64,000 nucleotides of DNA from Escherichia coli (lineage in GTDB: Bacteria; Pseudomonadota; Gammaproteobacteria; Enterobacterales; Enterobacteriaceae). Location of the stretch: the NCBI RefSeq assembly GCF_002854065.1, contig NZ_CP024147.1, one strand, 5' to 3'. Below, in pieces: positions 1 to 64,000 of the stretch. Each line of letters opens with the position of its first letter. Positions within the stretch are counted from its first letter, which is position 1. The position numbers were made by a program, and so were the translations under genes. The notes under the pieces are model-generated. The model was not told where the DNA came from. It was given only the letters and a program-made list of their open reading frames with translations, and searched no databases.

Positions 1-21
1 ATTTGTGGACTAAATCTAGTT

Positions 22-38
22 TTGGAAAAATATTCCAA
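22..38. promoter_or_regulatory. AllR operator-like palindrome TTGGAAaaatatTTCCAA upstream of allA
   Basis: Near-perfect inverted repeat TTGGAA/TTCCAA in the region upstream of allA; same half-sites recur before gcl. Confidence 0.5.
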
Positions 39-143
39 CTTTTGTATTGATGTTGTTCTCTTAAGGTTTTAGATTGCCTGTTATTGAAACCAAGCTGACC
101 GGTCGGCGGTGGTTGAACGGAATTATGTTACAAGGACAAAAAG

Positions 144-626
144 ATGAAACTTCAGGTATTACCGTTAAGTCAGGAAGCCTTTAGTGCTTATGGCGACGTA
201 ATCGAAACGCAGCAACGGGATTTTTTCCATATTAACAATGGCCTGGTGGAGCGTTACCACGATTTGGCGCTGGTTGAGATTCTTGAGCAAGACCGTACGC
301 TTATCAGCATTAACCGCGCGCAACCGGCGAATCTGCCGCTGACCATTCACGAACTCGAACGTCATCCGCTGGGTACTCAGGCCTTTATCCCGATGAAAGG
401 TGAGGTGTTTGTGGTGGTCGTGGCGTTAGGTGACGACAAACCAGACCTGTCAACCCTGCGGGCGTTTATTACCAACGGCGAACAGGGAGTGAATTACCAT
501 CGTAACGTCTGGCATCACCCACTTTTCGCCTGGCAGCGCGTCACCGATTTTCTGACCATCGATCGCGGCGGCAGTGACAACTGTGATGTTGAAAGTATTC
601 CTGAACAGGAACTCTGTTTTGCGTGA
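144..626 (+). CDS. allA: ureidoglycolate lyase
   Basis: 160-aa ORF recognised as AllA; located immediately upstream of allR as in E. coli. Confidence 0.9.
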
Positions 627-703
627 CGCCTGCAACCGACTTGCATAAGATAAACTAATTGTTCATTGTTTATGCTCACTTGTAGGTCGGAGTTAACGTA
701 GGT

Positions 704-1519
704 ATGACGGAAGTTAGACGGCGCGGCAGGCCAGGACAGGCGGAGCCTGTGGCACAGAAGGGCGCACAGGCATTAGAGCGGGGAATTGCGATTCTGCAAT
801 ATCTGGAAAAAAGTGGGGGAAGTTCGTCGGTTAGCGATATTTCTCTCAATCTGGATTTGCCGCTCTCCACGACCTTTCGCTTGCTGAAGGTTTTACAGGC
901 AGCGGATTTTGTCTATCAGGACAGTCAGTTAGGCTGGTGGCATATAGGATTAGGTGTCTTTAACGTCGGTGCAGCGTACATCCATAACCGCGATGTCCTC
1001 TCCGTCGCCGGGCCGTTTATGCGCCGCCTGATGTTACTTTCCGGCGAAACGGTCAATGTCGCGATCCGTAACGGCAATGAAGCGGTATTAATTGGTCAGT
1101 TAGAGTGTAAATCGATGGTCAGGATGTGCGCGCCACTGGGCAGTCGTCTGCCACTGCATGCTTCCGGTGCGGGCAAAGCGCTGCTTTATCCGCTGGCGGA
1201 AGAGGAGTTGATGAGCATCATTCTGCAAACCGGTTTGCAGCAGTTTACGCCAACTACGCTTGTGGATATGCCCACCCTGCTGAAGGACCTGGAACAAGCG
1301 CGTGAACTGGGCTATACCGTAGATAAAGAAGAGCATGTTGTAGGCCTGAATTGCATAGCTTCAGCAATTTATGACGATGTCGGTAGTGTTGTTGCCGCTA
1401 TCTCCATCTCCGGGCCTTCATCAAGACTGACAGAAGATCGTTTTGTCAGTCAGGGTGAGCTGGTCAGAGACACCGCCCGCGATATCAGCACGGCGTTGGG
1501 ACTGAAAGCACATCCATAA
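704..1519 (+). CDS. allR: IclR-family repressor of the allantoin regulon
   Basis: 271-aa ORF recognised as AllR; synteny allA-allR-gcl. Confidence 0.9.
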
Positions 1520-1531
1520 TGTCTGTCGCAT

Positions 1532-1556
1532 CCCGCTCTGCGGAGCGGGTTTTTTT
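1532..1556 (+). terminator. rho-independent terminator after allR
   Basis: Stem CCCGCTC/GAGCGGG with 4-nt loop followed by TTTTTTT. Confidence 0.6.
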
Positions 1557-1571
1557 GACAAAATTTGAAAG

Positions 1572-1588
1572 TTGGAAAATTTTTCCAA
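1572..1588. promoter_or_regulatory. AllR operator-like palindrome TTGGAAaatttTTCCAA in gcl promoter
   Basis: Inverted repeat TTGGAA/TTCCAA about 20 nt upstream of the gcl start; matches site at 22-38. Confidence 0.55.
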
Positions 1589-1608
1589 TTAATAGAGGTA
1601 GGAATAAA

Positions 1609-3390
1609 ATGGCAAAAATGAGAGCCGTTGACGCGGCAATGTATGTGCTGGAGAAAGAAGGTATCACCACCGCCTTCGGTGTTCCGGGAGCTGCAATCAA
1701 TCCGTTCTACTCAGCGATGCGTAAGCACGGCGGTATTCGTCACATTCTGGCGCGTCATGTGGAAGGTGCTTCGCACATGGCGGAAGGTTATACCCGCGCA
1801 ACGGCAGGGAATATCGGCGTATGTCTGGGGACTTCCGGTCCTGCGGGCACGGACATGATCACCGCGCTCTATTCTGCTTCTGCTGATTCCATTCCTATTC
1901 TGTGCATTACCGGCCAGGCTCCGCGCGCCCGTCTGCATAAAGAAGATTTTCAGGCCGTAGATATTGAAGCAATTGCTAAACCGGTCAGCAAAATGGCGGT
2001 TACAGTACGTGAAGCGGCGCTGGTGCCTCGCGTGCTGCAACAGGCATTTCACCTGATGCGTTCTGGTCGTCCGGGTCCGGTACTGGTGGATTTACCGTTC
2101 GACGTTCAGGTTGCGGAAATCGAGTTTGATCCTGACATGTACGAACCGCTGCCGGTCTACAAACCTGCTGCCAGCCGTATGCAGATCGAAAAAGCTGTAG
2201 AAATGTTAATCCAGGCCGAACGTCCGGTGATTGTTGCCGGGGGCGGGGTAATCAATGCTGACGCAGCTGCACTGTTACAACAGTTTGCTGAACTGACCAG
2301 CGTTCCGGTGATCCCAACGCTGATGGGCTGGGGCTGTATCCCGGACGATCATGAACTGATGGCCGGGATGGTCGGTCTGCAAACCGCGCATCGTTACGGT
2401 AACGCAACGTTGCTGGCGTCCGACATGGTGTTTGGTATCGGTAACCGTTTTGCTAACCGTCATACCGGTTCGGTAGAGAAATACACCGAAGGGCGCAAAA
2501 TCGTTCATATCGATATTGAGCCGACGCAAATTGGTCGCGTGCTGTGTCCGGATCTCGGCATTGTCTCTGATGCTAAAGCGGCGCTGACACTGCTGGTTGA
2601 AGTGGCGCAGGAGATGCAAAAAGCGGGTCGTCTGCCGTGTCGTAAAGAATGGGTCGCCGACTGCCAGCAGCGCAAACGCACTTTGCTGCGCAAAACCCAC
2701 TTCGACAACGTGCCGGTGAAACCGCAGCGCGTGTATGAAGAGATGAACAAAGCCTTTGGTCGCGATGTTTGTTATGTCACCACCATTGGCCTGTCACAAA
2801 TCGCTGCGGCACAAATGCTGCATGTCTTTAAAGACCGCCACTGGATCAACTGTGGTCAGGCTGGTCCGTTAGGCTGGACGATTCCGGCGGCGCTGGGGGT
2901 TTGTGCCGCTGATCCGAAACGCAATGTGGTGGCGATTTCTGGCGACTTTGACTTCCAGTTCCTGATTGAAGAGTTAGCCGTTGGCGCGCAGTTCAACATT
3001 CCGTACATCCATGTGCTGGTGAATAACGCCTATCTCGGCCTGATTCGTCAGTCACAACGCGCCTTTGACATGGACTACTGCGTGCAACTCGCTTTCGAGA
3101 ATATCAACTCCAGCGAAGTGAACGGTTACGGCGTCGACCACGTAAAAGTAGCGGAAGGTTTAGGTTGTAAAGCGATTCGCGTCTTCAAACCGGAAGATAT
3201 TGCACCGGCCTTTGAACAGGCGAAAGCCTTAATGGCGCAATATCGGGTACCGGTAGTCGTGGAAGTTATTCTCGAGCGTGTGACCAATATTTCGATGGGC
3301 AGCGAACTGGATAACGTCATGGAATTTGAAGATATCGCCGATAACGCAGCGGATGCACCGACTGAAACCTGCTTCATGCACTATGAATAA
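1609..3390 (+). CDS. gcl: glyoxylate carboligase (tartronate-semialdehyde synthase)
   Basis: 593 aa from [18 protein letters not shown]; ThDP-enzyme; track ORF 1519 start rejected because terminator and operator lie inside the extension. Confidence 0.92.
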
Positions 3391-3402
3391 GGGAGATAAA
3401 TA

Positions 3403-4179
3403 ATGTTACGTTTCTCTGCTAATTTATCGATGTTATTTGGTGAATATGATTTTCTCGTCCGTTTTGAGAAAGCTGCGCAGTGTGGTTTTCGCGGCGTTGA
3501 ATTTATGTTCCCTTATGACTACGACATTGAAGAATTAAAACAGGTACTGGCGAGTAATAAACTCGAACATACGCTGCACAATTTACCGGCAGGTGACTGG
3601 GCGGCGGGCGAGCGGGGTATTGCCTGTATTCCTGGCCGTGAAGAAGAGTTTCGGGATGGCGTAGCAGCAGCGATTCGTTATGCTCGTGCGCTGGGTAATA
3701 AAAAAATTAACTGTCTGGTCGGTAAAACGCCGACTGGTTTCAGCAGTGAACAGATTCACGCAACGCTTGTAGAAAACCTGCGTTATGCCGCGAATATGCT
3801 GATGAAAGAAGATATTTTATTACTGATTGAACCTATTAACCATTTTGATATTCCTGGTTTCCATCTCACCGGAACTCGGCAGGCGCTGAAATTGATTGAT
3901 GATGTTGGTTGCTGCAATTTGAAAATTCAGTATGACATTTATCACATGCAGCGGATGGAAGGTGAATTAACCAACACCATGACTCAGTGGGCCGATAAAA
4001 TTGGTCACCTGCAAATTGCCGATAATCCGCATCGCGGCGAACCGGGGACCGGAGAAATTAATTATGATTATCTCTTTAAGGTAATCGAAAATTCTGACTA
4101 CAACGGTTGGGTTGGTTGTGAATATAAACCCCAAACTACCACGGAAGCCGGTTTACGCTGGATGGATCCGTACCGTTAA
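3403..4179 (+). CDS. hyi: hydroxypyruvate isomerase
   Basis: 258-aa ORF recognised as Hyi; gcl-hyi-glxR synteny. Confidence 0.9.
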   Translation: MLRFSANLSMLFGEYDFLVRFEKAAQCGFRGVEFMFPYDYDIEELKQVLASNKLEHTLHNLPAGDWAAGERGIACIPGREEEFRDGVAAAIRYARALGNKKINCLVGKTPTGFSSEQIHATLVENLRYAANMLMKEDILLLIEPINHFDIPGFHLTGTRQALKLIDDVGCCNLKIQYDIYHMQRMEGELTNTMTQWADKIGHLQIADNPHRGEPGTGEINYDYLFKVIENSDYNGWVGCEYKPQTTTEAGLRWMDPYR

Positions 4180-4278
4180 AACGTAACGCTGTTCAGGCAA
4201 TGCTTTTTTAGGCCGCTAAGTTGGCAGGGGATCGTGTTGTCTGAATCCAGGAAAAGCAAAATTTAAAAGAGGTTAATT

Positions 4279-5157
4279 ATGAAACTGGGATTTATTGGCT
4301 TAGGCATTATGGGTACACCGATGGCCATTAATCTGGCGCGTGCCGGTCATCAACTGCATGTCACAACCATTGGTCCGGTTGCTGATGAATTACTGTCACT
4401 GGGTGCCGTCAGTGTTGAAACTGCGCACCAGGTAACGGAAGCATCGGACATCATTTTTATTATGGTGCCGGATACACCACAGGTTGAAGAAGTTCTGTTC
4501 GGTGAAAATGGTTGTACCAAAGCCTCGCTGAAGGGCAAAACCATTGTTGATATGAGCTCCATTTCCCCGATTGAAACTAAACGTTTCGCTCGTCAGGTGA
4601 ATGAACTGGGCGGTGATTATCTCGATGCGCCAGTCTCCGGCGGTGAAATCGGCGCGCGTGAAGGGACGTTGTCAATTATGGTTGGCGGTGACGAAGCGGT
4701 ATTTGAACGTGTTAAACCGCTGTTTGAACTGCTCGGTAAAAATATCACCCTTGTGGGCGGTAACGGCGACGGTCAAACCTGCAAAGTGGCAAATCAGATT
4801 ATCGTAGCGCTCAATATTGAAGCGGTCTCTGAAGCTCTGCTGTTTGCTTCAAAAGCCGGTGCAGACCCGGTACGTGTGCGCCAGGCGCTGATGGGCGGCT
4901 TTGCTTCCTCACGTATTCTGGAAGTTCACGGTGAGCGCATGATTAAACGCACCTTTAATCCAGGTTTCAAAATTGCGCTGCACCAGAAAGATCTCAACCT
5001 GGCACTGCAAAGTGCGAAGACACTGGCGCTGAACCTGCCAAACACCGCGACCTGCCAGGAGTTATTTAATACCTGTGCGGCAAACGGTGGCAGCCAGTTG
5101 GATCACTCTGCGTTAGTGCAGGCGCTGGAATTAATGGCGAATCATAATCTGGCCTGA
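4279..5157 (+). CDS. glxR: tartronate semialdehyde reductase
   Basis: 292-aa ORF with N-terminal GxGxxG NAD-binding motif (GFIGLGIMG); recognised as GlxR. Confidence 0.9.
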   Translation: MKLGFIGLGIMGTPMAINLARAGHQLHVTTIGPVADELLSLGAVSVETAHQVTEASDIIFIMVPDTPQVEEVLFGENGCTKASLKGKTIVDMSSISPIETKRFARQVNELGGDYLDAPVSGGEIGAREGTLSIMVGGDEAVFERVKPLFELLGKNITLVGGNGDGQTCKVANQIIVALNIEAVSEALLFASKAGADPVRVRQALMGGFASSRILEVHGERMIKRTFNPGFKIALHQKDLNLALQSAKTLALNLPNTATCQELFNTCAANGGSQLDHSALVQALELMANHNLA

Positions 5158-5325
5158 TACCCGCAATAAAAATGGCCGATATCAGAAAATGAATCGGCCA
5201 GCAATATTAAAAAAGAAAGCAGCCAAAGATGTTGCTTCAGTATTAAAAATAATATTTTTATTTTATTTGTTCCTCATAGCTAGATTAAAACAACGTTATT
5301 CGATACGTGAAATTAAGAGGGATTT

Positions 5326-6780
5326 ATGGAACATCAGAGAAAACTATTCCAGCAACGCGGCTATAGCGAAGATCTATTGCCGAAAACGCAAAGCCAGCGG
5401 ACCTGGAAAACATTTAACTATTTTACCTTATGGATGGGTTCGGTTCATAACGTTCCCAATTATGTGATGGTCGGCGGCTTTTTTATTCTCGGCTTGTCTA
5501 CCTTTAGTATTATGCTGGCAATTATCCTCAGCGCCTTTTTCATTGCCGCGGTAATGGTATTAAACGGCGCTGCGGGCAGTAAATACGGCGTACCGTTTGC
5601 CATGATCCTGCGTGCTTCTTACGGCGTACGTGGCGCACTGTTTCCCGGATTATTAAGAGGCGGTATTGCTGCCATTATGTGGTTTGGCCTGCAATGTTAC
5701 GCGGGGTCACTGGCCTGCTTGATTCTGATTGGCAAAATCTGGCCGGGATTTTTGACTCTCGGTGGTGATTTCACTCTATTAGGCCTTTCTCTACCGGGCT
5801 TAATTACTTTCTTACTCTTCTGGCTGGTCAACGTTGGTATAGGTTTTGGCGGTGGCAAAGTTTTAAATAAATTCACTGCCATTCTTAACCCGTGCATCTA
5901 TATCGTTTTCGGCGGTATGGCGATTTGGGCGATTTCGCTGGTCGGGCTCGGTCCAATCTTTGACTACATTCCGAGCGGTATTCAGAAAGCAGAAAACAGT
6001 GGATTCTTGTTCCTGGTGGTGATTAACGCGGTAGTTGCGGTCTGGGCGGCACCGGCGGTGAGCGCATCCGACTTTACGCAAAACGCCCACTCGTTTCGTG
6101 AGCAAGCGCTGGGGCAAACGCTGGGTTTAGTTGTGGCCTATATTCTGTTTGCGGTCGCTGGGGTATGTATTATTGCCGGAGCCAGTATTCACTACGGCGC
6201 TGACACCTGGAACGTGCTGGATATTGTTCAGCGTTGGGACAGCCTGTTTGCCTCGTTCTTTGCGGTACTGGTTATTCTGATGACGACCATTTCCACTAAC
6301 GCCACCGGTAATATTATTCCGGCCGGTTATCAGATTGCTGCCATTGCACCGACAAAACTGACCTATAAAAACGGCGTACTGATTGCCAGTATTATCAGCC
6401 TGCTGATCTGCCCGTGGAAATTAATGGAAAATCAGGACAGTATTTATCTGTTCCTCGATATCATCGGCGGAATGCTGGGTCCGGTAATTGGTGTCATGAT
6501 GGCGCATTATTTTGTGGTGATGCGTGGGCAAATTAATCTTGATGAACTGTACACCGCACCTGGCGATTATAAATATTACGATAACGGTTTTAACCTCACC
6601 GCGTTTTCAGTAACTCTGGTGGCCGTTATTTTATCTCTTGGCGGTAAGTTTATTCCCTTTATGGAACCGTTATCGCGTGTTTCATGGTTTGTCGGCGTCA
6701 TCGTCGCCTTTGCGGCCTACGCCTTATTAAAGAAACGTACAACAGCAGAAAAAACAGGAGAGCAAAAAACCATAGGTTAA
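5326..6780 (+). CDS. ybbW: allantoin permease (NCS1 family transporter)
   Basis: 484-aa polytopic membrane ORF recognised as YbbW/AllW. Confidence 0.85.
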   Translation: MEHQRKLFQQRGYSEDLLPKTQSQRTWKTFNYFTLWMGSVHNVPNYVMVGGFFILGLSTFSIMLAIILSAFFIAAVMVLNGAAGSKYGVPFAMILRASYGVRGALFPGLLRGGIAAIMWFGLQCYAGSLACLILIGKIWPGFLTLGGDFTLLGLSLPGLITFLLFWLVNVGIGFGGGKVLNKFTAILNPCIYIVFGGMAIWAISLVGLGPIFDYIPSGIQKAENSGFLFLVVINAVVAVWAAPAVSASDFTQNAHSFREQALGQTLGLVVAYILFAVAGVCIIAGASIHYGADTWNVLDIVQRWDSLFASFFAVLVILMTTISTNATGNIIPAGYQIAAIAPTKLTYKNGVLIASIISLLICPWKLMENQDSIYLFLDIIGGMLGPVIGVMMAHYFVVMRGQINLDELYTAPGDYKYYDNGFNLTAFSVTLVAVILSLGGKFIPFMEPLSRVSWFVGVIVAFAAYALLKKRTTAEKTGEQKTIG

Positions 6781-6839
6781 TTAATCCCGATATTGAACAT
6801 TGAGTTAAAAACCAATCTGTATTTTACAAGGAGTTTGTT

Positions 6840-8201
6840 ATGTCTTTTGATTTAATCATTAAAAACGGCACCGTTATTTTAGAAAACGAAGCTCGCGTTG
6901 TAGATATCGCCGTTAAAGGCGGCAAAATTGCTGCTATCGGTCAGGATCTGGGCGATGCAAAAGAAGTTATGGATGCGTCTGGTCTGGTGGTTTCGCCGGG
7001 CATGGTTGATGCGCACACCCATATTTCTGAACCGGGTCGTAGCCACTGGGAAGGTTATGAAACCGGTACTCGCGCAGCGGCAAAAGGTGGTATCACCACC
7101 ATGATCGAAATGCCGCTCAACCAGCTGCCTGCAACGGTTGACCGCGCTTCAATTGAACTGAAGTTCGATGCCGCTAAAGGCAAGCTGACTATCGATGCGG
7201 CACAACTCGGTGGCCTGGTGTCTTACAACATCGACCGTCTGCATGAGCTGGATGAAGTGGGCGTTGTCGGCTTCAAATGCTTCGTTGCGACCTGTGGCGA
7301 TCGCGGTATCGACAACGACTTCCGTGATGTAAACGACTGGCAGTTCTTCAAAGGTGCGCAGAAGCTGGGCGAACTGGGGCAGCCGGTGCTGGTGCACTGC
7401 GAAAACGCGCTGATCTGTGACGCACTGGGCGAAGAAGCGAAACGTGAAGGTCGCATAACTGCCCATGACTATGTGGCTTCGCGTCCGGTATTTACCGAAG
7501 TGGAAGCGATTCGCCGCGTGCTGTATCTGGCGAAAGTTGCCGGTTGCCGTCTGCACGTTTGCCATATCAGCAGCCCGGAAGGCGTTGAAGAAGTGACTCG
7601 TGCACGTCAGGAAGGTCAGGACGTTACTTGTGAATCCTGCCCGCATTACTTTGTACTGGATACCGATCAGTTCGAAGAAATCGGTACTCTGGCGAAGTGT
7701 TCACCGCCGATCCGCGATCTGGAAAACCAGAAAGGCATGTGGGAAAAACTGTTTAACGGTGAAATCGACTGCCTGGTTTCCAACCACTCACCATGCCCTC
7801 CGGAAATGAAAGCCGGCAACATCATGGAAGCATGGGGCGGTATTGCCGGTCTGCAAAACTGTATGGACGTGATGTTCGATGAAGCGGTACAGAAACGCGG
7901 AATGTCTCTGCCAATGTTCGGCAAATTAATGGCGACTAACGCAGCAGATATTTTCGGTCTGCAGCAAAAAGGCCGTATCGCCCCAGGAAAAGATGCCGAC
8001 TTCGTCTTCATTCAGCCGAATAGCAGCTATGTTCTTACCAATGACGATCTGGAATATCGCCACAAAGTCAGCCCGTATGTTGGCCGTACCATTGGCGCGC
8101 GTATCACGAAAACCATCTTACGTGGTGATGTGATTTACGACATCGAACAGGGCTTCCCTGTTGCGCCGAAAGGTCAATTTATCCTTAAACATCAGCAGTA
8201 A
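6840..8201 (+). CDS. allB: allantoinase
   Basis: 453-aa ORF with amidohydrolase metal-binding motifs (DAHTH); recognised as AllB. Confidence 0.92.
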
Positions 8202-8251
8202 TCTGGCCCCTGCAATGCCCGTCCTTGCGGCGGGCATTCTCCGGTTAAGGT

Positions 8252-9559
8252 GTGTTTATGTTCAATTTTGCAGTTAGCCGCGAAAGCCTGTTATCAGGAT
8301 TTCAGTGGTTTTTCTTTATTTTTTGCAACACGGTTGTGGTTCCTCCTACGCTACTTTCTGCTTTTCAGTTGCCGCAAAGTAGCCTGCTTACGCTCACGCA
8401 ATATGCTTTTCTTGCTACCGCACTGGCCTGCTTCGCTCAGGCGTTTTGCGGTCATCGTCGCGCTATTATGGAAGGGCCGGGGGGCCTGTGGTGGGGAACC
8501 ATCCTAACTATCACCCTTGGCGAAGCATCGCGCGGGACACCGATCAACGATATCGCCACCAGCCTGGCAGTGGGGATTGCGCTCTCCGGCGTGCTGACGA
8601 TGTTGATTGGTTTTAGCGGATTAGGCCATCGCCTGGCACGGTTATTTACGCCGTCGGTGATGGTCTTGTTTATGTTGATGCTGGGCGCGCAGCTGGCCAC
8701 TATCTTTTTCAAAGGTATGCTCGGGCTGCCGTTTGGCATAGCCGACCCAAATTTTAAAATTCAGTTACCACCGTTCGCGCTCTCGGTGGCGGTGATGTGC
8801 CTAGTACTGGCGATGATTATTTTCCTGCCGCAACGTTTTGCCCGTTATGGCCTGCTGGTCGGCACCATAACCGGCTGGTTGTTGTGGGACTTTTGCTTTC
8901 CTTCTTCGCATTCGCTCTCCGGTGAGTTGCACTGGCAGTGGTTCCCGCTCGGCAGTGGCGGTGCTTTGTCTCCGGGGATTATTCTGACGGCGGTGATTAC
9001 AGGTCTGGTGAATATCAGCAATACCTACGGTGCGATTCGGGGCACGGATGTTTTTTATCCGCAGCAGGGCGCGGGGAATACGCGTTATCGTCGTAGCTTT
9101 GTGGCGACCGGATTTATGACGCTGATAACCGTACCGCTGGCGGTAATTCCATTTTCACCGTTTGTTTCATCCATTGGTTTATTAACCCAGACTGGCGATT
9201 ACACGCGGCGTTCGTTTATTTATGGCAGCGTTATTTGCCTGCTGGTGGCGCTGGTTCCTGCACTCACGCGACTGTTTTGCAGTATCCCTTTACCCGTGAG
9301 TAGTGCGGTCATGCTGGTTTCTTATCTGCCTTTACTCTTTTCCGCGCTGGTGTTTAGCCAGCAAATAACGTTTACCGCTCGCAATATTTATCGACTCGCA
9401 TTGCCGTTATTTGTCGGCATATTTTTAATGGCATTACCGCCTGTGTATCTGCAAGACCTTCCATTAACGCTTCGTCCTCTGCTCAGTAACGGCTTATTGG
9501 TCGGGATTTTACTGGCTGTTCTTATGGATAACCTTATTCCGTGGGAACGCATCGAATAA
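8252..9559 (+). CDS. ybbY: putative purine/uracil permease family transporter
   Basis: 435-aa hydrophobic ORF recognised as YbbY; start may be 2 codons later. Confidence 0.8.
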   Translation: MFMFNFAVSRESLLSGFQWFFFIFCNTVVVPPTLLSAFQLPQSSLLTLTQYAFLATALACFAQAFCGHRRAIMEGPGGLWWGTILTITLGEASRGTPINDIATSLAVGIALSGVLTMLIGFSGLGHRLARLFTPSVMVLFMLMLGAQLATIFFKGMLGLPFGIADPNFKIQLPPFALSVAVMCLVLAMIIFLPQRFARYGLLVGTITGWLLWDFCFPSSHSLSGELHWQWFPLGSGGALSPGIILTAVITGLVNISNTYGAIRGTDVFYPQQGAGNTRYRRSFVATGFMTLITVPLAVIPFSPFVSSIGLLTQTGDYTRRSFIYGSVICLLVALVPALTRLFCSIPLPVSSAVMLVSYLPLLFSALVFSQQITFTARNIYRLALPLFVGIFLMALPPVYLQDLPLTLRPLLSNGLLVGILLAVLMDNLIPWERIE

Positions 9560-9580
9560 TTTGTTGAAAAAGGATTGATA

Positions 9581-10726
9581 ATGAAGATTGTCATTGCGCC
9601 AGACTCTTTTAAAGAGAGCTTAAGTGCAGAAAAATGTTGTCAGGCAATTAAAGCCGGGTTTTCGACCCTCTTTCCCGATGCGAACTATATCTGTTTGCCG
9701 ATAGCGGATGGCGGCGAAGGGACGGTGGATGCGATGGTCGCCGCGACGGGCGGCAACATCGTGACGCTTGAAGTCTGCGGGCCGATGGGCGAAAAAGTGA
9801 ATGCTTTTTATGGCATTACCGGCGACGGGAAAACGGCGGTGATTGAGATGGCGGCAGCAAGTGGCCTGATGCTGGTCGCGCCTGAAAAGCGTAATCCGTT
9901 GCTGGCCTCCAGTTTTGGTACGGGGGAGTTAATTCGTCATGCGCTGGATAACGGCATTCGCCATATTATTCTCGGCATTGGCGGCAGTGCGACGGTCGAC
10001 GGCGGTATGGGCATGGCGCAGGCGCTCGGTGTGCGTTTCCTTGATGCCGACGGTCAGGTGCTGGTGGCTAACGGCGGCAATTTAGCGCGCGTGGCAAGCA
10101 TTGAGATGGAGGAATGCGATCCGCGTCTGGCGAACTGCCATATTGAAGTAGCATGTGACGTTGATAACCCGCTGGTAGGGGCACGCGGCGCGGCGGCGGT
10201 GTTTGGCCCGCAAAAAGGGGCAACGCCGGAGATGGTCGAAGAACTTGAACAGGGGCTGCAAAATTACGCCCGTGTTTTACAACAGCAAACTGAAATTAAT
10301 GTCTGCCAGATGGCGGGCGGCGGCGCTGCGGGCGGTATGGGTATTGCGGCGGCGGTATTTCTCAATGCGGATATTAAACCGGGTATTGAGATTGTACTGC
10401 GTGCGGTCAACCTGGAGCAGGCGGTGCAGGGGGCAGCACTGGTGATCACCGGGGAAGGGCGCATTGACTCGCAAACGGCAGGCGGTAAAGCGCCGCTGGG
10501 CGTTGCGTCGGTGGCGAAGCAGTTTAATGTACCGGTGATTGGGATTGCTGGCGTATTGGGTGATGGCGTGGAAGTGGTGCACCAGTACGGCATTGACGCG
10601 GTATTCAGCATTTTGCCACGTCTGGCACCTTTAGCCGAAGTGCTCGCCAGCGGTGAAACCAATCTCTTCAACAGCGCGCGAAATATTGCCTGCGCCATTA
10701 AAATAGGTCAGGGAATTAAAAACTGA
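9581..10726 (+). CDS. glxK: glycerate kinase II
   Basis: 381 aa from [14 protein letters not shown]; recognised as GlxK. Confidence 0.88.
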
Positions 10727-10883
10727 CCCTTACCTTTAAAGCGGATGCTATTTATTTCGTATAAGAGCGCAGTGCTCATGCCGGATGCTGCATGAGCACT
10801 ATATCCTTCCTGAAAATCGCGCAAATTCTATATATTGCAGAGATCATGTAGGCCTGATAAGCGAAGCGCATCAGGCAATGTTA

Positions 10884-10911
10884 CAAAAAAAGCCACGGTA
10901 TAAACCGTGGC
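10884..10911 (-). terminator. rho-independent terminator downstream of allE (minus strand)
   Basis: Hairpin GCCACGGT-ataa-ACCGTGGC followed by U-run when read on minus strand. Confidence 0.5.
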
Positions 10912-10953
10912 AAAATCCAACATAGCTAAAAATAATCAGGCGAGTGGTATGAC

Positions 10954-11739
10954 TTAAATCTCTACGTCGCGGTTGCAATCTTTCGAGTAAATATAGCTGA
11001 ACGCTTCACCACGCCCTACGCCATAACCAGCCTGTAAAGAATAAGCGCCCATAAAGATGTAATCGCCTTTTTTCACCGGGATCCAGTTATTGTCGAGGTT
11101 ATAAACCCCCTGACCGGAAAGAATATAGGCACCGTGTTCCTGAACGTGTGTTTCGATATAACCATGGCTGGCACCTGGTGCAAAAGAGAGGATATGCATG
11201 TTCATATCAAAACCTAACTCTTTGGGCAGAAAATCCAGCAGGATCACATCATCCATACCTTCATAGTGAATGCGTTCCAGTTCGCTGGCATTGCCAGAAA
11301 CCAGCCACGGTGCATGGCCTTCTACCGGAACATAGCGGCGCTTATATAAAAAGATTTGGCTGTCTTCGGCCTGGGCGTTAACAAACGTCATTAAGGAGCC
11401 TGGCGGGCAATAAAGATAGCCACCTTCGCTTAAGGCAAATGTTTTGCCTTCGGCTTTGGCAGTGATATTTCCAGAGATCACATACAGGAACGTTTCAATG
11501 CCTTCGCCACCGAAGCCCTGTTGGTTGCCACCGTTTTGATGCAGTGTGACCAGATAATCAACAAAAGAGGCACCCAGCTTTGGCGTGGAGAGGATTGTCG
11601 CGTCACAATTTTCAAAGCCCGGAATAATATTTTTTACCAGACCGTCTGGTGTTAACAGTGCGAAATTACCGTGTTTCACAATCGCACGGTTAGCCAGTAA
11701 ATCATCGCGGTAACCGGTGACGTTATTTAAATATCCCAT
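10954..11739 (-). CDS. allE: ureidoglycine aminohydrolase (cupin)
   Basis: 261-aa ORF recognised as YlbA/AllE. Confidence 0.88.
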   Translation of the reverse strand: MGYLNNVTGYRDDLLANRAIVKHGNFALLTPDGLVKNIIPGFENCDATILSTPKLGASFVDYLVTLHQNGGNQQGFGGEGIETFLYVISGNITAKAEGKTFALSEGGYLYCPPGSLMTFVNAQAEDSQIFLYKRRYVPVEGHAPWLVSGNASELERIHYEGMDDVILLDFLPKELGFDMNMHILSFAPGASHGYIETHVQEHGAYILSGQGVYNLDNNWIPVKKGDYIFMGAYSLQAGYGVGRGEAFSYIYSKDCNRDVEI

Positions 11740-11749
11740 TTATGACTCC

Positions 11750-12985
11750 TTATTTCTGCCAGGCAAGTTGATAAAGCATGAGTGCCAACGTTTTGACCCC
11801 TTCGGCAAGGTCGGTAATATTGGTGCGTTCCGCCGGGTTATGGCTGATCCCGTTGATGCTGGGGATAAAAATCATGCAGGTTGGTACGCGAGGCGCGAAA
11901 ATTTGCGCGTCGTGCCCGGCACCACTGTGCATCACCCGGTAATTCAGTTTTTCACTTTCACACAATTCTGTCAGGGTGGCGACCAGGTCCTTATTCATCG
12001 GCACGGGTTCTTCGTCCATCCATAAATCGATATCAATACCAATGTCCATTTCATCGCAAATCGCCCGCATGTCGTTTTCTAACTGTTGGGTGAAATCACG
12101 CAGCACGGCGGCGTCGGTATGACGACAATCAATGGTGAACGTGGTTTTACCCGGCACCACATTCACCGTATTCGGGCGCGGCTCTACTTTCCCAAAGGTC
12201 AGAACCAGCGGATCGCCCATCTTTTTCGCTTTTTCGATCGACTGATGGCAAATGCGACTGAAAGCGTAAACCGTATCACGACGATAACCCATCGGCGTGG
12301 TGCCTGCATGGTTTGATTCGCCGTTCAGCGTCACCGTATAGCGACGTTGCCCGACAATTGCATTCACCACGCCAATTGATTGCCCATTACTTTCCAGCAC
12401 ACAGCCCTGTTCGATATGCAGTTCGACAAAGGCTTTAATATCCTGACGCGGAGTTAGCGGGGCGTCCGGCAGAGTAAATCCGCAAGCCTTCATCGCATCG
12501 ACAAAACTATTTCCTTTGGCATCACAGATATTCCGCACGTCGTCAGGATTCGCCAGCCCAAAGATATTTTTACTGCCCCAGAAAACATACGGGAAGCGGC
12601 TGCCTTCTTCTTCTGCCATCGCCACCACTTCAACCGTACGCAGCGGTGCGCCGTATTGCGTTTTCAGCCAGTCAATTGCCAGCCACGCCGCCAGCGCGCC
12701 GAATTGCCCGTCGAGGTTACCGCCGTTAACCACGGTATCGATATGCGAACCGCTCAGAACCACTTCCTGTGGATATTCGGTGCCATTCAGGCGACCGTAT
12801 AAATTCCCCACTTCATCGAAACGTGTTTCCAGCCCGCTTGCTGCCATTCTTTTTTTAAATTGCTGCTGGGTTTCCAGCCATTCCGGCGAATAAAGTAAAC
12901 GGGTCATCCCACCCGTTGGGTCAGCGCCAAATGAGGAAAGCCAGGGCAGCGCTTCTTCTATGGCTTGACGAAAATGTGTAATCAT
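11750..12985 (-). CDS. allC: allantoate amidohydrolase
   Basis: 411 aa from MITHFRQAIEE; M20 peptidase-family ORF recognised as AllC. Confidence 0.9.
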   Translation of the reverse strand: MITHFRQAIEEALPWLSSFGADPTGGMTRLLYSPEWLETQQQFKKRMAASGLETRFDEVGNLYGRLNGTEYPQEVVLSGSHIDTVVNGGNLDGQFGALAAWLAIDWLKTQYGAPLRTVEVVAMAEEEGSRFPYVFWGSKNIFGLANPDDVRNICDAKGNSFVDAMKACGFTLPDAPLTPRQDIKAFVELHIEQGCVLESNGQSIGVVNAIVGQRRYTVTLNGESNHAGTTPMGYRRDTVYAFSRICHQSIEKAKKMGDPLVLTFGKVEPRPNTVNVVPGKTTFTIDCRHTDAAVLRDFTQQLENDMRAICDEMDIGIDIDLWMDEEPVPMNKDLVATLTELCESEKLNYRVMHSGAGHDAQIFAPRVPTCMIFIPSINGISHNPAERTNITDLAEGVKTLALMLYQLAWQK

Positions 12986-13006
12986 AAGAAAGTCCTGTCT
13001 CAATAA

Positions 13007-14056
13007 TTATTGCGCAAAGGGATTTTTCGTTTCGTATGACGTGTTATAAAGCGCGTCGGAAATTAAATACTGGTAAATATCATCAACAATTTCGATGCCT
13101 TCGACGGCGGCTTTGCGTTGTTTAATATCCTGATCCTGTCCGGGATAATAAACCTGATTAAAACCGGGCGCGGGGGTAATGGCATTTAATTCGCGCATGG
13201 TCTGGCTAAGATGTTGACGGAATAATTCGCTGGAGGAGAAAAAGTTCGGGTTAATAACTACATGTAATTGCCCCAAATTACGCCCGGCGTGTAAATCGTC
13301 ATACATCGAACTAACCTGTCGCCCGAACGGTAAGCCGAGTAAGACGCCTGAGAGGACGTCAATCATCATCATCAGGCCATACCCTTTCGGCCCGGCTGCG
13401 GGGAGCAGAGCATGTACCGCGAACGGATCGGTTGTTGGTGCACCGTTTTTATCGACCGCCCAGGTATCCGGGATAGACATATTACGCGAGCGGGCGTCGA
13501 GCACTTTTCCCCATGCCTGTACGGTAGTCGCCATATCAAAGGTAAGGATCTCGTCGCCTTCTCCCGGCGCGGCAAAGGCCAGTGGGTTAGTACCGTAGTA
13601 AATTTCCGCGCCGCCAAACGGCACCACCATTGGATCGGACTGGCACATCGAAATGCCAATTAATCCGGCGCGGGCTGCCTGCTGCACAAAATAAGAGATT
13701 GCGCCGCTGTGACCCATCCGGCTGATACCGACCACCGCAACGCCATTTTGCTGGGCGGTTTTGATGGCATGTTCCATACCCATTTTCGCCGCGACCTGTC
13801 CGGCGGCATTGTCGGCATGTAAAATTGCCGAGCACGGCCCGGTTTCCTCAAGACGAAACTCCGGTTCGCGGTTGGTGCCGCCTTTTGAAATGCGTTCCGC
13901 GTAGTATTCCACGCGCACCGCGCCATGAGAGTGGATCCCTCTGGCATCGGCGTAAACCAATACTTCAGCCACGGTTGCAGCGTGCTCACGTTTTAACCCA
14001 GCCTGGCAGAGCTTATTCTCGATTAGCTGGTGGAGTGTTTCCCGACTGATTTTCAT
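13007..14056 (-). CDS. allD: ureidoglycolate dehydrogenase
   Basis: 349-aa ORF recognised as AllD; allE-allC-allD operon order. Confidence 0.9.
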   Translation of the reverse strand: MKISRETLHQLIENKLCQAGLKREHAATVAEVLVYADARGIHSHGAVRVEYYAERISKGGTNREPEFRLEETGPCSAILHADNAAGQVAAKMGMEHAIKTAQQNGVAVVGISRMGHSGAISYFVQQAARAGLIGISMCQSDPMVVPFGGAEIYYGTNPLAFAAPGEGDEILTFDMATTVQAWGKVLDARSRNMSIPDTWAVDKNGAPTTDPFAVHALLPAAGPKGYGLMMMIDVLSGVLLGLPFGRQVSSMYDDLHAGRNLGQLHVVINPNFFSSSELFRQHLSQTMRELNAITPAPGFNQVYYPGQDQDIKQRKAAVEGIEIVDDIYQYLISDALYNTSYETKNPFAQ

Positions 14057-14372
14057 CTGTCTTCCTTTTGAACGACGGTGTGAAGCATGACTGCAATTAA
14101 CATACAGGGAAAATATCTGGATTATGTGATCCAGACAGGCAAAAAAATATAGTTAGAATTTATTTGATAATCTTCGCGCTTTTAACCTGGTTTTTAAAAC
14201 AACCATGCTTATTAAAAAATAACGCGTAATAGTCTGGCGGTTATTTGAATTCTTTTGTTAATAATCCCTGTGTGATATTCATCACCTTATTTACTCGTTG
14301 TCATCGATACCGTAATCGCCACATTAACACTGCTCGTGCAATTGCCATGGGTGCAATTTTTAAGGAGTTGTT

Positions 14373-16040
14373 ATGAACCACGCCTTTATTAAAAAAGGGT
14401 GTTTTCAGGATTCGGTCAGTTTAATGATTATTTCACGAAAACTCAGCGAATCAGAAAATGTTGATGATGTTTCCGTAATGATGGGTACGCCCGCCAATAA
14501 AGCGTTATTAGATACCACAGGTTTCTGGCATGACGATTTTAATAACGCCACGCCGAACGATATTTGCGTGGCAATTCGTAGCGAAGCGGCGGATGCGGGG
14601 ATCGCGCAGGCGATTATGCAGCAGCTTGAAGAGGCGCTAAAACAACTGGCGCAGGGGGCAGGCAGCAGCCAGGCGTTGACGCAGGTGCGTCGCTGGGACA
14701 GTGCCTGTCAGAAATTACCCGATGCCAATCTGGCGCTGATTTCAGTGGCTGGCGAGTATGCGGCGGAGCTGGCGAATCAGGCGCTGGATCGCAACCTCAA
14801 CGTGATGATGTTCTCCGATAACGTCACGCTGGAAGATGAAATCCAACTTAAAACCCGCGCGCGGGAAAAAGGCTTGCTGGTGATGGGGCCGGACTGCGGT
14901 ACGTCGATGATTGCCGGCACGCCGCTGGCTTTTGCTAACGTGATGCCGGAAGGCAACATTGGCGTCATTGGCGCTTCCGGTACCGGGATTCAGGAGCTGT
15001 GCTCGCAGATTGCGCTGGCAGGGGAGGGAATTACTCACGCGATTGGCCTTGGCGGCCGCGACCTCAGCCGTGAAGTGGGCGGCATCAGTGCGCTAACAGC
15101 GCTGGAAATGCTCAGTGCAGACGAGAAAAGCGAAGTGCTGGCATTTGTTTCAAAACCACCTGCCGAAGCTGTGCGTCTGAAAATTGTTAATGCCATGAAA
15201 GCAACCGGCAAACCGACGGTGGCGCTGTTTTTAGGTTATACCCCGGCGGTGGCCCGCGACGAGAATGTCTGGTTTGCCTCCTCGCTGGATGAGGCCGCAC
15301 GCCTGGCTTGCCTGCTTTCACGCGTTACGGCGCGACGTAACGCGATAACGCCTGCCAGCAGCGGATTTATTTGCGGTTTGTATACCGGCGGTACGCTGGC
15401 TGCCGAAGCGGCGGGATTACTTGCCGGACACCTTGGCGTGGAAGCCGATGATGCCCATCATCACGGCATGATGCTCGACGCCGATGGTCACCAGATTATT
15501 GACCTCGGCGATGATTTCTACACCGTCGGGCGTCCCCATCCGATGATCGACCCAACCTTACGCAACCAGTTAATTGCCGATCTCGGCGCTAAACCGTCAG
15601 TGCGCGTATTGCTACTTGATGTCGTGATTGGCTTCGGCGCGACCGCCGATCCTGCCGCCTCGCTGGTAAGCGCCTGGCAAAAAGCCTGTGCTGCGCGTTC
15701 AGACAATCAACCACTGTATGCCATTGCCACGGTGACAGGCACTGAACGTGACCCGCAATGCCGCTCGCAGCAAATCGCCACGCTGGAAGATGCGGGGATT
15801 GCGGTCGTGAGTTCGCTACCGGAAGCCACCTTGCTGGCGGCAGCGTTAATTCATCCGCTCTCGCCTGCCGCACAGCAACACACACCGTCATTACTGGAAA
15901 ACGTCGCCGTGATTAACATCGGATTACGCAGTTTTGCGCTGGAGCTACAAAGCGCCAGCAAACCGGTTGTGCATTACCAATGGTCGCCAGTCGCCGGCGG
16001 CAATAAAAAACTGGCTCGTTTATTAGAACGTTTGCAATAA
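14373..16040 (+). CDS. fdrA: FdrA, succinyl-CoA synthetase alpha-like protein (proposed oxamate transcarbamylase subunit)
   Basis: 555-aa ORF recognised as FdrA. Confidence 0.85.
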   Translation: MNHAFIKKGCFQDSVSLMIISRKLSESENVDDVSVMMGTPANKALLDTTGFWHDDFNNATPNDICVAIRSEAADAGIAQAIMQQLEEALKQLAQGAGSSQALTQVRRWDSACQKLPDANLALISVAGEYAAELANQALDRNLNVMMFSDNVTLEDEIQLKTRAREKGLLVMGPDCGTSMIAGTPLAFANVMPEGNIGVIGASGTGIQELCSQIALAGEGITHAIGLGGRDLSREVGGISALTALEMLSADEKSEVLAFVSKPPAEAVRLKIVNAMKATGKPTVALFLGYTPAVARDENVWFASSLDEAARLACLLSRVTARRNAITPASSGFICGLYTGGTLAAEAAGLLAGHLGVEADDAHHHGMMLDADGHQIIDLGDDFYTVGRPHPMIDPTLRNQLIADLGAKPSVRVLLLDVVIGFGATADPAASLVSAWQKACAARSDNQPLYAIATVTGTERDPQCRSQQIATLEDAGIAVVSSLPEATLLAAALIHPLSPAAQQHTPSLLENVAVINIGLRSFALELQSASKPVVHYQWSPVAGGNKKLARLLERLQ

Positions 16041-16049
16041 GGGGTTCCC

Positions 16050-17309
16050 ATGTTTACATCAGTGGCGCAAGCCAATGCTGCGGTTATCGAACAAATTCGT
16101 CGCGCTCGTCCACACTGGCTGGATGTGCAACCGACTTCTTCACTTATCAGCGAACTAAACCAGGGCAAAACACTGCTTCACGCCGGGCCGCCAATGCGCT
16201 GGCAGGAGATGACCGGACCCATGAAAGGGGCGTGCGTGGGCGCATGTCTGTTCGAAGGTTGGGCGAAAGATGAAGCGCAGGCGCTGGCAATACTGGAGCA
16301 GGGGGAAGTGAACTTCATTCCTTGTCACCATGTGAATGCCGTCGGGCCAATGGGCGGCATTACTTCTGCCAGTATGCCGATGCTGGTGGTCGAGAATGTG
16401 ACCGACGGCAACCGGGCGTACTGCAACCTCAACGAAGGTATCGGCAAAGTGATGCGTTTTGGCGCTTACGGCGAAGATGTCCTGACTCGCCATCGCTGGA
16501 TGCGCGATGTGTTAATGCCAGTATTAAGCGCGGCGCTGGGGCGCATGGAGCGCGGTATCGATCTTACCGCGATGATGGCGCAGGGCATTACCATGGGCGA
16601 TGAGTTCCATCAACGCAATATTGCTTCCTCAGCACTGTTAATGCGTGCGCTGGCCCCACAAATTGCTCGCCTCGATCATGATAAACAGCACATCGCGGAA
16701 GTGATGGATTTCCTCAGCGTGACCGATCAGTTCTTCCTCAACCTCGCGATGGCTTACTGCAAGGCGGCGATGGATGCTGGCGCGATGATCCGCGCAGGCA
16801 GCATCGTCACGGCAATGACCCGCAACGGCAATATGTTCGGGATTCGGGTAAGCGGGCTGGGCGAACGCTGGTTTACTGCGCCTGTAAACACTCCGCAAGG
16901 TCTGTTTTTCACCGGCTTCTCGCAGGAGCAGGCGAACCCGGATATGGGCGATAGCGCGATTACCGAAACCTTTGGTATCGGAGGTGCGGCAATGATCGCA
17001 GCGCCTGGCGTAACGCGCTTTGTCGGTGCGGGTGGCATGGAAGCGGCCAGGGCGGTATCTGAAGAGATGGCGGAAATTTACCTTGAACGCAATATGCAGT
17101 TGCAGATCCCAAGCTGGGATTTTCAGGGCGCGTGCCTGGGACTGGACATTCGTCGCGTGGTAGAAACCGGCATTACGCCACTCATCAATACCGGTATCGC
17201 CCATAAAGAGGCGGGGATCGGGCAGATTGGCGCAGGCACCGTGCGGGCACCGCTGGCGTGCTTTGAACAGGCGCTGGAAGCACTGGCTGAAAGCATGGGT
17301 ATTGGTTGA
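16050..17309 (+). CDS. ylbE: DUF1116 protein YlbE, apparently intact here
   Basis: 419-aa uninterrupted ORF recognised as YlbE. Confidence 0.8.
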
Positions 17310-17319
17310 GAAACGCGCA

Positions 17320-18135
17320 ATGACGATCATCCATCCTCTGCTTGCCAGTAGTAGCGCACCGAATTATCGCCAGTCCTGGCGGTTAGCGGGAGTGTGGCGG
17401 CGGGCGATTAACCTGATGACGGAAAGCGGCGAACTGTTAACGCTGCATCGTCAGGGTAGTGGTTTCGGCCCCGGAGGATGGGTGCTTCGCCGCGCGCAAT
17501 TCGATGCGTTATGCGGTGGATTATGCGGCAATGAACGACCGCAGGTTGTGGCTCAAGGTATTCGCCTCGGGCGTTTCACGGTTAAACAGCCACAGCGTTA
17601 TTATTTGCTGCGTATTACGCCGCCTGCGCATCCTCAACCGCTTGCAGCTGCATGGATGCAACGCGCGGAGGAAACCGGGCTTTTCGGGCCACTGGTGTTG
17701 GCGGCAAGCGATCCGCTGCCTGCTGAATTACGCCAGTTTCGTCACTGTTTTCAGGCCGCGCTCAATGGCGTTAAGACCGACTGGCGGCACTGGCTGGGTA
17801 AAGGCCCCGGATTAACGCCAAGTCATGATGACACGCTGAGCGGAATGCTGCTGGCGGCCTGGTATTATGGTGCTTTAGATGCGCGCTCCGGTTGCCAGTT
17901 TTTTGCCTGTTCCGACAATCTTCAACTCGTTACCACAGCGGTGAGCGTCAGTTATTTACGTTATGCCGCGCAAGGATATTTCGCCTCGCCACTCCTGCAC
18001 TTTGTTCATGCTCTGAGTTGCCCGAAACGTACCGCTGTTGCGATTGATTCGCTGCTGGCGCTGGGGCATACGTCAGGGGCAGATACACTGCTGGGGTTCT
18101 GGCTTGGTCAACAATTATTACAAGGAAAACCATGA
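17320..18135 (+). CDS. ylbF: YlbF family protein
   Basis: 271 aa from [11 protein letters not shown]; track ORF extended upstream start rejected because it overlaps ylbE. Confidence 0.8.
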
Positions 18136-19025
18136 AAACACTGGTTGTAGCTCTTGGGGGCAATGCCTTGCTTCAGCGCGGTGAGGCGCTGACGGCAGAA
18201 AATCAATATCGCAATATCGCCAGTGCTGTACCCGCGCTGGCACGCCTGGCCCGTTCTTATCGGCTGGCGATTGTTCACGGCAACGGGCCGCAGGTGGGGC
18301 TGCTGGCGTTACAGAATCTGGCGTGGAAAGAGGTAGAACCGTATCCGCTGGATGTGCTGGTGGCGGAAAGCCAGGGGATGATTGGCTATATGCTGGCGCA
18401 GAGTTTGAGCGCACAGCCGCAGATGCCGCCTGTCACGACGGTGCTGACGCGCATTGAGGTTTCGCCTGATGATCCGGCGTTTTTGCAGCCAGAGAAATTT
18501 ATTGGTCCGGTTTATCAGCCAGAAGAACAAGAGGCACTGGAAGCGGCTTACGGCTGGCAGATGAAACGTGATGGTAAATATTTGCGCCGGGTGGTGGCGT
18601 CTCCGCAACCGCGTAAAATTCTCGACAGCGAAGCCATCGAGTTGTTGCTCAAAGAGGGGCATGTGGTGATTTGCAGTGGCGGCGGCGGTGTGCCTGTGAC
18701 GGATGACGGAGCAGGGAGTGAAGCAGTGATTGATAAAGATCTCGCCGCTGCGTTGCTCGCCGAGCAAATTAACGCCGATGGACTGGTGATCCTCACCGAT
18801 GCTGATGCGGTATATGAAAACTGGGGAACGCCGCAGCAACGTGCCATTCGCCATGCCACACCGGATGAGTTAGCGCCATTTGCCAAAGCCGATGGTTCGA
18901 TGGGGCCGAAGGTAACGGCGGTGAGTGGTTATGTCAGAAGCCGTGGTAAACCCGCGTGGATTGGGGCGTTATCGCGAATTGAAGAGACGCTGGCGGGCGA
19001 AGCGGGGACCTGTATTTCGCTGTAG
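18132..19025 (+). CDS. ybcF: carbamate kinase-like protein
   Basis: 297-aa ORF recognised as YbcF (ArcC-like); start overlaps ylbF stop (ATGA). Confidence 0.85.
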
Positions 19026-19029
19026 TGAT

Positions 19030-19150
19030 GAGAGCATCCGGCAATCGGTGCACCATGCCTGATGCGACGCTTGACGCGTCTTATCAGGCCTACAATGGGT
19101 ACCGGAGCGGTAAGCCGGATAAGGCGTTCACGCCGCATCCGGCAATCAAA
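19030..19150. repeat. REP/BIME palindromic units
   Basis: GCCTGATGCGACGCTT...GCGTCTTATCAGGCCTAC and GCCGGATAAGGCG...CGCATCCGGCA imperfect palindromes typical of enterobacterial REP. Confidence 0.5.
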
Positions 19151-19161
19151 TGAGCACCAGG

Positions 19162-20229
19162 TTAACTGAACTTACTCTGTGCCCACATCACACCGCTGGC
19201 ATACTCCGGCGGCAGTAGCGGGATTAAGGCTTCCAGCGTCGCGGACAGACGCGATGTGTCGCTGTCGGTCAAATTCAGATGCCCCACTTTACGGCCCGGA
19301 CGGACTTCTTTGTCGTACCAGTGCAGATGCACCAGCGGCAGTTTCAGCCAGTCATAATTCACATCGCTACCAATCAGGTTGATCATCACCGACGGACTAT
19401 TTACTACCGGTTGCGGTAACGGCAGATCGGTAATCGCCCGCAGATGCAGCTCAAACTGGCTGATGCTGGCACCGTTTTGTGTCCAGTGACCGCTGTTATG
19501 CACACGCGGAGCCAGTTCGTTGATCAGCAGACCTTGCGGGGTGACAAAACACTCCATCGCCATCACGCCCACATAGCCCAGCTCCTGCATAATCGCCGAC
19601 AGCATCTCTTCGGCTTGCGCTTGCTGCTGCGCATTGGCCTGCGGAAAAGCGACGCTGGTGCGCAAAATACCGTCCTGATGCAGGTTATGCGTCAGCGGAT
19701 AAAACACGGTGCTGCCATCAAAACCGCGCGCGCCAACCAGCGACACTTCACCAGAGAAGTTTATGCCCTGCTCGACTATACATTCGCCGTAGCATTCAGC
19801 CGGTAACTGTTCGGTTTCATCGGCGCGTAAACGCCATTGACCGCGACCGTCATAGCCACCAGTGCGACGCTTAACAATCGCCAGCTCACCTAAACGATCA
19901 AACACCGCAGGCCACTCGCTGCGATCGGCAAGTAACTGCCACGGTGCGGTTGGCAGGTGGAGCTTGTCGAAAAGCTGCTTCTGAGTCAGACGGTCGGCAA
20001 TAATCGGGAACACATCGCGGTTCACAAAGGCCGGATGGCGCGCCAGTTCGCGGGTTAATGCGGTTTCCGGCCAGCGTTCTATCTCAGCGGTAATCACGCT
20101 TTGTTGAAAAGGCACCGCCGCCGGTTCAGCGTCCAGCCCGACTGGCCAGACAGCAATGCCTAACGGTTCGCCTGCCTGACGCAGCATACGGCCTAACTGC
20201 CCGTTACCGAGGACGCAAACCTGTTTCAT
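19162..20229 (-). CDS. purK: N5-carboxyaminoimidazole ribonucleotide synthase
   Basis: 355-aa ATP-grasp ORF recognised as PurK. Confidence 0.92.
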
Positions 20230-20735
20230 GCCGCACCTCGCGGGTCCGGGTTTTCCAGCACTTCGTCGGTCTGGGCTTTGCGCCAGTCATTCAGACGCTG
20301 GTGCAGTTCTTTATCATGAGTCGCAAGAATTTGTGCTGCCAGTAACGCCGCGTTTGCCGCGCCAGCTTTACCAATCGCCAGCGTACCCACCGGAATGCCG
20401 CGCGGCATTTGTACGATGGAGTAGAGGCTATCGACACCGCTCAGTGCGGCGCTCTGTACTGGCACGCCCAGCACTGGCACCAGCGTTTTGGCGGCAATCA
20501 TGCCTGGCAGGTGCGCTGCGCCGCCTGCGCCCGCAATAATCACCTGATAACCGTTCTCTTCGGCACTTTCGGCGAAGCTGAATAGTTTATCGGGGGTGCG
20601 GTGAGCAGAAACCACTTCAACGTGGTGCGGGACATTCAGGATTTCGAAGATTTCGGCGGCGAACTGCATGGTAGCCCAGTCGCTTTTGGACCCCATCACG
20701 ATGGCGACACGCGCCGGATTATTGCGGGAAGACAT
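20226..20735 (-). CDS. purE: N5-CAIR mutase
   Basis: 169 aa from [19 protein letters not shown]; overlaps purK start. Confidence 0.92.
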
Positions 20736-20807
20736 GCGTCTTAAAACTCCTGTGGTGCACAACTCTCGGCTTTAGAGGGCACAGAGAATAGCACGGAAAG
20801 AGAGCAA

Positions 20808-20823
20808 GGAAAACGGTTGCGTG
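20808..20823. promoter_or_regulatory. PurR box-like site in purEK promoter
   Basis: Minus-strand reading ACGCAACCGTTTTCCT resembles PurR operator consensus ACGCAAACGTTTGCGT. Confidence 0.45.
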
Positions 20824-20852
20824 GCTGTGAAATCAGCAAAGTTGCGGGTTTT

Positions 20853-21575
20853 TTAAAACGGAAAATGAATTAGCTCAACGTCATCCGCCGTGACTTTCAC
20901 CATCGAACCTTCCGTATGCCAGGCACCCAGTACCACGCGAAAAGCAGGTTGCTGATTGGCGATAAGTTCATGCACCGCCGGGCGATGGGTATGCCCGTGG
21001 ATCAGCCATTGCACCTGATGTTTTTCCATCGCACTGACCACAGCGTTTTGGTTAACGTCCATGATCGCCAGCGATTTACTGCTGTTGGCTTCTTTACTGT
21101 TCGCGCGCATTCGCGCGGCAATGCGTTTGCGCACAAACAACGGCAGGGCGAGGAATAGCGTCTGCAGCCAGGGTTTGTGGACCTTGGCGCGAAAAGCCTG
21201 ATAACCCGCGTCATCGGTACACAGCGTGTCGCCATGCATAATCAGCACCCGGCGGCCATAAAGTTCGAGCACCTTTTCTTCCGGCAATAACGTCATGCCG
21301 CTTTCACGGGCAAAGCGTTTGCCGAGCAGAAAATCACGGTTGCCATGAATGAAATAACAGGGAACGCCGGAATCGGACACCGCTTTGATCGCTGCCGCCA
21401 TCTGGCGATGGAGTGGGTTGGGATCGTCGTCGCCAATCCATGCTTCAAACAGATCGCCAAGAATATACAGCGCGTCGGCCTTGCGGGCTTCTCCCGCTAA
21501 AAAACGCAGAAAACCGGCGGTGATCGCCGGTTCTTCCACGCAGAGATGAAGATCTGCAATAAAGAGTGTCGCCAC
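20853..21575 (-). CDS. lpxH: UDP-2,3-diacylglucosamine pyrophosphatase
   Basis: 240-aa ORF with calcineurin-like phosphoesterase motifs (DLHL, GNRD); recognised as LpxH. Confidence 0.9.
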
Positions 21576-21577
21576 GA

Positions 21578-22072
21578 TTACTCGCTAACGGTCACGCTTT
21601 CAATGATAACGTCTTCTTTTGGCACGTCCTGGTGCATACCGCTACGACCGGTTGCAACACCTTTGATTTTGTCTACCACGTCCATGCCTTCAACCACTTC
21701 AGCAAACACGCAATAGCCCCAACCTTGCAGGCTTTCGCCAGAGAAGTTCAGGAAGTCGTTATCAACCACGTTGATGAAGAACTGTGCAGTTGCAGAGTGC
21801 GGAGCCTGAGTACGGGCCATTGCCAGCGTACCACGGGTATTTTTCAGACCGTTGTTGGCTTCGTTTTTGATCGGTTCTTTGGTGGCTTTTTGTTTCATGC
21901 CCGGTTCAAAACCGCCGCCCTGAATCATAAAGCCGTTGATAACACGGTGGAAAATGGTGTTGTTGTAAAAACCTTCGCGGCAGTAGTCCAGGAAGTTTTT
22001 AACTGTTTCAGGTGCTTTATCGTCAAAAGTTTTGATGACAATATCGCCGTGATTGGTGTGGAAAGTAACCAT
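21578..22072 (-). CDS. ppiB: peptidyl-prolyl cis-trans isomerase B
   Basis: 164-aa cyclophilin ORF recognised as PpiB. Confidence 0.92.
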
Positions 22073-22245
22073 TTTTGCATCCTGTTCCGTTTGATTGGTG
22101 CTTCAACCCAGTTCGGGTCATATATAGGGTGGTGTTATAGCATAACCGCACGATCGGATCATCACGCAATGTATGCTGATTCGCGCGGGAAATATGGGTA
22201 TTATACGCAACTCAATTACCCACACATGTCTAAACGGAATCTTCG

Positions 22246-23631
22246 ATGCTAAAAATCTTCAATACTCTGACACGCCAAAAAGAGGAATTTAAGCCTATTC
22301 ACGCCGGGGAAGTCGGCATGTACGTGTGTGGAATCACCGTTTACGATCTCTGTCATATCGGTCACGGGCGTACCTTTGTTGCTTTTGACGTGGTTGCGCG
22401 TTATCTGCGTTTCCTCGGCTATAAGCTGAAGTATGTGCGCAACATTACCGATATCGACGACAAAATCATCAAACGCGCCAATGAAAATGGCGAAAGCTTT
22501 GTGGCGCTGGTGGATCGCATGATCGCCGAAATGCACAAAGATTTTGATGCGTTGAACATTCTGCGCCCGGATATGGAGCCGCGCGCGACGCACCATATCG
22601 CAGAAATTATTGAACTTACTGAACAACTGATCGCCAAAGGTCACGCTTATGTGGCGGACAACGGCGACGTGATGTTCGACGTCCCGACCGATCCGACTTA
22701 TGGCGTGCTGTCGCGTCAGGATCTCGACCAGCTGCAGGCAGGTGCGCGCGTTGACGTGGTCGACGACAAACGCAACCCGATGGACTTCGTTCTGTGGAAG
22801 ATGTCGAAAGAGGGCGAACCGAGCTGGCCGTCTCCGTGGGGCGCGGGCCGTCCTGGCTGGCACATTGAATGTTCGGCAATGAACTGCAAGCAGCTGGGTA
22901 ACCACTTTGATATCCACGGCGGCGGTTCAGACCTGATGTTCCCGCACCACGAGAACGAAATCGCGCAGTCCACCTGTGCCCATGATGGCCAGTATGTGAA
23001 CTACTGGATGCACTCGGGGATGGTGATGGTTGACCGCGAGAAGATGTCCAAATCGCTGGGTAACTTCTTTACCGTGCGCGATGTGCTGAAATACTACGAC
23101 GCGGAAACCGTGCGTTACTTCCTGATGTCGGGCCACTATCGCAGCCAGCTGAACTATAGCGAAGAGAACCTGAAGCAGGCGCGTGCGGCGCTGGAGCGTC
23201 TCTACACTGCGCTGCGCGGCACAGATAAAACCGTTGCGCCTGCCGGTGGCGAAGCGTTTGAAGCGCGCTTTATTGAAGCGATGGACGACGATTTCAACAC
23301 CCCGGAAGCCTATTCCGTGCTGTTTGATATGGCGCGTGAAGTGAACCGTCTGAAAGCAGAAGATATGGCAGCGGCGAATGCAATGGCATCTCACCTGCGT
23401 AAACTTTCCGCTGTATTGGGCCTGCTGGAGCAAGAACCGGAAGCGTTCCTGCAAAGCGGCGCGCAGGCAGATGACAGCGAAGTGGCTGAGATTGAAGCGT
23501 TAATTCAACAGCGTCTGGATGCCCGTAAAGCGAAAGACTGGGCGGCGGCAGATGCGGCGCGTGACCGTCTTAACGAGATGGGGATCGTGCTGGAAGATGG
23601 CCCGCAAGGGACCACCTGGCGTCGTAAGTAA
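22246..23631 (+). CDS. cysS: cysteinyl-tRNA synthetase
   Basis: 461-aa ORF with HIGH (CHIGHGR) and KMSKS motifs. Confidence 0.95.
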
Positions 23632-23666
23632 TTGCGCTATTGCCGGATGCGAGTTTTCGCATCCGG

Positions 23667-24188
23667 TTATCGTCTGCGCCACCACAACATTCCCATCAGT
23701 AGCATCCCCGGCAACCACACCCACATCAATTCAGAAATAATCACCTGATGCCCGTACGCTGTGGTGTAACGAGACAATGCAAACGGCGCGACTTTAATCA
23801 CCTGCCAGGGAGCGAAAAAGCGTTCATCTGACCACGGCCACAGCCAGCCAACGCCCTTACCGCCAGTGGTTACTGAATCCAGCAAGCTGTGCGATAGCAA
23901 CGAGACGGTTAAAAACAGCCAGCAGCGAATCAGCCCAGCCCTGAACCATCGGCGTCCAATCAGCACACATAACAGCGGGACAACAAACGCAAACACCAGC
24001 GAATGGGTAAACCCGCGATGACCAAAAACATTGCCGTAAGCAACGCCAAATTTAAACGACAATACGTCGGCGTCGGGCAGCATCGCCAGGATGATTCCGG
24101 CAAATAACAGACGCGGAGGGATGACTTTCGAACCCAACCCTAAACCAATGCATAGGGGAACGGCGGCGTGCGTAATAACGGTTGGCAT
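23667..24188 (-). CDS. ybcI: inner membrane protein YbcI
   Basis: 173-aa hydrophobic ORF recognised as YbcI. Confidence 0.8.
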   Translation of the reverse strand: MPTVITHAAVPLCIGLGLGSKVIPPRLLFAGIILAMLPDADVLSFKFGVAYGNVFGHRGFTHSLVFAFVVPLLCVLIGRRWFRAGLIRCWLFLTVSLLSHSLLDSVTTGGKGVGWLWPWSDERFFAPWQVIKVAPFALSRYTTAYGHQVIISELMWVWLPGMLLMGMLWWRRR

Positions 24189-24295
24189 GATGGTCGCTTC
24201 GGCAAAATGTCGATGCTATCAGCATGGATGAACGGGGCGTAGAGGGCAACAGTCTGAAAAGAGAACCGGCCTGTTGATACAGGCCGGGAAAGGGA

Positions 24296-24508
24296 TCAGG
24301 CAACAACCTGTACGCTGTGACCTGCAAAACTCACTGTCTGCCCGGCGACGATTTTGCAGCGTTTGCGCGTTTCAACCGCGCCATCAACTTTCACCTGGCC
24401 TTCGGCAATCGCGATTTTCGCCTGCGCGCCGCTTTCGCTCCAGCCTTCCAGTTTCAGCAAGTCGCACAGCTCAACGTGCGGATGTTTACCTAAAGAAAAT
24501 GTCGCCAT
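24296..24508 (-). CDS. ybcJ: S4-domain small RNA-binding protein
   Basis: 70 aa from MATFSLGKHPHVEL; start codon abuts folD stop; longer 88-aa track ORF would overlap folD. Confidence 0.75.
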   Translation of the reverse strand: MATFSLGKHPHVELCDLLKLEGWSESGAQAKIAIAEGQVKVDGAVETRKRCKIVAGQTVSFAGHSVQVVA

Positions 24509-24509
24509 G

Positions 24510-25376
24510 TTACTCACCCTGTGGATCATGATATTCAACGCACGCCTGAAGCGTGTTTTCAATCAGCGTGGCAACCGTCATCGGGCCAACGCCGCCGGGA
24601 ACAGGCGTAATGTATGAGGCGCGTTTAGCCGCGTCTTCAAACACGACGTCGCCCACAACTTTGCCATTTTCCAGACGGTTGATGCCGACATCAATCACAA
24701 TTGCGCCTTCTTTGATCCAGTCACCAGGAATAAAGCCCGGCTTGCCGACGGCAACGATCAGTAGATCGGCATTTTCTACGTGGTGACGCAGATTTTTAGT
24801 GAAACGGTGAGTCACGGTGGTGGTGCAACCTGCCAGCAGCAGTTCCATGCTCATCGGGCGGCCAACGATATTCGATGCGCCAATCACCACGGCGTTGAGG
24901 CCGAAGGTATCAATGTTGTAACGCTCAAGCAGCGTGACGATACCGCGCGGGGTGCAGGGACGCAGACGCGGCGCGCGCTGGCACAGACGACCGACGTTAT
25001 AAGGATGGAAACCGTCCACGTCTTTGTCCGGATGAATACGTTCCAGCACTTTGACGTTATCAATACCCGCCGGTAACGGCAGTTGAACCAGAATGCCATC
25101 GATGGTGTTGTCGGCATTCAGCGCATCGATAAGCTCCAACAGCTCCGCTTCGCTGGTGGTTTCCGGGAGGTCATAAGAGCGGGAGACGAACCCGACTTCT
25201 TCACAAGCCTTGCGTTTGCTTGCGACATAAATTTGCGATGCAGGGTTACTACCCACCAGCACAACGGCCAGTCCTGGTGCCCGCAGTCCGGCTGCAATAC
25301 GCGCCTGAACTTTTTGAGCAACTTCAGAGCGCACCTGCTGCGCAATCGTTTTACCGTCAATAATCTTTGCTGCCAT
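24510..25376 (-). CDS. folD: bifunctional methylene-THF dehydrogenase/cyclohydrolase
   Basis: 288-aa ORF recognised as FolD. Confidence 0.95.
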
Positions 25377-25846
25377 CAGAGAGAGGATTCCATCTGTTAC
25401 GTAGGTCGAAGGGGATGCGCCTATTTTGTCAGAAGCGGGGCGCGCTGTCAGGTTTCGTTTCAGATTTATCGCGTGAAGCGACCTCTTGCGAAGGTGAGGC
25501 GCACTGTCGCTGAGATTGAAAGCTTCATTTTTCGTCCATGATGGCGTTGTAAATCTGGAACTGATTTATTTCCTTGTCTAAGGATTAAGATAATTTAAGA
25601 AATACCTGACAATATAAAAAGAATTTTCAGCCTGGTAATTTACCGCTTCAGGTCTATATTTGTGTTGAATATATTTTGCGCGGAAGTATTCATCTAACGG
25701 GGCGCTCTATTTTTTAGAATAGAGTGCATATTTTCAATTAAGACATTCTTAGAGGATAAAAAGGAATTTAATACTATCAGTGTCTTAAATAAAGTAATCG
25801 GTTATATACGGATGTGGAGTCGATAAATGAGATTGAAGGAATATAT

Positions 25847-26389
25847 ATGAAATTAAGATTTATTTCGTCTGCGCTGGCTGCCGCACTATTCGCCGCTACG
25901 GGTAGTTATGCTGCCGTTGTAGATGGCGGTACAATTCACTTTGAAGGCGAACTGGTGAATGCTGCCTGTTCAGTGAATACTGACTCGGCAGACCAGGTTG
26001 TCACACTCGGTCAATATCGTACCGATATTTTCAATGCTGTTGGTAATACCTCTGCATTAATTCCATTCACTATACAGTTGAACGACTGCGATCCTGTTGT
26101 TGCCGCTAATGCTGCCGTTGCATTTTCTGGTCAGGCTGATGCAATCAATGATAATTTATTGGCCATTGCATCCAGTACCAATACAACAACAGCAACGGGT
26201 GTCGGTATTGAAATACTTGATAATACATCCGCAATTCTCAAACCTGATGGGAATAGCTTCTCAACCAACCAGAACTTGATCCCCGGGACCAACGTTCTTC
26301 CTTTTTCTGCACGTTATAAAGGCACCGGTACAAGTGCATCAGCAGGGCAAGCAAATGCTGACGCGACTTTTATTATGAGATACGAATAA
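25847..26389 (+). CDS. sfmA: type 1-like fimbrial major subunit
   Basis: 180 aa from [16 protein letters not shown] with signal peptide and SD AAGGA upstream; FimA-like. Confidence 0.85.
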
Positions 26390-26608
26390 TAAAAACCACG
26401 TTGTTTTGAATTATATACCACGTCTTATAACAAAGTAATGTACCGGTTGTCTGAAGCGGTATGGTGGCAATGTAAATCGAAATCATGTTCACTTTGTATC
26501 ATGCCGCTTTATTAAATGAAAAGGGAATGATGTGTTGTAAGAAACCAAAGCAATCATTTCTTTATATTTCTTATTTTTGCCGTCAGGAATACACAAGGCG
26601 TATTAACT

Positions 26609-27301
26609 ATGATGACTAAAATAAAGTTATTGATGCTCATTATATTTTATTTAATCATTTCGGCCAGCGCCCATGCTGCCGGAGGGATCGCATTAGGTGC
26701 CACGCGTATTATTTATCCCGCTGATGCTAAACAGACTGCGGTATGGATTAGAAATAGCCATACCAATGAGCGCTTTCTGGTCAATTCGTGGATTGAAAAC
26801 AGCAGCGGTGTAAAAGAAAAGTCATTCATCATTACACCGCCACTGTTTGTTAGTGAACCCAAAAGCGAAAATACTTTGCGTATTATTTACACCGGTCCAC
26901 CGCTGGCAGCAGATCGTGAGTCTCTGTTCTGGATGAATGTTAAGACGATCCCTTCGGTAGATAAAAATGCATTGAACGGCAGGAATGTTTTGCAACTGGC
27001 GATTTTATCGCGCATGAAGTTATTTCTCCGTCCAATTCAACTACAAGAATTACCCGCAGAAGCGCCGGACACACTCAAGTTTTCGCGATCCGGTAACTAT
27101 ATCAATGTTCATAATCCATCACCTTTTTATGTCACCCTGGTTAACTTACAAGTGGGCAGCCAAAAGTTGGGGAATGCTATGGCTGCACCCAGAGTTAATT
27201 CACAAATTCCCTTACCCTCAGGAGTGCAGGGAAAGCTGAAATTTCAGACCGTTAATGATTATGGTTCAGTAACCCCGGTCAGAGAAGTGAACTTAAACTA
27301 A
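26609..27301 (+). CDS. sfmC: periplasmic fimbrial chaperone
   Basis: 230-aa PapD-like chaperone ORF. Confidence 0.88.
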
Positions 27302-27331
27302 CCGAATCATCTGACAATATCAGAGCTAATT

Positions 27332-29941
27332 ATGAAAATACCCACTACTACGGATATTCCGCAGAGGTATACCTGGTGTCTGGCCGGAATTTGTTATTCA
27401 TCTCTTGCCATTTTACCCTCCTTTTTAAGCTATGCGGAAAGTTATTTCAACCCGGCATTTTTATTAGAGAATGGCACATCCGTTGCTGATTTATCGCGCT
27501 TTGAGAGAGGTAATCATCAACCTGCGGGCGTGTATCGGGTGGATCTCTGGCGTAATGATGAGTTCATTGGTTCACAGGATATCGTATTTGAATCGACAAC
27601 AGAAAATACAGGTGATAAATCAGGTGGGTTAATGCCCTGTTTTAACCAGGTATTCCTTGAACGAATTGGCCTTAATAGCAGTGCATTTCCCGAGTTAGCC
27701 CAGCAGCAAAACAATAAATGCATCAATTTACTGAAAGCTGTACCTGATGCCACAATTAACTTTGATTTTGCAGCGATGCGCCTGAACATCACGATTCCTC
27801 AGATAGCGTTGTTGAGTAGCGCTCACGGTTACATTCCGCCTGAAGAGTGGGATGAAGGTATTCCTGCTTTACTCCTGAATTATAATTTCACCGGTAACAG
27901 AGGTAATGGTAACGATAGCTATTTTTTTAGTGAGCTCAGCGGGATTAATATTGGCCCGTGGCGTTTACGCAACAATGGTTCCTGGAACTATTTTCGCGGA
28001 AATGGATATCATTCAGAACAGTGGAATAATATTGGCACCTGGGTACAGCGCGCCATTATTCCGCTGAAAAGTGAACTGGTAATGGGAGACGGCAATACAG
28101 GAAGTGATATTTTCGATGGCGTTGGATTTCGTAGTGTACGGCTTTACTCTTCCGATAATATGTATCCTGATAGCCAGCAGGGGTTTGCCCCAACGGTACG
28201 TGGGATTGCCCGTACGGCGGCCCAGCTAACGATTCGGCAAAATGGTTTTATTATCTATCAAAGCTATGTTTCCCCCGGCGCTTTTGAAATTACAGATTTG
28301 CACCCGACATCTTCAAATGGCGATCTGGACGTCACCATCGACGAACGCGATGGTAATCAGCAGAATTACACAATTCCGTATTCAACAGTGCCAATTTTAC
28401 AACGCGAAGGGCGTTTCAAATTTGACCTGACGGCGGGCGATTTTCGTAGCGGTAATAGTCAGCAATCATCGCCTTTCTTTTTTCAGGGCACGGCACTCGG
28501 CGGTTTACCACAGGAATTTACTGCCTACGGCGGGACGCAATTATCTGCCAATTACACCGCCTTTTTATTAGGGCTGGGGCGCAACCTCGGGAACTGGGGC
28601 GCAGTGTCGCTGGATGTGACCCATGCGCGCAGCCAGTTAGCCGACGACAGTCGTCATGAGGGGGATTCCATTCGCTTCCTCTATGCGAAATCGATGAACA
28701 CCTTCGGCACCAATTTTCAGTTAATGGGTTACCGCTATTCGACACAAGGTTTTTATACCCTTGATGATGTTGCGTATCGTCGAATGGAGGGGTACGAATA
28801 TGATTACGATTACGACGGTGAGCATCGCGATGAACCGATAATCGTGAATTACCACAATTTACGCTTTAGCCGTAAAGACCGTTTGCAGTTAAATATTTCA
28901 CAATCACTTAATGACTTTGGCTCGCTTTATATCTCTGGTACCCATCAAAAATACTGGAATACTTCGGATTCAGATACCTGGTATCAGGTGGGGTATACCA
29001 GCAGCTGGGTTGGCATCAGTTATTCGCTCTTATTTTCGTGGAATGAATCTGTAGGGATCCCCGATAACGAACGTATTGTCGGACTTAATGTTTCAGTGCC
29101 TTTCAATGTTCTGACCAAACGTCGCTACACCCGGGAAAATGCGCTCGACCGCGCTTATGCCTCCTTTAACGCCAACCGTAACAGCAACGGGCAAAATAGC
29201 TGGCTGGCAGGCGTTGGTGGGACCTTACTGGAAGGCCACAACCTGAGTTATCACGTAAGCCAGGGCGATACTTCGAACAATGGGTACACGGGCAGCGCCA
29301 CGGCAAACTGGCAGGCCGCTTACGGTACGCTGGGGGTCGGGTATAACTACGACCGCGATCAACATGACGTTAACTGGCAGCTGTCTGGTGGTGTGGTCGG
29401 ACATAAAAATGGCATAACGCTGAGCCAGCCTTTAGGGGATACCAATGTTTTGATTAAAGCGCCTGGCGCAGGCGGTGTACGCATTGAAAATCAAACTGGC
29501 ATTTTAACCGACTGGCGCGGCTATGCGGTGATGCCGTATGCCACGGTTTATCGGTATAACCGTATCGCGCTTGATACCAATACGATGGGGAATTCCATCG
29601 ATGTTGAAAAAAATATTAGCAGCGTTGTGCCGACGCAAGGCGCGTTGGTTCGTGCCAATTTTGATACCCGCATAGGCGTGCGGGCGCTCATTACCGTTAC
29701 CCAGGGCGGAAAACCGGTGCCGTTTGGATCACTGGTACGGGAAAACAGTACCGGAATAACCAGTATGGTGGGTGATGACGGGCAAGTTTATTTAAGTGGT
29801 GCGCCATTGTCTGGTGAATTACTGGTTCAGTGGGGAGACGGCGCGAACTCACGCTGCATTGCGCACTATGTATTGCCGAAGCAAAGCTTACAGCAAGCCG
29901 TCACAGTTATTTCGGCAGTTTGCACACATCCTGGCTCATAA
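27332..29941 (+). CDS. sfmD: fimbrial outer membrane usher
   Basis: 869-aa usher ORF, FimD-like. Confidence 0.9.
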
Positions 29942-29953
29942 AGGAAATTATCA

Positions 29954-30961
29954 ATGAAGATAATCTGCAGATTATTATTGGCGATGGCATGTTTGTGTCT
30001 GGCAAACATATCCTGGGCTACTGTTTGTGCAAATAGTACTGGCGTAGCAGAAGATGAACACTATGATCTCTCAAATGTCTTTAATAGCACCAATAACCAG
30101 CCAGGGCAGATTGTTGTTTTACCGGAAAAATCCGGCTGGGTAGGTGTGTCAGCAATTTGTCCACCCGGCACGCTGGTGAATTATACATACCGTAGTTATG
30201 TCACTAACTTTATTGTTCAGGAAACTATCGATAATTATAAATATATGCAATTAAATGATTATCTATTAGGTGCGATGAGTCTGGTTGATAGTGTGATGGA
30301 TATTCAATTTCCCCCGCTAAATTATATTCGTATGGGAACAGATCCTAACGTTTCGCAAAACCTTCCGTTCGGGGTGATGGATTCTCGTTTGATATTTCGT
30401 TTAAAGGTTATTCGGCCCTTTATTAACATGGTGGAGATCCCCAGACAGGTGATGTTTACCGTGTATGTGACATCAACGCCTTACGATCCGTTGGTTACAC
30501 CTGTTTATACCATTAGTTTTGGTGGCCGGGTTGAAGTACCGCAAAACTGCGAATTAAATGCCGGGCAGATTGTTGAATTTGATTTTGGTGATATCGGCGC
30601 ATCGTTATTTAGTGCGGCAGGGCCGGGTAATCGACCTGCTGGTGTCATGCCGCAAACCAAGAGCATTGCGGTCAAATGTACGAATGTTGCTGCGCAGGCT
30701 TATTTAACAATGCGTCTGGAAGCCAGTGCCGTTTCTGGTCAGGCGATGGTGTCGGACAATCAGGATTTAGGTTTTATTGTCGCCGATCAGAACGATACGC
30801 CGATCACGCCTAACGATCTCAATAGCGTTATTCCTTTCCGTCTGGATGCAGCTGCGGTAGCCAATGTCACACTTCGCGCCTGGCCTATCAGTATTACCGG
30901 TCAAAAACCGACCGAAGGGCCGTTTAGCGCGCTGGGGTATTTACGCGTCGATTATCAATGA
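29954..30961 (+). CDS. sfmH: fimbrial adhesin-like subunit
   Basis: 335-aa ORF with signal peptide; FimH-like position after usher. Confidence 0.8.
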   Translation: MKIICRLLLAMACLCLANISWATVCANSTGVAEDEHYDLSNVFNSTNNQPGQIVVLPEKSGWVGVSAICPPGTLVNYTYRSYVTNFIVQETIDNYKYMQLNDYLLGAMSLVDSVMDIQFPPLNYIRMGTDPNVSQNLPFGVMDSRLIFRLKVIRPFINMVEIPRQVMFTVYVTSTPYDPLVTPVYTISFGGRVEVPQNCELNAGQIVEFDFGDIGASLFSAAGPGNRPAGVMPQTKSIAVKCTNVAAQAYLTMRLEASAVSGQAMVSDNQDLGFIVADQNDTPITPNDLNSVIPFRLDAAAVANVTLRAWPISITGQKPTEGPFSALGYLRVDYQ

Positions 30962-30971
30962 GGTACGGAGA

Positions 30972-31487
30972 ATGAGAAGAGTATTCTTTAGCTGTTTCTG
31001 CGGGTTAATGTGGAGTTCCAGTGGATGGGCAGCTGACCCTTTAGGAACGATTAATATCAATTTGCACGGTAACGTTGTTGATTTCTCCTGTACCGTAAAC
31101 ACAGCGGATATTGATAAGACGGTAGATTTAGGCAGATGGCCTACGACACAATTACTGAACGCTGGCGATACCACGGCACTCGTCCCTTTTAGCCTGCGGC
31201 TGGAGGGATGTCCTCCGGGTTCAGTTGCGATTTTATTTACGGGAACGCCGGCATCTGATGCCAACCTGCTGGCTCTGGATGATCCCGCAATGGCACAAAC
31301 CGTTGCCATCGAATTACGTAATAGCGATCGCTCCCGGCTCGCACTGGGGGAGGCGAGCCCGACTGAGGAAGTAGATGCAAATGGCAATGTCACACTAAAC
31401 TTTTTTGCCAATTATCGAGCGTTAGCCAGCGGTGTTCGGCCAGGTGTGGCGAAAGCGGATGCGATATTTATGATCAATTATAATTAA
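30972..31487 (+). CDS. sfmF: fimbrial minor subunit
   Basis: 171 aa from MRRVFFSCFCGLMW; FimF/G-like. Confidence 0.8.
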   Translation: MRRVFFSCFCGLMWSSSGWAADPLGTININLHGNVVDFSCTVNTADIDKTVDLGRWPTTQLLNAGDTTALVPFSLRLEGCPPGSVAILFTGTPASDANLLALDDPAMAQTVAIELRNSDRSRLALGEASPTEEVDANGNVTLNFFANYRALASGVRPGVAKADAIFMINYN

Positions 31488-31489
31488 TA

Positions 31490-32122
31490 TTATATTAATT
31501 CGTATAATTTGGCGTAGTCGATAAGCTCTACAATTGAATGTAAACCTAGCTTGCCATAAATATTAGATTTATGCGCACTAACTGTTTTATTGCTAAGTAA
31601 TAACTTATCGGCAATTTCTTTATTAGATAATCCGCTAACCAGATAACGTAATATGGTCACTTCACGATTAGATAGCACAGTGACCGTTGAACTATTCGTA
31701 CTACATTTATTGCTTTTTATATAGTTAAGCGTTTCGCTGGGAAAAAACGTGTATCCGGAGAGGATCATCTGAACGGCATGAAAAATATCATTCTGATCAT
31801 TGCATTTACTGACAAAACCGTTAGCACCAGCTTGTATCGCTCTGCCAGCATAAAAGCATTCTGATTTCGATGATAAAAATAACACTTTCACTGTGCTCTG
31901 GATTTGTTTGATCCTTTTCAGGAAGGTAAAACCGTCTGTTCCGGGCAAGTCTATATCCATAATGATTAAATCAACAGGACGGGTTCGGAGATAATCGATG
32001 GTTATGCGGTAATCATCCGTTTTCAGGACAATCTGCAATTCACTGTTTTTTTGCAACAGAACTTCAATAGACATTCTGATGATAGGATGAGTATCCATAA
32101 TGATCACCGACGTTGGTTTCAT
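31490..32122 (-). CDS. fimZ: LuxR-family response regulator of fimbrial expression
   Basis: 210 aa from MKPTSVIIMDTHPIIR; receiver domain plus C-terminal HTH. Confidence 0.88.
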   Translation of the reverse strand: MKPTSVIIMDTHPIIRMSIEVLLQKNSELQIVLKTDDYRITIDYLRTRPVDLIIMDIDLPGTDGFTFLKRIKQIQSTVKVLFLSSKSECFYAGRAIQAGANGFVSKCNDQNDIFHAVQMILSGYTFFPSETLNYIKSNKCSTNSSTVTVLSNREVTILRYLVSGLSNKEIADKLLLSNKTVSAHKSNIYGKLGLHSIVELIDYAKLYELI

Positions 32123-32364
32123 AGTTACCAGTCTCATAGGAGCGGACAATTTTCCGTTAGGGCGGTAAATTGTACTTTGATACATGAAAATACGGGTTTT
32201 CTTGATTCAGACGCGCAGCGATGTGCATTTGTTTGCCGCTATAGCGAAATAAATCAGAAAATCAGACGCGGTCGTTCACTTGTTCAGCAACCAGATCAAA
32301 AGCCATTGACTCAGCAAGGGTTGACCGTATAATTCACGCGATTACACCGCATTGCGGTATCAAC

Positions 32365-32441
32365 GCGCCCTTAGCTCAGTTGGATAGAGCAACGACCTTC
32401 TAAGTCGTGGGCCGCAGGTTCGAATCCTGCAGGGCGCGCCA
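32365..32441 (+). tRNA. argU: tRNA-Arg (anticodon UCU)
   Basis: 77-nt sequence GCGCCCTTAGCTCAGTTGGATAGAGCAACGACCTTCTAAGTCGTGGGCCGCAGGTTCGAATCCTGCAGGGCGCGCCA with cloverleaf and CCA end. Confidence 0.95.
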
Positions 32442-32443
32442 TT
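32397..32443. repeat. prophage attL core (47 bp, 3' half of argU)
   Basis: Identical 47-bp copy found at 48894-48940. Confidence 0.8.
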
Positions 32444-32456
32444 ACAATTCAATCAG

Positions 32457-33620
32457 TTACGCCTTCTTTATATCCTCCATAATTCCAGAGTGGGACATAT
32501 TTGGGACATTATCACCAAAAATGTCGTCTATTTTCCTCGCATGCTCTGTCAAATGATTAGGCGCAAGGTGAGCATACCTACGAACCATTTCTATGGACTC
32601 CCATCCGCCCATTTCCTGAAGCACTGATAATGGGACGCCTGACTGAATCAGCCAGCTTGCCCAGGTGTGTCTGAGGTCATGGAAACGGAAATCTTCAATT
32701 CCTGCACGACGACAAGCTGATAGCCATGATGTCTTGCTGTCGATGCGCATCTTCCTGACCGCAGGCGTTGATGTTCCATCTGCTCGCTTAGCCGCCTTGG
32801 TATGTACAAACACCCATTTGTGATGCTTGCCTATTTGATCACGCAACACTTTACAGGCGGTATCGTTCAGCGCCACACCAATGGCGCGGTTTGATTTGCT
32901 CTCTTCTGGATTCACCCAGGCAACTCGTCGCTGCATGTCGATTTGTTGCCATTCCAGATTTATGATGTTCGACTTTCTCAGACCAGTTGCCAGCGCAAAC
33001 TTGACGACAGATTTCAGTGGTTCGGGGCACTCATCAATAAGGCGTTTTGCTTCCTCCTTTTCCAGCCATCTGACTCGCTTGTTTCTGACCGCTGGTATCT
33101 TGATGACAGGCGCTTTTTCCAGCCACTTCCAGTCGCGTTCTGCAGCACGGAGAATGGCCTTTATCATGGCAAGATGCTTTGCCTTTGTCTGAGTTGATAC
33201 TGGCTTTGGTTCATAAACAGGCAGTTCTTTACCTTTCCTGATGGCGGCCTGAACTTTCTGTTTCCATATTTCTTTCGTCTTTCTGTTATGCATTCTGCTT
33301 ACAGCAGAGTAAATCTTTGCCTCCGAGATATCTTTAAGCCTTATACCCTCAAAATGTTCAAGCCAGAACTCAATCCGGCTTTTATCTGAATCGAGAGATT
33401 TTTTATCAGCTTTTTCCTCAAGCCATCTTAGGCAGGCCTCTTCAAAAGTGACATCAGGTAAATCCCCTAGCTTTTCTACTCGCCAGAGTTCTGCTTTTCG
33501 CTTGTCGTGCAACTCCTGAGCTTGCCGCTTGTCCTTTGTGCCAAGAGATTCCTTAATTCGTTTCCCGCCCGGGAGCGAATACGAGGCATACCATATTTCA
33601 TTTCTGCGGAAGAGTGACAT
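32457..33620 (-). CDS. intD: prophage tyrosine integrase
   Basis: 387-aa ORF with C-terminal R..H..R..Y catalytic region ([10 protein letters not shown]); adjacent to tRNA. Confidence 0.9.
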
Positions 33621-33847
33621 TTTCTTTCCTCTGTTATGCCATCACCCGCGCTCACCTGGACAGTATGCAGCGGAGACTGAAGCGCCGCAATGCAGGCTTG
33701 CCGTGTTGTGAGGTAAGGAGATTTTGGCTTGGTTGGATCTTTACGTGTTGCCTGTAGGCGGCCTGTTCGTATCCAGTTGGTGGCGGTTGGTCTGGATATC
33801 TTAAGAAACTGACAGGCCTCATCGAGTGTGAGGCTGTATGATTCCAT
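33476..33847 (-). CDS. excisionase/AlpA-like wHTH protein (possibly degenerate)
   Basis: [34 protein letters not shown] motif; reading frame runs 145 nt into int, suggesting altered 3' end. Confidence 0.5.
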
Positions 33848-34097
33848 GGTTACCTCTGCTTTTTGAACGCATGTCACGTAACTTCTTAATGTGTTCTGCC
33901 GTTTCGATCTCTTCTGCTATCCGATCTGCATCAGCTTTATTCACAGGTTCAAAGTCATGATTAAAGCGGAACATGCTGGCGATACATGTTCTGCCTTTTC
34001 GGATGTAGTGAACTTTGTTGTGGGTAGAACGCAGGATTTTGCAGGGAGTGCCGTGGTGGTCGACGTACCAGGTGTTAGGAAAAATGATTCTGAACAT
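33819..34097 (-). CDS. hypothetical prophage protein
   Basis: 92-aa ORF in early-left operon orientation; no recognisable motif. Confidence 0.35.
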   Translation of the reverse strand: MFRIIFPNTWYVDHHGTPCKILRSTHNKVHYIRKGRTCIASMFRFNHDFEPVNKADADRIAEEIETAEHIKKLRDMRSKSRGNHGIIQPHTR

Positions 34098-34144
34098 TTT
34101 TACACCTCAGTTGGACGATGTTGAAATTTGCTGCTTTGAGGCCA

Positions 34145-34363
34145 TCACAGTCCCCATTGTTTGTTCTTAAGTTCGATCTCCTCCTGGCAACTCGCACAAG
34201 TCCGACAACCCTGAACAGCCAGGCGTCTTCGCTCATCTATCGGATCGCCACACTCACAACAATGAGTTGCGGATACAGTCTGGTAGTTCAGACGACGCAT
34301 TTTTATTGCTGTATTGCGCTGTAATTCTTCGATTTCTGATGCTGAATCAATGATGTCTGCCAT
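34145..34363 (-). CDS. TraR/DksA-family C4 zinc-finger protein
   Basis: 72-aa ORF with CxxC...C..C motif (CCECGDPIDERRR...CRTCASC). Confidence 0.6.
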   Translation of the reverse strand: MADIIDSASEIEELQRNTAIKMRRLNYQTVSATHCCECGDPIDERRRLAVQGCRTCASCQEEIELKNKQWGL

Positions 34364-34590
34364 CTTTCATTAATCCCTGAATTGTTGGTTAATACGCTTG
34401 AGGGTAAATGCGAATAATAAAAAAGGAGCCTGTAGCTCCCTGATGATTTTGCTTTTCATGTTCACCGTTCCTTAAAGACGCCGTTCAACATGCCGATCGC
34501 CATGCTTAAATGAGTCGGTGTGAATCCCATCAGCGTTACCGTTTCGCGGTGCTTCTTTAGTATCTGGCTGAAAGAGGGGGTTATTAAGGC

Positions 34591-34953
34591 GTGAATACCT
34601 ACAGCATCACATTACCCTGGCCTCCGAGCAATAATCGCTATTACCGCCATAATCGCGGGCGCACGCACGTCAGCGCAGAGGGGCAGGCATACCGCGATAA
34701 CGTCGCCCGAATCATTAAAAACGCAATGCTGGATATCGGCCTGGCTATGCCTGTGAAAATCCGCATTGAGTGCCACATGCCGGATCGCCGTCGCCGTGAC
34801 CTGGATAATCTGCAAAAAGCCGCTTTTGACGCACTCACTAAAGCAGGTTTCTGGCTGGATGATGCTCAGGTCGTTGATTACCGCGTTGTGAAGATGCCTG
34901 TTACCAAAGGTGGGAGGCTGGAACTGACCATCACCGAAATGGGGAATGAATGA
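34591..34953 (+). CDS. rusA: Holliday junction resolvase RusA
   Basis: 120-aa ORF recognised as RusA; GTG start with AGAGGGGG SD. Confidence 0.9.
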
Positions 34954-35090
34954 TGTTTGAGTTTTATATGGCAGAACTTCTTCGCCACCGCTGGGGGCAT
35001 CTGCGCTTATATCGTTTCCCCGGTTCTGTTTTGACCGATTACCGAATACTGAAGAGTTACGCCAAAACCCTGACAGGAGCAGGAGTATGA
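34950..35090 (+). CDS. ylcG: small prophage protein
   Basis: 46-aa [19 protein letters not shown] overlapping rusA stop; recognised as YlcG. Confidence 0.5.
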
Positions 35091-35175
35091 AGTCAGAGAT
35101 AACAATCAACTAATACTGTTTTGTTGATTTTTGCTTGTAATTGGCGTTTTGGTCTGATTTTTGTGGAGTAAGTTG

Positions 35176-35559
35176 ATGCGTGATATTCAGATGGTTCTTG
35201 AGCGTTGGGGAGCGTGGGCGGCTAATAATCATGAAGATGTGACCTGGTCGTCCATTGCCGCCGGTTTTAAGGGATTAATTCCTTCAAAAGTAAAATCTCG
35301 CCCGCAATGTTGTGACGATGACGCGATGATCATTTGCGGGTGCATGGCCCGTCTGAAAAAGAACAACAGCGATTTGCACGATTTATTAGTAGATTATTAT
35401 ATAGTCGGTATGACATTCATGTCACTGGCAGGTAAGCATTGCTGCTCTGATGGTTATATCGGGAAAAGGTTACAAAAGGCTGAGGGCATAATTGAAGGGA
35501 TGTTAATGGCATTAGATATCCGGTTAGAGATGGATATCGTTGTTAATAACTCTAATTAA
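35176..35559 (+). CDS. quuD: late gene antiterminator Q
   Basis: 127 aa from [18 protein letters not shown] with zinc-binding cysteines; phage Q family. Confidence 0.85.
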
Positions 35560-35589
35560 TACGCCAATTATTTACTAAAAGTTATTAAA

Positions 35590-35740
35590 AATGGGGCGTT
35601 GAAGCGCCCCCAAAAATAAAGGGTAATATATAACAGAAGGTTTGTATAGTTAGAAGCAAGGTTGTGCTTCTAAAGGAAGTGGCTTGAGGGAGCCACTTAT
35701 ATGTTGGGGAGGCAAAGCCTCCCACAACATATCTTTTAGT
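35590..35740. terminator. cluster of four stem-loops between convergent quuD and nmpC
   Basis: GGGGCG-ttgaa-CGCCCC; GAAGCA-aggttg-TGCTTC; AAGTGGCT-tgaggg-AGCCACTT; GTTGGGGAGGC-aaa-GCCTCCCACAAC followed by T-run. Confidence 0.4.
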
Positions 35741-35747
35741 AATCAAA

Positions 35748-36830
35748 TTAGAACTGGTAAACCATACCTACAGCAACGATATCATCGGTAGCAACGCCAG
35801 ATGCTTTCGTGAAATCGCTCTTATCAATCAGGTTGATTTTGTAGTCAACAAAAGTGGACATATTTTTGTTGAAGTAATAGGTTGCACCTACATCAACATA
35901 TTCAACCAGGTCCTGATCACCCCAAACACCCAAGTCTTTTCCTTTAGAATGCAGGTAAGCAACGGATGGACGCAGGCCGAAGTCGAACTGATATTGTGCA
36001 ACAGCTTCGAAGTTTTGTGCTTTGTTGGCAATATGGTTATTACCAAAAACAGTCATGTTCTGGGTTTCAGAATAGGTGGTGGCCAGATAGATGTTGTTCG
36101 CATCATATTTCAGACCAGCTGCCCATACTTCAGCATTTTGACCAGAAGCATTCAGACCGTTGTTACCGTAGATAACCTGATTATTAGTGCGATCAGATTT
36201 AGCATAGGTTGCACCCACGCCGAATCCTTCATACTCATAAGTAGTTGAGAAACCGAAACCATCGCCATTAGCTTCAGTTACTTCATTTCGGTCATTTTTG
36301 CCCTGATACTGAGCTGCAAAGTTCAGGCCATCAACCAGACCAAAGAAGTCGTTGTTACGATAAGTTGCAACACCTGTGGTGCGACCAGTCATGAACACAT
36401 CTGTTTGGGTCCAGGTATCGCCACCGAATTCTGGCAGAACGTCAGTCCACGCACCGATGTCGTATGCTACACCGTAGTTACGGCCGTAATCGATTGAGCC
36501 GTAGTCACCGAATTTCAGGCCAGCGAAGGCAAGACGGGTTTTATCTTTGGAGGAACCTTGAGATTCAGCGCGGTTGCCTTTGAATTCATATTCCCACTGA
36601 CCGAAACCAGTCAGTTGATCGTTGATTTGGGTTTCACCTTTGAAGCCAAGACGGGCATAAGTAGTATCACCATCATCTGCATCATTAGAGGAGAAGTAGT
36701 GCTTAGCATTAACTTTCCCGTACAGATCCAGCTTGTTACTGTCTTTATTATAAATTTCAGCTGCCTGAGCAGACATCGCCATCAGTACTGATGCAGCTAC
36801 AGCAGAAATTGCCACTGTTAATTTTTTCAT
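35748..36830 (-). CDS. nmpC: OmpC/OmpF-family outer membrane porin, intact
   Basis: 360-aa ORF with signal peptide [23 protein letters not shown] and C-terminal ...VYQF; recognised as NmpC. Confidence 0.9.
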
Positions 36831-37258
36831 CGTGAGCCCTTTTTTTTGAACTATTATTAAAAAATGATGTCACTGCGCGATAAATATTCATCTAATCAAT
36901 GTGATTATTTCAAGATGTAAGTTTTGGTTTCTCGTTTAATTTGTGAAGTAGATCTCTATTTTTATCTGAACTTTTTTCTATCGAATCCTATTCATGGCTC
37001 TTGGCTGAATAAAAATAAATCTATTAGCCAATTTATATTAATGGCTGTTATTTATAAGTGCTCTATAATTTGAAGGTTCAATTTAAATTGGCTAAAAATA
37101 ACGCTGGAAATTATTTGTTGGTTATTTGTTGAGATTTTCTTATGTATTTGTAGTGGTGTTTTCAATACTCGGTAGCATTCTCGCAAATATCATTTAGTGG
37201 TTTACGTACGTAAAAAATTGGTTATGCTGTTAAGAGTGGTTACTTCGTTACACAGCTT

Positions 37259-37290
37259 AAACCCGCCGTCGAGCGGGTTTTTCCATTTTT
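37259..37290 (+). terminator. tR'-like rho-independent terminator upstream of lysis genes
   Basis: ACCCGC-cgtcga-GCGGGT followed by TTTTT; about 115 nt upstream of holin start. Confidence 0.55.
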
Positions 37291-37403
37291 TGAGTCTCGA
37301 TATTAGCTGATAACCCAATACCTGAGTTATTCACTGACTCCGAGTCTGTTACGTTTCGTAGTATTCCCTCAATTTACACCCGCTTTGTCTGCGAGGTGGG
37401 GTT

Positions 37404-37619
37404 ATGAAATCCATGGATAAGTTAACAACGGGTGTCGCCTATGGCACCTCAGCAGGTAGTGCCGGGTACTGGTTTTTACAGCTGCTCGATAAAGTCACGC
37501 CCTCACAGTGGGCAGCAATAGGTGTGCTGGGTAGCCTGGTATTTGGCCTGCTGACGTACCTGACAAACCTTTATTTCAAGATTAAAGAAGATAAGCGCAA
37601 GGCTGCGAGAGGTGAATAA
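37404..37619 (+). CDS. essD: class II holin (phage 21 S-like)
   Basis: 71-aa ORF with two TM segments and charged C-terminus. Confidence 0.85.
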
Positions 37620-38116
37620 TGCCTCCATCATTACGAAAAGCTGTTGCTGCTGCTATTGGTGGCGGGGCTATTGCTATAGCATCTGTGTTAATCACTGGCC
37701 CAAGTGGTAACGATGGTCTGGAAGGTGTGAGACATAATCCTTACAAAGACATAGTTGGTGTATGGACTGTATGTTACGGGCATACAGGAAAAGACATCAT
37801 TCCCGGTAAAACGTATACCGAAGCAGAGTGCAAAGCCCTCCTGAATAAAGACCTTGCCACTGTCGCCAGACAAATTAACCGGTACATCAAAGTCGATATA
37901 CCGGAAACAACGCGCGGCGCTCTTTACTCGTTCGTCTACAACGTGGGTGCTGGCAATTTCAGAACATCGACGCTTCTTCGCAAAATAAACCAGGGTGATA
38001 TTAAAGGCGCATGTGATCAGCTACGGCGCTGGACATACGCTGGCGGTAATCAATGGAAAGGACTGATGACTCGCCGTGAGATTGAGCGTGAAGTCTGTTT
38101 GTGGGGGAAACAATGA
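37619..38116 (+). CDS. rrrD: phage lysozyme (endolysin)
   Basis: 165-aa ORF with T4-lysozyme-like motifs; ATG overlaps holin stop. Confidence 0.9.
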
Positions 38117-38571
38117 GCAGAGTAACCGCGATTATCTCCGCTCTGGTTATCTGCATCATCGTCTGCCTGTCATTGGCTGTTAATCATTACCGTGATAACG
38201 CAATCGCCTACAAAGAGCAGCGCGATAACAAGGCCAGTGAACTGGAGAAGGCGAACGCCACCATCGCTGACATGCGGAAGCGTCAACGTGATGTAGCAGA
38301 ACTCGACGCAAGATACACAAAGGAGCTTGCTGATGCTAACGCGACTATCGAAAGTCTCCGTGCTGATGTTTCTGCTGGGCGTAAGCGCCTGCAAGTCGCC
38401 GCCACCTGTGCAAAGTCAACGACCGGAGCCAGCGGCATGGGCGATGGAGAAAGCCCAGGACTTACAGCAGATGCTGAACTCAATTATTACCGTCTCCGAA
38501 GTGGAATCGACAAGATAACCGCGCAGGTTAACTACCTGCAGGAATACATCAGGACGCAATGCCTGAAATAA
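38113..38571 (+). CDS. rzpD: i-spanin Rz
   Basis: 153 aa from [17 protein letters not shown]; N-terminal TM then coiled coil; lambda Rz-like. Confidence 0.85.
38327..38518 (+). CDS. rzoD: o-spanin Rz1 lipoprotein embedded in +1 frame of Rz
   Basis: 63-aa ORF with lipobox LLGVSAC and proline-rich region, nested in Rz. Confidence 0.6.
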
Positions 38572-38603
38572 TTTTTTTGCAAATCACAAAGTCCATTTAA
38601 TGA

Positions 38604-38627
38604 GCCTCGCGATGCGGGGCTTTTTTT
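38604..38627 (+). terminator. rho-independent terminator after lysis cassette
   Basis: GCCTCGC-gat-GCGGGGC hairpin followed by TTTTTTT. Confidence 0.55.
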
Positions 38628-38866
38628 ACATCTGAATTTCACAGCGCATCTCACGCGCATATTACATCACCCGAGCCTTTCAGAAAGTTGAGCCTGAGAA
38701 CTGCCGTATATGGTGGCGACCATCTCGGGGCGGCTTTTCTGTGAGACAGGCTCACTTTCTAAAAGGTAAAGACGCTATGAACCAATTAGAAGAAAAGCTT
38801 CAAAGAATGATTTCCTTATACAAGGAAGATAACTGCCAAAAAGTTCCTTAAAACATCGCAGAGTTA

Positions 38867-39265
38867 ATGGAATTGGCAAGTGAATTTTCTGGCATGCTTA
38901 AGTCGTCAGGTGTTCGGTCAGCGTTCTTTGTTGAAATGCTGATGCACGGCGGACTTATGGCAACAATGAGACGTGTAATGGAAGACCAGAGAAAAGAACC
39001 TCCTCAGGTATACGTTTTGTCATCGAAGAAAACTGGGCTAACCAAAATTGGGTATTCATCCAACATTCCACAACGCATCAAATCGCTTGGCAACTCTGGA
39101 CCAGACTGCTTGAAGCTTGAGTGCCTGATCCCTGGTGGAAGAGAAACTGAAAACATGCTTCATCGCAAATTTGCCGCAAAGAGAAAGCACGGTGAATGGT
39201 TCGCCCTGTCCAAGGATGACATTGAGGGATTGAAATCTGTAGCGATTACTTCTGATGGCTATTAA
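38867..39265 (+). CDS. T5orf172/GIY-YIG-like domain protein
   Basis: 132-aa ORF; motif VYVL..TGLTKIGYS..RIKSL...HRKF...HGEWFAL; in frame with a 24-codon upstream ORF separated by one TAA. Confidence 0.45.
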   Translation: MELASEFSGMLKSSGVRSAFFVEMLMHGGLMATMRRVMEDQRKEPPQVYVLSSKKTGLTKIGYSSNIPQRIKSLGNSGPDCLKLECLIPGGRETENMLHRKFAAKRKHGEWFALSKDDIEGLKSVAITSDGY

Positions 39266-39943
39266 TGCTTGTTTAGAGCAATTTTCATAACAACTCTTCA
39301 TTACAAAGCCCATCTACTGGTGGGCTTGATAATGAAACCGTGATTTACATCCCCACAATCCGGGTATGTAAAAGATAGTTCAGGCGAGAACGGATTTAAC
39401 TAAATCTGTGCGCCACCAGTTAACGGCAGTACCACGAAACAACCCAAGCCAGTAAGTGGGGAAATAACACCGGCAGCCACTGAAAGATGAACCTCCTGCC
39501 TTATGGCAAAAAAGATTCTTTGTGGTGGCGGACTGATGGAAAGACATCCTAATTTCAGCCAAACATTGAAGGAGTTGTTATGTCAGCAGAAGGTTTCAAT
39601 AACCCATCAAAATTCCGGGATGAGTGGGATAGCAGCGTAAAGAGTAAGTGATGCCATCACAAAAGCCATTCCCTACAGAGTGGCTTTGATAATGGCTTAT
39701 ACCCTACACGGGATAACTTAACTGATATCCTTTTTAAAGGATAAAGGTATTCAAGCCTGACACATCATGCGCTGTATCGTCGCCGTATTCCCGTATTAAC
39801 AGAGACCGTAGCCCGACGGGGAACTCCTTCTGCGCGAGTGTGCGGGAATAATCAAAAACGATGCACACCGGGGTTACCGGGTACACATATTTCATCATGC
39901 CAGCGAGTCCGGTTCTGGCACGGAAGAAACCGGACGTTATGAT

Positions 39944-40354
39944 TTAGTGCGGAAATATTTGTGTAGTGTTCTGAATGTTCTCAGTAAAGAGTAATGAATT
40001 ATCAAAGGTATAGTAATACCTTTTGTTTTCGTGGATATTTGTAATCCATCTGAAAACCCCTGCTGTAGCAAGATTTTTCCTGTATTCGTAAAATGATAAC
40101 TCTCCTGATTTGAATCCTTTTAATGTGGTTTCTATAAGGCATTTATTTTTTGAAAATCTTACATTTACAACCTTACCCTGTCCTTTTATTAAAACCGTAT
40201 TATCGTTTTCAAGAACAAGATGAATATTCTCTGTGGCTAAATAGTAAATGTAATGTGAGACATTGTGACGTTTTAGTTCAGAATAAAACCAGTGATAGTT
40301 TAAATTATTTCGCACTTTATCGAATATTTGTTTAAAAATGGCAACCTGAGCCAT
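39944..40354 (-). CDS. ybcV: prophage protein YbcV-like
   Basis: 136 aa from [14 protein letters not shown]; recognised tentatively. Confidence 0.55.
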
Positions 40355-40411
40355 TGTAGTACCTTCCATGTGATATGAAGGTACCTAGTCTGCACGATTA
40401 TCTAAATTGCT

Positions 40412-40645
40412 TCAATCTGGTCTGACCTGCTTTCTGAGCAATTCAGTAATGTCACTCTTTTCTTTGTTTGCTTCAGGCGAAACTCTTTTTTCTGAGCACA
40501 GTCTTCGGCGGCAGGCTTCAATGACCCAGGCTGAGAAATTCCCGGACCCTTTTTGATCAAGAGCGATGTTAATTTGTTCAATCATTTGGTTAGGAAAGCG
40601 GATGTTGCGGGTTGTTGTTCTGCGGGTTCTGTTCTTCGTTGACAT
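40412..40645 (-). CDS. ribbon-helix-helix-like small prophage protein
   Basis: 77-aa basic ORF; RNIRFPNQMIEQINIALDQKGSGNFSAWVIEACRRRL resembles RHH DNA-binding fold. Confidence 0.45.
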   Translation of the reverse strand: MSTKNRTRRTTTRNIRFPNQMIEQINIALDQKGSGNFSAWVIEACRRRLCSEKRVSPEANKEKSDITELLRKQVRPD

Positions 40646-40819
40646 GAGGTTGTCCCGTATTCAGTGTCGCTGATTTGTATTGTCTGAAGTTGTTTTTACG
40701 TTAAGTTGATGCAGATCAATTAATATGATACCTGCGTCATAATTGATTATTTGACGTGGTTTGATGGCGTAGATGCACGTTGTGACATGCAGATGATAAT
40801 TATTATCATTTTGCGGGTC

Positions 40820-41030
40820 CTTTCCGGCGATCCGACAGGTTACGGGGCGGCGACCTCGCGGGTTTTCGCTATTTATGAAAATTTTCCGGTTTAAGGCGTT
40901 TCCGTTCTTCTTCGTCGTAACTTAATGTTTTTATTTAAAATACCCCCTGAAAAGAAAGGAAACGACAGGTGCTGAAAACGAACTTTTGGGCCTTTGTCGT
41001 TTCCTTTCTCTGTTTTTGGCCGTGGAATGA
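40820..41030 (+). other. lambda-type cos site (cosQ/cosN/cosB)
   Basis: GGGCGGCGACCT cohesive-end sequence at 40845-40856 followed by Nu1-binding R-site repeats CGTTTCC and IHF-like AT tract; matches lambda left end. Confidence 0.75.
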
Positions 41031-41033
41031 ACA

Positions 41034-41858
41034 ATGGAAGTCAACAAAAAGCAGCTGGCTGACATTTTCGGTGCGAGTATCCGTACCATTCAGAACTGGC
41101 AGGAACAGGGAATGCCCGTTCTGCGAGGCGGTGGCAAGGGTAATGAGGTGCTTTATGACTCTGCCGCCGTTATAAGATGGTATGCCGAAAGGGATGCTGA
41201 AATTGAGAACGAAAAGCTGCGCCGGGAAGTTGAAGAACTGCGGCAGGCCAGCGAGACAGATCTCCAGCCAGGGACTATTGAGTACGAACGCCATCGACTT
41301 ACGCGTGCGCAGGCCGACGCACAGGAGCTGAAAAATGCCAGAGACTCCGCTGAAGTGGTGGAAACCGCATTCTGTACTTTCGTGCTGTCGCGGATCGCAG
41401 GTGAAATTGCCAGTATTCTCGACGGGATCCCCCTGTCGGTGCAGCGGCGTTTCCCGAACGGCACGGTCGATGTGTTCCGCGGCTGGGTCAGCAGTATCGG
41501 TAAGGCGGTGACGGCGAAGGAAGTGATTACCCGCACGGTGAAAGTCACCAACGTAGGACGTCCGTCGATGGCAGAAGATCGCAGCACGGTAACAGCGGCA
41601 ACCGGCATGACCGTGACGCCTGCCAGCACCTCGGTGGTGAAAGGGCAGAGCACGACGCTGACCGTGGCATTCCAGCCGGAAGGCGCAACCGACAAGAGCT
41701 TCCGTGCGGTGTCTGCGGATAAAACAAAAGCCACCGTGTCGGTCAGTGGTATGACCATCACCGTGAAAGGTGTTGCTGCAGGCAAGGTCAACATTCCGGT
41801 CGTATCCGGTAATGGTGAGTTTGCTGCGGTTGCAGAAATCAACGTCACCGCCAGTTAA
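41034..41858 (+). CDS. nohD: terminase small subunit Nu1 N-terminal 141 aa fused to tail tube V-like Ig (Big_2) C-terminal domain
   Basis: First 141 aa match lambda Nu1 ([30 protein letters not shown]...); remainder matches C-terminus of lambda gpV ending VTAS. Confidence 0.85.
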
Positions 41859-41873
41859 TCCGGAGAGTCAGCG

Positions 41874-42224
41874 ATGTTCCTGAAAACCGAATCATTTGAA
41901 CATAACGGTGTGACCGTCACGCTTTCTGAACTGTCAGCCCTGCAGCGTATTGAGCATCTCGCCCTGATGAAACGACAGGCAGAACAGGCGGAGTCAGACA
42001 GCAACCGGAAGTTTACTGTGGAAGACGCCATCAGAACCGGCGCTTTTGTGGTGGCGATGTCCCTGTGGCATAACCATCCGCAGAAGACAAAGCTGCCTTC
42101 TATGAATGAATTGGTGCTCATACGCACTCCGTTGCGATTGGTTCACATGGACACACCATCACCGTTAACGCTGCTGGTAACGCGGAAAACACCGTCAAAA
42201 ACATCGCATTTAACTATATTGTGA
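41874..42224 (+). pseudogene. tail assembly chaperone G-like fragment
   Basis: First ~80 aa match lambda gpG (MFLKTESFEHNGVTVTLSEL...), then diverge. Confidence 0.6.
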
Positions 42225-42234
42225 GGCTTGCATA

Positions 42235-42819
42235 ATGGCATTCAGAATGAGTGAACAACCACGGACCATAAAAATTTATAATCTGCTGGCCGGAACTAAT
42301 GAATTTATTGGTGAAGGTGATGCATATATTCCGCCTCATACAGGTCTGCCAGCAAACAGTACCGATATTGCACCGCCAGATATTCCTGCTGGCTTTGTGG
42401 CTGTTTTCAACAGTGATGAGGCATCGTGGCATCTCGTTGAAGACCATCGGGGTAAAACGGTTTATGACGTAGCGTCAGGGGACGCGTTATTTATTTCTGA
42501 ACTCGGTCCGTTACCGGAAAATGTTACCTGGTTATCGCCGGAAGGGGAGTTTCAGAAGTGGAACGGCACAGCCTGGGTGAAAGATGCAGAAGCAGAAAAA
42601 CTGTTCCGGATCCGGGAGGCGGAAGAAACAAAAAACAGCCTGATGCAGGTAGCCAGTGAGCATATTGCGCCACTTCAGGATGCTGTAGATCTGGAAATCG
42701 CAACGGAGGAAGAAACCTCATTGCTGGAAGCCTGGAAAAAGTATCGGGTGTTGCTGAACCGTGTTGATACATCAACTGCACCTGATATTGAGTGGCCTAC
42801 GAACCCTGTCAGGGAGTAA
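42235..42819 (+). CDS. tfaD: tail fiber assembly protein
   Basis: 194-aa Tfa-family ORF. Confidence 0.8.
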
Positions 42820-42873
42820 TCATTGGGATTATGCCGCAGCACGTCTTAAGCAAGAACGTGCTGCGGTTGGATG

Positions 42874-43542
42874 CTATTTTTTCCCTGAAGCGGAAAACAT
42901 TACTACAGTACCTTGAACCTTGGTTTTAACATTCTCGAAATGCTCTGAGAGTATATGTGTTAAGCCTTCTTCAGAATCTTTTGTGTTTGAAAAGATGCCT
43001 TTCTGATTGTAAATGCGCATCAGTTTTTGACCGAAGCTATTGTGCACAACTCCATCGCCAAGAATTGTGGCTCCGTATAGAGTTCCATCGTCAGTTAAGG
43101 CCTGCGCCGCATTGCGTATTACACAGCTTTTTGTAGATATATTTCCAGGCAGGCAGTGAAGAAGGTAAAACATGGAAATGGAATCAAATTGACCATGTAA
43201 CGCCGCGGGATAAGGTTCAAAAACATCATGGCTAATTTTATGTTTAATTTTTGATTCCCCAGCCCTTGTAGATGCCGCGTTCAGGCTAGCTTCGTTCAAA
43301 TCCATTAAAGATATCAGACTACTCTCAGGTACGTGAGTAAGGTAAAACCCAGTTCCAACACCAATATCCAGATGGTTGTTACCTAAATGTTCCAGAAAGT
43401 GTGGAAGAAGGTGTTCCTTTGTAGGACATCCCCATGCAAGCCGATTTGATACTCCCAAAACCCACCAGTCATAAAGCTTTAGGGTAAGTGGTGTGTAAAT
43501 TTTAGCCCCATCATCTGTGTTTTTTTTCATTAATTTCACCAT
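42874..43542 (-). CDS. ybcY: class I SAM-dependent methyltransferase
   Basis: 222-aa ORF with motif I DIGVGTGF. Confidence 0.7.
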   Translation of the reverse strand: MVKLMKKNTDDGAKIYTPLTLKLYDWWVLGVSNRLAWGCPTKEHLLPHFLEHLGNNHLDIGVGTGFYLTHVPESSLISLMDLNEASLNAASTRAGESKIKHKISHDVFEPYPAALHGQFDSISMFYLLHCLPGNISTKSCVIRNAAQALTDDGTLYGATILGDGVVHNSFGQKLMRIYNQKGIFSNTKDSEEGLTHILSEHFENVKTKVQGTVVMFSASGKK

Positions 43543-43598
43543 GTTATAGTTTTATTTGTGAGTTAAATCAATTATGGCAATGAATTACAAGGGGTTAA

Positions 43599-43852
43599 AT
43601 GCTGCCGCAGCATAGCGATATTGAAATAGCCTGGTATGCTTCAATACAGCAGGAGCCGAATGGCTGGAAGACCGTCACCACACAGTTCTACATCCAAGAA
43701 TTCAGTGAGTATATTGCGCCACTGCAGGATGCTGTAGATCTGGAAATCGCAACGGAGGAAGAAAGATCGTTGCTGGAAGCCTGAAAAAAGTATCGGGTGC
43801 TGCTAAACCGTGTGGACACTTCCGTAGCACCAGATATCGAGTGGCTTATTCA
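43599..43852 (+). pseudogene. tfaX: tail fiber assembly gene remnant truncated by IS1
   Basis: C-terminal Tfa-like segment with internal TGA, duplicate of tfaD 3' end, interrupted by IS1. Confidence 0.6.
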
Positions 43853-43907
43853 GGTGATGCTGCCAACTTACTGATTTAGTGTATGATGGTGTTTTTGAGG
43901 TGCTCCA

Positions 43908-44183
43908 GTGGCTTCTGTTTCTATCAGCTGTCCCTCCTGTTCAGCTACTGACGGGGTGGTGCGTAACGGCAAAAGCACTGCCGGACATCAGCGCTATCTC
44001 TGCTCTCACTGCCGTAAAACATGGCAACTGCAGTTCACTTACACCGCTTCTCAACCCGGTACGCACCAGAAAATCATTGATATGGCCATGAATGGCGTTG
44101 GATGCCGGGCAACCGCCCGCATTATGGGCGTTGGCCTCAACACGATTTTCCGCCATTTAAAAAACTCAGGCCGCAGTCGGTAA
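43908..44183 (+). CDS. insA: IS1 InsA
   Basis: 91-aa [33 protein letters not shown]. Confidence 0.9.
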
Positions 44184-44605
44184 CCTCGCGCATACAGCCG
44201 GGCAGTGACGTCATCGTCTGCGCGGAAATGGACGAACAGTGGGGATACGTCGGGGCTAAATCGCGCCAGCGCTGGCTGTTTTACGCGTATGACAGTCTCC
44301 GGAAGACGGTTGTTGCGCACGTATTCGGTGAACGCACTATGGCGACGCTGGGGCGTCTTATGAGCCTGCTGTCACCCTTTGACGTGGTGATATGGATGAC
44401 GGATGGCTGGCCGCTGTATGAATCCCGCCTGAAGGGAAAGCTGCACGTAATCAGCAAGCGATATACGCAGCGAATTGAGCGGCATAACCTGAATCTGAGG
44501 CAGCACCTGGCACGGCTGGGACGGAAGTCGCTGTCGTTCTCAAAATCGGTGGAGCTGCATGACAAAGTCATCGGGCATTATCTGAACATAAAACACTATC
44601 AATAA
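44102..44605 (+). CDS. insB: IS1 InsB (expressed as InsAB' by -1 frameshift)
   Basis: 167-aa ORF in -1 frame relative to insA; A6C slippery motif at 44159-44165. Confidence 0.85.
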
Positions 44606-45181
44606 GTTGGAGTCATTACCGCTTATTCAACCATAATAAACAGTATGTATATCATAGGTTATTAATTGTGAGTTTTTTCGGTGTGTTATTTGTTTGTTTG
44701 ATGTTATGCTTTTGCGCCCCAAAAGGTTGTTTAGATGTATTTTATCAATTGATTTTCAATATCGTTTAATAAAGAAAAATTAAGCAAGCTGGATGTTGGT
44801 TTTTTGTTAATTGAATGGTTCTAATAATGTTTTTTTACTGTTGTTGAATGTGACTTGATAAGAAATGCAAGTAAAAATGATACTCTTTTTATTTTAAATT
44901 CAAACGGTTGACATATATATAGCAAGAGGTTTCAGGTGCGTTGTAGTGAGTTTATGTTAATAAAAAGTATAGTAAGCGTTGAAAAATGTAACTTTGAAAT
45001 ACGTTAGAATAAAAAACAATATACATATAATAATTTAATCTTAAATGAAATTTATTAAAATTTGCAAACTATAATTTTGTGTATAAAAATATAAATGCAC
45101 ATCATCCTGATTATGATTGTGTATTTAATTGGTTGTTATTTGACTGCTATCAACTTGTTTTAATTTTATGATAGGTGCAAG

Positions 45182-64000: not shown

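Follow-up and report, generated by a model that had tools for sequence, protein, structure and literature searches.

How does a prophage remnant come to hold two copies of the end of one tail-fibre assembly gene, with a methyltransferase gene between them and an insertion sequence at the tip of the second copy, and what, if anything, did that insertion change? We addressed this question in a 64-kb stretch of Escherichia coli DNA (hereafter the window), in which IS1 adjoins a remnant called tfaX, and ybcY lies between this remnant and the intact gene tfaD. The explanation that we hold to be very probable has two parts: 1) a simple insertion of IS1 into the right arm of a prophage of the DLP12 type; and 2) tfa repeats that form a mosaic boundary. 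The features on which the argument draws are collected in Table 1.

Table 1. Features of the tfaD-appY region, in window coordinates.
Feature	Coordinates	Strand	Description	Basis
tfaD	42235..42819	+	intact lambda-type tail fibre assembly gene, 194 aa	Caudo_TAP E=3e-45; phrog_105
tfa direct repeat, copy 1	42643..42799	+	3' part of tfaD	repeat search; alignment to copy 2
10-bp inverted repeat	42834..42866	.	CCGCAGCACG / CGTGCTGCGG, 13-nt loop, between convergent tfaD and ybcY	
ybcY	42874..43542	-	intact class I SAM-dependent methyltransferase gene, 222 aa; phage cargo gene	
tfaX remnant up to IS1 junction	43599..43852	+	31 unique codons, then tfa C-terminal homology	
tfa direct repeat, copy 2	43692..43848	+		repeat search, BLAST, alignment
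In-frame TGA in tfaX	43783..43785	+	TGG in tfaD and phage PhiR26_1	
Target-site duplication, left copy	43844..43852	.	GCTTATTCA	sequence and empty-site comparison
IS1	43853..44620	+	768 bp; IRL adjoins tfaX, transposase points at appY	sequence, script check
IS1 IRL	43853..43875	+		script check
insA	43908..44183	+	91 aa	Pfam Zn_ribbon_InsA and HTH_Tnp_IS1; NCBIfam transpos_IS1
insB' frame	44102..44605	+	DDE domain	Pfam DDE_Tnp_IS1 E=6e-78
A6C -1 frameshift motif	44159..44165	+	AAAAAAC	simulated -1 shift
IS1 IRR	44598..44620	-		script check
Target-site duplication, right copy	44621..44629	.	GCTTATTCA	sequence and empty-site comparison
Displaced final 7 nt of tfaX frame	44630..44636	+	A CCA TAA	sequence and empty site
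AT-rich tfaX-appY spacer	44637..45181	+	22-30% GC	composition profile

The locus resembles the right arm of DLP12

With tfaD, ybcY on the opposite strand, tfaX', appY, and ompT, the locus is the right arm of a cryptic lambdoid prophage of the DLP12 type. The DLP12 of E. coli K-12 has the same gene order and orientation, the in-frame stop in tfaX, and the AT-rich spacer between tfaX and appY. The two sequences are approximately 98.6-98.8% identical here, and the window adds IS1, as well as IS2 in ompT. The arrangement as a whole is known biology.

The genes to the left of the remnant are in good order. TfaD scores above the gathering score of Pfam PF02413 (Caudo_TAP) over profile positions 1-130, and its gene has about 92% DNA identity to the tfa of phage lambda, including some 50 bp downstream; lambda, however, has this tfa only, with neither ybcY nor a second tfa fragment. 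YbcY matches phrog_2132 over its full length (E=8e-157) and exceeds the Pfam cut-offs of Methyltransf_12, _23, _25, and _11, which predicts a Rossmann-type methyltransferase domain; NCBIfam profiles gave no family for YbcY or TfaD. The inverted repeat between the two convergent genes is possibly a bidirectional terminator. A terminator scan of 42600-45300 called none, with a loop limit of 8 nt against the 13 nt of this hairpin. The hairpin start, 42834, is also where homology begins in phage PhiR68_2, i.e., the left edge of its ybcY cassette.

The tfa repeats and a cassette found in phages

The original prediction placed ybcY between direct repeats of about 170 bp. The repeats are real, and the ybcY that they bracket is intact and oppositely oriented, but their length is about 145-157 bp: 134 of 157 positions are identical (85%) at a spacing of 1,049 bp, the BLAST core is 143 bp long (42654-42796 and 43703-43845; 88.1%, E=1e-42), and the tfaD stop lies 20 nt beyond the end of the repeat at 42799. 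Without a mismatch, the two copies agree over at most 40 bp (42676-42715, equal to 43725-43764). A minimal efficient processing segment takes some 25 bp or more of perfect identity; this block is longer, which makes the pair a suitable substrate for homologous recombination. No dedicated recombinase is implicated at the tfa locus in the window, and our literature search returned nothing on recombination between tfa repeats.

These repeats do not stem from local decay; instead, tfa(3' end)-ybcY-tfa' is a conserved cargo cassette of lambdoid phages. The module is present in the complete genome records of phages PhiR26_1, PhiR68_2, and Nesevirus 2G7b, in the order stf-tfa-ybcY(-)-tfa' and then ompT, at 97-98% identity; PhiR68_2 carries appY as well, and none of these records has IS1. 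The tfa' of PhiR26_1 is intact (101 aa) and that of 2G7b has a 7-bp deletion, and full-length PHROG family matches exist for both YbcY and the short Tfa'. The left edges of the cassette vary (42674, 42700, and 42834). We propose that the flanking tfa 3' segments form a mosaic boundary, at which homologous recombination has linked the appY-ompT arm to varied tail-fibre gene sets, sometimes with ybcY and sometimes not.

Hybrid tfa genes and the history of the repeats

If such a boundary is active, ybcY could be deleted or duplicated by recombination between the repeats, as had been suggested, and for deletion we found natural junctions. A single D-to-X hybrid tfa that abuts the upstream region of appY, with ybcY missing, occurs in nine of 5,426 complete genomes, as counted with a 505-bp single-piece query that cannot be joined from two normal pieces. 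An 825-bp deletion query was discarded because its 462 matches were two normal pieces joined as one. The duplication half of the suggestion fared less well: a 700-bp query for the predicted X-to-D junction of a tandem ybcY duplication gave no single-piece junction among its top 25 matches, and the two-piece matches, the only ones among those listed, are the normal arrangement seen out of order.

Five of the nine hybrids were typed, and they show four different D-to-X switch points. That of EM18-18-42 and WGI31CT lies at 42676-42715, within the 40-bp identical block; the other intervals are 42736-42750, 42757-42764, and ~42769-42770. The hybrid Tfa proteins end in EWLIQP and the stop. In both EM18-18-42 and WGI31CT, the TGA specific to tfaX is found in a tfa that is otherwise of the lambda type, and it is in these two only that the sequence itself shows the direction, a deletion; for most recombination events we infer the direction. 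The hybrids L008, L009, and L011 have an intact tfa, and their single-tfa state could be ancestral and not the product of a deletion.

Shen and Huang are said to have found in 1986 that RecA-dependent exchange usually requires about 25 bp of perfect homology. Of the four switch intervals, three fall short of this length, and the true parental sequences of the hybrids probably differed from the tfa copies of the window. Single clean D-to-X switches in a 157-bp, 85%-identical repeat are also what is seen in deletions between short diverged direct repeats, and module exchange at the conserved ends of tail-fibre genes has reportedly been described in phages, by Haggard-Ljungquist in 1992 and Sandmeier in 1994. 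Set beside these known processes, nothing here is unusual.

The repeats could have a different origin, which we consider possible if somewhat doubtful: they would be the footprint of cassette acquisition, with an ancestral single tfa upstream of appY into which tfa3'-ybcY-tfa' was inserted later. This would account for the hybrids that have an intact 191-aa tfa in complete-looking prophages (gpJ-lom-stf-tfa-appY), for the variable left edge of the cassette and its presence after several tail-fibre gene sets that are unrelated to one another, and for FDAARGOS_1250, which has only the X-type fragment, without ybcY. It agrees less well with the two genomes that carry the tfaX TGA and switch in the 40-bp block, as deletion from a D-ybcY-X parent predicts, and with the rarity of the hybrids and their roughly four switch points, whereas ~3,788 of the 5,426 genomes (~70%) hold both junction halves of the ybcY cassette.

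An ordinary IS1 at the tip of a pseudogene

The element at the end of the second repeat had been predicted to be IS1 with a 9-bp target duplication, and a script check confirmed what is read from the sequence: the duplication is perfect on both sides. There is no third occurrence of this 9-mer on either strand of the window, and a chance match of two given 9-mers has a probability of 4^-9 (~4e-6). The terminal inverted repeats, GGTGATGCTGCCAACTTACTGAT and GGTAATGACTCCAACTTATTGAT, are imperfect, matching at 18 of 23 positions, the InsAB' obtained by the simulated -1 shift is a stop-free protein of 232 aa, and NCBIfam transpos_IS1 matches both transposase halves. The element has the length, inverted repeats, insA/insB', A6C motif, 232-aa fusion, and 9-bp duplication of IS1, which is described as 768 bp long, with IRL/IRR, insA/insB, A6C, a 232-aa InsAB', and 8- or 9-bp duplications (PMC12428005). 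Judged by all its sequence features, this copy is ordinary and intact. It differs at one position from a copy of strain 100416 annotated as IS1B-family and is 98.8% identical to a copy annotated as IS1A-family. Relative to the known IS1 of E. coli and Shigella (IS1A-F of K-12; the 100416 copy), its anatomy is the same and only the insertion site differs.

That IS1 interrupts a degenerate tfa copy, as had been stated, is true to the letter, although marginally so. The insertion point is 7 nt before the tfaX stop codon and 4 nt past the end of the tfaD/tfaX homology, within the last two codons of the remnant, so that in the frame GAG TGG CTT ATT CA/A CCA TAA (the slash marks IS1) only the second-last codon is split. 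We delimited the remnant by the ORF at 43599-43784 and by alignments to tfaD and the intact 101-aa phage Tfa'; the peptide first quoted for it is correct, including the in-frame TGA. It lacks the N-terminal two thirds and a complete, uninterrupted frame. The intact phage Tfa' itself matches positions 75-121 only of the Caudo_TAP profile, and tfaX is that C-terminal part with a stop added. The annotation of relatives lists tfaX as an incomplete tfa interrupted by a stop. Because tfaX was a truncated pseudogene already, the insertion destroyed nothing.

IS1 insertions in the vicinity

Other strains suggest that IS1 repeatedly lands at the edge of the H-NS-silenced, AT-rich island, and we infer a regional target preference. 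In STEC346, an IS1 in inverted orientation lies 30 bp further downstream and has the target duplication ATCATAGGT; FCI54 has an IS1 ~220 bp downstream of tfaX; PSS-11 has one within ybcY; and in four genomes IS1 is found at the extreme 3' end of other tfa paralogues, these four single-piece matches having IRL adjoining tfa, the only orientation that the query was able to detect. The idea that IS1 favours one orientation at tfa 3' ends was dropped, as a mirrored query found inverted insertions too. Mimicry of the IS1 end was also rejected: GGTGTTGCTG in tfaD equals nine of the first ten IRL nucleotides, the tfaX copy actually used, GGTGCTGCTA, equals eight of ten, and such a match is estimated to occur in ~8% of 200-nt stretches. 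The collection holds tens of thousands of IS1 places, so that some of the clustering near tfa could be due to chance. IS1 copies near here sit, in other strains, at the ends of large deletions.

One could go further and regard the tfa 3' end as a linker that moves ybcY-tfa' between tail-fibre modules and that is, together with the AT-rich DNA, a hot spot for IS1. We find this rather unlikely.

A role for IS1 in the expression of appY is less likely still, and indeed improbable. The element is at the upstream edge of the spacer, at the GC-to-AT boundary, 562 bp before the appY ATG, and this spacer is in K-12 an H-NS-silenced 'promoter island' (PMC4469952, PMC3946193). An IS1 at the distal edge of H-NS-bound DNA, reading towards appY, might be expected to change expression, the more so as a study on bgl states that insertion of IS1 or IS5 upstream of that operon relieves H-NS silencing (PMC9678765). 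Yet the mapped start sites are within ~115 bp of the ATG and the fragment tested spans -260 to -61 (PMC4469952), all of which IS1 spares; the promoter of IS1 is said to be extremely weak (PMC12428005); and other strains tolerate nearby IS1 in either orientation, which fits neutrality.

A recent and private insertion

The perfect duplication and a collinear empty site, present in a phage as well as in a relative of 99.9% identity, bear out the simple transposition that had been predicted. In E. coli 100416, the closest complete genome, the site is empty, with one copy of the 9-mer, and reads GAGTGGCTTATTCAACCATAATAAAC; aligned to the window, it yields blocks that share exactly 9 bp at the insertion site, and the flanks are collinear over >16 kb on one side and >2.4 kb on the other, at 99.9% identity. 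Phage PhiR68_2 likewise has an empty site with a single GCTTATTCA. The IS1 junction was found in none of the 5,426 complete E. coli genomes: two matches cover the junction query fully, neither spans it as one piece, and PSS-11, the one that was inspected, carries its IS1 within ybcY. A metagenome scan gave 0 contigs with the left IS1 junction, and in contigs of the lineage that shares ompT::IS2 the sequence continues uninterrupted across the empty site. Since the site is empty in the relative and the phage, and the junction is absent from these genomes and contigs, the insertion is, on sequence grounds, recent, simple, and private to the strain. It is later than the ompT::IS2 event in the same lineage. 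A literature search on ybcY and tfaX returned promoter and H-NS mapping papers only, and no IS1 at this site.

Mechanistically, InsAB' would have made staggered cuts 9 bp apart at the target, the repair of which would then have duplicated it, in a single simple insertion by an intact element that hardly differs from the lineage's other IS1 copies. That an assembly error put IS1 here, or that IS1-IS1 recombination did so through inversion, deletion, or cointegrate resolution, is extremely improbable, for although relatives are prone to IS1-associated deletions (gcl-allC in 100416; FCI54), the sequence on either side follows that of the empty site in unbroken order and the duplication is perfect, where such recombination would leave unmatched 9-mers on the two sides.

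Implications

The insertion provides a clean private marker that separates this strain from its nearest sequenced relatives, a use limited mostly to strain typing, and the element is portable homology beside appY-ompT, which is relevant to genome engineers. The diverged repeat of ~150 bp in the prophage tail-fibre region offers a small natural example of a recombination junction, and the IS1 copies at the edge of the AT-rich island offer one of repeated insertion; both processes are known. Should the less likely linker and hot-spot reading be true, the 101-aa Tfa' (phrog_2341) would be maintained in some phages, and IS1 could alter the silencing of appY.

The prophage arm and recombination between its tfa repeats

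The region 42235-45931 belongs to a cryptic lambdoid prophage of DLP12 type and forms its right arm; the features of this arm are collected in the table. Among complete genomes, E. coli 100416 (stool, Gambia) is the closest, with an identity of 99.95% over 16.6 kb left of the IS1 and of 99.9% to its right; its annotation gives a tail fiber assembly protein, a class I SAM-dependent methyltransferase, an incomplete second tail fiber assembly protein with an internal stop, appY, and ompT. Upstream of the arm, the stretch 41034-42234 is the scar of a large internal deletion of prophage head and tail genes. The ORF at 41034-41858 joins a terminase small-subunit N-terminus (Nu1/NohD-like) to an Ig-like domain segment, and is followed by fragments named gpG and tail protein in 100416.

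Features of the prophage arm, in window coordinates
Feature	Coordinates	Strand	Description
tfaD	42235-42819	+	194 aa; Pfam Caudo_TAP E=3e-45
Direct repeat, tfaD copy	42643-42799		157 bp
Inverted repeat	42834-42866		10-bp stem; between tfaD and ybcY
ybcY	42874-43542	opposite	222 aa; class I SAM-methyltransferase domains; phrog_2132 full-length
tfaX	from 43599		Short tfa remnant
Direct repeat, tfaX copy	43692-43848		157 bp
tfaX TGA	43783-43785		TGG in tfaD and phage PhiR26_1
IS1	43853-44620		Between tfaX remnant and spacer
insA	43908-44183		Zinc ribbon and HTH domains of InsA
insB'	to 44605		DDE_Tnp_IS1 E=6e-78
Spacer			22-30% GC; between IS1 and appY
appY	45182-45931

The direct tfa repeats noted around ybcY are real, even if their original length of ~170 bp was a slight overestimate: the two copies, spaced by 1,049 bp, share 134 identities (85%), with a BLAST core of 143 bp (88%, E=1e-42) and a longest identical run of 40 bp. 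The tfa peptide quoted for the remnant was correct. In both copies the conserved codons for YRVLLNRVD (GGTGTTGCTGAACCGTGTTGAT in tfaD; 42741-42763 and 43790-43812) resemble the first 10 nt of the IS1 IRL, at 9/10 nt in tfaD and 8/10 in tfaX; by a rough estimate, the likeness of tfaX, the copy actually hit, is not significant.

These repeats had been proposed to mediate deletion or duplication. We searched complete genomes for the product that such a deletion would leave: the 5' part of tfaD, a crossover within the repeat, the 3' end of tfaX, and the sequence downstream of the empty site. The 505-bp query was chosen so that joining two normal pieces cannot match it. Coverage of at least 80% was found in 10 genomes, nine of which match full-length in a single piece (EM18-18-42, WGI31CT, CFIAFB20190172, Res13-Lact-PER13-34, SFE8, MIN6, QA-1986 83, ES7, and ES8). 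The six hybrids that we inspected have one 576-bp tfa directly before appY-ompT and lack ybcY, and envY-ybcH-nfrA is visible where the flank reaches far enough. Typing of five hybrids at the 23 sites that differ between the window's tfaD and tfaX copies revealed in each a single switch from tfaD to tfaX, with at most one stray site. EM18-18-42 and WGI31CT switch between 42675 and 42716, within the 40-bp block of identity; Res13 does so between 42735 and 42751, CFIAFB20190172 between 42756 and 42765, and SFE8, representative of five genomes that share the same match scores, at ~42769-42770. Among the top matches, the reciprocal duplication junction did not appear.

The hybrids could instead represent the state before acquisition of the cassette formed by the tfa 3' end, ybcY, and the second tfa. 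This could hold for those that encode an intact 191-aa Tfa ending in VAPDIEWLIQP and a stop, which could also have arisen by deletion, the crossover then lying downstream of the TGA. However, EM18-18-42 and WGI31CT carry the tfaX TGA within an otherwise lambda-type tfa (annotated "internal stop"), as predicted by deletion from a tfaD-ybcY-tfaX parent; an ancestral state would hardly explain it. Judged from these junctions, repeat-mediated recombination appears to be real in natural populations, and unremarkable.

The cassette in phages and other genomes

The tfa-ybcY-tfa' module, with ybcY reversed, is found in lambdoid phage genomes at 97-98% identity: upstream of ompT in PhiR26_1, PhiR29/30, 2G7b, and ev243, and as the entire ybcY-tfaX-appY-ompT arm in PhiR68_2. 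In PhiR26_1 the second tfa of the module is whole, with an ORF of 101 aa (L004 4865-5170; phrog_2341 matched full-length); a 7-bp deletion breaks it in 2G7b (L005 4400-4698), and in PhiR68_2 and E. coli chromosomes it has the TGA. Lambda has tfa alone with ~50 bp of the common downstream sequence. The left edge of the cassette varies as well: it is at 42674 in two E. coli strains, at 42700 in 2G7b, and at the hairpin (42834) in PhiR68_2. In FDAARGOS_1250 a tfaX-type fragment starts at the equivalent of 42700, without ybcY. Both halves of the cassette junctions occur in ~3,788/5,426 genomes. The arrangement is not peculiar to the window prophage, and the tfa 3' end is therefore a mosaic boundary common to many tail-fibre modules. 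One decay variant of the cassette, in ZH177 (L015 3297-3300), has an internal ybcY deletion of ~212 bp (window-equivalent 43299-43510).

A simple, private, and recent IS1 insertion

The IS1 is exactly 768 bp long, with ends GGTGATGCTGCCAACTTACTGAT and GGTAATGACTCCAACTTATTGAT, and a simulated -1 shift at its AAAAAAC (44159) gives a 232-aa InsAB' without interruption. It matches the feature list of PMC12428005, in which the target duplication is of 8 or 9 bp. As first noted, a 9-bp duplication, GCTTATTCA, flanks it (43844-43852 and 44621-44629); the 64-kb window contains no further copy of this 9-mer on either strand. The empty site GAGTGGCTTATTCAACCATAATAAAC, with a single 9-mer, is present in 100416 and PhiR68_2, and the window's two alignment blocks against 100416 overlap by exactly 9 bp. 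The flanking pair and the single 9-mer of the empty sites together show a simple insertion, and the original reading of simple transposition stands; the same evidence led us to reject IS1-IS1 recombination as its origin. An IS1 of 100416 annotated as IS1B-family differs from the window copy by one base.

The element does interrupt the tfa remnant, cutting its second-last codon (GAG TGG CTT ATT CA/A CCA TAA, the slash marking the cut), but the similarity between tfaD and tfaX had ended 4 nt before. The remnant was already dead when IS1 arrived, because it has the TGA and covers only positions 75-121 of the Caudo_TAP profile; the insertion is without coding consequence. The IS1 reads towards appY and ends 562 bp upstream of its ATG; it leaves intact the appY start sites mapped in PMC4469952 (-25, -113, and ~-83) as well as the island fragment tested there (-260 to -61). 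By analogy with bgl, an effect on H-NS silencing of appY could be imagined, but we consider it very improbable.

The insertion is private and recent. With a 1.7-kb query across the element, none of the 5,426 complete RefSeq E. coli genomes spans it in a single piece; the two full-coverage matches are both in three pieces and longer than the query, one of them, PSS-11, having on inspection an IS1 within ybcY, and GF66.2 showing the same match pattern. The junctions with tfaX were not found with 240-bp queries centred on left and right, nor did the exact 32-nt pattern of the left junction match metagenome contigs. Public contigs with the same ompT::IS2 allele pass straight through an empty tfaX site, which makes the IS1 younger than the IS2.

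This IS2 (1,331 bp, 47112-48442, ORFs InsC/InsD) interrupts ompT (minus strand) in codon 8-9, flanked by a duplication of 5 bp, GGACT (whole feature 47107-48447), and is not in 100416. The resulting 237-aa OmpT fragment occurs on contigs from 41 blocks of public assemblies, which makes this ompT-null allele widespread; loss of OmpT is known to be pathoadaptive in Shigella and EIEC. In 100416 an IS1 (L010 14231-15026) replaces ~9.8 kb, between the 3' end of gcl and a point upstream of allD, that the window keeps (3260-13037). This makes 100416 and the window strain sister lineages with separate IS1 events.

IS1 in the neighbourhood

IS1 reportedly inserts into AT-rich DNA and depends on H-NS for transposition (Zerbib 1985; Shiga 2001, the latter cited in PMC12428005). 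The window IS1 lies where the GC content drops, from ~48% (tfaX) to 22-30% (spacer). In K-12 this spacer has been described as a "promoter island" silenced by H-NS (PMC4469952); both the ybcY/tfaX and tfaX/appY spacers have listed H-NS and RpoD sites (PMC3946193). An inverted, independent IS1 (IS1A-family by annotation) lies in the tfaX-appY spacer of STEC346 (L026 2151-2918), 30 bp downstream of the window target, with duplication ATCATAGGT (window-equivalent 44651-44659). The copies in FCI54 (L013 3170-3937; ~220 bp downstream of tfaX and joined to ybhB-bioA) and AH21A060 (H10; ybcY-IS1-nfrA) mark large deletions, and appY-ompT loss with IS1 is recurrent. In four genomes, other tfa paralogues, such as tfaQ, have an IS1 no more than ~35 bp from their stop codon, and in PSS-11 one lies within ybcY. 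Taken together, these positions suggest a regional preference of IS1 for this neighbourhood, although some of the clustering could be chance; an apparent orientation bias was rejected as an artefact of query design.

Among side observations, the IS1 at the tfaQ 3' tip of HCP6S3_I1 (L022 1608-2375) appears to be flanked by a direct duplication of 18 bp, CAACTGCACCGGATATTG, rather than of 9 bp. At loci L023, L024, and L025 the IS1 copies, at nearby positions of other tfa paralogues, have the normal duplication of 9 bp. In gut metagenome contig ERZ943753 (L017 1-126) the IS1 right end adjoins ompT (window-equivalent 46908), a third, independent IS insertion in ompT in public data.

The window IS1 is an ordinary polymorphism in a well-known prophage arm.
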